This document shows, in pieces, positions 1 to 64,000 of a stretch of DNA of 64,000 nucleotides (positions are counted from its first letter, which is position 1; every line of letters begins with the position of its first letter). Location: contig CAWEQH010000008.1 in the NCBI GenBank assembly GCA_963811165.1, forward strand, positions 1 to 64,000, read 5' to 3'. The translations under genes were made by a program, and so were the position numbers. Below the pieces are notes generated by a model. That model did not search any database, was not told the DNA's origin, and saw nothing but the letters and a program-made list of their open reading frames with translations. The DNA comes from an uncultured Nitrospiraceae bacterium. GTDB lineage: Bacteria; Nitrospirota; Thermodesulfovibrionia; Thermodesulfovibrionales; UBA6898.

Positions 1-1366
1 AAACCAGGCAAAATGCTGGCTTGGACAACCAAACTAATTTGTATTTGATAATCTTGAAGCATTTCTGCCAGATAGCTTCCTTCGTTTCGGGACTATCTTC
101 ATCACTTGTGCCAACGTTCGATGACCTTCCGCAGACTCGCCCATCTCGCGTCATGTGCGTTGATCCTATAAGTCGCCGAAGCAGAAATCTTTGCATGTTT
201 TTCTTAGCATTCTCACGAAGTTTATCAACCTTAGCTCCCGGATAAATATTGGCAAAAGCCAATAGCACTTCCGGATAGTTACGTCCTGTAACATGCTGCC
301 GACTTCCCTCCACAGATTCACTGATATCAAAGGGCTCCGTTGCAATTACATGCATCTCATCCAGTGCTAATTTATTAGCCTTATTCATTCTTCTGTGAAG
401 CTCCCCGATTCTCTCCTCCACTCTATATGCGGGACGTTCCTTTTTCGGTATTTTTCTGTAAGTCTGGATCGCCTTTTCCAAAAAATGTCCAGCAACCATG
501 TTACTTGGGTTTTCGCCAGTGGTCCGTTGCTCGGCCTCTGCGCCCCATGCCTCGGCAATTTCTACAGTCAGGCGATGCACATCTGATTCACTATTAATCC
601 GTTTGAGCCACAAAATAGCCCCTTCGTAGTATTCCCTCGCACAGTCCCAGGCCTTTGCGGCTATTGCTTCTCTCGCAAATTCCTCCAATCTAATAGCAAC
701 CTTCAGTGAACTGTCTTCATCCAAATCTGTTTTCTCAAGTAACTCAGACAACCAGAGAGCATGGAATTTGCCACCTAATTCAGTTGCTTGAAATTTAGAA
801 AATATTGCATCACGAATATTCCGAAGGCGCTCAGTGGCACCTTTATTTAATCGCCGAGCCAGTCTAATTGCTCGTTCCCACGCCTCTCGTCCATTTCTTA
901 ATAAACTGAGATCATCAAGAGGAAACTCCATATAAGCGTCGATTGCCGCCAATGCGTATTCGACTTTTCGCGGTTTCTTAATGAGCCAAATAACATCGGC
1001 TATTCGGGCTCTTAAGTGGAATTCATCAATTTCAGGCAGGATATTTTCGAAGAAAGTAAGGTCTGCTTCGTTAAAATCTTCGGGCAATGAAGACCGTCCT
1101 TCTTGCAATACGATTATAGGTTGAAAGGGCTCATTAACACTTTCGGGCTTTAACGTCATTGAGCAAGCATCAGCAAGCAACCAAAGCACTTTCCCCTTGG
1201 CGATGTCACCAGCTTCTATAGCGCTAGCTGCATCCTTGGAAAGTGCTTGCCAATAACTGGAATAACCCCGCTCATCCGCTTTCTCAATGGCGGAGCGCCA
1301 GCCAGATGACCGAAAGTCATTAAGTGTGACGATCAAATCTACAGGAAATCGTTCGGCGGTGCTCAA
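1..1366 (-). CDS. DUF4209-like (HEPN-related) protein, runs off the window
   Basis: Hand translation from TTG at 1366 (GAGGG upstream): MSTAERFPVDL...GKVLWLLADACSMTLKPESVNEPF...ARIADVIWL...WERAIRL, open to the window edge. Probable indel near base 66 (VVQASILPG is in another frame). Not in the ORF track. Confidence 0.7.
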   Translation of the reverse strand, partial: MSTAERFPVDLIVTLNDFRSSGWRSAIEKADERGYSSYWQALSKDAASAIEAGDIAKGKVLWLLADACSMTLKPESVNEPFQPIIVLQEGRSSLPEDFNEADLTFFENILPEIDEFHLRARIADVIWLIKKPRKVEYALAAIDAYMEFPLDDLSLLRNGREAWERAIRLARRLNKGATERLRNIRDAIFSKFQATELGGKFHALWLSELLEKTDLDEDSSLKVAIRLEEFAREAIAAKAWDCAREYYEGAILWLKRINSESDVHRLTVEIAEAWGAEAEQRTTGENPSNMVAGHFLEKAIQTYRKIPKKERPAYRVEERIGELHRRMNKANKLALDEMHVIATEPFDISESVEGSRQHVTGRNYPEVLLAFANIYPGAKVDKLRENAKKNMQRFLLRRLIGSTHMTRDGRVCGRSSNVGTSDEDSPETKEAIWQKCFKIIKYKLVWLSKPAFCLV

Positions 1367-1700
1367 TTCTTTACCCTCATTTCCCACCCTCTGGGGTCAG
1401 CTCTGCTTCCGCGCACATCTACATTAAGGGCTGTTTTGCCCTTCCCGCATTTCGTATATTTGTACCAGTAATCCGCGCGATTAATCAATAAAAAAATGTG
1501 TGGACTGTCATTTTATCTCGGCGCGCCTACTCACAGAAATCGACATGCTTAGGTATGCTGAGAACTCTGAAAGTTACAATCTCAATTAAGGATCCACTGC
1601 GTACCCCAAGCCGATTGCCGAGTATGCCTCGAGAAAGTCGCCCGTCGCTTTGCGGATAGAGACAGTCTCAGTTTCTTCCCTACAATCCCCTTAAGACAAA

Positions 1701-1720
1701 TTACCCAAAAAGGTGAGTAA
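1701..1720. promoter_or_regulatory. Palindromic operator 1, TTACCCA-N6-TGAGTAA
   Basis: Inverted repeat just upstream of the -35 box; second copy at 1756-1775. Confidence 0.7.
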
Positions 1721-1727
1721 TTTTTCA

Positions 1728-1756
1728 TTGACAGCGGTCCTGCGTTAAGCTATAAT
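1728..1756 (+). promoter_or_regulatory. Sigma70 promoter TTGACA-N17-TATAAT
   Basis: Perfect consensus hexamers with a 17-nt spacer upstream of the HTH gene. Confidence 0.85.
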
Positions 1757-1775
1757 TACTCAACAGTTTGGGTAA
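1756..1775. promoter_or_regulatory. Palindromic operator 2, TTACTCA-N6-TGGGTAA
   Basis: Same half-sites and spacing as operator 1; overlaps the -10 box and predicted start site. Confidence 0.7.
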
Positions 1776-1811
1776 CTTTGTTAAACTTTGAAAGGAGAAA
1801 GGAGGAAAAGC

Positions 1812-2147
1812 ATGACGTTCGGGCAAGTCTTCAAAAATGCACGGAAGAATGCAGGGAAGACTTTGCGGGAGGCAGCCGAACTCGTGGGGATGACGATTGG
1901 AAATATTTCGGACATTGAACACAGTCGCCGGAGGCCCCCCAAAAAGGAGATCTTACAGGAATTTGAAGAATTTTACGGGGTGAAAAAGAACACTCTCGTT
2001 AAGGCAGCGGAAAAGGAACTGAAAATGCCGGGCGAAGCAGTATCTATTTATTCCAAGAGACCGGAGCTCACGATGTCATTGCTTCGGTTTGCTGAAAGTC
2101 GTTCGGAAGAAGAATTAAGACGGATATTGAAAAAACATGGAGGGTAA
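1812..2147 (+). CDS. XRE-family helix-turn-helix repressor (CapH/ImmR-like)
   Basis: FGQVFKNARKNAGKTLREAAELVGMTIGNISDIEHSRRRPP; AGGAGG RBS before ATG 1812. Confidence 0.85.
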   Translation: MTFGQVFKNARKNAGKTLREAAELVGMTIGNISDIEHSRRRPPKKEILQEFEEFYGVKKNTLVKAAEKELKMPGEAVSIYSKRPELTMSLLRFAESRSEEELRRILKKHGG

Positions 2148-2154
2148 AGTATAA

Positions 2155-2730
2155 GTGGTTAAATTCCCCGGCAAGAGCAGGAAGGAAATAGAAATGTTCG
2201 CTTCTGATATCGTCAGAGCATTCCAGCCTGCAGTACTTGAGGGAGAGGAGCCTTTTAACATTGATCGCTTTATCGAAGTCGTGGAGACGGAGATGGAGAT
2301 AGACTTCGATTTCACAAGCGATCTGCCGTCAGGGGTGCACGGTTGCACTTCAATAATAGACAACAAGGTATTGATTCTTTCTGAACTCTCCGATGATCCC
2401 GGCAACATAAGGTATCTGCGGTCAACAGTAGCCCATGAAACAGGGCATGTGTTATATCATCTGCCGATACTTAGGCGGTTGTGCACCGATAAGACCTTCA
2501 CGCAGAAGAAAGCCGAAAGCAAGAACTTTAGCCTTTATTCGCAGAAGCCGGTGAAGGCATACGAGGATCCGGAGTGGCAGGCATGGGAATTCGCAGGATC
2601 CCTTCTCATGCCCAAGATTGCCTTGGTCACGTTGAAGGAGAGGGGAGCGTCTGTCTATGAGATGGCTGACACTTTCATGGTAAACCAGGTTTTTGTAAAG
2701 AAGAGACTAAGGAATTTGAATATGACGTGA
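2155..2730 (+). CDS. ImmA/IrrE-family Zn metallopeptidase (CapP-like)
   Basis: RSTVAHETGH (HExxH) and EWQAWEFAGSLLMP motifs; follows the HTH gene. Confidence 0.9.
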   Translation: MVKFPGKSRKEIEMFASDIVRAFQPAVLEGEEPFNIDRFIEVVETEMEIDFDFTSDLPSGVHGCTSIIDNKVLILSELSDDPGNIRYLRSTVAHETGHVLYHLPILRRLCTDKTFTQKKAESKNFSLYSQKPVKAYEDPEWQAWEFAGSLLMPKIALVTLKERGASVYEMADTFMVNQVFVKKRLRNLNMT

Positions 2731-2743
2731 GTATATAAAAAAA

Positions 2744-2817
2744 ATTAAGCAAACTGCGCTAACAGTTTGCTTAATCTCCCATCATGGAAAGGATGGGAAT
2801 TGACCTTAAGGAAGGTC
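2744..2817 (+). other. Three tandem hairpins (terminator/attenuator or structured RNA)
   Basis: ATTAAGCAAACTG-cgctaa-CAGTTTGCTTAAT (13 bp perfect), TCCCATC-N8-GATGGGA and GACCTT-aagg-AAGGTC. Confidence 0.55.
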
Positions 2818-2896
2818 CGTTAGTTGATCATATTATCATACCACCCTTCCTCGATGTCAATAACAAAATCCAGATTCCGGAATGAGGTGAATGCCG

Positions 2897-3010
2897 GTGC
2901 TGAGAAAGCCAGGCAAAAGACTCATTTTCAGGGCATGGCGTCGTGCGTCCGATGGCAAGATTCTGTACGCCAAGGACTACGGGTTAAAGGCCTGGGCCCT
3001 GTGGGTCTGA
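2897..3010 (+). CDS. Small basic/aromatic protein, 37 aa (unannotated)
   Basis: GAGGTG RBS 7 nt before GTG; MLRKPGKRLIFRAWRRASDGKILYAKDYGLKAWALWV*. Confidence 0.6.
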   Translation: MLRKPGKRLIFRAWRRASDGKILYAKDYGLKAWALWV

Positions 3011-3111
3011 ACTGAAGATCTGGGGGGAAGAAATTCTCCCCTCATCCTCCGCTTCAGTGCTTGCCTGGTAGGGATAGGAGGAACAAACTACTACAAACAT
3101 AGGAGAATATT

Positions 3112-3342
3112 ATGAGTAAGAAAACGGTTCACGTGACTCCTCACGGAGATGACTGGCAGGTAAAGAAAAGCGGTAACGACAGGGCATCAACTGTTACATC
3201 AACGCAAAGAGAAGCCATTCAGGTTGGAAGGGACATGGCCAGGGAGATTGAAACGGAGTTTTTTATCCATGGGCGCAACGGACAGATCCGGGAAAGGGAC
3301 AGCTACGGGAACGATCCCTGTCCGCCTAAAGACAAACACTAA
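3112..3342 (+). CDS. DUF2188 family protein
   Basis: HVTPHGDDWQVKKSG...TQREAI..GR..A...IHGRNGQIRERDSYGNDPCPPKD; AGGAG RBS. Confidence 0.85.
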   Translation: MSKKTVHVTPHGDDWQVKKSGNDRASTVTSTQREAIQVGRDMAREIETEFFIHGRNGQIRERDSYGNDPCPPKDKH

Positions 3343-3416
3343 AAACCCGGGGCGTGTGGAGAGCACGCCCAACTTCTCATCGTGAAAAAGATTCCGATGT
3401 GGAAAGGAGCAATAGC

Positions 3417-3668
3417 ATGACGCACGAGAAAAAGACGGTTACAATCATCGTAGAGGGTACGCCACACGAGTGGCCAAAGGATGAAATCAGTTATGCGGAA
3501 GTGGTTACCCTCGAAGTGCCAAACTACGCAGAGCATCCTGAAATCACGTATTCCGTGAAGTATAAAAACGGCCACGGCCAAAAGCCTGAAGGAATCCTCT
3601 CCCCAGGGGATTCAGTAAAAGTAAAGGAGGGGATGATTTTCAGTGTTTCAGAAACTGGTCAGTCATAA
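3417..3668 (+). CDS. Ubiquitin-like (multiubiquitin-domain family) protein
   Basis: VTIIVEGTPHEW..DEISYAEVV...YSVKY...EGILSPGDSVKVKEGMIFSVSETGQS; AAGGAG RBS; directly upstream of E2-E1. Confidence 0.8.
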   Translation: MTHEKKTVTIIVEGTPHEWPKDEISYAEVVTLEVPNYAEHPEITYSVKYKNGHGQKPEGILSPGDSVKVKEGMIFSVSETGQS

Positions 3669-4839
3669 CGAAGACATAAGGCGTTTGGTCGATAAAGGTT
3701 ATGCTGTTGCCTTCGACAGCAATTGCATGGTGGTACGTGACATTCCTTATTTGAACGGTCAAAAGGAATTGCAAATCGGCGCAATAGTCACGAAACTCGT
3801 GTTTGTGGACCATGAGCGCGTCACGCAGGACGACCACCAGATTTTCTTTGCTGGGGGTGTCCCTCATAATCTCGACGGAACGCCTATCCCCAATCTCGGT
3901 GGCGGGCCCGCTCAGCTTTTGCTGGGCGAGGCCTGCAAAGACGTCATCGTGCAATGTTCATTTTCGAACAAGCCGAAACCCGATGGGAATTTTGTTGCTT
4001 TCAATGATTTTTTTGACAAAATTGAAAGCTACGTCGGCATAATCTCCGGGCCAGCAATAGCATTGCATAACGCAAACCCTTACACATTCCGTGCAGTAAA
4101 GGAGGTGATATCCGACTCAGTGTTTAAATTTAACGACACTCTGACGAGCCGCGCAGAAATCACTGACCTGGCTGCGAAGTTTAAGAACGATGTGATTGCG
4201 GTAATAGGCCTCGGCGGCACAGGCGCATACGCTCTTGACTTCCTTGTGAAGACGCCGGCGAAAGAGATTCGGACTTTTGACCACGATGATTACCATGTGC
4301 ACACGGCCTTTCGTTCACCAGGAAGACTTGAACCCGCTGAACTTGGCAAAAAGAAAGCAGAGGTCTATTTTTCACGTTACGAGAATTTCAGGGCGGGATT
4401 GTCATTCTCACCGAAATTTCTTGATAACTCGTGCAGTGAGGACCTCGACGGAGTGACCTTCGCTTTCGTGTGTGTGGACAAAGGCACGTCTCGGGCCGGT
4501 ATTTTTGATCTCCTCATTTCCAAGGGTATCCCATTCATTGATGTGGGGATGGGCCTCAACCGTAAAAGAGGGTCGATCAATGGCCAGTTGCGTATAACCT
4601 ATTACTCTCAAGAGCACGGCGAGAATATACGCGGTAAAGGGCTGGCACCGCTTACTGACAATCCTGATGATGTATACAAGACAAACATTCAAATCAGTGA
4701 GCTTAACGCTCTCAACGCATGTTTGGCTGTCATTAGGTTTAAACAGCTACGCGGCTTCTATTTCGAAGAAATCCCCAGTTACCATCTTCTTTTCGAGATA
4801 GGCGATCTTAAGATAGTCGGTGAGGCTGATCGGCAATGA
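3643..4839 (+). CDS. E2-like (DUF6791) plus ThiF/E1-like adenylyltransferase fusion
   Basis: N-terminal LVSHNEDIRRLVDKGY...SFSNKP...DKIESY; C-terminal VIGLGGTGAY, RSPG, KKAE, FVCVDK, IPFIDVGMG. Confidence 0.85.
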   Translation: MFQKLVSHNEDIRRLVDKGYAVAFDSNCMVVRDIPYLNGQKELQIGAIVTKLVFVDHERVTQDDHQIFFAGGVPHNLDGTPIPNLGGGPAQLLLGEACKDVIVQCSFSNKPKPDGNFVAFNDFFDKIESYVGIISGPAIALHNANPYTFRAVKEVISDSVFKFNDTLTSRAEITDLAAKFKNDVIAVIGLGGTGAYALDFLVKTPAKEIRTFDHDDYHVHTAFRSPGRLEPAELGKKKAEVYFSRYENFRAGLSFSPKFLDNSCSEDLDGVTFAFVCVDKGTSRAGIFDLLISKGIPFIDVGMGLNRKRGSINGQLRITYYSQEHGENIRGKGLAPLTDNPDDVYKTNIQISELNALNACLAVIRFKQLRGFYFEEIPSYHLLFEIGDLKIVGEADRQ

Positions 4840-5233
4840 AGATTGAGACTCAGAACGCGTTCATTTCATGCCGAAGGACCTGAAGCCTGGGGTGCTTTAT
4901 GTTTCAGAGGAATTTGGGGCTGCAGCACACCTATGTCCATGCGGCTGCGGTACCAAAATCAGGACACCCTTGGGACCAACTGATTGGTCTATTGAGGTAG
5001 CAGCCAGGGGACCTACTCTTCACCCTTCCGTGGGAAATTGGCAGCAGCCTTGTCAATCGCACTACGTGATATATAAAGGCGAAATTATATGGTGCAAGAA
5101 GTGGTCACGCGAACAAATTGCTGCGGGCCGACGCCTCGAAGAAGGGCATCGACGTGTGTACTATGCTGGACTTGATCGTCATCATCGCGGCGCTTTACGA
5201 AGGCTCTGGCATTGGATAAAGGAGCTCATTTAA
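4836..5233 (+). CDS. DUF6527 family protein (putative Ubl-processing peptidase)
   Basis: PGVLYVSEEFGAAAHLCPCGCG, PTLHPSVGNWQQPCQSHY. The ATG at 4836 overlaps the E1 stop and is 2 nt out of frame with the ORF from 4868 (probable indels; restores MKIRLERVHF). Confidence 0.8.
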
Positions 5234-5354
5234 GAGATAGTCACAAACGAAAGGTGCCCAAGAAAGACAGTTTCTGTTGAATTTGTGGCAGCGATCTGTG
5301 TACAAAAAAAAAATTATTAATGAGTGATGAAATAACAAAAAAGGAGGCTTTACA

Positions 5355-5660
5355 ATGGCACGTCGTCGTCAGTCGGGGACAGGGGATCTCTTTGATCAGC
5401 TGTTTGATGCACTCTTTGAGTTAACTGGGTTGTTCTGGCAAGTCGGTGCTTTCGTAACTGCACTCCTCGTAATTATTGCCCTCCTAGCTCTGCGGTGGGT
5501 GATTGCCCAAAATGCGGAACTTGCGGCTTCTCCATTGCTTGGTCGCCTGCCAGAATCGTATGGCTGGTTACTTTATCTGCTGCCGTTTACGCTTCTTGCG
5601 GTCGCATGGCTCTTCGGGAAAAAGACATATCACGTATATCGTGAGCAAAAACATTTTTAG
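5355..5660 (+). CDS. Two-TM membrane protein of unknown function
   Basis: AAGGAGG RBS; two hydrophobic segments. Confidence 0.65.
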   Translation: MARRRQSGTGDLFDQLFDALFELTGLFWQVGAFVTALLVIIALLALRWVIAQNAELAASPLLGRLPESYGWLLYLLPFTLLAVAWLFGKKTYHVYREQKHF

Positions 5661-5962
5661 CTACCACTTGAGAAACGAAAGAGTAATAACAGCCTGCGCG
5701 TGACAGGGGACAAAGTGCGTATCCATCTTCGGCACAGTATCACAGGTTAGTAGCGGAAATCGACGACCCTGAGAATCTGTCTCTTCTGCGGGTTATCAGT
5801 CAAAGCCGCGCTGGCACATCCTCAGAGAAACCGAGACCGGCTGCTTGACTGATCATGGTGCTGTTTATTTTTGGAAATGCTCAGGGGCCGTTTACCGAGT
5901 CCGCCGACAAACAGAGAGGCCTTTTTGAGCGAAACTATTGCGGATCACGAGGTGCATCTGAT

Positions 5963-6021
5963 GCGTAAAGCTCCGGTTCAGGGGTAGTCGCAGCGGACCC
6001 GTCCGCTGCAACCAGTTAGCC
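5963..6021 (-). repeat. Degenerate integron attC-like site
   Basis: Minus strand GGCTAAC-tggTTGCAGcggac...CTGAAccggagc-TTTACGC, just after the helicase stop and at the GC-content boundary. Confidence 0.45.
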
Positions 6022-6043
6022 CGCAGGCGCGCATGGCTGCACG

Positions 6044-8523
<2,480 letters not shown>

Positions 8524-8527
<4 letters not shown>

Positions 8528-10202
8528 GTAGATGCGCGGCCGGGCCTCCGGCTTGGGCGCAAGGATTTCCTCGATGGTCTTACTCATCGTCGCATCGCTC
8601 GCGGTCCATCGGGTCGGATCATGCTGTCTCGATGAACGCGATCTCGTCCTTCGTGAGGCCGTATTTCTCGTAGAGCGTCGTCGTCCGTCCACGTCTCGGT
8701 TCCAGTCTGCAGTCGGCACGAAGGCGTAGACGTCGCGCGTGGCGTGCTTGAGTGATCTTGCGCAGCGAGACGAGGAAGCGAACAAACCGCGTGCGCAGGT
8801 ACGACTGCAAGACTCTCAGCCTCGCTTCTCGGAGTCGAAACGGCCGAGCAACGAGATAGGTCTCGAGTGCAGACGGTGCCGGGCTCGGCGATGAACGGCT
8901 TGCCGAGAACTTGGTGTCGGCATCGTCGTCGCCGCGTGCCCTGGACGGCCTGCGGCACAAGCACCTTCCACTTGTCGATGCAGATCTGCGTTCTTGGCGA
9001 TTGCCTCGCGCTCGATGTAGCCGACGTCGCGCTTCCGCTTCGGATGCAGTAGAGCGCAATCTTGCCGCTCGCTCGCTTCTCGGTCGACGCCCTCGAAGTT
9101 CGTGCGCAAGCCGAACGGCTTGTCACGGCTGAGACACGCTGTTCGAGCGACGGCTCGCTTCTTGCGCTCAGAACCTTCTCGCAGGATCGACACCGCCTCG
9201 TTGTCGCGAACGAACACGTCGTACTCGTCGAGGTAGCGCGCGACTGGCTGGCCGATGACTTCGCCATCCTCGAATCGTCGTGACCTCGCACGGCCCGTTG
9301 ATGTCCGCGATCCCAGAGGAAGTAGCAGACGCCGCCCTTGAATCTCACCCCGGGAAACACCTCGTCGAGCTTTGGGTAGTCGACGAGTTGCGCGCATGCG
9401 CTTGTCGGTGAGCATCGACTCGCGGAACTCGTCCAGCCCCTTGCCACCGGCCAACCAGCGCGACGGGAATGACCATCGACAGGTAGCGCGGCTCGAGCTC
9501 CTTCGCTTGCTCCACGAACAGCTGGTAGATCGGCGCTGCGCTCGTGCCGCAGCCGCCGCTCGTCCAACTGGTACGGCGGGTTGCCGATGATCACGTCGAA
9601 CTGCATATCGCCTCCAAACAACTCGGCAACCCGAGTCTTGATGTCGTCGGTGTGAATGAACGCATAGGCGTGGGTTTCAAGCCCTTCGCCGCGGTCGAAG
9701 CGTCTTCTGGCTTGCCCCGCAGTACGTGCACTTGCCGTCCACCCACGTGTGCTCCATGCGCTCGAACCAGATGTTGCCATCGTCGCTGGCGAAGCCCTTG
9801 GCGATGGAGTGCTTGCCCTTGGCGTGCTTCGAGCAATACACGCTGCGCCGCGCCAGCAGGCTGGTGAGATACGTGATGCCGATGCCGAACACCTGCTTCG
9901 TCAGGATGTGATCGACGCGCTCCTCAAGGTTCGGAATCTCGTCCGCCAGCCCCTTGGTGAGGCGGCTGGTGATCTCGCGCAGGAACACGCCCGACTTCGT
10001 GCACGGGTCGAGGAACTTCACCGTCTTGTCCGCCCAGATGTTCGCGCCGCCGTTGTCGGCCGCCCACGCCTCGGCCAGCGTGTCCAGCATCCGGTTCGCG
10101 AACTCCGGCGGCGTGAACACCTCGTCGTTGGAGAGGTTCGCGATGCACGTCAGCACATCCGGGTTGCGGCCGCGCAGCGCAAAGCTGGCCTGCGTCGCTC
10201 AT
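8524..10202 (-). CDS. Eco57I-like N6-adenine methyltransferase with C-terminal target-recognition region, frameshifted
   Basis: LSNDEVFTPP, FLDPCTKSGVF, FDVIIGNPPY, YLRTRFVRFLV; ATGA overlaps with neighbours. Confidence 0.8.
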
Positions 10203-10854
10203 GCGGCCTCCTTCGGTGCTGCCGAGCGCGGCGGCGGCCAGCTCGCTCACCGTCATCGGCGGGTAGGTCTTGGTCGGCGTGAAGATCTCGTGCTTGCCGA
10301 GGTGGGCGAAGAGCGAACCCTCCGCGCTGAAGGCCGACGAGTGGGTGAGAGCGTCGAAGCGGAAGTCGCGCCGCTGGAACTTGCCCTTGCCCAGGTAGCC
10401 CCACTCGGCAAAGGTGATCGGCTGGCCGTCATGGGTGCGCATCGTCAGCGCGTCGCCGTGCACGAGGTTCTGCGACAGCACGTAGGACGCGGCGCGATAG
10501 AGGTCGTCCGACTCGATCGAGGTTCAGATACTCGGCGAAGATCTCCAGCATGTTCGCGCGGCACTCGGCGATGTTGTCCGCCAGCAGCTCGATGCCGTAG
10601 ATGCACATCAGCGCGAGCAGCGCGTAGTGCCGCTTCTCGAAATCGGACTTGCCGTACTTGAGTTCGACGGCGGCGAGCTTGCGCTGCAGGATCTGGACGA
10701 GGAAGTTGCCGCTCCCGCACGCCGGCTCCAGGAAGCGGGAGTCAATGCGCTCGGTCTCGTCCTTGACGAGGTCGAGCATCGCCTCGACCATCCACGCCGG
10801 GGTGAAGACCTCCCCGTGGTCGGCGACGCGTTGCTTTGACTTGACGTAGTTCAT
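10199..10854 (-). CDS. Short methyltransferase-like subunit (SAM-binding motif, no NPPY seen)
   Basis: VKSKQRVADHGEVFTP, FLEPACGSGNF, IYGIEL, NLVHGDAL; indel near 10515. Confidence 0.75.
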
Positions 10855-11845
10855 GGGCCGGTGCATTTCTGGCTTTGCTTCATTATATTTATTGCGGCTA
10901 ACATTCCATCTTGTGCAGACTCTGCTTTTTGTAGATCCGTCTGTCGCCAGAGGCTTCATATATCGTAACCCTTCGGTAAAAATCGCACGGGTTTGCCCCT
11001 TTTATTCGGCATAATGTCGTACAAGTATGTATTATACAAATTCTTTGAAATTATGGCCGTTCTATTATTGCGAGCGAGACTGCCGCGACAATTATATCCT
11101 GTTTTGCCGAGCATATATGAAGATATGTCCCTCCTGAAACCATTTTCCCCTTCGAGATGCTGCTATTTTATACTCCCTTCATGACGCCGCAGTCAAGTAG
11201 AACGTATTGATTCTCGACTGTATTCCTCAGGCCGGTTGATAAGGAATTGAAAAACATATTTCTCAGTTATTTTGGGTAATTGAGAAAAATTACCATCTCA
11301 GCCTATTGCGCAGTATCAGGTGTTCATCGCAAAATTGCTTCCTCACAGAACACCGCAAAAGATTCGATTCGCGATAACTGAGGAGTAGGCCCCATAACTT
11401 TACGGTTCGCCTACGCTCTGATATCTCGCTAACGGTGAGAGAAGTATAAGGTCCTTATTTTCTCCAGCGTGAATTTCTGGAAGAATCCTTCATCGATAAC
11501 TGACTAAAAAGAAACATGGGGACATTTTCAACGATCGGTGCGGTTAACACCGACTCCTCAGAGGAGATATGCGATAGCGGTCATGGGTTTTATCGGCCTG
11601 TGGATATTCTACGGCATCGCGCGCCTCGCGCTATGGTTCCAGGGGAAGGATTCGGAGGGGCGGCCGAAGGCAAGGAAGAAATGAGCGGCGCGGCAGGTCC
11701 CGCATTTGTGCAACGGGCCGTTGCACTATTATAGGTCGCGGGGACGGGGGGAGAGCGCGGAACATTTCCCCGAGCGGAAACTCGGCCGTCCGGCTAAAAG
11801 CTCGTGCTTGAAGTCCAAGGAGCTATAGGGATAATATATTTCGGC

Positions 11846-12852
11846 ATGCAAACGTCAACCAAGGATATTATCCGGACCGTCGTGTCGGGCTTGTTTCTGA
11901 TCACGCCCGCCCTGGTGATGGCCGTTTGCGTGGTGGCCATCGACGCCGTTCAAAGGCGAATGAACCGAAAACGCAAGAATCCCCTCACCGAAAAGAGGCT
12001 TCTGCGCGCTCCCGGACAGGGGCTTTCGGAGCGCGCTGACGACGCCCAGTTTAAGGTCATGGAAACCATATTCCTCTGGTGCGTCATACCGACGATGCTA
12101 TATCTGGCGCTCATGTCGCCACTGGTCTCTCTCAAGGCATTCTCCGTTCTGTTGGTCGCAATGGCGGTGGCGTGCGCCGCCTGCGCGTACGGAGCCGAGA
12201 GGGCCTTTTCGATGCTGAAGCGGATTACAAATGACCGGCTGGGCTGCGAAGGCGAGCGCTTCGTCGGACAGGAGCTTGACGAACTCATGCTCGACGGATA
12301 CAGGGTGTACCATGACATCCAGGCGGGGCACTTCAACATCGACCACGCGGTCGTCGGTCCGGCCGGAGTGTTTGCCGTAGAAACGAAGACGAGATCGAAG
12401 CACGACTCCGCCGAGGGGGGAGAAGCGGTCAAGGTAATATATAGCGGGGACTTCATATATTTTCCGCAATGGGGAAAATCGAAGGGATGGACAGACACGC
12501 GCGCAACGGAGCAGGCCAGGACAAACGCAAAATGGCTTGCAAAAAGACTCTCCGAAAGCACAGGGCGCGACGTCAAGGTATTTCCGGTCGTTGCAGTGCC
12601 CGGCTGGTTCACCAGGAAGTATTCCGAGGAGGAAGACGGAAACAAAGGTCTTGCCCACCTTATAAGCAAGGAAACGGAGAAGCCGAACCCGATCGTCTAC
12701 AACGGGGAGAATCCTAGGCTCATACTTCCGAAGTGCGGTCTGTTCCGGAATAAATGGCTTTCAGCGAGGAAATAGACTCTATAGCTCACCAGATGGAACA
12801 GCTCTGTTCCGTGGAGCCCTCCACACTCAATAAGAAGAAAATCTCCGATTGA
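11846..12852 (+). CDS. Membrane-anchored NERD-domain nuclease
   Basis: Three TM segments, then GCEGERFV, YHDI, NIDHAVVGPAGVFAVETKT; probable indel near 12760 extends it to 12852. Confidence 0.8.
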
Positions 12853-13052
12853 CCCGAACGGCTACTGCTCACAATCCTGCTCCGTAAGCCCTCGAATTTC
12901 GTGTGAGGCCATTATAAATGAGGCTCCTCTGCGCAAGCCGGGGCTTTTTTGCGCGGAGCTTTCATAGTGGGGAGACGGGTGCGGCTACGGGAACATTCCC
13001 CCGTGCGGAAACTTCGGGACCGGTTCAGTTCGGCGGGTTATTACTTGCCGTC

Positions 13053-13465
13053 TCAGTCTCCGACCCTTTCCAACCATATCGCAAACGCCACAGGTTTATC
13101 CGGGTGTGCGGCCAGGCGGATTTGCAGGTTGCCCTCGTACGCGGCCCGGTCGTCTATCCTTCAGGGGATTGCCGTACATCCCAGCGTATTCCCACCGGTT
13201 CTCGAAGAGCTTGACGAAGAGCGGAACCGGATGCTGGCAGCGCAGCAGACTTTCTGCCTTGCCAATGATGCCGCGCGTGTTGCCGACCAGGATTTCCTCG
13301 GGAAACCCGGGGTTCATTGACGGGACCAACGCCGCGGCCACGGGATCTCCGCCCTTGCACAAAATATAGTAGGAATCGCCGACCGGCCGGTGGCCCCAAC
13401 TCTCGCAAGCAGCTCTCCCAAGAATAAATAGGCGTCGTTCCCTCCTCATGCAGATTGAGACGCAT
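13053..13465 (-). CDS. Uncharacterised protein, paralogue A (frameshifted; start uncertain)
   Basis: Core SMNPGFPEEILVG...VPLFVKLFENRWEYAGMY; C-terminus VAFAIWLERVGD* in another frame. Confidence 0.5.
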
Positions 13466-13678
13466 GCCGACGAGGATCGTCCGGCGCACACGATTTGTAA
13501 GTTAGTCGGATAACGCTCGATATCCCCCATAGTTGATTCTCCATCACAACATACACCATTTTGAAGCTCTTGAAAAGTGCCTGCTAAGGGGACGTCTTAT
13601 TCCCGGATCTATCCACGCCCCCTTCAATCCGCTATACTTTTGTAGGATCACAAAAATCATCCCAGGAGGAAACACGAC

Positions 13679-13993
13679 ATGACCAAGGTTGAACTCATCG
13701 AAAAAATGGCGAAGGACTCCGACGTATCCAAGGCGGCCGCGCAGAAGGCGATGGAATCCTTCGTCGACGGCGTCAAGAAGACCCTGAAGAAAGGCGGCAA
13801 GGTGACCCTCGTCGGCTTCGGCACCTTCTCGGTCAGCAAGAGGGCCGCGCACAAGGGCAGAAACCCGCGGACCGGCGCGGAGATCAAGATCAAGGCTTCC
13901 AAGACGCCCAAGTTCAAGGCGGGCAAGGCTTTCAAGGAAAGCATCGAAAGCAAAGACCGATGCTCCTCCGCAAACGCACAAAGTGGATTGTGA
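13679..13993 (+). CDS. hup: HU family DNA-binding protein
   Basis: MTKVELIEKMA...VTLVGFGTF...GRNPRTGAEIKIKASKTPKFKAGK. Confidence 0.95.
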   Translation: MTKVELIEKMAKDSDVSKAAAQKAMESFVDGVKKTLKKGGKVTLVGFGTFSVSKRAAHKGRNPRTGAEIKIKASKTPKFKAGKAFKESIESKDRCSSANAQSGL

Positions 13994-14062
13994 AACTAAG
14001 TAAGGCAGATAGGGTATAATTTGTTATTCTTTATTTACATTTTTCATGGGAGGTCGTGAGTC

Positions 14063-14386
14063 ATGAACGTTAAACCACTTCAAGACTGGGCCGTAATCAG
14101 AAGGTCCGAAGCCGAGGAGAAGACCGCCGGCGGAATTATCATACCGGATACGGCGAAGGAGAAGCCCCTGGAAGGGGTAATCGTTGCAATAGGCCCGGGC
14201 GGATATAAGCTGGAAAAAGGAAAGGGAAAAAAGAAAAAGAGAAAAAAGAAGAAATTCGTCCCCACTCAACTTAAACCCGGCCAGAAGGTAATTTACCAAA
14301 AATATGCCGAACGGGAAGTGGAACTAAGCAACGAAGTCATCACGCTCGTCAGAGAAGAAGATATCCTCGGTACGGTAGAAGATTAA
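14063..14386 (+). CDS. groES: Co-chaperonin GroES (orphan, Lys-rich insertion)
   Basis: VKPLQD...EEKTAGGIIIPDTAKEKP..G.IVAIGPG...REEDILG; no groEL adjacent. Confidence 0.9.
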   Translation: MNVKPLQDWAVIRRSEAEEKTAGGIIIPDTAKEKPLEGVIVAIGPGGYKLEKGKGKKKKRKKKKFVPTQLKPGQKVIYQKYAEREVELSNEVITLVREEDILGTVED

Positions 14387-14419
14387 GCTGCTCTTTATAT
14401 ATTTGAACTGGCGATTGAA

Positions 14420-14587
14420 ATGACAAGGAACATGTCCGTCGTGCTTTACATTGTAGTGCTGATAGCCGTTGTCGTTAGTGTAGATTTACTCTTCTTTAAG
14501 AATCGATTCTGGGAACGGCTGATAGTGAACATCGGTATTGTCATGGTGTTTGCAGCCTTCTATTTGAGATTCCTAAAGAACCCGTAA
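14420..14587 (+). CDS. Small two-TM membrane protein, 55 aa
   Basis: MTRNMSVVLYIVVLIAVVVSVDLLFFKNRFWERLIVNIGIVMVFAAFYLRFLKNP*; below the ORF-track cutoff. Confidence 0.65.
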   Translation: MTRNMSVVLYIVVLIAVVVSVDLLFFKNRFWERLIVNIGIVMVFAAFYLRFLKNP

Positions 14588-14614
14588 GCTAAGCGCCGCG
14601 GCACCCAACTGGTT

Positions 14615-14659
14615 GCCTAACACCCACATCGAGTCCACGGCTCATGTGGAACATTAGCC
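14615..14659 (+). repeat. Degenerate short attC-like site
   Basis: GCCTAAC-ac-CCACAT(C)GAG-tccacgg-CTCATGTGG-aac-ATTAGCC; stem with one extrahelical base, just after a small ORF. Confidence 0.45.
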
Positions 14660-14691
14660 ATGCAAGAGCTACTCGACAATGCTGCTGGTAT

Positions 14692-15486
14692 TTATGGCAA
14701 GGCGCCGCATGAAGTACGCGAAGAGGAGCTTATGGTTGGGGGGGAACTACTCCTTGTGCGTCCCATCAGAATCTTCGTTTGCTTTGTTAGAAGAAAAGTC
14801 CACTCCTCCAACACGGCGTTTGATGCATCGTGAGCGGCAACAGTGCCCGTTATTGCGTGACCATACGACCCTTCATGATGGGCAGGAATAGGTCGGTCAG
14901 TTGACTTTAGCTGCTTATAACGACATAAAGCTGCTGTTTGGAGTGATACATCTTTCGGAAGTGCCTCTAAAAAATTCTTTACGGATGTTTCTAGGTCAGC
15001 AAAAAACTTCTTCAGGCCTATGACTATGATTTGACCTTCTTCCCTAATTTCCTCGTTTCCGGGCGTTATAGTAGCACCAAACAAATTCCAACTATGGACA
15101 CTAAAAGTGCGGTAATTTTTATACAGTCTTTTTGCAAACGGCCGATAAGTATTTGGGAAGAAAGTGGATATATATTTTCCGTATCGCGGACCAGCCTTAT
15201 CCGGTCGCTCGCATTCAGGGCATTTATCAGTACCGCAGTCTCGGAACGCGTATGAAGATAAAGCGTCTATAGCACATAAGATAGAGAGAACTATGACATG
15301 TCCCCTGCCTTCTAAACTTTTCGCATCATTTATAACATTTCGGATTTCAGCAAGAATAGACTCGCAAAATATTCTTTCAAGAACCTGTTTGAAATCCGGT
15401 ACATATTCGTTAGACACTTCTGGCCATGTGCTGGTTTGCCACGGTCTGAACTTTTCTGGGTTCTTCTTGAACTCTTCAAACGTCAT
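14692..15486 (-). CDS. Hypothetical protein, HEPN-like
   Basis: GGGAGG RBS; ILCAIDALS helix and LYKNYRTFSVH (Rx4H). Confidence 0.55.
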   Translation of the reverse strand: MTFEEFKKNPEKFRPWQTSTWPEVSNEYVPDFKQVLERIFCESILAEIRNVINDAKSLEGRGHVIVLSILCAIDALSSYAFRDCGTDKCPECERPDKAGPRYGKYISTFFPNTYRPFAKRLYKNYRTFSVHSWNLFGATITPGNEEIREEGQIIVIGLKKFFADLETSVKNFLEALPKDVSLQTAALCRYKQLKSTDRPIPAHHEGSYGHAITGTVAAHDASNAVLEEWTFLLTKQTKILMGRTRSSSPPTISSSSRTSCGALP

Positions 15487-15861
15487 GATGCCTCCCTTTT
15501 CGCCGTTTGTACAACTGCCACTTTGATGCCTGTTTATGGACAGACCGACCTTCCCAGGGCCACGGCTTCGATCCTTATCCGCGATATGTCCTCAGCCAGG
15601 CTCCTGTAGAAGGGGAGACCCTCCCCGCTCCGCTACTTGAGGTGGGCGTGTTCGTACGCTTCCCTTCGCGCTTTCGGGGTACTTCAGAGCCTGGTAGTAG
15701 TCGTCCATGGAAACGGACGACTCGGCGCAGAAGCCCGCCAACTCCGAGCTTCAGGCCTTCAAGTTCATCGATGATTTACATGAGGACTCCGACCTTGTCG
15801 GCTTTGAGCTCGTCAATCTGGAGGAGCCTCTTTTCGCTTCCGCTTTCCATTGAGTTCGCCG

Positions 15862-16369
15862 TCACTTCTTCTTTTTTTGCCTCTTCTTCGGCTTGCGGGT
15901 CTTCTTGACTAGGGCGTCCATTATCTGCTCGGGCGTGACGTCTTGGTCGTGAGGTATCCTGATGATCTTCTCCTCGAAATACTCCCCGTCCTTGTAATGA
16001 CCGCGAACTATCACTTCAACCGGCGACGACGGCCCGTCTCCCCGCCTGACGCCCTCCGAACGCGCCTTGATGATTGCCGTGACCAGCTCGACGAGGCTCT
16101 TCGCGAACCCCAGCCCAGCGGTGATGATTGCCAGGTAAACCAGGATCTCGGGACCGGTCTCGTGTTCCTCTATCTCATAGCGGATGTCCGACAGGTCGGC
16201 TCCCGCGACATACGCGTCGATGAGCCGGTAAGCTTGGGGGGAATGCTGGCGATGGAAAGCAGCCCGTATCGATCCTCACCTTGATTGACGCCGGAATATG
16301 GCCGGCGGCATCGACGGCACCGAACCTGTTCATCCGCTCCCGAAACTCTTTCAACCAAAGGGTGTCCAT
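15862..16369 (-). CDS. Hypothetical protein (one frameshift)
   Basis: GGGAGG RBS; reconstructed MDTLWLKEF...GCFHRQHSPQAYRLID...EEHETGPEILVYLAIITAGL...KARSEG...KKRQKKKK*. Confidence 0.55.
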
Positions 16370-16600
16370 AAATGCCTCCCAGGACGGTGGCGGGCGATCA
16401 TGCGGTCTCCGCTCGTCCGCGCAGGGTTTCCCACGGACGCCCGCCTTCTTTACAGGACCTTTTTCGGGGATGCTTCTTCGGAAACCGAAGGCGGTTTTTC
16501 CGTTAATGCTTCCCGCCCTGCACACGCCTTGCACACGGTAGTTTTCTCGGGGTTTCGAAAGAGGAAATGGCTTAAACACGCCGTTTGCGGGGGAAAAAGT

Positions 16601-16641
16601 TGGTGCCGAAGGCGGGACTCGAACCCGCATGGATTGCTCCA
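16601..16641 (-). other. 3' fragment of a tRNA-Leu (att-site remnant)
   Basis: Long variable arm TGGAGCAATCCA, T arm GCGGG-TTCGAGT-CCCGC, CTTCGGC-A-CCA; no 5' half. Confidence 0.75.
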
Positions 16642-17009
16642 GATAGCGAGGAGTACTGCAAATAACCGACGCTGCTGGCCATATTGCTGCGATCTGAGAT
16701 TGATAAACAATAGGAATCTCCGAGTTGATCATGAGGTGCATGTTTCGTGATAAACTCTTCAACAGTTGCGTCGGGAAAGATTTGTTGGCTTTCAGGTGGA
16801 TGCCACGGTGCGACTGCTCAATGAGCTTCGAGCGAAAAATGTCGCCGGCAATCCACTTCGCTTTCTTATCAAATCAAAAGACGACAACAAGGGATAGTCC
16901 TTCAAGTCTTTTCTTACCTTGTTGACGGGCCTTTGTTCACCCCGGTAATCGGCTCTGGAATTTTGCAAGAACCTACATTATAATGTCTCAAATGGACGCC
17001 GGGAGAGCG

Positions 17010-17853
17010 ATGCCTTCCAATAAGAAGTATTCCCTTGCCAGGACGCGTGGGGAACTGGAAAAGATGCACGAGGCCAGAATTTCCTACCTTAAAGAACAGA
17101 TTACACTAATGAACGACATATTCGCTCAGCGCTAAGAATTTCGCTGGGAAGTCCAAGAACAAAATGTATAAGCACAGGATTTTCTGTGTAGGAAGCCTTC
17201 TTGTTGCGCGGCGAAAAACAGTAAAAGCCACGGTTGCCTTGGCCGAAACGGGACTTTTCCATCAAATTCACTATATCAGCAGAAGCACCTGGGAACTCAC
17301 CATAAATCTTAGTTACATACTCGACGACGAAGAAAGCGGGATGAGCGTCTTGAAATGTACATCGCATACGACGAGTCAGTCATCCCTTACAAGGCTATGG
17401 AGGTGATTCGGGAAATATCCGAGTATTTCGTGGGCATGGGCGTCGAGGAACACTTTCAGAAGAAGGAGAAGAGCTTCAAAGAGTTCAAGGAGAAGTACAA
17501 ACAAAACTTCAACAAGAACTACTGGAGTGGCCTAACGCTCGATAAAATGATAGCTGCACTTCATGACAGGGATTCGAGGGAAGGATATGATGACGTTTTA
17601 TTATGACATGTTGGTCAGAATGGACAACTTTTACCTCCATCCCAGTTGGAGTTATACTGAAAGAGCGGTGGACGATGCGCTTGGCCGGGAACGCAATCTC
17701 GAAAAGACGATAATGCAAATGGCTGCTATGTTCGAAGCCGCAGGCGTTGTCATAACAATATTTCTTAAGAACTTCGCGAAGAGGAGACCAGCTTTTTTGA
17801 AAAGGCTTGGGGATTTGAGCGAAAGGTTCCATTCTTTGGGAAATGCGGAATGA
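17010..17853 (+). CDS. DUF5677-like (HEPN-related) protein, several frameshifts
   Basis: Fragments ISRSTWELTINLSYI, NYWSGLTL, DNFYLHPSW join across frames. Confidence 0.45.
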
Positions 17854-18027
17854 TCGGCACAGATTGACGAACGTTAGCTGCGGTTTTTTTGTTTCTCTCA
17901 TATTCGATACGTGTTAGAGTTATTCAGTAAGAAAGCATCTCATGGGTTGTTGATACTTGGGGTAAACGGATGGAGATATTAAAAGTAGGCTCGTCGATTA
18001 AAATGCACCGTTACAGAGTCAATATTT

Positions 18028-18450
18028 ATGAGAACGACATATTTCACTGTTCTCGATGATGCTTACTTTTTTCTTAACCAAGCTAAGGGCCGACCTGACG
18101 TGCCGTCTGTTAGGCCTCTTATTCAAAGATACATAAGGGCCTCTATCTTGTTCAGCTGGATTGCAGTTGAGGAAGCTCTCGATCACTCCATAGAGGCTTT
18201 AGGGAAAACGACTTCAGCGCGAGGGCTTCCAAACAGGATTCAATTTGTTCTCGAAGCGCGTGCAGTAAAAGGCGTTGAGCCGGCGCTTTTCACTGAAATC
18301 AGATCAATACGAAATTCTCTCGTTCATCCTAGGACAGACATTTCTGAAGACACTTTATTGACGGTTGAGCAAGCTGAGAAAGTTTTCGATTATTGCTATA
18401 AGCTGATTCGGTTGCTCTACCCTTATAATGTGACTTTAAAGCCAATTTAG
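18028..18450 (+). CDS. HEPN-like protein
   Basis: RASILFSWIAVEE and IRSIRNSLVHP (Rx4H). Confidence 0.6.
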   Translation: MRTTYFTVLDDAYFFLNQAKGRPDVPSVRPLIQRYIRASILFSWIAVEEALDHSIEALGKTTSARGLPNRIQFVLEARAVKGVEPALFTEIRSIRNSLVHPRTDISEDTLLTVEQAEKVFDYCYKLIRLLYPYNVTLKPI

Positions 18451-18622
18451 AATAGATGCCAGCAAGTTGTCGAACGAATACGACTCTATTATTCCTGCAG
18501 ATTTTAAATGAACTGAGGTCATGGCAAAAGTGAGGAGTGTTCATCGCAGAATTACAACTTTTCCGTAGATTTCACGAGAGGTTGTACATTCTGGCGCGAC
18601 TCCGAGCTATAGAAAGCTCCTT

Positions 18623-18906
18623 TCACTGAACTGGGTCCAGTGACATCCTGTGGGTTCCCTTGAAATAAATTCCGCCTTGCAATTCTCCGAGTCTACATGT
18701 GAACGGTGTTCTACATGATCTACAGGGCCGTGATCCACCTTCTGTTTATGGACGCGCACCGGGCCGTGGCAGTGCATGCATCGGATATCCCCGCTGGCAC
18801 CGCTCGTCAGCGATGACACGGGCACTTCTTTCCATCTCCATACTTTCTCGTCACCCTGTTTGTACATCGTTTTCTTTTCGCAATTCGTCATCAGGTCATG
18901 CGGCAT
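18623..18906 (-). CDS. Small Cys/His Zn-binding protein
   Basis: GGAGG RBS; RCMHCHG...DHVEH...NC; probable indel near the C-terminus (track ORF ends at 18607). Confidence 0.6.
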
Positions 18907-18922
18907 GATGGTCCTCCCTCTT

Positions 18923-19294
18923 TCAGTCCTTTCGCTCCAATCTAAGGACCATCACTACATCTTCTCTCAGAGCCTCTCTAGCGAGTCGGCTGACTTCATC
19001 TTTGTCTTCTGAGAGTGATTTCAGTCCGATAGTCTCCAACGTAAATCCACTCGTTAACGTCGCGCTTGACAAATACTGGAACAAAGTCCTTCTGTTTATC
19101 GAACATTCTTGCATAACGTACGACGTTTACGCCTTTGCCTACCAGTATTGTGTCTGGAATTCCCGGATTCATACTCTGTTTAAGACAGGCACAGACGACA
19201 CGCCCGCTCACGTGCGGCAGGTATTCCTGAATATCGCGCCGAGCATAGAGGCAATCTCTCGTCTGGTGTATGCCTTACTTTTTTCTAGTCGCAT
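18923..19294 (-). CDS. Uncharacterised protein, paralogue B (two indels)
   Basis: Reconstructed MRLEKSKAYTRREIASMLGGDIQEYLPHVSGRVVCACLKQSMNPGIPDTILVG...VPVFVKRDVNEWIYVGDY...VVMVLRLERKD*. Confidence 0.6.
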
Positions 19295-19738
19295 CTAAAC
19301 AACCCCCTCATCGATGTATCTACCACTTCTCTCAAAATGCTTTGCAAGGCCCACGAGTGCCATACCATACAATTATAACAGACTTTAAAGTTCATATTTC
19401 TAATGGAAATCACAGCCTTCGAAAGAAGGCTAGATGTGTCAATTATCAGGTGCAGCCTTTGTTTTTAAAGAAGCCGGCGACTGAAAATCCTCATGCCTGC
19501 CTCGCCGAATGAACGGCGATAGCATCATCAATTTACTTAGTACCTTTAGGAGGAGAGACCTATGGTCATCGAAAATTGAGACTGGCAAGGATTATAGAAA
19601 CTATCAACCCTCAATGCGCTCCCATTGGGCATCAGGCCCTCTGCCAAGACACTTTATCTTTTTTTCTTTTCTTAAGTCAGAAAGTGCACGCTGTAATGTT
19701 GGATAGCTCACTCCCGGACAATCGGGCACATCATTATT

Positions 19739-20425
19739 TCAGGCATATATGAGTATTTCTCCAGTTTCAGGATTCTGCGCAAATTTATCGATTCTTGTCT
19801 TTTTCCCGGGATATAAAGAATCGTCCAGTGAATAAGCGGTTATTGGTCTTATCCCTCTGCCTGCGTATTCGAGTGTCTTAAACAGATAGCCGATAAATGA
19901 TCCCGAATAACGGTAGCGGCGGATACAGCCCTCAATACGCACCTGAATCATGTCGTCAAGCCCTTCCCAGCATGATATCTTTGGGTACTGTTCGATCCAC
20001 TCATCGATAGTGAGCCTGACCAGCTTAATAATTTCCTGTTTGGCAGCTACGTTTCCTTGTTGAGCGATTCTTACCAGCGCGATGCTGATGATATCCCGGA
20101 CCTGCTTATCATTCGCATCTGCCGGAGAGAGAAACGTATAAAGTTTGTCATGGTATTTTTCCAGAATAATCTCAACTGCCCTCTTGTCCCTGAAACATTC
20201 CGGATGTCTGCCCCTGCGTGATGTCTGCCATCTTCGCTGTAATTTGCGGTCCAATGCACGAGTGATTCTATCCCAGTCTATGCCGCCGATTTCAGCTCTT
20301 ACGTTTTTCTGAATAAACCGATAAACATGCGGAGCATGTTGTCGTATCCAAGAACTATTGAATGTATTGGGCTGTTGCTTTATCAGTAGTTTGTTTATCG
20401 CGCTGACAGCAGCATTGAAATCCAT
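19739..20425 (-). CDS. Hypothetical protein with sigma-factor region 2-like C-terminus
   Basis: Intact 228-aa ORF; LVRIAQQGNVAAKQEII and RYRYSGSFIGY...YSLD. Confidence 0.6.
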   Translation of the reverse strand: MDFNAAVSAINKLLIKQQPNTFNSSWIRQHAPHVYRFIQKNVRAEIGGIDWDRITRALDRKLQRRWQTSRRGRHPECFRDKRAVEIILEKYHDKLYTFLSPADANDKQVRDIISIALVRIAQQGNVAAKQEIIKLVRLTIDEWIEQYPKISCWEGLDDMIQVRIEGCIRRYRYSGSFIGYLFKTLEYAGRGIRPITAYSLDDSLYPGKKTRIDKFAQNPETGEILIYA

Positions 20426-20608
20426 TGTGTTGACCTATAGCAAAGCAAAAGGATTATTGAGTCATTATAGATGAGCTCCGCTAACTTTGCTCTCCCGGTT
20501 CAGCAGGACCTTGCAACCGGCTTTTTTCTCAGCGAGATGATGGGATGATTTGTTGTTTTTAACTGTAGTAAAATTGTAGTAGTTTTCTGCGATTTATACG
20601 GATTTGGC
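20412..20608. repeat. Direct repeat copy 1 (~197 bp)
   Basis: Near-identical to 21336-21531, differing only at gatttgttgt versus gattgccgt. Confidence 0.95.
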
Positions 20609-20626
20609 TATTCCAATAATATTAGC

Positions 20627-20645
20627 ATTGGTATATAATACCAAT
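20627..20645. promoter_or_regulatory. Palindrome ATTGGTAT-N3-ATACCAAT over a TATAAT box (TA autoregulation site)
   Basis: Perfect 8-bp inverted repeat ~10 nt upstream of the toxin ATG. Confidence 0.55.
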
Positions 20646-20654
20646 AGACTACTT

Positions 20655-20945
20655 ATGAGGGCGGACCTAATCAGGCACAATAAGATTATTGATGAGATGG
20701 GAAACATCGTTGAGATCAAGCTGTGGCATCTCTTTAAGCCTACGCCAGACAAGCCTCACGGCTTTAAATATTCTTTGGTTTATATTGTTGGGAATAAGAG
20801 GATTATTGGCTATGATAACTCAGAAGGAAAGGGAGATCACAGGCATGTTAAAGACTTTGTTGAGCCTTACCGCTTTACAAGTCTCGAAAAATTATCTGAG
20901 GATTTCAAACAGGATATTGAACGTTACAAAAGGGGTGTGTTATGA
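20655..20945 (+). CDS. DUF6516/TumE-like toxin
   Basis: IVEIKLW...PHGFKYSLVY...IGYDNSEGKGDHRH; ATGA overlap with the antitoxin. Confidence 0.8.
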   Translation: MRADLIRHNKIIDEMGNIVEIKLWHLFKPTPDKPHGFKYSLVYIVGNKRIIGYDNSEGKGDHRHVKDFVEPYRFTSLEKLSEDFKQDIERYKRGVL

Positions 20946-21310
20946 GAGCAAAGAAGATCATTAGGATACAGATTCGAAGTGTCGATGAAGCTCTTGCAGA
21001 TTTCGTTAGTACTGCCGAGTCTATCAAGAATGGCCAGAAAATCCAAAAAGAAACGGGTGTTTACTTTGCGTCTTTAGAGGCTTTTCGTAAAGCGATCACT
21101 CCTAAGCGAATGCAATTGCTTCATACCATTAGAGCAGAAAAACCTTCTTCGCTTCATGAACTTGCAAAACTGCTGAATCGAGATATAAAAAATGTCTCTG
21201 ATGATATTATTTTCTTAGAGCAAATAGGATTGATCGAGCGAAAACGATATGATAATAAAACTGCTCCTCGAAGCGCCTATGACGAAATGCAAGTAAAGAT
21301 TGCAATATAA
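20942..21310 (+). CDS. HTH antitoxin (HVO_A0114-like)
   Basis: YFASLEAFRKAITPKRMQLL...PSSLHELAKLLNRDIKNVSDD. Confidence 0.8.
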   Translation: MRAKKIIRIQIRSVDEALADFVSTAESIKNGQKIQKETGVYFASLEAFRKAITPKRMQLLHTIRAEKPSSLHELAKLLNRDIKNVSDDIIFLEQIGLIERKRYDNKTAPRSAYDEMQVKIAI

Positions 21311-21335
21311 AAACCTGACTTGCAAATGGCGTTGG

Positions 21336-21531
21336 GCATTGAAATCCATTGTGTTGACCTATAGCAAAGCAAAAGGATTATTGAGTCATTATAGATGAGC
21401 TCCGCTAACTTTGCTCTCCCGGTTCAGCAGGACCTTGCAACCGGCTTTTTTCTCAGCGAGATGATGGGATGATTGCCGTTTTTAACTGTAGTAAAATTGT
21501 AGTAGTTTTCTGCGATTTATACGGATTTGGC
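21336..21531. repeat. Direct repeat copy 2 (~196 bp)
   Basis: See copy 1; includes tandem TGTAGTA repeats with an 11-bp period. Confidence 0.95.
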
Positions 21532-21634
21532 CGGAATAACCGGAACATAAAGAATGCTAGTTTCTGCTTTAAAATCAATCGGTTTTGCTGGAACCGTTGC
21601 CAATGGCCATTTTGTAAAAAATGCCTTTTAACTT

Positions 21635-21679
21635 TTCCTAAACCTGGGGCCGCAAGTTCGAATCTTGCAGGGGGCACCA
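21635..21679 (+). other. 3' half of tRNA-Arg(CCT): island att site
   Basis: Anticodon loop TTCCTAA, ACCTG, T arm GCAAG-TTCGAAT-CTTGC, AGGGGGC-A-CCA; 5' half absent. Confidence 0.85.
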
Positions 21680-21742
21680 TATTTTTCATTCCTACTAACA
21701 ACCTTCGTACTCCCCTTTCTTCTGGGACTTGCATAGGCTAAA

Positions 21743-22282
21743 ATGTTCTTTATGAGAGCCCTGAAGAAAAACATTTTTCTCACGGGAGCTCCGTCGTCCG
21801 GAAAAACCACTGTCATCAAGAAACTGATCGGGCGGCTAGCCCATCCGGTCAGCGGTTTTTATACTGAAGAGGAAAGGATCGACGGCAAAAGGGTCGGTTT
21901 TCTGATGAAGACCGTTGACGGTAAAAAGGGCTACCTTGCCCATCAGGACATAAGGTCCGAATTTCAAATAAGGCGATACGGGGTCAGTTTAGAGAATATA
22001 GAAACCATAGCTGTGCCTTCGATCGCTCCGATTGAAAAAAATGTGATTATCCTCGACGAAATCGGCAAAATGGAGTGTTTTTCAGAGGTCTTCAAACGAG
22101 CCGCGATCGAGGTCCTCGATTCGGCAAACATCGTTATAGGCACGATTGCTTTCGGTGGAGACGATTACCTCCTAGGGATAAAAAGCAGGGCGGATATAGA
22201 GATCCATTACGTGACCCCCGAAAACAGGGACCTGCTCCCCGCATTGATCATGCAGAAGATTTCAGGATTGCTCGGGGATTAA
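21743..22282 (+). CDS. NTPase_1 (THEP1-like) nucleoside triphosphatase
   Basis: TGAPSSGKTT, GFYTEE, IILDEIGKME. Confidence 0.85.
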   Translation: MFFMRALKKNIFLTGAPSSGKTTVIKKLIGRLAHPVSGFYTEEERIDGKRVGFLMKTVDGKKGYLAHQDIRSEFQIRRYGVSLENIETIAVPSIAPIEKNVIILDEIGKMECFSEVFKRAAIEVLDSANIVIGTIAFGGDDYLLGIKSRADIEIHYVTPENRDLLPALIMQKISGLLGD

Positions 22283-22287
22283 CGGCT

Positions 22288-22312
22288 GTAGGGGCACGTT
22301 GCAACGTGCCCC
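22288..22312 (+). repeat. GTAG-type REP palindrome
   Basis: GTAGGGGCACGTTGCAACGTGCCCC, intergenic just after a stop codon. Confidence 0.6.
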
Positions 22313-22513
22313 CCTTGCTCAAAACTGTAGGAAGGATGACGATACTCGGGGTTGAATCCCGGATTGAACATCACACGCTGCGCCCCTTTTCTTGTTACCA
22401 CCCGTATGATTTTTATCATAGCAGTTGAGTTTTGATGGCGGTACAATATAATTAGAAGAAATGAAATTCTTTACCCCTGTGCGTGGAACGGCCAGGATGC
22501 CGAGGAGGCTGTT

Positions 22514-22729
22514 ATGAAAGGAAAGGATATTGAGGATGCCCTGCTTGAACTGGGAATGAAAAGAGGCGTGCTTTTTTTCAGGGAACTTGATGAAGTATTT
22601 CCTACAGACCACTTTCCTCTTCAGGAAATAGAGCATTTGCTGATGCGTCTTGAGGACCTTGGGGTCAGGGTCGTAGAAAAAGAGGAATGTGTGGGGAAAA
22701 AACCACGGCATAGGCGAAAGGCAGCGTGA
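22514..22729 (+). CDS. Stand-alone sigma70 region 1.1-like protein
   Basis: LLELGMKRGVLFFRELDEVFP...EIEHLLMRLEDLGVRVVE; GAGGAGG RBS. Confidence 0.7.
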   Translation: MKGKDIEDALLELGMKRGVLFFRELDEVFPTDHFPLQEIEHLLMRLEDLGVRVVEKEECVGKKPRHRRKAA

Positions 22730-22915
22730 TTTTATAATTTATTCCATCGGGATTTTACCACCCCAGAAAGAAAGGGGCATCTGATTTTTTCAGGCCAGCT
22801 GAAGGCCGCCTCTGACTACCCACTACTTGCCGATTGGCTCCCGAACTTTCCCGAATCTTATGATTACTCTTGACAATTAGCCCCGGAAGATGTTTTATAG
22901 GGAAGGATATCTAAA

Positions 22916-23860
22916 ATGAAGATTACCTGTCCGAAATGTAAGGCAAGACTTACGCTTCCCGATGAAAAATTAAGGCCTGAAGGGACGAGATTCAAATGCG
23001 GTAAGTGTGAAACGTCCCTTTTTTTAAAGCGCAAGGGCAAAAAGGCCCCTCAGGACAGCTCTGCCCAACAGATGCCCCTGTCTCTTTCGCCGTCCGCGCA
23101 GGAACCCGAGTCTCCATCTCAGTCAACTGTCCCAGTTTCCGAAAGTAAGCAGATGGATAAAGAGGGCCTGCCTATAACCGACCGGACGGACTCAGGGTCA
23201 ATCCCGCCCACAGATAAAGCCGCCGATAGTCGGATGATCGTTGAAAAAAAGGAGAGGCCGGGGAAAATAGAAGTCGGTCCTGAGGGTTCCGCGCAGTATT
23301 CGGCGCCTGTTACCGAAGGAGGACAAAAGGTCTTTCCACGTAAGGCGCTTCTGGCGGGAGCGGCGGCCGGCATCCTGGTACTTATCTTTGCCGCGTTATT
23401 CTTTTTCTATTCTCAGGACAAACCGACAGAAGATCATGTCCATGCCGCGGGGAGGGATAAAGGCCCGGCGACGTCCCCGGCCGCTGTTTCGGGGAAAGGG
23501 TCTTTGCCAACGGGCAGCTCCCAGGGCGACACGCCTGCTATAGAGCAGACCCCTGGAGGGGCCATTGCCCAACAGCCTTCTTCCGCGATCACCGAAGAAA
23601 GGGCGATAGAGGTAGTCAAAAGATCAGAAGCGCTCCTTAGGAACACGTCTGTAGAGTCGATTGTCAATAAATGGGCTGAGGAGAATGCCTCGAAGTTTAA
23701 GGTGGTCGGCTGGCAGGCCAAAAAGAAGGATGAGCAGAAATACCTGGTAAGTTTTACGGCCATGGACGGCGACACGCAAAAGGGTTTTTATTTCGAAGTT
23801 GATGTCCCAAGCGGGACCGTACGGAACCTCGCCCAGAATCCCGAGCTTCAGAAAAAATAG
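22916..23860 (+). CDS. MJ0042-type zinc-ribbon membrane protein
   Basis: CPKC...CGKC, low-complexity linker, one TM. Confidence 0.75.
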   Translation: MKITCPKCKARLTLPDEKLRPEGTRFKCGKCETSLFLKRKGKKAPQDSSAQQMPLSLSPSAQEPESPSQSTVPVSESKQMDKEGLPITDRTDSGSIPPTDKAADSRMIVEKKERPGKIEVGPEGSAQYSAPVTEGGQKVFPRKALLAGAAAGILVLIFAALFFFYSQDKPTEDHVHAAGRDKGPATSPAAVSGKGSLPTGSSQGDTPAIEQTPGGAIAQQPSSAITEERAIEVVKRSEALLRNTSVESIVNKWAEENASKFKVVGWQAKKKDEQKYLVSFTAMDGDTQKGFYFEVDVPSGTVRNLAQNPELQKK

Positions 23861-23994
23861 GAAGATATGGTGAGGGAGATAGGAACCAGAGAGTTCCCTA
23901 TTAACGGCTAACAGGCTTCCCCGCTGAAGTCATCATTTTCAACTTTCAGGCTTCCTGAAACGTCGGCATATGTGAATTATTGTGCCATGTCCCG

Positions 23995-25203
23995 TCAGAT
24001 CGTATCCAAGGCCTGCTTCAAATCCGCGATCAGATCGTCTATGTCTTCAAGCCCTAACGCAAGTCTTACCAGGTTGTCGACCATTCCGATAGACTTTCGG
24101 AATTCTTCGGGATAGTCAAAAAAAGACATGGCCCACATCTGCGTGACCAGGCTTTCGCTGCCGCCCAGGCTCGGGGTAATCAGGAAGAGCTCGAGGGCGT
24201 CGATAAACTTCCTTGTTTCTTTGTTGCCTCCTTTGACGAGGAAGCTTATGACGCTGCCGAAGCCCTTCATCTGCTCCATGCCTATCTTATGGTCAGGGTG
24301 CGACTTAAGTGCCGGGTACCAGACCTTCTCGACCTTGGGGTGAGACTCAAGCATCTGCGCCACGGCCAGACCCGCCTTGTTGTGGTGCTCCATCCTCATC
24401 CCGAAGGTCTTGAGGCCGCGCTCAAGGAGGAAGCAAGTAAGCGGACCGGGTGTTGCGCCCATCATGCGCTGCATCTTGTAAAGGTCGGTCATCAGGGCCG
24501 CCGAACCGAGCGCTACTCCGGCCATAAGGTCATTATGACCCCCGAAATATTTTGTAGCCGAATGGATGACGACGTCCACCCCGAGATCGATAGGCCTGAT
24601 GTTATAGGGTGTCGCGAGCGTGGCGTCGATGATGGTCATGATATTACGTTTCCTGGCCACCTTCACGATGGCCGGTATATCGAGTACGCGCAGATAGGGG
24701 TTCGTGGGCGACTCGGTGAAGATGATGTTGGTGGCGGGTTTGATGGCCTTCTCTATCGCCCCGGCCGTAGGGTCAACGATGGAGTACCCGACGCCGAACT
24801 TGCCGAGAAAATTTGTTGCAAAGTCCCGCGTCTGGCGGTAGCAGTCACCGGTGAAGATGATATGCCCCTCCCGTTTCATGAAGGTCATCACCGTCAGAAG
24901 TACCGCCGCCATGCCCGAGGAGTAGAGCACCGCGCGCTCGGCCCCTTCTATTGCGGCGAGCTTGCGTTCTGTTTCCTGCTGGGTAGGGTTACCGTACCTG
25001 GCATACTCATGCTCGCGGGTCACGACCCCCTGGCCTTTAGCACGCATGAAATCTTCGACCTCGCCGGCTGTGTCGAAATAGTAGTTAGAGGTCTGCAAAA
25101 TCGGCGTTGAGACGGCATGATAGGCTTTAGGAAGGCGGCCCAGACCGTGGATTGCTAAGGTGGCGGGATGCCATTTTTTGGGGTCTGACGGTTTTTTAGA
25201 CAT
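23995..25203 (-). CDS. metB: Cystathionine gamma-synthase family PLP enzyme
   Basis: [32 protein letters not shown]. Confidence 0.8.
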
Positions 25204-26542
25204 TCTGTTCTCTCCTCTTTTGTAATGCGTGCTTAAGCGCCTCCCTTACAGCCTCCACGGTCGGCGGCAGCTCGATCGGTTTGTTGGCGAAACGGCAGGG
25301 GAAATCCAATGCTTCCTCATGGTACTTGACCTTGAAGTCGGTGAACTTAAGGCCATGGGCCGTAGAGATTACGACAACATGCTCCGACCTGTCGATCTTG
25401 CCGGTATTTATCAGCTTGATCAGTGCCGCAAGGGCGACGCCTGTGTGTGGGCAGTTGAACATGCCGGTAGTGTCGCCAAGAGCAGCCGCGTCGGCCAGTT
25501 CCTGCTCAGAAGCGTCCATGACGATGCCGTTGAACTGTTTGAGCGTGCGGATCGCCTTCTGGATACTGACGGGGTTACCGATCTGAATGGCGCTGGCAAG
25601 AGTCTTTTGGGCCTGAATCGGTTCATAGGTCTCGAAGTTCTTCAGATATGAGCGGTAGAGGGGATTTGCGCGCTCCGCCTGGGCGACCACGATCCTCGGA
25701 AGTCTGGTGATCAGTCCGAGGTCGCGCATCATCAGAAGACCGCTTCCCAGTGCGGAGACGTTCCCCAGGTTTCCGCCGGGGATGATGATCACGTCGGGTA
25801 TCTCCCAATCGAACTGCTGGACGATCTCGATGCCTACGGTCTTCTGTCCCTCGATCCTGAGGGAGTTCATGGAATTCGCCAGGTAGATCGTTTCGTCTTT
25901 GGTGATCTCCTGCACCACGCGCATGCAGCCATCGAAGTCGGTGTCCAAAGATAATACCAACGCGCCGTTGGCGATCGGCTGGACTAGCTGTGCGATCGAT
26001 ATCTTGCCCTTGGGAAGGAGCACGATCGACTGGATGCCGGCTGCGGCGCAATAGACCGCAAGCGCTGCTGAGGTATCGCCCGTGGATGCGCAGGCAACGG
26101 CCTGGATCGGGGCGCCTTCGCTGATCATCTGCTTGACCATCGATACGAGGACAGTCATCCCCAGGTCCTTGAAAGACCCGCTATGGGAGTTTCCGCAGAG
26201 CTTGAGCCAGAGGTTGTCGATGCCGATCTTCTTGCCGAACCGCTCGGCCCAGAACAGGTTGGTGCCGCCTTCATAGAGAGAGACCACGTTGTCGTTATTG
26301 ACCTGAGGAAGTATCCATTCCTTTTTGCCCCAGACACCCGAGCCGTAAGGCCACTCTGTGGATTTGTAGCGGTCCTCGAAAAGCTTCATCCAGGCCGTGG
26401 CACTGCGGTGGGCCAGGACCTGCATGTCATGCTGCACCTCAAGGAGTGATCCGCAGACCTTGCAGCGGTAAATGATCGAATTCAGCGGATAGCGTGCTTT
26501 ACACTGATCGTTGATGCACTGAAACCAGGCTCGATATGGCAT
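25196..26542 (-). CDS. thrC: Threonine synthase
   Basis: [27 protein letters not shown]; start at MPYRAW. Confidence 0.9.
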
Positions 26543-26757
26543 AGACTTCACCTTCGATTGTTCGTATTGGCCGGCACCACCTCTGGCGGCCGGCAGCACA
26601 TGAGGAAATTTCACGGGGAAATCCCAGAAACAAAAGTGCCCCTCACGCACCGATGAGAATATCATAATAACCCGAAGGGAATCAATCAGGCAAATAATAT
26701 AGTGAGATTTCAGTGAACAGCGAAATCAGGAATGGAGAAAAACGGCCCCTTACCGGT

Positions 26758-27072
26758 TCAAAACTTCAGCAGAAACCTCAGCAGAAAAAATACCGCGGTT
26801 GCTACAGAAATGAGGACGACGGTCACCACTATCCCCGATCTTTTATTTTCTGATGATTTAGCCTTTTTTTCCACCTGTCTGCCCCCGGCTTTCGGGGCCT
26901 CTTGCCGGGCGGGGACTTGTTTGCGCAACTTTATGTCAAGGAGTTCCGAGACCTTGAAATCCTTGTACTGCACTTCCACCCCCTGTGATGGCGCAAGGTC
27001 CTTTCCGCAGCTCTCACATGCCTTCCCTTCTCCGGTCTTTTCGCCGCAATGAGGACATTCCATAACACTCAC
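26758..27072 (-). CDS. Zinc-ribbon membrane protein
   Basis: CPHC..CESC, C-terminal TM. Confidence 0.6.
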   Translation of the reverse strand: MSVMECPHCGEKTGEGKACESCGKDLAPSQGVEVQYKDFKVSELLDIKLRKQVPARQEAPKAGGRQVEKKAKSSENKRSGIVVTVVLISVATAVFFLLRFLLKF

Positions 27073-27250
27073 CTCTTCTTAATTATACTCCCTGAAGAAA
27101 CATAATGGGGGAACGAGAGAAACGATGTGAAACTAAAGTATCAAATTCCCGTCCATACTCGTAAAAAGCCGCAATGCCTTACTTGCTATTTCCTATTTTC
27201 TTTCTTACTATTAAGGCAAAGTGTTTAGACGACCTTGAGGGAGGAAAATA

Positions 27251-27649
27251 ATGCGGACCCTGTCTCTTTTTTTACTCATTGCTGCCTGCCTTGCCTCCTG
27301 TGCCGCGGCCCAGTCACGGCAGGCCTTCGATTTGACACTCGACAAATACAACCAGCTTGTCAGATGGAGGGATTTCGATCAGGCCATGCTTTTTTCATCC
27401 AGCTCCATCTCCGGAGAGTTCGCGGAGCGTGTGAAGGCGGCAAGGGATGCGAGGATAACCGATTACCAGGTCATAGATGTAAAATACGATGAAAAGGCCC
27501 TGAAAGCCTCCGCAGTCGTAACTTTCAGCTATTATCTGAGCACCTCGGGGCACGTCACGAGTCTGACAGACAACCAAGAATGGGTCTATATCGATGAAGG
27601 CGGGGTCAAAGGGTGGAGACTGAAGAGCCTGCTGCCTGAGTTTCGATAA
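27251..27649 (+). CDS. Putative lipoprotein
   Basis: Signal peptide with LASC lipobox. Confidence 0.7.
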   Translation: MRTLSLFLLIAACLASCAAAQSRQAFDLTLDKYNQLVRWRDFDQAMLFSSSSISGEFAERVKAARDARITDYQVIDVKYDEKALKASAVVTFSYYLSTSGHVTSLTDNQEWVYIDEGGVKGWRLKSLLPEFR

Positions 27650-27664
27650 AATTCGGATAAGCCG

Positions 27665-28252
27665 ATGATCAGGTATAACGGGATAAATCACCTCGCTATG
27701 GCAACGGGGGACATGGATTCGACTATACGGTTCTGGAGAGACCTCCTCGGCATGAGATTGATCGCCGGACTCGGCAAGCCCGGGTACAGGCATTATTTCT
27801 TCGAAATATCCGAAAGAGACTCGATCGCCTTTTTCGAGTGGCCTGCGGTGGAGCCCGTTCAGGAAAAGGAGCACGGAAGGGTAGTTGCCGGTCCTTTTAT
27901 CTTCGATCATGTTTCCCTCGGAGTCGACACGAAGGAAGCGCTCTGGGAGATCAAAGACAGGATAGATGCAGCCGGGTTTTGGGTGTCGGAGGTCATTGAC
28001 CATGGGTTCATTTACTCGATTTATTCCTTCGACCCAAACGGCATCCCGATAGAGTTCAGCTGGAACGTCGATGGAGTAGACATCCATAGGGACCCTAAGA
28101 TAGCGGACTCTCATCCTTCAGACATCACCCGAGAAGGCCCCGGCCCGCGTTTCGATAAATGGCCTGAAATCGAAACCCCGACCCCTGAAAAAGAGCGGAA
28201 GGTCTACCCCGGCCAAGGAATTGAATTCTTCCGGGGAAAAGCACAAAAGTGA
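27665..28252 (+). CDS. VOC/glyoxalase family protein
   Basis: INHLAM, FDHVSL, SFDPNGIPIEF. Confidence 0.85.
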   Translation: MIRYNGINHLAMATGDMDSTIRFWRDLLGMRLIAGLGKPGYRHYFFEISERDSIAFFEWPAVEPVQEKEHGRVVAGPFIFDHVSLGVDTKEALWEIKDRIDAAGFWVSEVIDHGFIYSIYSFDPNGIPIEFSWNVDGVDIHRDPKIADSHPSDITREGPGPRFDKWPEIETPTPEKERKVYPGQGIEFFRGKAQK

Positions 28253-29391
28253 CGCTATTTCTGTTTATCTTTTTCCTCCTTTATGGGGGTATCCACGTCT
28301 ATGCCTTTCTAAAGGCGAAGGCCGCCCTCTCCTTCGGTCCCGGCGCCGGCCTTTTACTGGCGGCCTTCATGGCATTGATGATCGCTGCGCCTTTTATCGT
28401 CCGCTACTTCGAACGATCCGGAATGGAGCAACCTGCAAGGGTCGCTGCCTATGTCGGCTACACCTGGCTGGGTGTACTCTTTCTCTTTTCGTCTTATTCA
28501 TTTGCCTTCGATATCTATCGCTTTTTAATTTCTGCGGGAAGGCTTCTTACTCATAAGGACCTATTTTTTGTTCAGTTACCGGGCAGGCCCGCTTTTTTTT
28601 TGTCGCTCGTTCTTTCTCTTCTTACATCTCTCTATGGCTATTTTGAGGCGAGGAACATCCGGACCGAACACGTAGAGATAAAGACTCAGAAGATCCCTTC
28701 GAAAGTCGGAAGATTGAGGATAGTGCAGATTTCAGACGTACATCTCGGTCTGATCGTCCGTGAGGAGAGGCTAAAGAGGATACTTGATATAGTAAGAAAA
28801 GCAGATCCCGATATCTTCGTGGCTACCGGCGACCTTGTGGACGGGGATGTGTGTCGGCTTAACGGCCTGAGCAATATGCTCAAAGATATAAATCCGAGAG
28901 TTGGAAAATATGCGATAACCGGCAATCATGAGTTTTATTCAGGGCTCGAGCAGGCAAAGTGCTTTATCCGGGATTCCGGTTTTACTCTCCTAAGGGGAGA
29001 AAGTGTTTCAGGTATTATTACTATTGCAGGGGTGGATGACCCGGCAGGTGAAAGCCTGGGACTCTCCCGAAAAGTGAGTGAGAAAGACCTTCTCTCAGGA
29101 CTCCCAAAGGACAAGTTCACCCTTTTTCTCAAACACCGGCCGCTGATAGACCAAGGTGCGGTCGGGCTTTTCGACCTGCAGCTCTCAGGACACGTCCATA
29201 AGGGGCAGATATTTCCCTTCACCATCTTTACGTGGCTCTATTATCCCGTACAGTCCGGGTTCGTACACATAGGCGACAGTTCCTATTTGTATGTAAGCAG
29301 AGGGGCAGGCACGTGGGGGCCCCCTATCCGGGTCCTTGCCCCTCCCGAGGTTGCGGTAATAGACCTGGTTTCTGCCGGGCCTTCCTTTTAA
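28249..29391 (+). CDS. Membrane metallophosphoesterase
   Basis: SDVH, TGDLVD, GNHE, SGHVH. Confidence 0.9.
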   Translation: MTLFLFIFFLLYGGIHVYAFLKAKAALSFGPGAGLLLAAFMALMIAAPFIVRYFERSGMEQPARVAAYVGYTWLGVLFLFSSYSFAFDIYRFLISAGRLLTHKDLFFVQLPGRPAFFLSLVLSLLTSLYGYFEARNIRTEHVEIKTQKIPSKVGRLRIVQISDVHLGLIVREERLKRILDIVRKADPDIFVATGDLVDGDVCRLNGLSNMLKDINPRVGKYAITGNHEFYSGLEQAKCFIRDSGFTLLRGESVSGIITIAGVDDPAGESLGLSRKVSEKDLLSGLPKDKFTLFLKHRPLIDQGAVGLFDLQLSGHVHKGQIFPFTIFTWLYYPVQSGFVHIGDSSYLYVSRGAGTWGPPIRVLAPPEVAVIDLVSAGPSF

Positions 29392-29479
29392 TAATTTGCT
29401 CCGATTTTGGTATGCTAATAATAAATGGCCGCGTGTTAACAACTATTCGGCATGATCAGCCGGATGAGGAGGTCTTATC

Positions 29480-30671
29480 ATGAAACGACGCGATTTTCTC
29501 AAGGTGGCGGCTTTCGCCGCAGCCGCTGTTACGGTCCATCCGATACATGGAGAAGCAGTTTCCAACACACCCTCTGTTAAAAGGTATCGAGAAATAGGAA
29601 AGACCGGCTTAAAGATGAGCGATATCTCCTTCGGCGGAGGAAAACTTTCGGCGGCATCGATGGTGCTGAGGGCCGTGGACAGCGGCATCAACTATTTTGA
29701 CACTGCTCCGGATTACGGCCAATCCGAAAAGACTATCGGCGAAGCCATGGGCAGAATACGGAGGGACAAGATCATCATTACCTCGAAATTCTGTAACCCG
29801 CAGCCTTATCCCGGTCACCTCCCCTTGGGTTCGAAGAAGAAAGATTATGTAGCCTCGGTCGAAGGAAGCCTCTCGAGGATGAAGACCGATTACCTCGATT
29901 TCTGTTTTGTGCACGCCATAGGCGAGATGAACAAGGACCTGGAAGCCGAGAAAAAAAGGCTCCTCGATGACGAGATGTTCGAGGCCGCTGACTGACCTTA
30001 AAAAGGCGGGAAAGGTCCGTTTCCTCGGCACCTCTTCTCACGGGCCTAGCAATATGGAGGAACTCCTGATGACCGCGGTCAAGTCAGGCCGCTTCGATCT
30101 GATCCAACCGTCCTTTAACTTCATGAAGTTCCCGAAGCTGCCCGAGGTCATGAAGGAAGCCCATAAAAAAGGGGTGGGTGTGATCGCCATGAAGACCCTT
30201 GCCGGCGCAAAGGATATGAATGTAGAAGGGAAAGGAGAGGAGTTCTCCCACGCGGCATTCAAGTGGGTCTTAAAAAATCCGGAGGTGAGCGGCCTTATCG
30301 TTACCATGAAAACAGCTTCTGATATCGAGCTCTATCTCAAGGCCTCGGGGGCAAAATTCACCGCCGCCGACCAAAGGGTCCTTGATCAATATGCCCGTTT
30401 GTACGGCAACGAATACTGCAGAACGGGCTGCGGCGCCTGCGAGGGATCATGCGCACAAGGAGTGCAGATAGCCACGATCATGAGATACCGGATGTATTTC
30501 AGGGACTATGGCATGGAAAAAAGGGCGATGGAATCATATGCCTCATTGAGGAACAATGCATCGGCCTGCTCAGGATGTGCTGATCCGGCTTGCATCGGCA
30601 GCTGTCCTCATGGTCTTCCTGTGAAAGAAATGCTCTCTGATGCCCATGAGTCGATGTCGTTTGTTGTCTGA
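29480..30671 (+). CDS. Tat-exported aldo/keto reductase with 4Fe-4S domain (indel ~29990)
   Basis: KRRDFLK, YFDTAPDYG, C-terminal CRTGCGAC..C. Confidence 0.85.
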
Positions 30672-30681
30672 GGCGGGTCTG

Positions 30682-31651
30682 ATGAACTCAGTTCCGCTTA
30701 AATACCGTCTTCTTCTGATCGCGCTCCTGCCGCTTATCTCCGGGGTCCTGTATTTCAGGGGCCAAAAGTATGACCCCGCCCTGATAGATTTTAAGACAAC
30801 GCTGCGGCAGGATGTCCCCGGTTCTATAATCCCACGCCAAGCCATACAAGAGTCACCACCTATAGCCGTCGCTGAAGATATCGCCGGGTTCCGGAAGTTG
30901 GGTGAGACCCGTCGTTACACAAAGGAAAATCTTTATGAACATGTAGACGGCCACGCCGAATATTTTATCAGTGCCGGATTTCAGGGGCTTACGGTGACTG
31001 ACTACATTGCCGTGGGGTCCAAGGCAACTCAGGCGGAGATCCAGGCAGAGGTCTATGACATGGGTAAAAGCATCCAGGCATTCGGGGTCCTTGTAGATGA
31101 GTCGGGAGAAAACCCTCCTCCTTTGTCTGTGGGAGACGATGGGATATAAGACCTCAAGCGGCGTGAACTACATAAAGGGGAAGTATTACGTCAAGATATC
31201 GGCCTTCACCCCAAATACGCCGGTCATTAAGTTTGCGAAGGGATTTGCCGATACCCTTTCCGGAGCAAAGGATTCTTTCCGGATATTTTCGAAGTTCCCC
31301 GACATAGGAAAGGTCCTAAACACGAGGTTTGCAAAAGAGGGTTATCGCGGTCTCGATTTCCTCCATAATGTGATAGAGCGCGAATACTCTACAGGCCGGG
31401 GAAATATCAAGGTGGCTCTTATGGCAGGCAGTGAGCCTGAAGTGAGATCAGTTCTGTCACCCTTTCTTGAATACTTTGGAAAATCCGGGATGCGGTACGA
31501 AAAGACCGAAAGGGGCGTAGCGGACGTCTACAAGGTTATGGACAAATATGAGGGCAACTGGTTTCTCATCCGGTCGCGCGATGCAGTTTTCGGCGTGTTC
31601 GGGACGGATGACGAAGAGATCCTTAAATACTTTGTGAAAGAGAAGGGATAA
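30682..31651 (+). CDS. DUF6599-like protein (indel ~31135)
   Basis: NLYEHVDGHAEYF, EVYDMG..AFG, GKYYVKI. Confidence 0.6.
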
Positions 31652-31671
31652 AAAACCTTTGAGGTAGTCCT

Positions 31672-32664
31672 ATGCCATCGAAGAATAACAAAAGGGAGCC
31701 GGACATCAGCAGGAGACAATTTCTCCTGAGGACCGCCGCTACGTGCGGCCTTGCGGCAACTGCAGGCGTATGGGGATATGTCTTTTATAGTAAAGAACCG
31801 GTCCGAAGGAGCGACCGTAGGATACTCACCTTCAAGGACTTCCGCACCGAAGAGAAAACAGTCTATCCTACGCTTGCGGTTGTCCATGGCCGGAACGCTG
31901 AGAAGATGGTCCGGGCCGCGATCGAAAAGATCGGCGGCATTGGCCGTTTTATAAGTCCGGGCGATAAGGTCCTCCTGAAGCCCAATGTGGCCTGGGACAG
32001 GCAGCCCGAGCAGGCGGCCGACACCAATCCCGCGGTGGTCGCCGCAGTAGTTAAGCTCTGCCTGGAGGCGCGGGCATCAGAGGTCTGGGTAACGGATATT
32101 CCGGTGAACGATCCCTACAGATGTTTCGCCCGTTCCGGCATCGAGGATGCGGTGAAGAGGGCGGGCGGAAAGATCAGATTGACTACCGAAAACGACTTTG
32201 TCCTTACCGATCTGAGGGGCGAATCTCTAAAGGTGTGGCCTGTAAGCGCATTCTATCACCAGGCTGACAAGCTCATCAATCTGCCGGTCGTAAAACACCA
32301 CTCCCTCAGCAAATGCACAATGGCCATGAAAAACCTTTACGGCTCTTTAGGCGGACAGAGGAACCGGTTGCATCAAGACATCAATACCTCGATCGCTGAC
32401 CTCGCCTCTGCGATCAGGCCGACACTCACTGTCATGGATGCCACGAGGGTACTTAAGAGGAACGGTCCGACCGGCGGTAACCTTTCGGACGTATCCATAG
32501 AGAATACGGTCATCGCCGGAGTGGACCTGGTGGCGGCTGAGTCTTATGGTCTCAGGTTTCTTGATCTGAAGGTTGAGGATATTCCTTTTATCATGATGGC
32601 GCAAAAGAGGGGCATCGGGATTTCCGATTGGAAATCCCTAAACATTGCCGAGATAAACGTATGA
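31672..32664 (+). CDS. DUF362 protein with Tat signal
   Basis: SRRQFL, VLLKPNVAWDR, KHHSLS, MKNLYG. Confidence 0.85.
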   Translation: MPSKNNKREPDISRRQFLLRTAATCGLAATAGVWGYVFYSKEPVRRSDRRILTFKDFRTEEKTVYPTLAVVHGRNAEKMVRAAIEKIGGIGRFISPGDKVLLKPNVAWDRQPEQAADTNPAVVAAVVKLCLEARASEVWVTDIPVNDPYRCFARSGIEDAVKRAGGKIRLTTENDFVLTDLRGESLKVWPVSAFYHQADKLINLPVVKHHSLSKCTMAMKNLYGSLGGQRNRLHQDINTSIADLASAIRPTLTVMDATRVLKRNGPTGGNLSDVSIENTVIAGVDLVAAESYGLRFLDLKVEDIPFIMMAQKRGIGISDWKSLNIAEINV

Positions 32665-34179
32665 TCCGTAATATCCTGTCTCTGAGAAATATCAGGAGAA
32701 TTTACGCTGTCTTTTTCATGGCGCTGTTCATACTTCTTCTTTGGCTGACGAGTTTCAGGCGCATAAAGGGCTACGAGACCCCGCTTTTTCTTGAGCTCGA
32801 TCCCCTTGCCGCCATCGCCTCTTTTCTTACCAGCTGGACAGTCTATAAGGGACTCGCCCTTTCGCTTTTTGTCATTATCGGGACACTCTTTTTCGGCCGT
32901 TTCTTTTGTTCGTGGATCTGTCCGATGGGCATAATCAACCAGATTGCAGGTAGCATCTTTGTCAGGCTGAGGGCGGCAGATGCCGTTTCGCTGAATTCTT
33001 ATCGCACTCTCTACCGTCTCAAATACTATTTCCTTGCTCTACTGCTCGCCCTTGCTGCTTTTGGTTCGCTCCAAAGCGGATTGCTCGATCCCATTCCACT
33101 TATCACGAGGTCCTTCTCTATCTCGGTATTTCCTGCGATTAATCACGGCCGGGGTTGGCTCTATCTGAAGCAGCCCATTTTTAACGGGGGGACTTTGCTG
33201 GGCCTTATCTTCCTTGCGGTGATCTTTGCCAACAGGTTTCTGCCGAGATTCTGGTGCCGTGCGGTCTGTCCCCTGGGTGCCTTTTTGGGACTGCTTTCCT
33301 TCCGGCCTTTTCTTAGGATATGGCGCGACGTTGACCTCTGCACCGACTGCAAAAAATGCCTCGGCCACTGTCACGGCGGATGCGATCCCCACGAGGCCCT
33401 CCGTGTCACCGAATGTCACCTTTGCATGAACTGTATAGAAGACTGCCCGGAGGGCGCGGTCCATTACGGCCTGTCAAAACCTTCAAGTTCTGTCCAGATG
33501 CCTCTCGACGTAAGCCGTCGCAGGCTGATCGAAAGCGCCCTCGCAGGGGCGGTCCTATTCCCTATGATACGAAGCACCATCACCTCCAAAACTTCACCGC
33601 AGTATCGCGTAATCAGGCCTCCCGGTTCCATTTCCGAAGAGGACTTCCTCACGGCGGTGCATCAAGTGCGGAGAATGCATGAAGGTCTGTCCGACCAACG
33701 CGATCCAGCCTGCTTTACTTGAGGCAGGATTCGAGGGGATCTGGACACCGATCCTGATCAACAGGATCGGCTACTGCGAGTACAACTGTGTGCTTTGCAG
33801 TCGCGTATGTCCTACCGGCGCCATCGGCCCTCTTACTGTTGATAAAAAACTCGGAAAGGGCGCCGGACAAAAACCCCTTAAGATCGGGACCGCCTTTTAT
33901 GACCGGGGGAGGTGCCTGCCCTGGGCGATGAACATCGACTGCATAGTCTGCGAGGAGGTCTGCCCCACATCGCCGAAGGCGATTTGGTTCCAGACTTTTG
34001 AGGTGGAGCTTCGCGACGGAACGAAAAAAATGCTGAAGCGCCCTTATGTAGACCCGAATCTCTGTATCGGGTGCGGGATATGTGAAAACAAGTGTCCTAT
34101 CCGCGACAAAGCAGCAGTGCGTGTTACCTCTATAGGAGAGACGCGGTCGTCAACGAATCAGATGATACTCAAGTCCTGA
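32661..34179 (+). CDS. Membrane polyferredoxin (NapH/MauN plus MauM-like; indel ~33655)
   Basis: GRFFCSWICPMG, RFWCRAVCPLG, several CxxCxxC..CP motifs. Confidence 0.85.
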
Positions 34180-34237
34180 TAAAAAGACACTTTGATGAGT
34201 GGTATTCGGAAGAAAAGGATCAAGAGATAAGAGGCGG

Positions 34238-34448
34238 AAAAGGACCTCTAAAAAAGGTCGGGCCCTGGTCAGTGCGCCGATCCCCTTTGTCGCCGGTTGA
34301 GACATCTAACGACAAAAAACACACTGCCAAAGCCCCCCTTTGCCTGACACGATCTAAATATGATCTTGTCAGCCCGCCCCGCGTTACAAGTACCCTCCGT
34401 GACCAAGCCCCGATAGCGATCTCCTCCAAGAGATGTCAATAAGTACGA
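34238..34448 (-). ncRNA. Candidate sigma54-dependent structured sRNA
   Basis: Promoter upstream, multi-stem fold with G-U pairs on the minus strand, terminal hairpin followed by a U run; no convincing ORF. Confidence 0.5.
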
Positions 34449-34458
34449 CATAGTCGTC

Positions 34459-34474
34459 TGCAAGTGAGGTGCCA
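34459..34474 (-). promoter_or_regulatory. Sigma54 -24/-12 promoter TGGCAC-N5-TTGCA
   Basis: Consensus match with an AT-rich region upstream. Confidence 0.65.
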
Positions 34475-34729
34475 GTACTTTTGAAGTAAGAAAGTGGCCG
34501 ATTTAAAAGGCTTTATATAAAGCCATCTCTCCAAAGATATAGAACTTAGATATAAACGAACTCAATAATTTGTATAGTTGAGAAAATGTTGTTTGAAATC
34601 AGCATGATACGTCTTAGGCAGATATTAAGAAATTCAGAGAGTAATACGTTTTACACTCTATTTGCCGCGTCTAGGCCTGAGATCTAATGATGAACGGGAT
34701 AAATAGCACCCGTCAAAATTTCTTGTGCT

Positions 34730-35104
34730 CTACGTTGTGTACTGCACGGAAACTTCATAAGTAATAGTCGAGTGGTCGGCAGACGGGGTATTGCCTTCAC
34801 AGCTGAGATTTCCTTTTGCAGCCACTCTACGGTTTCTGATCATCCCGGTAATAACCTGGGTGAGATCAAACCCGCCATCGACACATTCCTTGTTCAGGCA
34901 GTCTATCCTGAACAATGCAGAACTGCCGGGAAAGAAATTAACGACCCTGGGCAATGATTTTTGGATGCCCTTTTGATTATATATCATGTTGATGACAATG
35001 CCCGAAACTTCAGGGAAGTGGGCAACCATAAAACCCGCGTCGATCTTCCGCTGGCGCCTTTCCATCCTTGCTGCATTCTTTCTGCTGTTAGCACTGTTGT
35101 TCAT
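34730..35104 (-). CDS. Hypothetical protein with Cys motifs
   Basis: Clean ORF with RBS; CLNKECVDGGFDL...C. Confidence 0.7.
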   Translation of the reverse strand: MNNSANSRKNAARMERRQRKIDAGFMVAHFPEVSGIVINMIYNQKGIQKSLPRVVNFFPGSSALFRIDCLNKECVDGGFDLTQVITGMIRNRRVAAKGNLSCEGNTPSADHSTITYEVSVQYTT

Positions 35105-35121
35105 ATCCCCCCTGATGAGAA

Positions 35122-35146
35122 GACCCCTCCCGTTTGGGGAGGGGTC
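35122..35146 (-). terminator. Hairpin after the csp gene
   Basis: GACCCCTCCC-N5-GGGAGGGGTC. Confidence 0.6.
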
Positions 35147-35152
35147 CGTTAA

Positions 35153-35353
35153 TTACAGTTTGACGACGTTGATTGCCTTGGGGCCTTTCGGGCCTTTTTC
35201 GGTATCAAAGCTGACCTTGTCACCCTCGGCAAGACTCTTAAAGCCATTACCCTGGATAGAAGTATGATGGACAAAGGCTTCGCTTCCATCGTTATTCGCG
35301 ATGAATCCAAACCCTTTGCTGTCATTAAACCATTTTACAGTTCCTTGTTCCAT
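35153..35353 (-). CDS. cspA: Cold-shock protein
   Basis: [22 protein letters not shown]. Confidence 0.95.
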
Positions 35354-35516
35354 TTCCTATTACCTCCTTATCGTTAGACTCAAATCTCAGAAGGTCTCGG
35401 CAAATAAAAAGGCCACAAAGTCAAAAGTCTTTGTGGCCTCATGAACGGCAAAAACTTCTAAAATCCTGCATGTAGGATAGCACGTCCTCGTATATTAAAG
35501 CAAGGAAGAAATGATG

Positions 35517-36062
35517 TCACGAAGCCCTGAGAATCATTACCATCTGGCGGCCGTCCATCTTCGGCTGGGATTCTACTTTCGCGATATCTTCCAGTTCGAG
35601 CGCCAACCTGTTTAACACATTCGTCCCCAGGTCCTGGCGACTGAATTCCCGTCCTCTAAAGCGAATGGTAACCTTGACCTTGTCCCCGTTACCGATGAAC
35701 TTCCGCACATTACGCTTTTTGAACTCATAATCATGAGTATCGATCGAAGGGCGCATCCTGATTTCCTTCAGTGTGAGGGTAGTTTGATTTTTTTTGGCCT
35801 TCCGCTCTTTCTTGCCTTCCTCGAACTTGAACTTCCTGTAGTCCATGATCTTGCATACCGGCGGCTCAGCCAGGGGGCTGATTTCAACGAGATCCAAATC
35901 CTGTTCTTCTGCGAGCTTCAATGCCGATTCAATATCCATTATGCCGATCTGCCCTTCCTCGGCGACAACCCTTATCTCTTTCGCTTTAATGAGCCGTATC
36001 TGGTTGTTTACGCGGGTCTTGTCGACGACCCTCCCGGGCGATATCCTTCTTTGATTGACTAT
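35517..36062 (-). CDS. infC: Translation initiation factor IF-3 (ATA start)
   Basis: LDLVEISP...PPVCKIMDY, KVKVTIRFRGRE; AAGGAGG 7 nt before ATA at 36062. Confidence 0.9.
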   Translation of the reverse strand: MVNQRRISPGRVVDKTRVNNQIRLIKAKEIRVVAEEGQIGIMDIESALKLAEEQDLDLVEISPLAEPPVCKIMDYRKFKFEEGKKERKAKKNQTTLTLKEIRMRPSIDTHDYEFKKRNVRKFIGNGDKVKVTIRFRGREFSRQDLGTNVLNRLALELEDIAKVESQPKMDGRQMVMILRAS

Positions 36063-36233
36063 GGTGTGTCCTCCTTTTGCCGGTAGTCTTTGCCGGACTT
36101 TGTCTTCCGTGCAGTACAATCGGCATCTCTAGTGTAACATGTTTACACGATAAGACTGTTTTTTATATTCTCAAGGCAGTCAAGAGGCACAAAAAGCCGG
36201 ACTATATTACGGCGGCAGTCTTGAAGTGTATCA

Positions 36234-37763
36234 CTATTGTCCCCTGTCCAATGTCCTATATTGTATCGCCTCGGATATGTGGTGAGACTGGATATCTTCT
36301 GAGGATTCAAGGTCCGCAATCGTGCGGGAGAGCTTAAGTATCCTCGTATAGGCCCTTGCGGAAAGTGCGAGCTTATGCATCGCGTTTTCGATGAGGGTCT
36401 GGGCGTCGCCCTTGAGTCTGCAGAATTTCTTTATATGCCGTGTCTTCATCTGTCCGTTACAGTAGATCCTGTCACCTTTGAATCTTTCAAGTTGACTGGA
36501 CCTTGCGCCGATGACCCTCGCCCGGATATCTTCCGACTTTTCGCCTGCGTATTCTGTAGACAGGTCCTTGTAGGGGACCGAGGGGACCTCGATATGAATA
36601 TCGATCCGGTCAAGAAGGGGGCCCGATACCCTTCTTCTGTAGCGGTATATCTGGCCGGGCGTGCAGGTACATTGGTGCCTGGGGTCCGAAAGGTATCCGC
36701 AGGGGCAAGGGTTCATGGCGGACACAAGCATGAAAGATGCCGGATAGGTGATCGATGCCACGGCCCTTGAGACGGTGACCTCTCCGTTTTCAAGCGGTTG
36801 CCTTAAGACCTCAAGGACGTTCCTTTTGAACTCCGGGATTTCATCTAAAAAGAGTACGCCGTTATGGGCAAGACTTACCTCACCTGGTTTCGGGACCTGT
36901 CCGCCTCCTATCAGTGCGACATCAGAAATAGTATGGTGGGGGGACCGAAACGGCCTTGTGGCTAGAAGTGGCTGGTCGTCCCGCAAAAGACCGGCGATAC
37001 TATGGATCCGGGTTGTCTCAAGCGCTTCATCGAACGTCATGCCGGGAAGGATCGTCGCCAGGCGCCTGGAAAGCATCGTCTTTCCAGAACCGGGAGGGCC
37101 GACCATTAGGACGTTGTGGCCGCCCGCCGCAGACACCTCGAGCGCCCTTTTTGCGTGTTCCTGTCCCTTGACCTCGGAGAAATCATCATCGTAGACCGAT
37201 AGCACCTTTATCGTCTCGGGGATGTCAATCGCATAGGGCGGGCAGTCCTTTGTCCCACAAAGGAAATCCACGACATCAGGAAGGCTTTTGATACCGTATA
37301 CCTTCACCCCAGTGACAACTGCGGCCTCAGGCGCATTTTCAAAAGGGAGAATGATGCCTCTTAGGCCCGCCGCCCTGACCATCAAGGCCATCGAAAGCGC
37401 CCCCCTTACGGGTTTGATCCTTCCATCGAGTGAAAGTTCCCCGGTAAACAGATAGCCGTTGAGCGCGTCCTGTTCTATCAGTCCCTCGGAGCTGATGATG
37501 CCGACGGCTATCGGAAGGTCGAAGGCCGAGCCCTCTTTCTTGAGGTCGGCCGGAGCAAGGTTGACGGTGATCTGTTTTAGCGGAAAGTTGAAACCGATAT
37601 TTTTCAGGGCCGCCTTTACCCTGTCACGGCTTTCTTTGACAGCGGCGTCGGGAAGTCCGACCATCGAAAAATGCGGCAGTCCCCGGGAAGAGATGTCCAC
37701 CTCGACCTCTACTTTGTATGCCTCGATCCCTATGACACTGGCGCTCAATACCTTAGAGAGCAT
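36234..37763 (-). CDS. comM: YifB/ComM Mg-chelatase-like AAA+ ATPase
   Basis: [31 protein letters not shown]. Confidence 0.9.
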
Positions 37764-37955
37764 TATAGGTCCTTTCTTGTCCCAATACAATGCGGGGCGC
37801 AATCGAAAACGGCCGAAAGGCTGCTGATAATCCCCGCCAAAGGATAGCATTAAATAAGCAGGAAGGGCAAGATTTTTTTCGGCCCATAAGATTGCAAAAA
37901 TAAACCGCGCCGTTTTATTATTAGCGAGGCTGTGTTACGACATGAAAGGGAAGGT

Positions 37956-38405
37956 ATGAGAAAGACTGCTCTTTTTTTAACGATTTTATTTGCCGCAATG
38001 TTCCTTTTTTCCTGCGGGAAAAAAGAGGTCAAGATTGCCTCTCAGGAGTCAAAGACCGCCGAAGAGTCCTTCGCGCTGGCCGAGAGGATCAGGGACGCAT
38101 TCATACGAAATGACCTCGACACGCTCCGGAAAAACGCTACTGAGAGCGGCTTTAAGGAAATAACCGCCGACAAAAAAACCTATGAGAGCGTCGAGCTCAC
38201 ATTCACTCCCAGGTGGGTGGAGATCGATAAAGACACGGTAACCCTGAATGTGACGTGGAAAGGCAAATGGACCTCCGGGGGAAAAAAGACTGAAGACCGC
38301 GGCATGGCCGTCTTTGTCATGGAGGGAATGCCTCTGAAACTCTCCGGGATATTAAGGGCGAACCCCTTTACCTTCCCCGATCAGCAGCTACCTAAGTCTT
38401 ATTAG
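37956..38405 (+). CDS. Putative lipoprotein
   Basis: LFSC lipobox. Confidence 0.7.
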   Translation: MRKTALFLTILFAAMFLFSCGKKEVKIASQESKTAEESFALAERIRDAFIRNDLDTLRKNATESGFKEITADKKTYESVELTFTPRWVEIDKDTVTLNVTWKGKWTSGGKKTEDRGMAVFVMEGMPLKLSGILRANPFTFPDQQLPKSY

Positions 38406-38614
38406 TGGCAGGAACTGCACGTCCCCTTGCTGCACGAGGTACAGCCGGATGACGATCCGGCAGAGGGCTTTTCAACCCCGCTCATGCCAAAGGTGGACAT
38501 CTTCTTCTTTATATCACGAGATGAGCAGTTCGGGCAATCCACATCCTTATTCCCAAAGACGAGTTTTTCGAACTCCTCGCCGCATGCGGTGCATCTATAT
38601 TCGTAAATAGGCAT
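38402..38614 (-). CDS. FmdB-family zinc ribbon protein
   Basis: [12 protein letters not shown]...CPNC. Confidence 0.85.
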
Positions 38615-38668
38615 CTTCTTCCTTATTTAGATGATTTTCCATAAAGGGCGGGGAATACCCCGACCCCA

Positions 38669-39319
38669 CTATTTTTTCTTAGGTACTTTTTCCCAGTCCT
38701 TAAGGAATTTCGCAAGCCCTATATCGGTAAGCGGGTGCTTGATCAACTGAGTGATTACCGAATACGGGATCGTTGCGATATGGGCACCCATCCTTGCGGC
38801 ATCGACCACATGCAGAGGGTTACGGATGCTGGCGACGATTATCTCGGTCTCAAACATATAGTTTTCATAGATATCTAAAATATCGCTGACTATCGCCATC
38901 CCATCATGGCTTATGTCGTCCAGCCTTCCTACAAACGGGCTTACGAATGTAGCCCCTGCCTTGGCCGCAAGGAGCGCCTGGGTAGGCGAAAAGACGAGGG
39001 TGACATTCGTCTTTATCCTGAGGCCGGAGAGCTTTTTGACCGCCTTCAGCCCCTCTTCGATCATCGGTATCTTTACGACGATATTCTTATGAATGCCCGC
39101 GAGTTCCTTAGCTTCTTTTACCATGACATCGGCAGTCATGCCGACAACCTCGGCGCTTACAGGGCCCTTGACGATGCCGCAGATGGCCTTAAGCACTTGG
39201 ACCGGGTCTTTGCCCTCCTTCGCCATAAGGGAGGGGTTGGTCGTGACCCCGTCGATAACACCCAGTTCGTTGGCCTTTCTGATCTCTTCAATATTTGCCG
39301 TATCGATAAAAAATTTCAT
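38669..39319 (-). CDS. fsa: Transaldolase / fructose-6-phosphate aldolase
   Basis: [29 protein letters not shown]. Confidence 0.9.
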
Positions 39320-39766
39320 ATATTCCCCTTATAAATAAATTGGTCCTTTATTATAACGAAAATACCCGTGTTTTTGCCTCGTCGTAAACATAAGCGGGGC
39401 GACTGTATTTGAGCGGATTATTTCTTGTAGCGGCGCTTCGATACAGTCCCCGGACTCATAGTTCCCCGTTTTAAAGCAGGACATTTTGGCATAAAAATAG
39501 TATCAATGAAGCGAATTCCAGCTTTGGCATCCTAGGGCACTGAAGGCAATGCTGTATAAGGCTGAAGTTAAAATACGAAGATCTTTAGTTTTAGGAGGTG
39601 TATCATGGCAAATCCAGTGTGAAAAAAGAGAGGATGGCTAACAATTCTTGATATTTACTCCATATAAGGGCGGTGACATGTATAAAGACCATTGCTGTAT
39701 GCACGCCATCATCTTTTTGCTGTCGATATCGGTTACTCTTTTTGCCATGCCGTTTTGTAATTAACG

Positions 39767-39793
39767 AAAAGGGGCTGTCATCGACAGCCCCTT
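39767..39793 (-). terminator. Intrinsic terminator
   Basis: AAGGGGCTGTC-gat-GACAGCCCCTTTT. Confidence 0.7.
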
Positions 39794-39826
39794 AAACGGG
39801 CAATCTGCGCGGAGCAAATGCAGCCC

Positions 39827-40993
39827 TTATCCTCTGGACTTTTGTCTCCTGAAGAAATAAATTGAGCCAAGTCCTGATAGAACGACAAATATGATCGCGC
39901 CCCACTGGCCCATAGCGGGTATCGATACCGGCTTAGGCGGCTGGACACTGAAATTGGCCACCCGTGACTTGTCAGTTGCGCTCATGCAGGTCAGGGCATT
40001 GGGATTAGTCAGGTTCGCGAGTTCGGCGGACTTCGCCGCGGCAGCGGCCTTTGAGGGCTGGCTTACCGCAAAATTCATGATGATCTTCGTCTCGCCGGGT
40101 GCAAGAGTGAAGGTGTAACCCCAGAAGGGGTTGTCATCGCCGTTGACAAAGTTGATGCCGGCAAGTCCCACCGGGGAGCCGGTGCCCCTGAGTACATGTC
40201 CAAGGCGCGGATCACCAGATGTGGTACCTGAGTAGTTCTGCATAGAGGCGACCCAGGTGTCGGTGACTTCGGCGGTCAAATTGCCGCTTGAGGTATTGGT
40301 GATGATCGTGTTGGAGTCGGAACCCAGGTTGTTGGCCTGAACAAGCGTGACCGTCTGGGGCGTGGCACCGGTGTTTGTGATTATGTTTTGCCAGCGGGCA
40401 AAAGAGTCATTGTCCGGCACAAAGACCTTCCTCGATAGTTGGATGTTCCCGATCGTCTGCGTGGGGAATACGATCTGCCGGTTGACGCCTGAGACTGAAC
40501 CAAGACACTCAGAAGTCGCTGGCCCGTTTTGGTTGTATATGACAAAATTGGCGTTGCCGGTGGCGCAATTCGCCACCGTGTTGTTGAGGCTGAGACAGAT
40601 TGTGTTGTAACCGTCATAGGCATCGTTCAGCGTTGAAGCTGTTAGCCCTCCGTTCGCTGTTGTTGCCTGAACCGGAGCCTGATATGATGCCTCGCTCATG
40701 GCGCCTGAGGCCGACGATGTGGTATTGAAAGTAATGTTGGTGTTAATGAACCACTCCATACCTGAGTTGTCGATGAGATGTTGCGAGCCCGTTGCCTTAA
40801 GTGGAGTGCCCACATTCCCTCCCTTGCTTTTCATCTGTTTGGCATAAGACTTCCTGTCGGTGAGCGACACGTCGGCAAACGCACTGGTTGCGATTATCAA
40901 GGCCAGCACCATAAAGACGCCGTATACACGGACCATTTTGGCAAGTCTGTGCCCAATGTTACTTCCCCCTTTTACAAGATACTCGAATCTCAC
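39827..40993 (-). CDS. Secreted Asn/Thr-rich protein with IPTL-CTERM-like sorting signal
   Basis: Signal peptide; C-terminal IPAMGQWG, TM, RRQK. Confidence 0.75.
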   Translation of the reverse strand: MRFEYLVKGGSNIGHRLAKMVRVYGVFMVLALIIATSAFADVSLTDRKSYAKQMKSKGGNVGTPLKATGSQHLIDNSGMEWFINTNITFNTTSSASGAMSEASYQAPVQATTANGGLTASTLNDAYDGYNTICLSLNNTVANCATGNANFVIYNQNGPATSECLGSVSGVNRQIVFPTQTIGNIQLSRKVFVPDNDSFARWQNIITNTGATPQTVTLVQANNLGSDSNTIITNTSSGNLTAEVTDTWVASMQNYSGTTSGDPRLGHVLRGTGSPVGLAGINFVNGDDNPFWGYTFTLAPGETKIIMNFAVSQPSKAAAAAKSAELANLTNPNALTCMSATDKSRVANFSVQPPKPVSIPAMGQWGAIIFVVLSGLGSIYFFRRQKSRG

Positions 40994-41242
40994 AAATAAG
41001 CCCTCCTTTTCAAGGATATTTAGGAATTTTAGCTGTTCATTAATTTTAGAAATACTATGCTAAACAGCTGCTCCTGTCAAGTATTCTTTTGGTATTCGTT
41101 TTTGGTCTCTATTTTTGCCTCTTTGCAAAGCAATCCTTATTTGCGCAACTATTTACCGGCGTCTGCTCCTCGAACCCGGCCTTGTACACGCGGCCACGGA
41201 GCAAAATCTGCTGTAGTTTTGCTATAGTATAAAATGAATTTA

Positions 41243-43454
41243 ATGAATTCCCGGCAGTCCGAACAAGTACCGTTGCGCAAAAGGTTCTTCTCACGTGGCT
41301 TTCTCATTTTTATCGCCTTGATGCTTTTTCCCCTGATTTATGTTTCTCTTGTAAAACTGCGTCCAGTCGGGCCATCCTAACGTCCTGCTTATCACAATCG
41401 ACACGCTCAGGGCAGATCGGCTGGGCTGCTACGGGTTCGCTTTGGCAAGGACTCCAAACATAGATGCCATTGCGCGGGAAGGGGTCCGTTACAGCGATGC
41501 GATTTGCGTTGCGCCCATCACTCTGGTTTCCCATACATCGATACTCACCGGGATGAATCCTCCTGCGCACGGCGTTCGCGACAACGGAACCTATAGGGTC
41601 GGCGATGATACCGTGACCCTTGCAGACCGCCTGAAGTCGGCCGGGTACACCACGCATGCCTTTGTATCGGCAGCCGTATTGAACCGCAGATACAACCTCT
41701 CCAAAGGGTTCGAGGACTACGACGACAACCTTTGGGGTGAAGACAATCCGAAGTTATTCATGATCCGCGAGCGGCAGGCGAATAAGACTATTGACAGTGT
41801 GCTCACCTGGTTCAACCGTTGGCGCTCTGTAAAGGACCGCAAGCCCTTTTTCACCTGGGTGCATCTCTTCGACCCTCATCAGCCCTACCGGCCGCCCTCC
41901 TGGGCGCGTATCTTAACGCCCTCCCTCTATGATGGGGAGATCGCCTTCGCAGACCGGGAGCTTGGCAGGCTGTTCAGCGCATTGCGCCAAAGCGGGGTCA
42001 TGGACAACACTATCGTCGTTATCACGGCAGACCATGGAGAAAGCCTCGGCGACCACAATGAAAAGACGCATGCGATCTTTATCTATGACGCCACGGTCCA
42101 TGTCCCGCTGATCATGCGTTTTCCACGCCTCCTGCCGACAGGGTCTGTTTACAAAGGACCCGTGCGCTCGATCGACATCGTACCTACGTTGCTGTCTATC
42201 CTTGGGGTCAAAGGGGCCGAAGAGACCCAGGGGGTCAACCTGCTGCCGGCTACGCTCGGGAAGATACGGCCTCCCGATCTGCCCCAGTACTCGGAGTCGC
42301 GCCTTTCCGAGCTCGGATTCGGCATGGCCCCTCTTTACGGTCTGCGCAAGGGCGGCTATAAGTGGATCAGAGCGCCGAAGCCGGAGGTATACGACCTCAG
42401 GGCCGACCCGCAGGAGCTTGTCAATATATATGACACGAACAAGCCGCTGGCCGCGGGGCTTGACGATGAACTTAGCCGCATTATGGAGAAGGGATACAAG
42501 GGGCCGGCATCAGGCGCCGACAACCCCATGAACCGTGAAACCCTCGATATGCTCCAGAGCCTGGGGTATCTCGCCTCTTCGGAAGAGCGCCGGAGCATGT
42601 CCGGGATGGACCCCAAGGACGGCATCGCCGTTTATAACGATCTCGACGAGGCGCGCCATCTGGCCCAGCAGAACCGGCTGAAGGAGTCCGAGGCGAAATT
42701 AAATGATATCCTCCGGTCAATCCCGAAGCATGTTTCGGCGAGGAACATTTTAGGCTTTGTCCTGATGAAGGAGAACCGGCAGGCGGAGGCGCGTCGTCAT
42801 TACCTCCAATCTCTCAGGGACGATCCCAAGCAGGCCCGTGTCCATGTAATGCTTGGGCACCTTGCCCTTCTAGAAGGCAACTTCGCCGAGGCCGAGCGGC
42901 GCATGCATGAAGCGCTCGCAATATCTCCCCAGTTCGTCGAGGCGGCAAGCGGCTTAGGTTTTATCGAGGACCTTCGGGGCAATACGGCAGCAGCTCTCAG
43001 CTGGTATGAAAAGGCGATAGCCATGGATCCCTACTATCCCCTCGTGTATCGGCGTATCGCTGATTTCCATTACGATCGAAAGGATTTCAGCAAGGCGCTC
43101 CACTACTATGAGAAAAGCCTTGAGCGTCTGCCCGGTGATTTCAGGTCCCTGATCCAGGCCGGCAACAGCGCCCGCAGGCTGAACGATATGCAGAAGGGCA
43201 GACAATATTATGAAAAGGCCGCCAAACTCCGGCCTGACTCGTGGATCCCGCTTTACAACATGGCGTGTCTAAAATCACTCAACGGAGATGTGGACGGCGC
43301 CCTTGGGGCGCTGCGCGAGGCGGTCGGCAAAGGGCTTCATTCGAAGGACCTGCTGAGGACGGACGGCGACCTTAAGAATGTTCGCAGTAACCGCGGGTAC
43401 CCCGCCATTGTTGCGGCAATCCGGCCCGGCAGCGGCGGGGATGAGCCAGAATAA
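41243..43454 (+). CDS. Sulfatase-family protein with TPR repeats (indel ~41370)
   Basis: PNVLLITIDTLRAD upstream of the track ORF, HLFDPH, ADHGE, TPRs. Confidence 0.85.
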
Positions 43455-43457
43455 CCC

Positions 43458-44255
43458 TTACATGTAGCCGAGCGCCCGAAGCCTGTCCATGAGTTGTTCT
43501 TTCTCCTGACCCCTGCCTGCGCGCTCCGGCGACGCTTCCAGGTCTTGCTCCCAGGCAGGCAGATCGGACGTCTTGATCGTATTATATCTCGCTCCAAGAG
43601 ACCGGTACCCAAGTGCATAAAGCCCGCAGTAAGGGATGTCATTCCCTAAAATAGCGTCCCAGACATCCCGCTCGGTAAAGTGCAGGATAGGGTGCACGCG
43701 CATATGGGGCGGCTCGTTATCCGGCCTATCGCTGAAATAATTCTCCTGCCCGCGCGCCGACTGCTCGTCGCGTCTGATCGCCGTGGCAAGGGCCTTCAGC
43801 CCATGCTCACGGATAAAAATATTCATCGCGCAGGTTTTCAGCAGATGGTTTCCGACCAGGCTTTCGGGTTCGAAGGGAAAGGTCTCTCCGGTGTAGCCGA
43901 TCCTCAGGAGTTCGGCCCTGTTTTGCTCGTTGAGACTCGATACCGCGATGGTATCACCTATCCCATGCGCTCTGGAGATGACATCAGTGTTTCTTGCTTC
44001 AATGAGCTCGACATCCCACGCAACGGTAACCGTTCTCATGAAAGTCCTGATCTCATCGAAGATATCGCCCTCGTCGATCATCATGCATTTTGGAAGGCGC
44101 ATTCCCGTCTCGCTGCATACGAGCCTGAATAGCCAGAGCACCAGTGTGCTGTCCTTGTGGCCGGTCCAGGCGATCGCCATCTTCTCGCTGCCGAACCGGT
44201 CAAACGCCTCGGTGATGATCTCCTTCGATCTTTCAATCTTCTGCGCCAGCGTCAT
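43458..44255 (-). CDS. PAPS reductase/CysD-like family protein
   Basis: WTGHKDS, RVHPILHFTE, GYRSLG, LRALGYM. Confidence 0.8.
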   Translation of the reverse strand: MTLAQKIERSKEIITEAFDRFGSEKMAIAWTGHKDSTLVLWLFRLVCSETGMRLPKCMMIDEGDIFDEIRTFMRTVTVAWDVELIEARNTDVISRAHGIGDTIAVSSLNEQNRAELLRIGYTGETFPFEPESLVGNHLLKTCAMNIFIREHGLKALATAIRRDEQSARGQENYFSDRPDNEPPHMRVHPILHFTERDVWDAILGNDIPYCGLYALGYRSLGARYNTIKTSDLPAWEQDLEASPERAGRGQEKEQLMDRLRALGYM

Positions 44256-44419
44256 TTTTTTACTATAGAGAATGTTTGTGAATCATGTCAATCGGTCGGC
44301 ATGAATCACGGACGCATCCTGAAAAGACAAGCCGCGTAATATCTGTTTCACCCGGCCTGCTCAGGGCCTGATTGACAACCTTATCTCTAAACAATTATTA
44401 TGAAACCACATTGAAAACA

Positions 44420-44698
44420 ATGACGAAGAGAACATCAACAATTTGCCGCGTTTTAGTTGCGGCCGGATTGCTTTTGTCCGGCACTGCCTATGCGTATGTC
44501 GACCCTTATACCGGCGGGATGATTACCAGTTCCCTCTCAACCATCCTCGCTGCGGTTTTGGGTTTCCTGAGCGCCGGCCTCGTTCTCTTCAGAGGCTTTC
44601 TTGGCCGCTTGCTCGGCAATAAGTTTGCTCGCTATCTGACCTTCACGGCCCTGGCATGTCTCGCCGTGGCGGGAATATATGTATTCGTCTATTCCTGA
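44420..44698 (+). CDS. Small membrane protein (AYVDP motif)
   Basis: Signal peptide, AYVDPYTG, two TMs. Confidence 0.65.
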   Translation: MTKRTSTICRVLVAAGLLLSGTAYAYVDPYTGGMITSSLSTILAAVLGFLSAGLVLFRGFLGRLLGNKFARYLTFTALACLAVAGIYVFVYS

Positions 44699-44748
44699 TG
44701 TATCGGGTTGCCGGTTGGCGCTGAGGGCGGTTTCCACGGCATAGCGAT

Positions 44749-46599
44749 ATGATCGATAGACGGGATTTCTTGAAGTTTGCGGCCGTTGCTCCCTTGCTCC
44801 TGTCAGCAGGCTGCGGCAGGAATACTACCACACACGGAGTTCGCATGAATAAACGCCTTATTATCCTGGGTATCGACGGCATGGACCCGGACCTGGTCAA
44901 TCTTTTCATGAAAGACGGCTCGCTCCCTCATATCGCCGGCCTTGCCGCCAGGGGCACGATGTCGCGTTTCCCTACGATTGTCCCCCCCCAGAGCCCCTCG
45001 GTCTGGACCACACTGTCAAGCGGGGTATATCCGGAGCGGCATGGCGTCTTTGATTTCATCCAGCGAAAGGCCGGCAGCTATCTTCCGTACCTGAGCATCA
45101 ACAGCATGAATGAAAAAAGCGGCAGGTTCGAAAATCCCAACCGTGCCGTGCCATTTTGGAGAGTCACGTCGAAGGCTGGCATTCCCACTTCCGTTTACCG
45201 GTGGCCCGCGTCATTTCCCTCTGAAGAGATCAACGGGGACATGCTCTCCGGTCTTGGCACGCCGGATGTCAAGGGGTTCCTTGGTGTCTATACTTACTAT
45301 ACCGACGAGGACGTGCCAATCCCTCCCGATTCCAGAAAAAACGTCAGGCGAATCACATTCTCCGGAGATAGGGCGACGACCGTTTTAGAGGGCCCCTTTG
45401 CGGAAAGAAACAAGGCGTTTGAAAAGGAACTTATTATACAGAAGGCCGCCGACGGCGTTTCGATCGGCGTTGATGGGAGCACAGTACGGCTGAAGGTGGA
45501 GGAGTGGTCTCCGCTGCAGACCGTATCGTTTAGGAAAGGGATTCTCGGCGGCCTCACAGGGGTCTGCAAATTTCACCTGATGAGCATTAATCCTTTCCGT
45601 CTTTATGCGACGCCCGTGCAGCTCGATCCCTCGAATCCGATTGTGCCGTTTACGAATCCGAAGGGTCTGGCAGCCTCAATCGCAAAGGCAATAGGTCCGT
45701 TCCAGACGCTGGGCATGCCTGAGGACACATCCGCTCTCAACAAAAAGCATTTAGACATGGATGGCTTCAACGCTCTTTGCGCTTCCATCAACAAAGAACG
45801 CGCGGCAATGTTCAGGGAGGCTTTGGGGCGCTTCCGAGGCGGCGTATTGGCCTTTGTCTTTGACACCTCCGACCGTCTGCAGCACATCCATTTCCGAAAA
45901 GGCGGCCCAAATGCTGAAATCAAACAACACTACATGGAGATGGACCGGCTGATCGGCGAAGTCGTGAAAATGCTTTCTCCCGAGGACAGCCTCATCATCG
46001 TGTCAGACCACGGTATCACGAGCTATGATTACGACTTTCACCTCAATACCTTTTTGGTGCAGAAGGGATTTATGCATCTCACGTCAGAGCCTGGAGAAAC
46101 AAATAAGGGCGAACTTTTCAACCTGGTGGATTGGACGAGGACAAAGGCCTATGCGCTCGGATTTTCCGGAATATATATAAATATGCAGGGAAGAGAACCA
46201 CACGGGATTATCGCGCGCTCTGAGAAGGAAAGAGTCGCGGCCGAACTCAGGGACGCCCTCCTTGGTTTTGCGCCTGGCGGATTTAGAAAGCCCGTAATCG
46301 CTGTTTACCCTACATCAGTCAAAGACGATCCCCTTGCTCCGGACCTCATTATCGGCATGAATGAGGGGTTCAGAGTTTCATCCAACACGGCAATAGGGGG
46401 TGTATCGAAGGATGTGCTCACGCCAAATAACCTCCCGTGGTGTGCAGACCACATCGTTGACAGGTCACTCGTAGACGGTCTTCTTGTTACAAACAGGAAG
46501 CTCACGAGGGCGCCTCTCATGGTCGATCTCGCCCCTACCGTAACCTCATTCTTTGGCGTACCACCGGACCCATCCTGGGAAGGCAAAGCTTTTTTCTGA
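44749..46599 (+). CDS. Alkaline phosphatase superfamily phosphodiesterase, Tat signal
   Basis: RRDFLK, LGIDGMD, PQSPSVW, DRLQH, VSDHG. Confidence 0.85.
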   Translation: MIDRRDFLKFAAVAPLLLSAGCGRNTTTHGVRMNKRLIILGIDGMDPDLVNLFMKDGSLPHIAGLAARGTMSRFPTIVPPQSPSVWTTLSSGVYPERHGVFDFIQRKAGSYLPYLSINSMNEKSGRFENPNRAVPFWRVTSKAGIPTSVYRWPASFPSEEINGDMLSGLGTPDVKGFLGVYTYYTDEDVPIPPDSRKNVRRITFSGDRATTVLEGPFAERNKAFEKELIIQKAADGVSIGVDGSTVRLKVEEWSPLQTVSFRKGILGGLTGVCKFHLMSINPFRLYATPVQLDPSNPIVPFTNPKGLAASIAKAIGPFQTLGMPEDTSALNKKHLDMDGFNALCASINKERAAMFREALGRFRGGVLAFVFDTSDRLQHIHFRKGGPNAEIKQHYMEMDRLIGEVVKMLSPEDSLIIVSDHGITSYDYDFHLNTFLVQKGFMHLTSEPGETNKGELFNLVDWTRTKAYALGFSGIYINMQGREPHGIIARSEKERVAAELRDALLGFAPGGFRKPVIAVYPTSVKDDPLAPDLIIGMNEGFRVSSNTAIGGVSKDVLTPNNLPWCADHIVDRSLVDGLLVTNRKLTRAPLMVDLAPTVTSFFGVPPDPSWEGKAFF

Positions 46600-46652
46600 G
46601 TGCACCTGTAAGTTCGGCCAGTCTGAGGGGCAGGATTGCCTCGGCACAGCTT

Positions 46653-48566
46653 TCATAGCTCCAGCGCTACGGCAGTTGCGTCTCTCAGCGCTGCACCGAG
46701 GTTGCCCGGCTCCTTTGCGTCTCCCACCACGTATACCTCTTCAAGAGCGCCTCTGAGAGTTTCAACCAAGGAGTCGACAGAGACGGCGCCGGTCGAAAAA
46801 ATCACCGAGTCAGCCGCTAATTCTTTCCCGATACCTTCTTTGGTCTCGACAATGACTTTCCCAGGCCCGACCGCGATCACCTTTGTGCTTGTCAGGATTG
46901 CGACGTTCTTGTTCCTGAGTCTTTTGAACAGTTCCTGTTTCGGGATCTCTTTCATCCTATGGAGGGCCTCTTCGAAGGCTTCGACGATAGTGACACTCAT
47001 GCCTTTCTCTGCGAGAAGGTCCGCTGTCTCGCAACCGATGTCCCCGCCGCCGACGATGACCACGTTCTTTCCCAGATCGATGGCGTCCTCGTAGACTGCC
47101 CTGACGTCGTACACCGAGGGTAGGTCTATGCCGGGGACATTCGGAAGAGATGGCCTGGACCCCAGAGCGACGATTACTGCATCGGGATTGTGAGAAAGGA
47201 TCTCCTTATTTGTCGGAGCCTTGTGCAAAATAACCTTCGCGTTCGTCTTGCCAAGCATATATTTCATGTGCTGCAAGGCCGCTTCCATCTCCTCCTTGCA
47301 GGGAGCGACAGAGGAAATTTTCAGTTGCCCTCCAAGGGTATCTTCCTTTTCGTAGAGGATCACCTCATGCCCCCGTTTACTCGCCAGGAGCGCAGCCTGC
47401 ATGCCTGCAGGGCCTCCGCCTACAACAACGACTCTCTTCTTCCTTTGAGCGCTCGTTGGCTTCAATCGGTATTCTTGCCCTGAGAAAGGGTTCACGGTAC
47501 AGGTTCTGCCGATGCCTTTGACCCCTTTATCGGCACAATCTTCCAAGTCGTAGAGGCATCTGCGTATCTCTTCGGTCATTCCTGCCCGGGCCTTAATGGG
47601 GAAATGGGGGTCGGCGAGGAGCGGCCGGGCCATGGCAACAAAATCGGCGTCTCCGTCCCTGAGCACCTTTTCCGCCAGCTCCGGGGTGTTGATCTTTCCG
47701 ACCGCGATGACCGGTATGGCGACCGCATTTTTAATTCCTCCGGCAAGGTGAATCAAAACGCCGGGTGGAAGATAGTGGGAGGGGATCGTCATGCCCTTAG
47801 TCGCCTTATTGCCTCCCGATGCAAGGATGGCATCGGCGCCCGCCTGCTCAGCGAGTCGGGCGATTTCTGTCGTGTCATTCAGCCTTAGCCCTCCTTCGAT
47901 AAATTCGTCGCATGCGAGCTTCACCATCACCGGATAGTCCTTGCCCGCTTTCTCTTTGACCGCTTCGATGAGCCCTATGAGAAAACGCGTGCGGTTTTCG
48001 AGACTGCCGCCGAATTCGTCCGTCCTTTTGTTTGAAAGGGGAGAAAGGAGCTGCGAGATAAGATCACCGTAGCTCGCCTGGACCTCGATCCCATCGTACC
48101 CCAGTTCACGTGCCCTCTTTGCCCCGTTTGCCATGATCCCGATGATTCCGCCTGCCTCCGCCGTAGTCATGATCCCCACGAGAGGCGCGACCCACGTGTT
48201 GCCCTTCTGTTTCGACCCGGGGACCTCGCGATCAAAGATACGCTCTTTCGGATAATTGAGCTGCATGAACGCCTTTGCGCCCTCAGTGTGGATCGCGGCA
48301 AGGAGATTCTTGACAGCATCCGCATACTCCGGCGCGTCGAAGCGAAGCTCGTTCGGCCCTTTATATGCGTTTGGGTAGTCGAGGCAGGGACAATCCAGGA
48401 CGATCATGGCAACGCCCCCGCGCGCCCTCTCGCGGTAGAACTCGATCATCCTTTCGTTCACCTTACTGTCGGTGGCATACTTTGTGGGATAGAGAGACAT
48501 GATGAGACGGTTTCTAAGGGCGGCGCTGCCGATTCTTCCTTCGTGAAAGATATGAGGGAAATGCAT
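46653..48566 (-). CDS. NADH:flavin oxidoreductase (OYE) with FAD domain
   Basis: NKRTDEFGGSLENR, VGGGPAG, VGGGDIG. Confidence 0.9.
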   Translation of the reverse strand: MHFPHIFHEGRIGSAALRNRLIMSLYPTKYATDSKVNERMIEFYRERARGGVAMIVLDCPCLDYPNAYKGPNELRFDAPEYADAVKNLLAAIHTEGAKAFMQLNYPKERIFDREVPGSKQKGNTWVAPLVGIMTTAEAGGIIGIMANGAKRARELGYDGIEVQASYGDLISQLLSPLSNKRTDEFGGSLENRTRFLIGLIEAVKEKAGKDYPVMVKLACDEFIEGGLRLNDTTEIARLAEQAGADAILASGGNKATKGMTIPSHYLPPGVLIHLAGGIKNAVAIPVIAVGKINTPELAEKVLRDGDADFVAMARPLLADPHFPIKARAGMTEEIRRCLYDLEDCADKGVKGIGRTCTVNPFSGQEYRLKPTSAQRKKRVVVVGGGPAGMQAALLASKRGHEVILYEKEDTLGGQLKISSVAPCKEEMEAALQHMKYMLGKTNAKVILHKAPTNKEILSHNPDAVIVALGSRPSLPNVPGIDLPSVYDVRAVYEDAIDLGKNVVIVGGGDIGCETADLLAEKGMSVTIVEAFEEALHRMKEIPKQELFKRLRNKNVAILTSTKVIAVGPGKVIVETKEGIGKELAADSVIFSTGAVSVDSLVETLRGALEEVYVVGDAKEPGNLGAALRDATAVALEL

Positions 48567-48760
48567 CGTATTCTCCCATTCGTGATCGGACAGGGGATAC
48601 CTATCCGGCGTTTATTCCAGATACGTTTTAATGATAGCAGATATTGAGAATTCGGGAAACAATGCGGGCAGGTCTCTTGAGAGACGTCCCTCTCACTACG
48701 TATTAGGGGGAAGTAAGTGAAAAACCTCTTCCTTTTGGAACGGGCCTCAACGGCCGCGCA

Positions 48761-49984
48761 TCAAAAGAGCGTCGGCTCTTTTTCGGTGTCTTTTTTTTCT
48801 TTCCCTGACTTCTCCGCCGTCCGGTAGCAGTAGGCCTCCTCGATGAGCTCGATGAGATGAAGCAACGGCCTGTCGGTGACGACCCTGCCAAGCTGCAGGA
48901 CGCATCCCGGGCATGAGGTGATCACCATGTCGGCATTGGATTCCACTATCCGGTCCGCCTTTTTCTTAAGCAAGGACGAGGACGTTTCTTTGAAGGAAAG
49001 ACAATAGAGGCCCCCAAAGCCGCAGCAGCCGGGCTCTTGAGAGCCGGCCAGGTCGAGACCTGCTTTTTTTATTATCTCCCGCGGCTCTTTTTTTACCCCC
49101 AGCCCGTAATACAGATGGCATGGGTCATGGTAGTAGGAGGTCTTATAGATCTTGTCCAAGGGTTTGAGTTTGTCCTCGAAAAAGGTGGATATGTCCATCG
49201 CCCTTTCGAGCCCCTTGCCTATGGTCTTGGGGTATTCGGTCCGCAGATGCATCGTGCAGGTCGGGCATGGACTGAGTATCGCATCTACCTTAAGTCTGCT
49301 TAGCACATGATAGTTTTTTTTCGCCAGTTCCTCCGCCTCCTGTTCGAGCCCGAGCGCCCTCAGCGGCGCTCCGCAGCAGGTCTCACCTTTTGGGAGGACG
49401 ACTTCGTATCCGAATTTCTGAAGCACGTTGATCAAAGAGTCGCCGAAGTGAGGGAACAAATAATTTGTGGAGCAGCCTGCGAAGATGGCGACCCTTCCCT
49501 TTTTCTTATGTGCCTTAAAGACCTGTTCACTCTTCCTAAACGGCGCGTCAGGGAGTTCAGGGCTGAAGGGGAGTATTCCCCTTCTCACCAGGAAGGGCAA
49601 GATGAGCCGTTTCGCAAGCCGGAGCGTTTTAAAGGCCTGATCGGGCCACTTCGCCGATACTCTGGCCACGGACCTAAGAAGCCTCCGCTTCTTGTCGCTT
49701 GCGCTAAGGAAGGCCCTGCCGCGATATATGGCCGCGGGTATGTCGACCCCCAGGGGGCATGTCCCTTCGCAGGCCCCGCAGAGGATGCAGCTGAAAATCC
49801 GCTCATTTAGCAGCGGGGAAGGCTCGATAGTTCCCTCGAGGAGACCCCGCAAAAGAATGAGCCGTCCCCTTGTACCCATAGGCTCAAAGGGATCATTGTC
49901 AAACGTCGGACATAGGGCCTTGCAGCTGCCGCAACGGACGCATTTTGAGAGCTCTTCCTGGTATGTCGATAATTCAGTGCGCAT
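48761..49984 (-). CDS. GlcF-like Fe-S/CCG-domain protein
   Basis: Two CxxCxxC..CP motifs and two CCG domains. Confidence 0.85.
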   Translation of the reverse strand: MRTELSTYQEELSKCVRCGSCKALCPTFDNDPFEPMGTRGRLILLRGLLEGTIEPSPLLNERIFSCILCGACEGTCPLGVDIPAAIYRGRAFLSASDKKRRLLRSVARVSAKWPDQAFKTLRLAKRLILPFLVRRGILPFSPELPDAPFRKSEQVFKAHKKKGRVAIFAGCSTNYLFPHFGDSLINVLQKFGYEVVLPKGETCCGAPLRALGLEQEAEELAKKNYHVLSRLKVDAILSPCPTCTMHLRTEYPKTIGKGLERAMDISTFFEDKLKPLDKIYKTSYYHDPCHLYYGLGVKKEPREIIKKAGLDLAGSQEPGCCGFGGLYCLSFKETSSSLLKKKADRIVESNADMVITSCPGCVLQLGRVVTDRPLLHLIELIEEAYCYRTAEKSGKEKKDTEKEPTLF

Positions 49985-50010
49985 AGAAAAATAAGAAGGC
50001 AAGGACAGCC

Positions 50011-50853
50011 TTAGTCGCGGATCTTGTTCTCATTGCTGTTTTTAAGCACCCTGTTCATATTCCCGCTTCTATACCCTTGCAGGTCCATCGAGACGAATGT
50101 ATATCCGAAGGAGCGCAATCTATCCGTGATGAGACGCCTGTTGGCCGGATCCATAAGCAAAGACATATCTTCTTCCTTCACCTCGATCCGCGCAGAGTCC
50201 CCATAATCTCTTACCCTCGCCTCGCGAACTCCGAGAGAAATGATAAATTCCTCGGCCCGCTCCACCCGGGCCAGGGCCTCGGCGGTTATTCTCCGGCCGT
50301 ATGGGACCCGCGAAGAAAGGCATGGCGAAGAAGGACGGTCCCAGGTCTTAAGCCCGAGTTTTTTTGACAATGCCCTGATCTGCTCTTTCGACAGGCCCTG
50401 TTCGGCAAGGGGGCTACGCACTCCGTGGACAGAGGCGGCCCTTCTTCCGGGCCTGTAGTCTGCAAGGTCGTCCGAGTTGGACCCGTCGAAGACATAGTCA
50501 AAGCCGTCTTGCTCTGCAATACCCTTTAATTTCCCGAAAAGCTCATCTTTGCAGAAAAAACAACGTTCGGGCGTATTACTGACATAAGACTCGTTGGAAA
50601 GTTCGCTCGTCTGTATGAAGCGGTGGTCCGCGCCGAGCTCCCTGACAAACGATGCGCAGATATCCATGTCTTTTCGCGGCATCGTCTCTGAGATCGCAGT
50701 GACCGCCAACGTCCTCATATCTGTTTTCTTCATCGCCGCAAGCAAAAATGAGCTGTCGACGCCGCCTGAAAAGGCGAGCACCGCACTTCCCAATCTTTGT
50801 AACTCGGCAAGAAGCTCCCGGAACTTACCGTCCAAGATAGGTGATTTCCCCAT
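50011..50853 (-). CDS. larE: ATP-dependent sacrificial sulfur transferase LarE
   Basis: AFSGGVDS, RCFFCK, DYRPG, PCLSSR. Confidence 0.85.
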   Translation of the reverse strand: MGKSPILDGKFRELLAELQRLGSAVLAFSGGVDSSFLLAAMKKTDMRTLAVTAISETMPRKDMDICASFVRELGADHRFIQTSELSNESYVSNTPERCFFCKDELFGKLKGIAEQDGFDYVFDGSNSDDLADYRPGRRAASVHGVRSPLAEQGLSKEQIRALSKKLGLKTWDRPSSPCLSSRVPYGRRITAEALARVERAEEFIISLGVREARVRDYGDSARIEVKEEDMSLLMDPANRRLITDRLRSFGYTFVSMDLQGYRSGNMNRVLKNSNENKIRD

Positions 50854-50856
50854 CGC

Positions 50857-52361
50857 TCACAGTGCGCCTACGTCGTAGTTTTCCTGGTGCATCTTGTTGT
50901 CGGCCCGGATGATCACCTTCACGCCATATTTGCTTTCGACATCTTCTATGCCGAGCATCTCCTCATCGGAGAGCATCTCGGCGACGATCGGGTGTGCGGT
51001 GATGATGATCTTTTGGCTGCCGTGCCTTGCAAGCTTTTTTATGGTCCTCAGGATTTCATAGCAGAGGGTGTCGGGGGATTTCACGAACCCTTTGCCTTCG
51101 CAGTAGGGGCAGGTGGTGCTCAGGGTCCTGCCCAGACTCTCCCTCACCCTTTTTCTCGTCATCTGGATGAGCCCGAGCTCTGATATATGGAAGATGGTGT
51201 TTTTTGCCCTGTCCTTTTTCATGGCCTCGGTGAAGGCGTTAAAGAGCTTGTCCCTGTTTTCGGCCTTGTCCATGTCGATGAAATCGATAATAATAATGCC
51301 GCCCAGGTTCCGAAGCCTTATCTGGTAAGAGATCTCCTTGACCGCCTCGAGGTTTGTCTTGAGGATTGTGTCTTCTAGTCCTTCCTTGCCGACGAATTTG
51401 CCGGTATTTACGTCGATGACGGTCATCGCCTCTGTCTGGTCGACGACGATATACCCGCCGGATTTGAGCCAGACCCTTCTGCCGATCGCCCTTGAAATGT
51501 CGAGCTCAATACCAAATGCGTCGAAAATCGGCTCGGTCTCTTCGTATAACTCGATCTTTGTCCAGGAGCTTGGGGAAATACGTCTTCACAAATTCGATGA
51601 TCCTGTTGTATTCTTCGGTTGAATCGATAATAAGCCGCTCGACATCCTGGCTCATGAGGTCGCGGACAGACCGAAATACAAGATCGAGGTCGCTGTAGAG
51701 AAGGCCTCTGGCAGGGACCCTGTCTTTTTTCTCAGCGAGATTTTCCCAAAGAAGAAGCAGAAAATGGAGGTCTTTTTCGATGTCCTCTTCTGTGGAAGCT
51801 TCGCTCGCCGTCCTGATGATAAGGCCGTACCCCGCGGGCTTTATCCTCTCGACGATCGCCTTGAGCCTGTTTCTCTCTTCCTCATCGGATATCCTCCGTG
51901 AGATGCCGATATGCTCGACATTGGGCATAAGGACAAGATATCTGCCCGGCAGGGTTATGTATGAGGTGACGCGGGCGCCTTTGGCCCTATCGGGTCCTTT
52001 GACACCTGTACCAGAAACTCCTGCCCCTCCTGGATGATCTCTTCAATCGTCATCTCGGACCGGCATTTCCGCGATATTACCTCGAGGAATTTTCTTTTTC
52101 TTCCTCTTCAAAAAGGGGAGCGTATTCATCCGTGTCGGCCTTAATGTCGGCCACATAGAGGAAGGCCGCTTTTTCGAGGCCGATGTCTACAAAGGCGGAC
52201 TGCATGCCCGGAAGTATCTTTACGACCTTCCCTTTGAAAATGTTCCCTACGAGGCTCGCGTCTCGTTTGCGCTCGACATAGAATTCGACGACCTGTCCGC
52301 CTTCAAGCAAGGCCACACGTGTTTCCCCTCTTGTGACATTTATCAGGATCTCGCTGCCCAT
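50857..52361 (-). CDS. rng: Ribonuclease G/E (several indels)
   Basis: GNIFKGKV..ILPGMQSAFVDIG, IDVNTG, LRNLGGIIIIDFIDM. Confidence 0.9.
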
Positions 52362-54844
52362 ACCCTCTCGTCCTCTATCGGTTCTGCCCAGCTTCCGTTC
52401 CACCCGAAGACCGACAAACGGGTGATATCGAGTTGCTCCGCGGGAACTCCAAATAGGGCAGGCATCAATTCACCGAGCCTCACCTTCAGGTTCCCCTGGT
52501 CCCGAAGCGTCAGTCGAAAAGTCTTCTCGTCGAGCCTCACTGCTTCTTCCACCATCTTCCTTATATCAATGAGTTCTTCTTTTCTTTCTACAAGTACTTC
52601 TTCCCTGCCGAAAAATCCGGAGCCGTCAAGCTTCTGATCGGACCGTATTTCATATGTATATCTTACAACAAAACTGTTAAGTGACTTTTCCCTCCTGTCA
52701 AGCAAGACCGCCTTATTGGCCCTTATGCCCGCAGGAAGGACCCTATTGAGTGTCTCTAAAAAAAACTCCTTCTTAAAAGGCGGCGCGATTTCCACGTCCA
52801 GGTATTCTTTGATGCCCGCGACGCCTACGCCCAATGCCGGGCCGAGGGAGACCTTCGGAGAAGGGTGGAATCCGGACGAATACTTAAGCGGGAAACCGGC
52901 CCTCCGCAAGGCCCGCATAATAGCGGTCATCAGTTCGAGATGGGAGAGATATCTTGCATTGCCGGTCTTTGAATACTCGGCCCTGATCCTCACTGACTCA
53001 TCATTACGCGAAGAGATGAAGTTTTTGAAAGGACGCACGGGCACGGTTTCCATTACCCCTTCAGAGGCCGCCCTCCCGATGCCGTTTTCCGACCCCGCAT
53101 CCGCCTCTTTGTCATGCTCGCATTTCAGACCGCAGCCATGACAGCTTTTTCTGCAGTCAGGGGTAAAATTCCCTGAAAGGGCGTTCTGATATTCCCTGAT
53201 AAGATATTCCTTTGTGACCCCAGTCAGAATGTTTTCCCAGGGGAGGGGAGATTCCAGGGAGAATGTCTTTTCTGCGGAGGCGTGGGCGTCTATCCCGGAA
53301 ATATCCATCGCCTTTTGCCATTTTTCGAAATCGAAGACATCTGTCCAGGCATCGAGCCTGCACCCTTGCTTCCATGCGGCCTCAATCAGGGCCGAAACAC
53401 TTTCGTCCCCCCTCGCAAAGACCGCTTCCAGTAAGGACATCTCTTCGTTATGTCCCTTGTATTTTACGCCCTTTTTTAATAGCGCCTTTTTGAGGTAAGC
53501 GTTTTTTTCTCTAAGGACCTCAAGCGGGTTTTGCCCGAACCACTGAAAGGGCGTATGCGGCTTAGGGATAAAAGAAGAGACCCCTACACTGATATTTACG
53601 TGCCTGCCGGTAAGCCTCTTTGATATCTTTATCGCCTGATGGACCATCTCGGGGATTGCGGTAATGTCCTCTTCGGTTTCTGTCGGCAGCCCGGACATGA
53701 AATAAAGCTTGAGGTTATGCCAGCCCTCCTTAAAAAGGGTCTCAAGGGCCTTAAGGTAAATCTCTTCCGAGAAGTCCTTGTTTATCACCGACCTGAGCCT
53801 GTCGGTGCCTGCTTCCGGCGCTATGGTGAACCCTGTTTTTCTCACGGCCCTGATTTCCCGCAGGATACCGCTGTTTACCGAGGCGACCCGCAGGGAGGGC
53901 AAAGAGATGGAGATCCTGTTACCGCCGAACTTTCTGTTGAATTCTCTCATCAGTGACTGAAGGCAGGAGTAATCTCCGGAACTGAGGGAGGTAAAGGAGA
54001 CATCCTCATATCCCGTATTTTTCAATGATTTTTCGGCAAGTTCGAGCACCTTCTGAGGTGACCTTTCACGGACCGGCCTGTAGGCCATCCCTGCCTGACA
54101 GAACCTGCAGCCCATGGAACAGCCCCTGGCGATCTCGATGTTGACCCTGTCATGAACAATGTTCGTATAAGGGAGCACCGGGCTTTCAGGAAACGGGGCG
54201 TCTTCTAGAGAAGTGATGATCCTGCGTGTGACCTTCCTGTCCTTCCCCAAAGATGGGACGAAGACACCTTCTATTTCTGCAAGGGCCTTAAGGAGACCCT
54301 CTTTCCCCTCTCTCCCCGCTTCTTTCCATCCGAGGTGAGTGCCCAGGATCTCCTTTATCGCCTCCTCGGCGTCTCCTATAAAGAAGGCGTCTATGAAGGG
54401 GGACATCGGGAAAGGGTTAAGGGTGCAGGGGCCCCCCGCAATAACAAGAGGTCCTCCTTTTTTACTAAGGCGCTCCTCTGTCCTGACCGGAATGCCGCCC
54501 AGGCTGAGCATGTTTAAGACAGTGGGGTACGCAAGCTCATACTGAAGACTGAAACCGACAATATCGAAATCCTTTAAGGGAAGCCCCGACTCAAGTGATG
54601 AGAGAAGCACCCCCTTCCTTCTCATCGCATCTTCCACGTCGGTCCATGGAGCAAAAACCCTTTCCGCCGAAGCATAAGGGAGTTTATTGATAATGTCATA
54701 GAGGATCTTTAGGCCCAGGTGCGACATCCCTATCTCGTAGATGTCGGGGAAGGCGAGTGCCACCTTCAGGGGGGCCTTCTTATGGATAGAATTCAGCTCG
54801 CTGTTAATATATCTGCTGGGTTTTTGAAAAGATAAAAGATTCAC
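52343..54844 (-). CDS. B12-binding radical SAM protein with DUF2344 domain (TIGR03960-like)
   Basis: FPDIYEIGMSHLG, RGCSMGCRFC, RYLSHLE. Confidence 0.85.
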   Translation of the reverse strand: MNLLSFQKPSRYINSELNSIHKKAPLKVALAFPDIYEIGMSHLGLKILYDIINKLPYASAERVFAPWTDVEDAMRRKGVLLSSLESGLPLKDFDIVGFSLQYELAYPTVLNMLSLGGIPVRTEERLSKKGGPLVIAGGPCTLNPFPMSPFIDAFFIGDAEEAIKEILGTHLGWKEAGREGKEGLLKALAEIEGVFVPSLGKDRKVTRRIITSLEDAPFPESPVLPYTNIVHDRVNIEIARGCSMGCRFCQAGMAYRPVRERSPQKVLELAEKSLKNTGYEDVSFTSLSSGDYSCLQSLMREFNRKFGGNRISISLPSLRVASVNSGILREIRAVRKTGFTIAPEAGTDRLRSVINKDFSEEIYLKALETLFKEGWHNLKLYFMSGLPTETEEDITAIPEMVHQAIKISKRLTGRHVNISVGVSSFIPKPHTPFQWFGQNPLEVLREKNAYLKKALLKKGVKYKGHNEEMSLLEAVFARGDESVSALIEAAWKQGCRLDAWTDVFDFEKWQKAMDISGIDAHASAEKTFSLESPLPWENILTGVTKEYLIREYQNALSGNFTPDCRKSCHGCGLKCEHDKEADAGSENGIGRAASEGVMETVPVRPFKNFISSRNDESVRIRAEYSKTGNARYLSHLELMTAIMRALRRAGFPLKYSSGFHPSPKVSLGPALGVGVAGIKEYLDVEIAPPFKKEFFLETLNRVLPAGIRANKAVLLDRREKSLNSFVVRYTYEIRSDQKLDGSGFFGREEVLVERKEELIDIRKMVEEAVRLDEKTFRLTLRDQGNLKVRLGELMPALFGVPAEQLDITRLSVFGWNGSWAEPIEDERVWAARS

Positions 54845-54924
54845 CGTTTAAGATACCACCCGCTGAGCCGCTTTGGCAAGCCGTCCGCTTGACTTACGGC
54901 CGCGGCAAGCGTTTAAATAAGAGA

Positions 54925-55692
54925 ATGAAAATATTCAGATTCATATCAGTCCTCGTCCTTGTGCTTTCCTTTTTTTCCTGTTCCGCAAAGCCGATCGTGA
55001 AGACCGATGAGCCGTTCGACGCGGAGAAATTTTTCACAAAAGCCAACAAGCTCATCGACGATAAACAATACAGCGAAGCGCGCACCGTTTTGCTCGAAGT
55101 AAAAAACAGAGACCTTACGAAAAAATTTGCCCCCCTTGCCCAGTTGAGGATCGCCGATTCCTATGTGAAGGAAGAAGAGACCGAACTCGCCGTAGCCGAA
55201 TACAGGAAGTTCATCGAGATGTATCCTGATCACAGGAATGCCCCGTACGCGCAGTACCAGATCGCGATGGTGTATTTCAATCAGATCGAAAGCCCCGAAA
55301 GGGGGTACAGCGGTGCGGCCAGCGCCCTTGCCGAATTCGAAAAACTAAAGCGTAATTTCCCCAGGAACCCTTACAAGGAACTGATCGAGATAAGGATTGA
55401 GAAGTGCCGCAACGTCATGGCGGATTACGAATTTCTCGTGGGGGAATTTTATATGAAGAAAGGCTCCTACGCCCCGGCGATCGACCGGTTCGAGGGGTTG
55501 TTGAAAAACTTTCCGGATTACAAGAAACAGGAGAAGGTCCTGATGGACCTTGCACTGTCCTATAAGAAAACCGGCCAGAAGGAAAAATCCGTGGAAAGGC
55601 TAAAGAGTATTATCGAAAAGTACCCCAGCAGCCCTGTCACCTCTGATGCCAAGAAAGAACTTTCCTCTATCCAGGCCGGGAACAAAAAGTAA
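54925..55692 (+). CDS. bamD: Outer membrane assembly lipoprotein BamD
   Basis: Lipobox, TPRs, FIEMYPDH..APYAQY. Confidence 0.85.
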   Translation: MKIFRFISVLVLVLSFFSCSAKPIVKTDEPFDAEKFFTKANKLIDDKQYSEARTVLLEVKNRDLTKKFAPLAQLRIADSYVKEEETELAVAEYRKFIEMYPDHRNAPYAQYQIAMVYFNQIESPERGYSGAASALAEFEKLKRNFPRNPYKELIEIRIEKCRNVMADYEFLVGEFYMKKGSYAPAIDRFEGLLKNFPDYKKQEKVLMDLALSYKKTGQKEKSVERLKSIIEKYPSSPVTSDAKKELSSIQAGNKK

Positions 55693-55707
55693 CGCGGCGC
55701 CCGGCCG

Positions 55708-56343
55708 GTGAATTACTATCCCGTATTCCTTAACCTAAACGGCAAGAAAGCGGTTGTCGTGGGAGGCGGGAAAGTCGCACAGAGAAAGGTAATCTCTCTC
55801 CTTGATGCAGGGGCGGATGTTACGGTAATAAGTCCTTCTCTTACGAGTGAACTCCGAAAGGCCCTCGTGGGGGGGAAGATACGACATATTCCCCGCTTTT
55901 ACAGGAAGAATGATTTAAAAGGTGCTTTCCTCGTGATCGCCGCTACCGATTCTGCCGAAACGAACAGGAAGGTCTCAAAGGGCGCGCCTGCCCTGGTCAA
56001 CGTGGTGGATGTACCCGCAGAATGCAATTTTATCACGCCCTCTGTTGTCAGAAGGGGACAGCTTCTTATCGCGATATCGACAGGCGGGGCGAGCCCGGCA
56101 TTTTCGAGGGCCCTCCGGAAGGACCTTCAGATGCGGTACGGTCCCGAGTTTTCAGGGTATCTGAAATTTGTGAAACAGATCAGGGCGAAGGCCATGGCAA
56201 CAATCCCCCAAGGGCACGGCAGGGAGCGGTTCCTCAAGGGGCTCGCTTCGGAGGATACCATAAAGGCACTCCGGAGTCGGGGTGTCGACGCGGTAAAGAA
56301 GACGGTTATAGGCAGGCTCGAGAAGTTGGCACGGACCACCTGA
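55708..56343 (+). CDS. Precorrin-2 dehydrogenase / sirohydrochlorin ferrochelatase
   Basis: YYPVFLNL, VGGGKVA, AISTGGASP. Confidence 0.9.
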   Translation: MNYYPVFLNLNGKKAVVVGGGKVAQRKVISLLDAGADVTVISPSLTSELRKALVGGKIRHIPRFYRKNDLKGAFLVIAATDSAETNRKVSKGAPALVNVVDVPAECNFITPSVVRRGQLLIAISTGGASPAFSRALRKDLQMRYGPEFSGYLKFVKQIRAKAMATIPQGHGRERFLKGLASEDTIKALRSRGVDAVKKTVIGRLEKLARTT

Positions 56344-56479
56344 GTGGCATAGCGAGGCCGCTCGAATGCGTCACCTCGCAAAGGTGATGATGGATTCTGC
56401 AATAAAGTGCGTTCTTGAAAAAAAACGAAGGGTATGGTAATCTTTTAAACTTACACAGCCCGCATTTTACGGGTTGAAA

Positions 56480-56565
56480 ATTCACACGCCGGCTACAGTC
56501 CTGCCATATGGTCCCGAAACGGGTTGGCAGTGCAGGCGGAGGAAAAACCACAGGAGGCATATACA
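56480..56565 (+). promoter_or_regulatory. rpsB 5' leader (putative S2 autoregulatory RNA)
   Basis: Position; CACAC...GGAGG motifs and a CTGCCA/TGGCAG stem with a CCCGAAACGGG hairpin. Confidence 0.45.
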
Positions 56566-57330
56566 ATGGTAGTTTCAATGAAAGAGTTGCTTGAGGCCGG
56601 GGTGCATTTCGGCCATCAGGTAAAGCGCTGGAACCCGAAGATGAAGAAGTATATCTTCGGCGAAAGAAACGGTATCTACATCATCGATCTTCAAAAGACC
56701 CTCAAAGGCCTGGAGGAGGCGTATAATTTCGTGCGGGAGGTTGCCGCTACGGGCGCAGAGGTGCTTTTTGTCGGCACGAAGAAACAGGCCCAGGACGCGG
56801 TCATGGAGGAAGCCAACAGGGCATCGGTGCATTACGTCAACCAAAGATGGCTCGGCGGCATGATGACAAATTTTACGACGGTAAAGAAGAGTATAGAAAG
56901 ACTGAAAAAGATAGAGGCGATGAAGGAGGACGGGACGATGCAGCTCCTGCCCAAAAGGGAAGCCTCGGCCATTGAGAAGGAAAGGGCCAAGCTCGATAAG
57001 AACCTCTCGGGCATAAAGCCTATGAAAGAGCTGCCCGGGGTGATGTTCGTCATCGACCCCAAGAAAGAGAGGATCGGGATAGCGGAGGCAAGGAAATTGT
57101 CGATACCGATAGTGGCGGTGGTGGATACGAATTGCGACCCCGATGAGATTGATTATGTAATACCGGGCAACGACGACGCCATCAGGGCGATAAAGCTCCT
57201 TACGTCAAAGATCGCCAATGCGGTCCTCGAGGGGCGGGCGGTGCTCAACAAGGAGTCCCAGCAGGAGGCTGAAAAGGCCCAGGTCGCAGAGAAGATCCAG
57301 GCTGAAGAGGCCCAGGAGGTGACGGAATGA
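56566..57330 (+). CDS. rpsB: 30S ribosomal protein S2
   Basis: [23 protein letters not shown]. Confidence 0.97.
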
Positions 57331-57941
57331 CGACGATATCGGCCGACGCAGTAAGGGACCTCAGGGAAAAGACCGGCGCCGGCATGATGGAATGCAAGAA
57401 AGCGCTGGTCGAAAGCAGCGGAGATTTTGAAAAGGCGATAGACCTGCTCAGACAGAGGGGCCTGGCGACGGCCGCGAAAAAGGCCGGAAGGACCGCCTCC
57501 CAGGGATTAATCGGTTCTTACATACACATGGACAAGATCGGCGTAATGATCGAGGTCAACTGTGAAACGGATTTTGTGGCAAGAACGGATGATTTTAAGG
57601 AACTGGTGAAGGACCTGGCCATGCAGGTTGCCGCAGCAAACCCGGCCTATCTTTCAAGGGAGGAAGTCCCTCAGGACGTCATCGAGCGCGAGAAGGAGAT
57701 ATACCGCGCACAGGTGACGAACAAGCCGCCTCAGGTGGTCGAAAAGATAGTCGAGGGGAAGCTTGAGAAGTTTTTTTCCGATACCTGCCTGGTGGACCAG
57801 ATATTTGTGAAAGACCCCGACAAGAAGGTGAAGGACGTCATCACAGAAAAAGTATCAAAGGTCGGTGAGAATATAGTGGTGAGGCGGTTTGTGAGATATC
57901 AGCTCGGGGAGACCCAGCCTTCGGAGTCCAAGAGCTGCTGA
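57327..57941 (+). CDS. tsf: Elongation factor Ts
   Basis: [26 protein letters not shown]. Confidence 0.97.
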
Positions 57942-57947
57942 GGAGAT

Positions 57948-58694
57948 ATGCCCCATAAATATCAGAGGATACTCCTTAAGTTAAGCGGTGAGGCCCTTAT
58001 GGGTAACAGGGGATACGGTATCGACGCCGCCACTGTTGACTTTATGGCGAAGGAGATCAAGGACGTGGCCTCGATGGGTGTCCAGATATCCATAGTCATC
58101 GGCGGGGGCAATATCTTCAGGGGCGTACAGGGAAGCCTTGAGGGCATGGAGCGGGCTTCGGCGGACTATATGGGAATGCTTGCGACGGTGATCAATGCAC
58201 TGGCCCTTCAAAATGCGCTTGAAAAATACGACCTCCCAACGAGGGTGCAATCTGCAATCGAGATGCAGGAACTCGCCGAACCCTATATCAGGAGGAAGGC
58301 GATGCGGCATCTTGAAAAAGGGAGGATAGTCATCTTCGCTGCAGGTACCGGAAACCCCTATTTTACGACGGACACCGCCGCGGCCTTGAGGGCGATGGAG
58401 ATCGGGGCGCAGGTCATCCTCAAAGGGACGAAGGTGGACGGTGTATATTCTTCGGACCCGGTGAAGGACCCCAAGGCCAAAAAGTACTCCGAGCTTACCT
58501 ACATGGAAGTGCTCAAGAAGGGCCTCGGGGTAATGGATTCGACTGCCGTTACTTTATGTATGGACAACAACCTCCCTATTGTGGTATTTAATTTAAAAGG
58601 GAAGGGAAATATACGGAAGGTCGTTGAGGGAAAGAAAGTCGGGACAATAGTCAGGGGGAATGATGCAGCAGGAGCTAAGAAAAAAGACAGTTGA
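57948..58694 (+). CDS. pyrH: UMP kinase
   Basis: [22 protein letters not shown]. Confidence 0.97.
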
Positions 58695-59220
58695 TCGTAT
58701 GCACGGCGCGCTCGAGGCGCTAAAGAAGGACTTAGGTTCCATACGGACCGGGAGGGCGAGTCTTGCACTTCTGGACGGAATGACGATCGATTATTACGGC
58801 ACCCCGACGCCGCTGCAACAACTTGCGAGTCTGAGCATCCCCGAAAGCAGACAGATAGCGATCCAGCCGTGGGAAAGCAAGATAATCCCCGATATAGAGA
58901 AGGCCATTCTTAAGTCCGACCTGGGGCTTACCCCGATGAACGACGGCAAGCTCATCAGGATTACGATCCCTGTCCTTACCGAGGAAAGAAGGAAACAGCT
59001 CGTGAAGGTGGTGAAGAAGAGGTCCGAAGAGGCCAAGGTGGCCGTCCGCAACATACGGAGAGAATCGAACGAGGAGCTTAAGAAGTTTGAAAAAGAAAAA
59101 CACCTTTCCGAAGATGATGTGAAAAAGGAACAGGAAGAGATACAAAAGATTACCGATGCAAATATAAAGAAGGTAGATGAGATCCTGGAACACAAGGAAA
59201 AAGAGATAATGGAGGTTTAG
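58660..59220 (+). CDS. frr: Ribosome recycling factor
   Basis: [22 protein letters not shown]. Confidence 0.97.
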
Positions 59221-59222
59221 CA

Positions 59223-59360
59223 ATGAACAGCAACTTTATGCTCAAGGTGGAAGACGCAAAGCTTCCCGATATCCAGAAGGCCCTTCAGCAGGCCGGCATC
59301 AAAGTCAGGAGCATCATAGAAGTCTTCAAAGAGGAACCCAAAAAAGAAGAAGCGAAATAA
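59223..59360 (+). CDS. Small protein, 45 aa
   Basis: GGAGG RBS; MNSNFMLKVEDAKLPDIQKALQQAGIKVRSIIEVFKEEPKKEEAK*; fills the frr-dksA gap exactly. Confidence 0.65.
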   Translation: MNSNFMLKVEDAKLPDIQKALQQAGIKVRSIIEVFKEEPKKEEAK

Positions 59361-60034
59361 TGGCCGAAAAGAAAAAGAAGACAGTTCCTTCAAAAAAGCG
59401 GGCGACAAGACCCGGCGCCGTAAAAGCGCCTAAGAAAAAAACAGGCGTTGTTGGAGCCGCCAAAGGGAAGACATCCAGCCGTCCAAAGTTGACGAAGCCG
59501 GCTTCAAAGCCGGTAACGAAAAAGACGGCATCAAGCAGGAAGCCCGCTGCAAAAAAGGTGTCGGCGCTCAAAAAGACGCCTCTAAAGGCGAAAGTAGCGG
59601 CGAAAACGAAACCCAAAAAAGTTTCGAAAACTCCCAAGGCTATAGACGCCCTGAAGAATATCAAACAGGCCCTGATAAAGAGAAGGGAAGCTATCGTAAA
59701 AGAGGCAAAAGACGAGATCGCCAAATATATAAGCGGCGAGAACCGGCAGCTTGTAGATACCGCTTTGGACGATGGGGACTGGGCGGTGGTCGACATCTCC
59801 GAAGACATTAACCTAAGGAGACTCGCTACGCACCGGACGGCCCTTCACGACATCGACGAAGCACTGAGAAAGATAGAAGAGGGTTCCTACGGAATATGCG
59901 AAGAGTGCGGGGAACCGATAGGCGAAAAGAGATTAAGTGTCCTTCCTGCCGCGACACTCTGTGTCATCTGCCAGGGGAACAAGGAGCGGCTCGAAGCCAT
60001 AGAGAACGCGGCGCCTCTTCGGCCTTCTTCCTGA
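59360..60034 (+). CDS. dksA: DksA/TraR family protein with Lys/Ala-rich N-terminus
   Basis: DxxDxA (DDGDWA), YGICEECG...CVIC. Confidence 0.8.
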   Translation: MAEKKKKTVPSKKRATRPGAVKAPKKKTGVVGAAKGKTSSRPKLTKPASKPVTKKTASSRKPAAKKVSALKKTPLKAKVAAKTKPKKVSKTPKAIDALKNIKQALIKRREAIVKEAKDEIAKYISGENRQLVDTALDDGDWAVVDISEDINLRRLATHRTALHDIDEALRKIEEGSYGICEECGEPIGEKRLSVLPAATLCVICQGNKERLEAIENAAPLRPSS

Positions 60035-60141
60035 AATTCACACAAGCTGCACTTTCTCATTATCCTTTTCTGTTCCAAACCTCTTGGTTTCTCCCACTAC
60101 GGGCTTAGACTGTTTGCCCTGCGGTTTTCTTAGGATTATCG

Positions 60142-60336
60142 GGTAGTGTCCTAATTTGCCTCGATCAAATCCCAAACCGACCAAAGATGATCCGTGACAC
60201 CCGCAGCCATCGCAGGAGTCATCCCGAGACTGCCATGAATCCTCACAAAGTTATAGTGTGCCCAATGCAGGGCGACCGCAGCCTTTAAATTGTCCAGCTT
60301 CTTGCTGAAAGCATGTGTAAGACGTGTAAAGCGCTT
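60142..60336 (-). mobile_element. IS1-family transposase C-terminal remnant
   Basis: KRFTRLTHAFSKKLDNLKAAVALHWAHYNFVRIHGSLGMTPAMAAGVTDHLWS...*; no 5' part. Confidence 0.75.
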
Positions 60337-60454
60337 CTAGACCTCCCCGAAAGGTCCGCAGCCCCGAATCGGATGAGGACGTTCTCTACGCGACCCATTG
60401 ACTAATCCCCCTTTTGCCCTACAATGAGAATAAAAACCAGTCTGGAGGTGTGTT

Positions 60455-60853
60455 ATGGCAAAGGCAACGAAGGAAAGACTCCTAAGCTTCAGCATGCAGG
60501 ACAAACCCGGTCTGCTCTCTGAGATCACCACAAGGCTTTCGAAGGCGAAGGTGAACATCTCTGCGATCTGCGCATATGCGTGGGACGACACGGCTTACTT
60601 TGACATGACGACCGATAGTAACGCGAAGGCGAAGAAGGCCCTCAAGGACCTTAAATTAGAGTTCGAGGAAGAGGATGTCGTCGTGGTAGAGATGCCTGAC
60701 AAGGCCGGGGAGCTCGATAAGGTGGCAAAGGCGATCTCCGCCGCCGGGATCAACATCGGCTATATGTACGGAACTACTTCGGCCGGGAAGACTTCGAAGT
60801 GCCTGTTTAGCACATCCGACAACAGGAAGGCCCTGAAGCTGATCAACAAGTAG
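60455..60853 (+). CDS. Tandem ACT-domain protein
   Basis: DKPGLL...NI and DKAGEL...NI. Confidence 0.85.
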   Translation: MAKATKERLLSFSMQDKPGLLSEITTRLSKAKVNISAICAYAWDDTAYFDMTTDSNAKAKKALKDLKLEFEEEDVVVVEMPDKAGELDKVAKAISAAGINIGYMYGTTSAGKTSKCLFSTSDNRKALKLINK

Positions 60854-60890
60854 GGCAATAAAGCATGTGAAGGAAGATTAGCTCCCACAC

Positions 60891-61859
60891 TTACGGCGGG
60901 TCGATCTGGTTGATGCACCTGCCGTAAACTTCCGAGAGAATCTTGTCCGCACCTTTCGTCAGCAGGTCCTCGGCAAGTTTTGTACCGAGGGCTTTTGCGT
61001 CTTCGGGTCTGCCTTCCACTTGAGACCTGATGATCCTGTCGCCCGAAACGCTCCCCACGAGTCCGTCCATGACCATTTTCCTCTCGATCAGCCTTGCATG
61101 GGCAGCTATCGGCACCTGACAGCCGCCTTCGAGTCTCCTCAAGCAGGCCCTTTCCCCCCTGACGCATATTTCTGTCTCATAGTGATTTAGCGCAGAGATG
61201 AGGTCGTTAATAAACTTGTCGTCGGTCCTGCATTCGATCCCGACAGCTCCTTGTCCTATGGCTGGAAGACTTGTCTCCGGGGAAAGGATTTGCGTAATCC
61301 GTTCAGCCCATCCGAGTCTCTTTACGCCCGCAGCCGCAAGGATGATCGCATCGAATTGACCCTCGTCCAATTTCCTTAGCCTTGTGTCGAGGTTGCCCCT
61401 AAGTTGCATCACCTTAAGGTCAGGTCTTGCGTTAAGGAGCTGGCATGACCGCCTGAGACTGCTTGTTCCGACAGAGGCACCCTCCGGCAGCTGTTCGAAA
61501 TTCGGGACCCTAAACGTTGCTCCCTGCATTTGAGATAAAAAGGCATCGCGAGGGTCTTCGCGCCTGCATATTGCCGCAAGATGTAGCCCTTCGGGAAACT
61601 CCGTCGGCACGTCTTTCATGCTGTGCACGGCAAGGTCAGCCCCGCCGCTTAGAAGCGCCTCTTCTATCTCCTTTACGAAAAGACCCTTGCCGCCGACCTG
61701 GGCCAGCGGTACGTCGAGGATCTTATCGCCGGTGGTCTTTATCTTGTTCAGTTCTATTTCGAGTGCCGGGTTGATCCTCTTTAACTCAGACTTCACCCAC
61801 TCGGCCTGCCAAAGCGCTAGCTTGCTGCCGCGGGTTCCTATGATGACTTTATCTTTCAT
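60891..61859 (-). CDS. hemC: Hydroxymethylbilane synthase
   Basis: IGTRGSKLALWQ, VHSMKD, LEGGCQVP. Confidence 0.97.
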   Translation of the reverse strand: MKDKVIIGTRGSKLALWQAEWVKSELKRINPALEIELNKIKTTGDKILDVPLAQVGGKGLFVKEIEEALLSGGADLAVHSMKDVPTEFPEGLHLAAICRREDPRDAFLSQMQGATFRVPNFEQLPEGASVGTSSLRRSCQLLNARPDLKVMQLRGNLDTRLRKLDEGQFDAIILAAAGVKRLGWAERITQILSPETSLPAIGQGAVGIECRTDDKFINDLISALNHYETEICVRGERACLRRLEGGCQVPIAAHARLIERKMVMDGLVGSVSGDRIIRSQVEGRPEDAKALGTKLAEDLLTKGADKILSEVYGRCINQIDPP

Positions 61860-62000
61860 GACCGTACATCGCCTCCCATCGTTTCAAAGCCCACTATTTT
61901 ACCTTTTTCTCCCAGAGGAAATAAAATCCGTGCAGGGAAGACTGGTAGTGGCCAAGGCCACTACCCAATGAATTACAATAAACAGGCCGGAGGAGACGGA

Positions 62001-63029
62001 CTATGTCTCGCTTTTATTCTTCGGCCCCGGGGCCCGCTCTTTTTCCCGCTTCATCCGGACTGCGCTGTCGAGGCGGGTAAGAACTCTTCTGGCCCCCGCG
62101 AAATGATTTCTGAAGTGCTCGTCTGAAAGACTGCTCACGGCAACGCCTTTTTTTCCTCTGCTGGAATGGATAAAGTTCCCATTGCCTATATAGATGCCTA
62201 CATGGGTTATCCTATTGGCCTTCTCCGACTTAAAAAAGACCAGGTCCCCGGCCCTAAGCTCGGTAATCGGCACATCAAGCCCTTCCTCCGCCTGCAGATA
62301 AGAGTCTCTCTTAAGGTATATTCCGTTTAGGCGAAACGCGGTATATACAAACCCTGAACAATCCATGCCGCCGGTGGTGATCCCGCCCCATTTATAATCT
62401 GAGCCGTGAAATTTGGATGCCTGCAATATGTCTTCGGCCGTGACTTCTTTCCCGATGCGCTCGCTTTCCATCCACGCAGCCTCCAGGGGGAGATATCCTG
62501 TGGAGCCATCCGGGACGACCACTTCATATCGCCTGTTGTCCTTATTTAAGAGAGGGAGCCGCGTGCCGGCATATACGTTGATAAAAGAGCCGTCCCTGAA
62601 GGTGATCCTCGCCTTTGCGTTTTTTACTTCGACAAAGGTCTTATCTTTCCCCGGAGAACTGATAGGCGATGAAAAAGAGATGTTCTCCTTTTTTATCCAT
62701 CCGCGATACCCTTTCTGAGACGGGATGTACCCATAGGCCCAGTCCTTGTCTTCTTTTATCACCGTGAACTCGTCTCCCAGGAGGACTTCGGTTATCCGTT
62801 CGGATCCCTGTGAATTTCTGGAAAAGACGTCTGAACTGGGGATGCTGACGATCGCCGACCTTTCCTTGTAACTGCCTGCCTTTCCCGCATCCACGGCCTT
62901 TTCCACCTTCTTCTTGGCATATTTCGCCTTGTGAGACGGCCTGCCGGCGGACGCAAACGAAGACCAGAGAAATACCGTCACCAGGCAAAGGAAAATGCAG
63001 TACGTCTTTCTCTGAATCCCCCTGATCAC
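62001..63029 (-). CDS. NlpC/P60 peptidase with SH3 domains
   Basis: YKWGG...DCSG, GDLVFF, HVGIY, FIHSS. Confidence 0.9.
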   Translation of the reverse strand: MIRGIQRKTYCIFLCLVTVFLWSSFASAGRPSHKAKYAKKKVEKAVDAGKAGSYKERSAIVSIPSSDVFSRNSQGSERITEVLLGDEFTVIKEDKDWAYGYIPSQKGYRGWIKKENISFSSPISSPGKDKTFVEVKNAKARITFRDGSFINVYAGTRLPLLNKDNRRYEVVVPDGSTGYLPLEAAWMESERIGKEVTAEDILQASKFHGSDYKWGGITTGGMDCSGFVYTAFRLNGIYLKRDSYLQAEEGLDVPITELRAGDLVFFKSEKANRITHVGIYIGNGNFIHSSRGKKGVAVSSLSDEHFRNHFAGARRVLTRLDSAVRMKREKERAPGPKNKSET

Positions 63030-64000
63030 GGCGTTCTCTCCCCGGAGCCTATCAGGAGCATGTCAGCCATCTCAATACCTTCCTCAAGCACCGGAGACGA
63101 AGGCACCTGTCTTAGCCCCTGCATATAGACCTCCTTCGCCTTCAGATACATCCCCAGAAAAAGATACATCCTCGCGAGCCTTTCATATACAAGGACTGTC
63201 TTAGGACTAAACGATATGGCCTCCTTATACATCTCGATCGCCTTTGAGGGCTCTTCTTTGCTTTCGTATATCTTTCCCAGCATTGTGCGGGCCTTTACCG
63301 CGTCAGGGTTTGTCCCGACGTACCTGATCAGTTTCGCCTCGGCAGTCAGATTGTCTCCGGCAATAAAAGCCCTTTCGCCTTCCCTGTAGAGATCAATATC
63401 AATGATCTGAACAAGCGCGTACCTGTTTTGGTCAATCTTGATGACGCCGCTTGTCTGTCCCTCCCGAAGTTTTGACAGCGCGTCCTGTAGGGATGCGTGA
63501 AGGGAGTCCACCTCGACTTCTCCGAGGTAGCCATATGTTTCCCGGGTCTTTTCATCGACGGACCTCTCCTTTGCAAGCAGTGCAAAAGGCCTTCCCTTCA
63601 TAAGCTCAGAGAGGATACCATGCGCGTCGGATTCCTTCTCTGTAAAGATTATCCTGATATGCATTTTCTTTTCATGCGTGTTTTTTGGAGTCTCGTTGCG
63701 AGAGGGCCTGTCCTTTGATGCCTCAGAAACCCGCATCTCCTTTTTAGGGGTATCCGCTTTCAGGGCTTGTTTTTTTTCTGCATCTGTCTGAGAGATTTCG
63801 CGCCCCCGCGTCTCAGCCCCTGCGGTTTCTTCTTTTGGGGTTTCGGCCTTGGCAGCGGCGAGACGTTTTTTCGTCTTCTCCAGAGCCGTCCTCAGAGACT
63901 TTGAATCCGGGAGATGATTGAGCCCGTCATCGTAAAGGTCCCTGGCCTGCTGCAACTGTCCCGCGCTAAGGTATAATGCACCCAAACGCAGATAGGCCTC
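63026..64000 (-). CDS. TPR plus parvulin-like PPIase protein (5' end outside window)
   Basis: FALLAKERSVD...GYLG; flanking TPRs. Confidence 0.7.
   Translation of the reverse strand, partial: EAYLRLGALYLSAGQLQQARDLYDDGLNHLPDSKSLRTALEKTKKRLAAAKAETPKEETAGAETRGREISQTDAEKKQALKADTPKKEMRVSEASKDRPSRNETPKNTHEKKMHIRIIFTEKESDAHGILSELMKGRPFALLAKERSVDEKTRETYGYLGEVEVDSLHASLQDALSKLREGQTSGVIKIDQNRYALVQIIDIDLYREGERAFIAGDNLTAEAKLIRYVGTNPDAVKARTMLGKIYESKEEPSKAIEMYKEAISFSPKTVLVYERLARMYLFLGMYLKAKEVYMQGLRQVPSSPVLEEGIEMADMLLIGSGERTP

Follow-up and report, generated by a model that had tools for sequence, protein, structure and literature searches.

The closest described relatives of the locus reported here are the Type II Bub operons (6E.2/DUF6527), exemplified by BubA-BubBD-BubE of E. 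coli ZDHYS365. A previous study found that 40% of Bub ubiquitin-like proteins (Ubls) have one beta-grasp domain and that no Bub operon protected E. coli (Ye et al., 10.1101/2024.11.21.623953). In CapH/CapP and ImmR/ImmA, as in our locus, an HTH protein and an HExxH metallopeptidase lie upstream of a putative defence operon. The CapH/CapP pair is divergent from the operon it controls, its peptidase bears a C-terminal GAF domain and a cysteine switch, and its cleavage of the HTH protein is stimulated by ssDNA. An association of CapH/CapP with DUF2188 and with 6e operons was already reported (Lau et al., 10.1101/2022.04.27.489752). Finally, type I toxin-antitoxin loci such as hok/Sok and SymE/SymR share with our locus, going by the available portion of the source (PMC2887945), a protein of less than 60 aa, a structured leader and a prophage-end location, as well as a cis-antisense RNA, which in our locus is a prediction.

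The locus lies near the start of the window, that is, the whole 64,000-nt stretch of DNA analysed here, and has the following features:

1701..1720, no strand: palindromic operator O1, likely an HTH site, placed 5' of the -35 box (genome-wide pattern search).
1728..1756, + strand: sigma-70-type promoter with a 12/12 consensus match and a 17-nt spacer (promoter scan).
1756..1775, no strand: palindromic operator O2, covering the predicted transcription start (genome-wide pattern search).
1812..2147, + strand: XRE-type HTH protein, 111 aa, likely an autorepressor (HTH_31, HTH_3; weak capH match, E 4e-7).
2155..2730, + strand: zinc peptidase of M78 (ImmA/IrrE-like) type, short at 191 aa, DPEWQA subfamily (domain search; H94-E95-H98 and E140 invariant).
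2735..2826, - strand: predicted antisense RNA of ~90 nt with three hairpins, the terminal one with 13-bp arms and a U run (z = -8.2).
2832..2860, - strand: antisense sigma-70-type promoter with an 11/12 consensus match, at the same position in relatives (promoter scan).
2897..3010, + strand: 37-aa microprotein, basic and aromatic, GTG start, of a conserved family without a Pfam match (an alternative ATG start at 2891 gives 39 aa).
3112..3342, + strand: DUF2188 protein, 76 aa, PADLOC candidate PDC-S16 (profile matches).
3417..3668, + strand: BubA, single-domain ubiquitin-like protein, 83 aa, C-terminal ETGQS with Ser83 last (PF14452).
3643..4839, + strand: BubBD, E2-E1 fusion (DUF6791 and ThiF), 398 aa, SFSNKP (domain search and residue comparison).
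4836..5233, + strand: BubE (DUF6527) serine protease gene, TLHPS/CQSH, with a frameshifted start (four Cys and a Ser-His dyad).

The co-oriented series of HTH, HExxH peptidase, 37-aa ORF, DUF2188, Ubl, E2-E1 fusion and DUF6527 given in a preliminary description of this DNA was confirmed throughout, as was the lack of a JAB peptidase, with zero JAB family matches among nine proteins scanned in or beside the operon. The stop/start overlaps it listed across the last three genes hold for Ubl/E2-E1 (26 nt) but, as assembled, not for E2-E1/DUF6527, where the ATG at 4836 that overlaps the E2-E1 stop is out of frame. The two operators around the perfect sigma-70 promoter had not been noticed earlier.

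The last three genes form one more copy of a known system, the Type II Bub operon (Ye et al., bioRxiv 10.1101/2024.11.21.623953). They share gene set and order with E. coli ZDHYS365, both without JAB, and contain all catalytic residues named by Ye et al. Window BubBD has the E2 Ser with Lys and His, the adenylation Arg (R224) and the crossover-loop Tyr (Y345) of its E. coli counterpart; S108 and K110 correspond, by eye, to E. coli S106 and K108 (Table S2 of Ye et al.), and H65 is probably the His named there. Among the 76 other full-length BubBD sequences, H65, S108, K110 and R224 are present in all and Y345 in 75, while no Cys is invariant (the best-kept one occurs in 66). The Ubl likewise shares a C-terminal Ser with E. 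coli, and in BubE the four Cys (C23, C25, C27, C62) and the dyad S54 and H65, numbered from the ATG at 4868, have the E. coli spacing. These observations bear out the earlier proposal of a Bub operon with oxyester-type residues and a Ser-His protease, and we hold the identification of the Bub core with high confidence. A search with BubBD returned zero viral relatives. The window differs from E. coli ZDHYS365 in having one beta-grasp domain in BubA instead of three, in the bubE start, which is frameshifted as assembled, and in the HTH-M78-microprotein-DUF2188 head placed in front. The best explanation for the locus as a whole, to which we assign a probability of about 0.6, places a Type II Bub operon behind a portable regulator head, with a predicted antisense RNA gating the microprotein.

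Control of the bub genes by the putative repressor and the peptidase is moderately likely. With a search pattern built from O1 and O2 themselves, these two were the only matches in the 3.66-Mb genome, the reversed-pattern control giving 1 site, and a similar repeat pair flanks a promoter-like sequence on both sides in the viral locus L133. A promoter and terminator scan of the + strand revealed no promoter from the HTH gene up to where bubA starts, nor any terminator ahead of bubBD. The peptidase has HExxH and a third Glu ligand (E140). The pair had been compared with CapH/CapP, and the HTH protein and HExxH peptidase are indeed present; the window pair is, however, co-oriented with its operon, and the 191-aa DPEWQA-subfamily peptidase has no GAF match and no invariant Cys, the capP profile aligning only at 22-115 of 242; behind it lies a microprotein gene that carries antisense signals. 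The classical CapH/CapP label was thus rejected for wrong orientation and wrong domain content.

The head is not specific to Bub. None of 54 other Bub loci has the microprotein within 3 kb upstream and only 6 have DUF2188 there, so the head may be a recent neighbour of Bub; DUF2188 and the 37-aa protein are part of the regulator head and not of the Bub core. The microprotein itself belongs to a conserved, multi-phylum family, with 45 matches among 1.84 billion representatives. For 38 members, no credible Pfam match was obtained, and 4 of the 38 matched one unnamed PHROG family; no PDB match fell below E 0.06, and the atlas search matched unnamed clusters only. Both plasmid records containing the family leave the gene unannotated, making the family easy to miss. 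A paper on Listeria ORF65 proved unrelated. In 11 of 26 viral loci, the microprotein lies 3' of the M78 peptidase subfamily; of the 11 loci whose peptidase has the EWQA motif, 9 show this arrangement, as do 2 of the 15 that lack the motif. A bolder reading, which we consider less likely than not, is that HTH, DPEWQA peptidase, antisense RNA and microprotein form an undescribed multi-phylum two-layer switch, in which proteolytic derepression would be gated by a cis-antisense RNA, and that the microprotein would be a new family of soluble effectors or toxins of 37-50 residues. The module would then serve varied cargo, with Bub in the window, a restriction system of BsuBI type in L050, a Prok-E2_E gene in L136 and, in other cases, the ends of prophages.

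Could the microprotein and its antisense RNA instead be a self-contained type I toxin-antitoxin-like module, travelling with the HTH-peptidase pair, with Bub as unrelated cargo? The small ORF with its structured leader, and the promoter and terminator in cis-antisense, would agree with this, as would the absence of the microprotein upstream of the other Bub loci. Of 20 loci in which the microprotein was found, moreover, only 5 have the peptidase directly upstream (6 counting a split gene), and the other 14 or 15 do not. In four prophage loci (L155, L156, L157, L164), an endolysin gene lies shortly upstream of the module, accompanied by a holin gene in three. However, the microprotein, as read from the alignment, is basic and lacks the hydrophobic helix that most type I toxins have, although the available portion of PMC2887945 offers SymE as a soluble precedent; on the same portion of that source, our locus further departs from such loci in that the predicted RNA lies outside the ribosome-binding site and has no Rfam match. 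One relative, L136, has an apparently degenerate 3' end and a retained leader. We consider this alternative doubtful.

The structured leader with antisense signals, located between the peptidase gene and the small ORF, was absent from the preliminary description. Among 24 leaders, an antisense promoter was detected in 12, a terminator in 15 and both in 8, against shuffle means of 0.7, 2.0 and 0; this set includes the loci where the pattern was first noticed, its settings were picked after looking, some start codons were chosen by us, and the shuffles used 2-base blocks. In 78 bubA upstream regions taken as comparison, the counts were 9, 9 and 0. Eleven leaders examined later gave 5, 7 and 3 (shuffle means 0.8, 0.65 and 0.05), where the best of 60 shuffles also reached the promoter count of 5 of 11, and 3 of 11 leaders had a sense promoter as well. 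The leaders have no sequence-level alignment (40% mean column identity; MAFFT, six leaders). Rfam gave no match at E <= 5 within the predicted antisense stretch, and its two sub-threshold matches were both outside the leader. On balance, we lean slightly towards a real and regulatory antisense RNA. The alternative, that no antisense RNA is made and the signals are arms of leader hairpins through which the sense transcript is attenuated, or its translation switched, in cis, draws on the strong fold of the whole window leader (z = -4.7) and on a long sense hairpin whose 3' arm is also the antisense -35 box. We judge it unlikely, as 12 of 24 and 5 of 11 loci have a matching -10 box at a distance of 16-18 nt, and 15 of 24 leaders carry the U run on the antisense side, compared with 4 of 24 that carry it on the sense side.

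The bubE start at 4836 is thrown out of frame by two additional bases, near 4845 and 4851, so that the first in-frame ATG is the one at 4868. Of 82 loci, only the window lacks an in-frame start 30-45 residues ahead of the BubE Cys cluster, as would be expected if bubE were genuinely broken, with the operon decaying or functional without its de-conjugating protease. This is improbable: the window's contig (C8) is indel-rich, 6 of its 36 orthologous ORFs being frameshifted compared with 0 of 82 across four others, a related contig (~87% identical, depth 2.3) does not have the two bases, and every catalytic residue is intact. Among contigs from the first four public runs, no listed piece spanned the bubE start; none of the public runs listed as containing the sequence was an RNA run, which is uninformative about expression. 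The frameshift is most likely an assembly error.

The beta-grasp fold is assigned to BubA purely from homology (PF14452, E 9e-18; PDB 9cd2, E 2e-5). Its last residue is Ser in all 99 loci with a visible end and in 120 of 120 close homologues among the matches listed. The preliminary description held that the Ubl must be trimmed after Gly, BubE removing two residues so that Gly81 could be activated; a Gly at -3 in 117 of the same 120 listed homologues and the finding that Citrobacter BubE cuts its Type I BubA behind the C-terminal Gly (Ye et al., 10.1101/2024.11.21.623953) speak for this, but we reject it as very improbable, since 14 of the 99 loci have Asp, Ser, Asn, Val, Ile or Thr at -3 while the last Ser is unchanged in all, and E. 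coli BubA, which aligns end to end with window BubA and terminates in TDKS (Asp at -3), gave an apparent BubA-BubA conjugate in vitro with BubBD alone and no BubE (Ye et al., 10.1101/2024.11.21.623953). The tag with its terminal Ser likely needs no trimming.

For the preferred reading, a Bub operon behind an antisense-gated head, we propose the following mechanism. The HTH protein would bind the observed sites O1 and O2, closing the promoter at 1728-1756, and the M78 peptidase would cut it under stress, by analogy to ImmA/ImmR, with DNA damage as no more than the family's default trigger. The induced transcript would run from the structured leader through the microprotein and DUF2188 to the bub genes, while the predicted ~90-nt cis-antisense RNA may set a threshold on leaky transcript, keeping the microprotein off until the HTH protein is cleaved. 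BubBD would adenylate Ser83 of BubA and pass it as oxyesters to Tyr345, then Ser108, then a target lysine; this oxyester chemistry is carried over from the E. coli and Citrobacter orthologues, whose residues are present in the window. BubE, following Ye et al., would reverse BubA conjugates instead of maturing BubA.

In conclusion, the terminal Ser of BubA departs from the rule that ubiquitin-like tags end in Gly, and its invariance points experimenters to the residue that is likely activated. Bub operons conjugate proteins, yet their target and trigger are not known and none has given phage protection. If the antisense-gated switch keeps the Bub operon of the window off, it suggests conditions under which its activity may be sought.

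The seven open reading frames of the operon were confirmed on the plus strand where the preliminary description had placed them, with Pfam matches to HTH, Peptidase_M78, DUF2188, Multi_ubiq, DUF6791+ThiF and DUF6527, and none for the small ORF. The operon region (GC 46-49%, 1.7 kb from the contig start) is flanked by a divergent gene and by a GC-rich block:

2-1387, minus strand: PDC-S39/DUF7380 candidate defence gene, divergent, truncated by the contig start
5355-5660, plus strand: 101-aa likely membrane protein 3' of bubE, no family match
5892-10959, minus strand: block of 63-65% GC with many broken frames, Eco57I and N6 methyltransferase matches

The block is likely to be a restriction-modification unit carrying indels from the assembly, and the 101-aa protein was not found adjoining 88 other unique Bub loci. 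A NERD nuclease gene and a TumE-like/HVO_A0114 pair were also seen, at 11804-12775 and 20604-21310, and island-like genes extend to about 21.5 kb.

The ubiquitin-like protein (Ubl, bubA), the E2-E1 fusion (bubBD) and DUF6527 (bubE), with JAB typically absent, define Type II Bub in the accessible text of Ye et al. (bioRxiv 10.1101/2024.11.21.623953, supplements PMC11601596), and the Bub core in the window is this already known system. By eye against their Table S2, as far as accessible, BubBD S108, K110, R224 and Y345 correspond to E. coli S106, K108, R219 and Y342. Among 76 other full-length unique BubBD sequences, S108, K110, R224 and H65 were conserved in all 76 and Y345 in 75, and no Cys was invariant. 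The earlier headline of a ubiquitination-like operon describes what is already known; the "defence" label comes from gene context alone, because Ye et al., in the accessible text, report no phage protection by Bub operons (10.1101/2024.11.21.623953; repeated in PMC13373217).

The window Ubl aligned end to end with E. coli BubA (PDB 9cd2), which ends in TDKS (Ye et al., accessible part of PMC11601596) and for which an apparent BubA-BubA conjugate was obtained with BubBD and ATP alone (accessible text of 10.1101/2024.11.21.623953). A C-terminal Ser was present in all 120 close homologues listed of 2295 matches, and Gly was absent in 3 of these 120. We surveyed 101 loci (the window, 6 genome, 80 metagenome and 14 plasmid loci; 89 unique, the counts containing duplicates), of which two were cut off; bubA ended in Ser in the other 99 (95 resolved by script, 4 from annotation), with a non-Gly residue at position -3 in 14. 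BubBD started exactly 26 nt before the bubA end in 95/95 resolved loci (window 3643-3668); since the metagenome loci were retrieved by patterns at this overlap, the independent part of the survey, for the Ser end too, is the plasmid loci from four phyla, where the annotation of 14/14 records has the same 26 nt. The terminal Ser was encoded by TCN throughout, whereas the BubBD residue that overlaps it varied (His, Arg, Leu, Pro), which points to selection acting on the Ser. The terms "C-terminal serine" and "S222" are absent from the main text of 10.1101/2024.11.21.623953, and no statement on the Ser end was found in the accessible part of the companion preprint (10.1101/2024.11.21.623966) or in literature searches.

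The overlap of stop and start proposed for the last gene pair did not hold as assembled: the ATG that overlaps the stop of bubBD is off the bubE frame by two bases, and the window is alone among 82 loci in having no start codon 30-45 residues ahead of the Cys cluster. A related contig (about 87% identical, depth 2.3, different strain) lacks bases at 4845 and 4851. With 208 ORFs from two same-family genomes as reference, 6/36 orthologues on the window's contig were frameshifted versus 0/82 on four other contigs; two of the six resemble opposite-strand shadow ORFs, and two, of about 1370 aa, are presumably RNA polymerase subunits. The window also has a split RNase E/G gene and a split aldo-keto reductase gene. 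The bubE frameshift is likely an assembly error, and split genes on this indel-rich contig should not be taken as biology.

Upstream, a sigma-70 promoter at 1728-1756 matches the consensus at 12/12 positions and has a palindrome on either side; a search pattern derived from these two palindromes found no other copy in the genome. The HTH-peptidase pair, previously labelled CapH/CapP, is unlike that system as described in the accessible text of 10.1101/2022.04.27.489752, being co-oriented, without a GAF match and without an invariant Cys; it probably works like ImmR/ImmA, with putative cleavage upon a putative trigger. The DUF2188 association is not new, because the same source already links DUF2188 and 6e operons to such pairs. 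Within 3 kb upstream, DUF2188 was found in 6/54 unique Bub loci (all with upstream sequence of 2.5 kb or more), a lower bound from a single-sequence search.

The 37-aa microprotein had 45 matches among 1.84 billion representatives; three, long repeat proteins, were dropped, and the alignment took 37 of the remaining 42. Across four phylum samples, its profile matched 9/300 genomes at E <= 1e-4 in one and 4/301, 4/301 and 1/301 at E <= 1e-6 in the rest, and it was found upstream of 0/54 other Bub loci. At 20 microprotein loci, most with flanks of only 1.5 kb, the peptidase was directly upstream in 5 (6 with a split gene) and DUF2188 directly downstream in 2. It came next after the peptidase in 11/26 viral loci (one match weak), namely 9/11 with the EWQA motif of the window's peptidase subfamily and 2/15 without. 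Single-protein searches placed it after the peptidase in comparison loci L133 (viral) and L136 (weak) and not in L132, L134 or L138, L137 being cut off. The gene is unannotated in both plasmid records containing it, and its neighbouring cargo varies, including prophage ends adjoining lysis genes and two further loci:

L136, 1069-3265: the same head as in the window, then a 59-aa protein (no Pfam match), then a 217-aa protein in which a Prok-E2_E domain follows a possible Ubl
L050, 1-5026: peptidase, microprotein and DUF2188 heading a BsuBI-type restriction system

We take the 59-aa protein to be DUF3892-like. L050 also has a second, divergent HTH-peptidase pair before a Bub operon 4 kb further on. 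In L003 (4505-4690) and L004 (about 4500-4690) the position of DUF2188 ahead of bubA is taken by a gene for a YjzC-like 61-aa protein, and in L012, L014 and L015 a 250-280 aa protein without Pfam match adjoins the microprotein, the three N-termini being alike by eye.

The leader between peptidase and microprotein is 165-210 nt long, folds strongly and has no Rfam match; on its minus strand the window has an 11/12 promoter and, about 90 nt on, a hairpin with a U run (z = -8.2). Of 24 leaders, 12 had an antisense promoter, 15 an antisense terminator and 8 both (means of 40 shuffles in 2-base blocks 0.7, 2.0 and 0; maxima 4, 7 and 0). This set contains the loci that suggested the pattern, and its start codons were partly of our choice. 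The corresponding numbers were 9, 9 and 0 in a comparison set of 78 bubA upstream regions, and 5, 7 and 3 in 11 further viral leaders at unchanged settings (means of 60 shuffles 0.8, 0.65 and 0.05; maxima 5, 3 and 1). Sense promoters were found in 0/24 and 3/11 leaders. Literature searches, with most subscription papers and supplements outside their reach, returned no description of the microprotein or the predicted antisense RNA, which is weak evidence of novelty.

The genes, residues, sequence signals and neighbourhood counts given above are observations. The main rival explanation is that a type I toxin-antitoxin-like module merely neighbours Bub. Most likely, stress-triggered cleavage of a promoter-bound HTH protein would open one promoter for the co-transcribed genes, an antisense RNA would set a threshold at the leader, and, by chemistry transferred from orthologues, BubBD would tag proteins with Ser-ended BubA and BubE would remove the tag. 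The head module (HTH, peptidase, microprotein and DUF2188) is the part worth following up.
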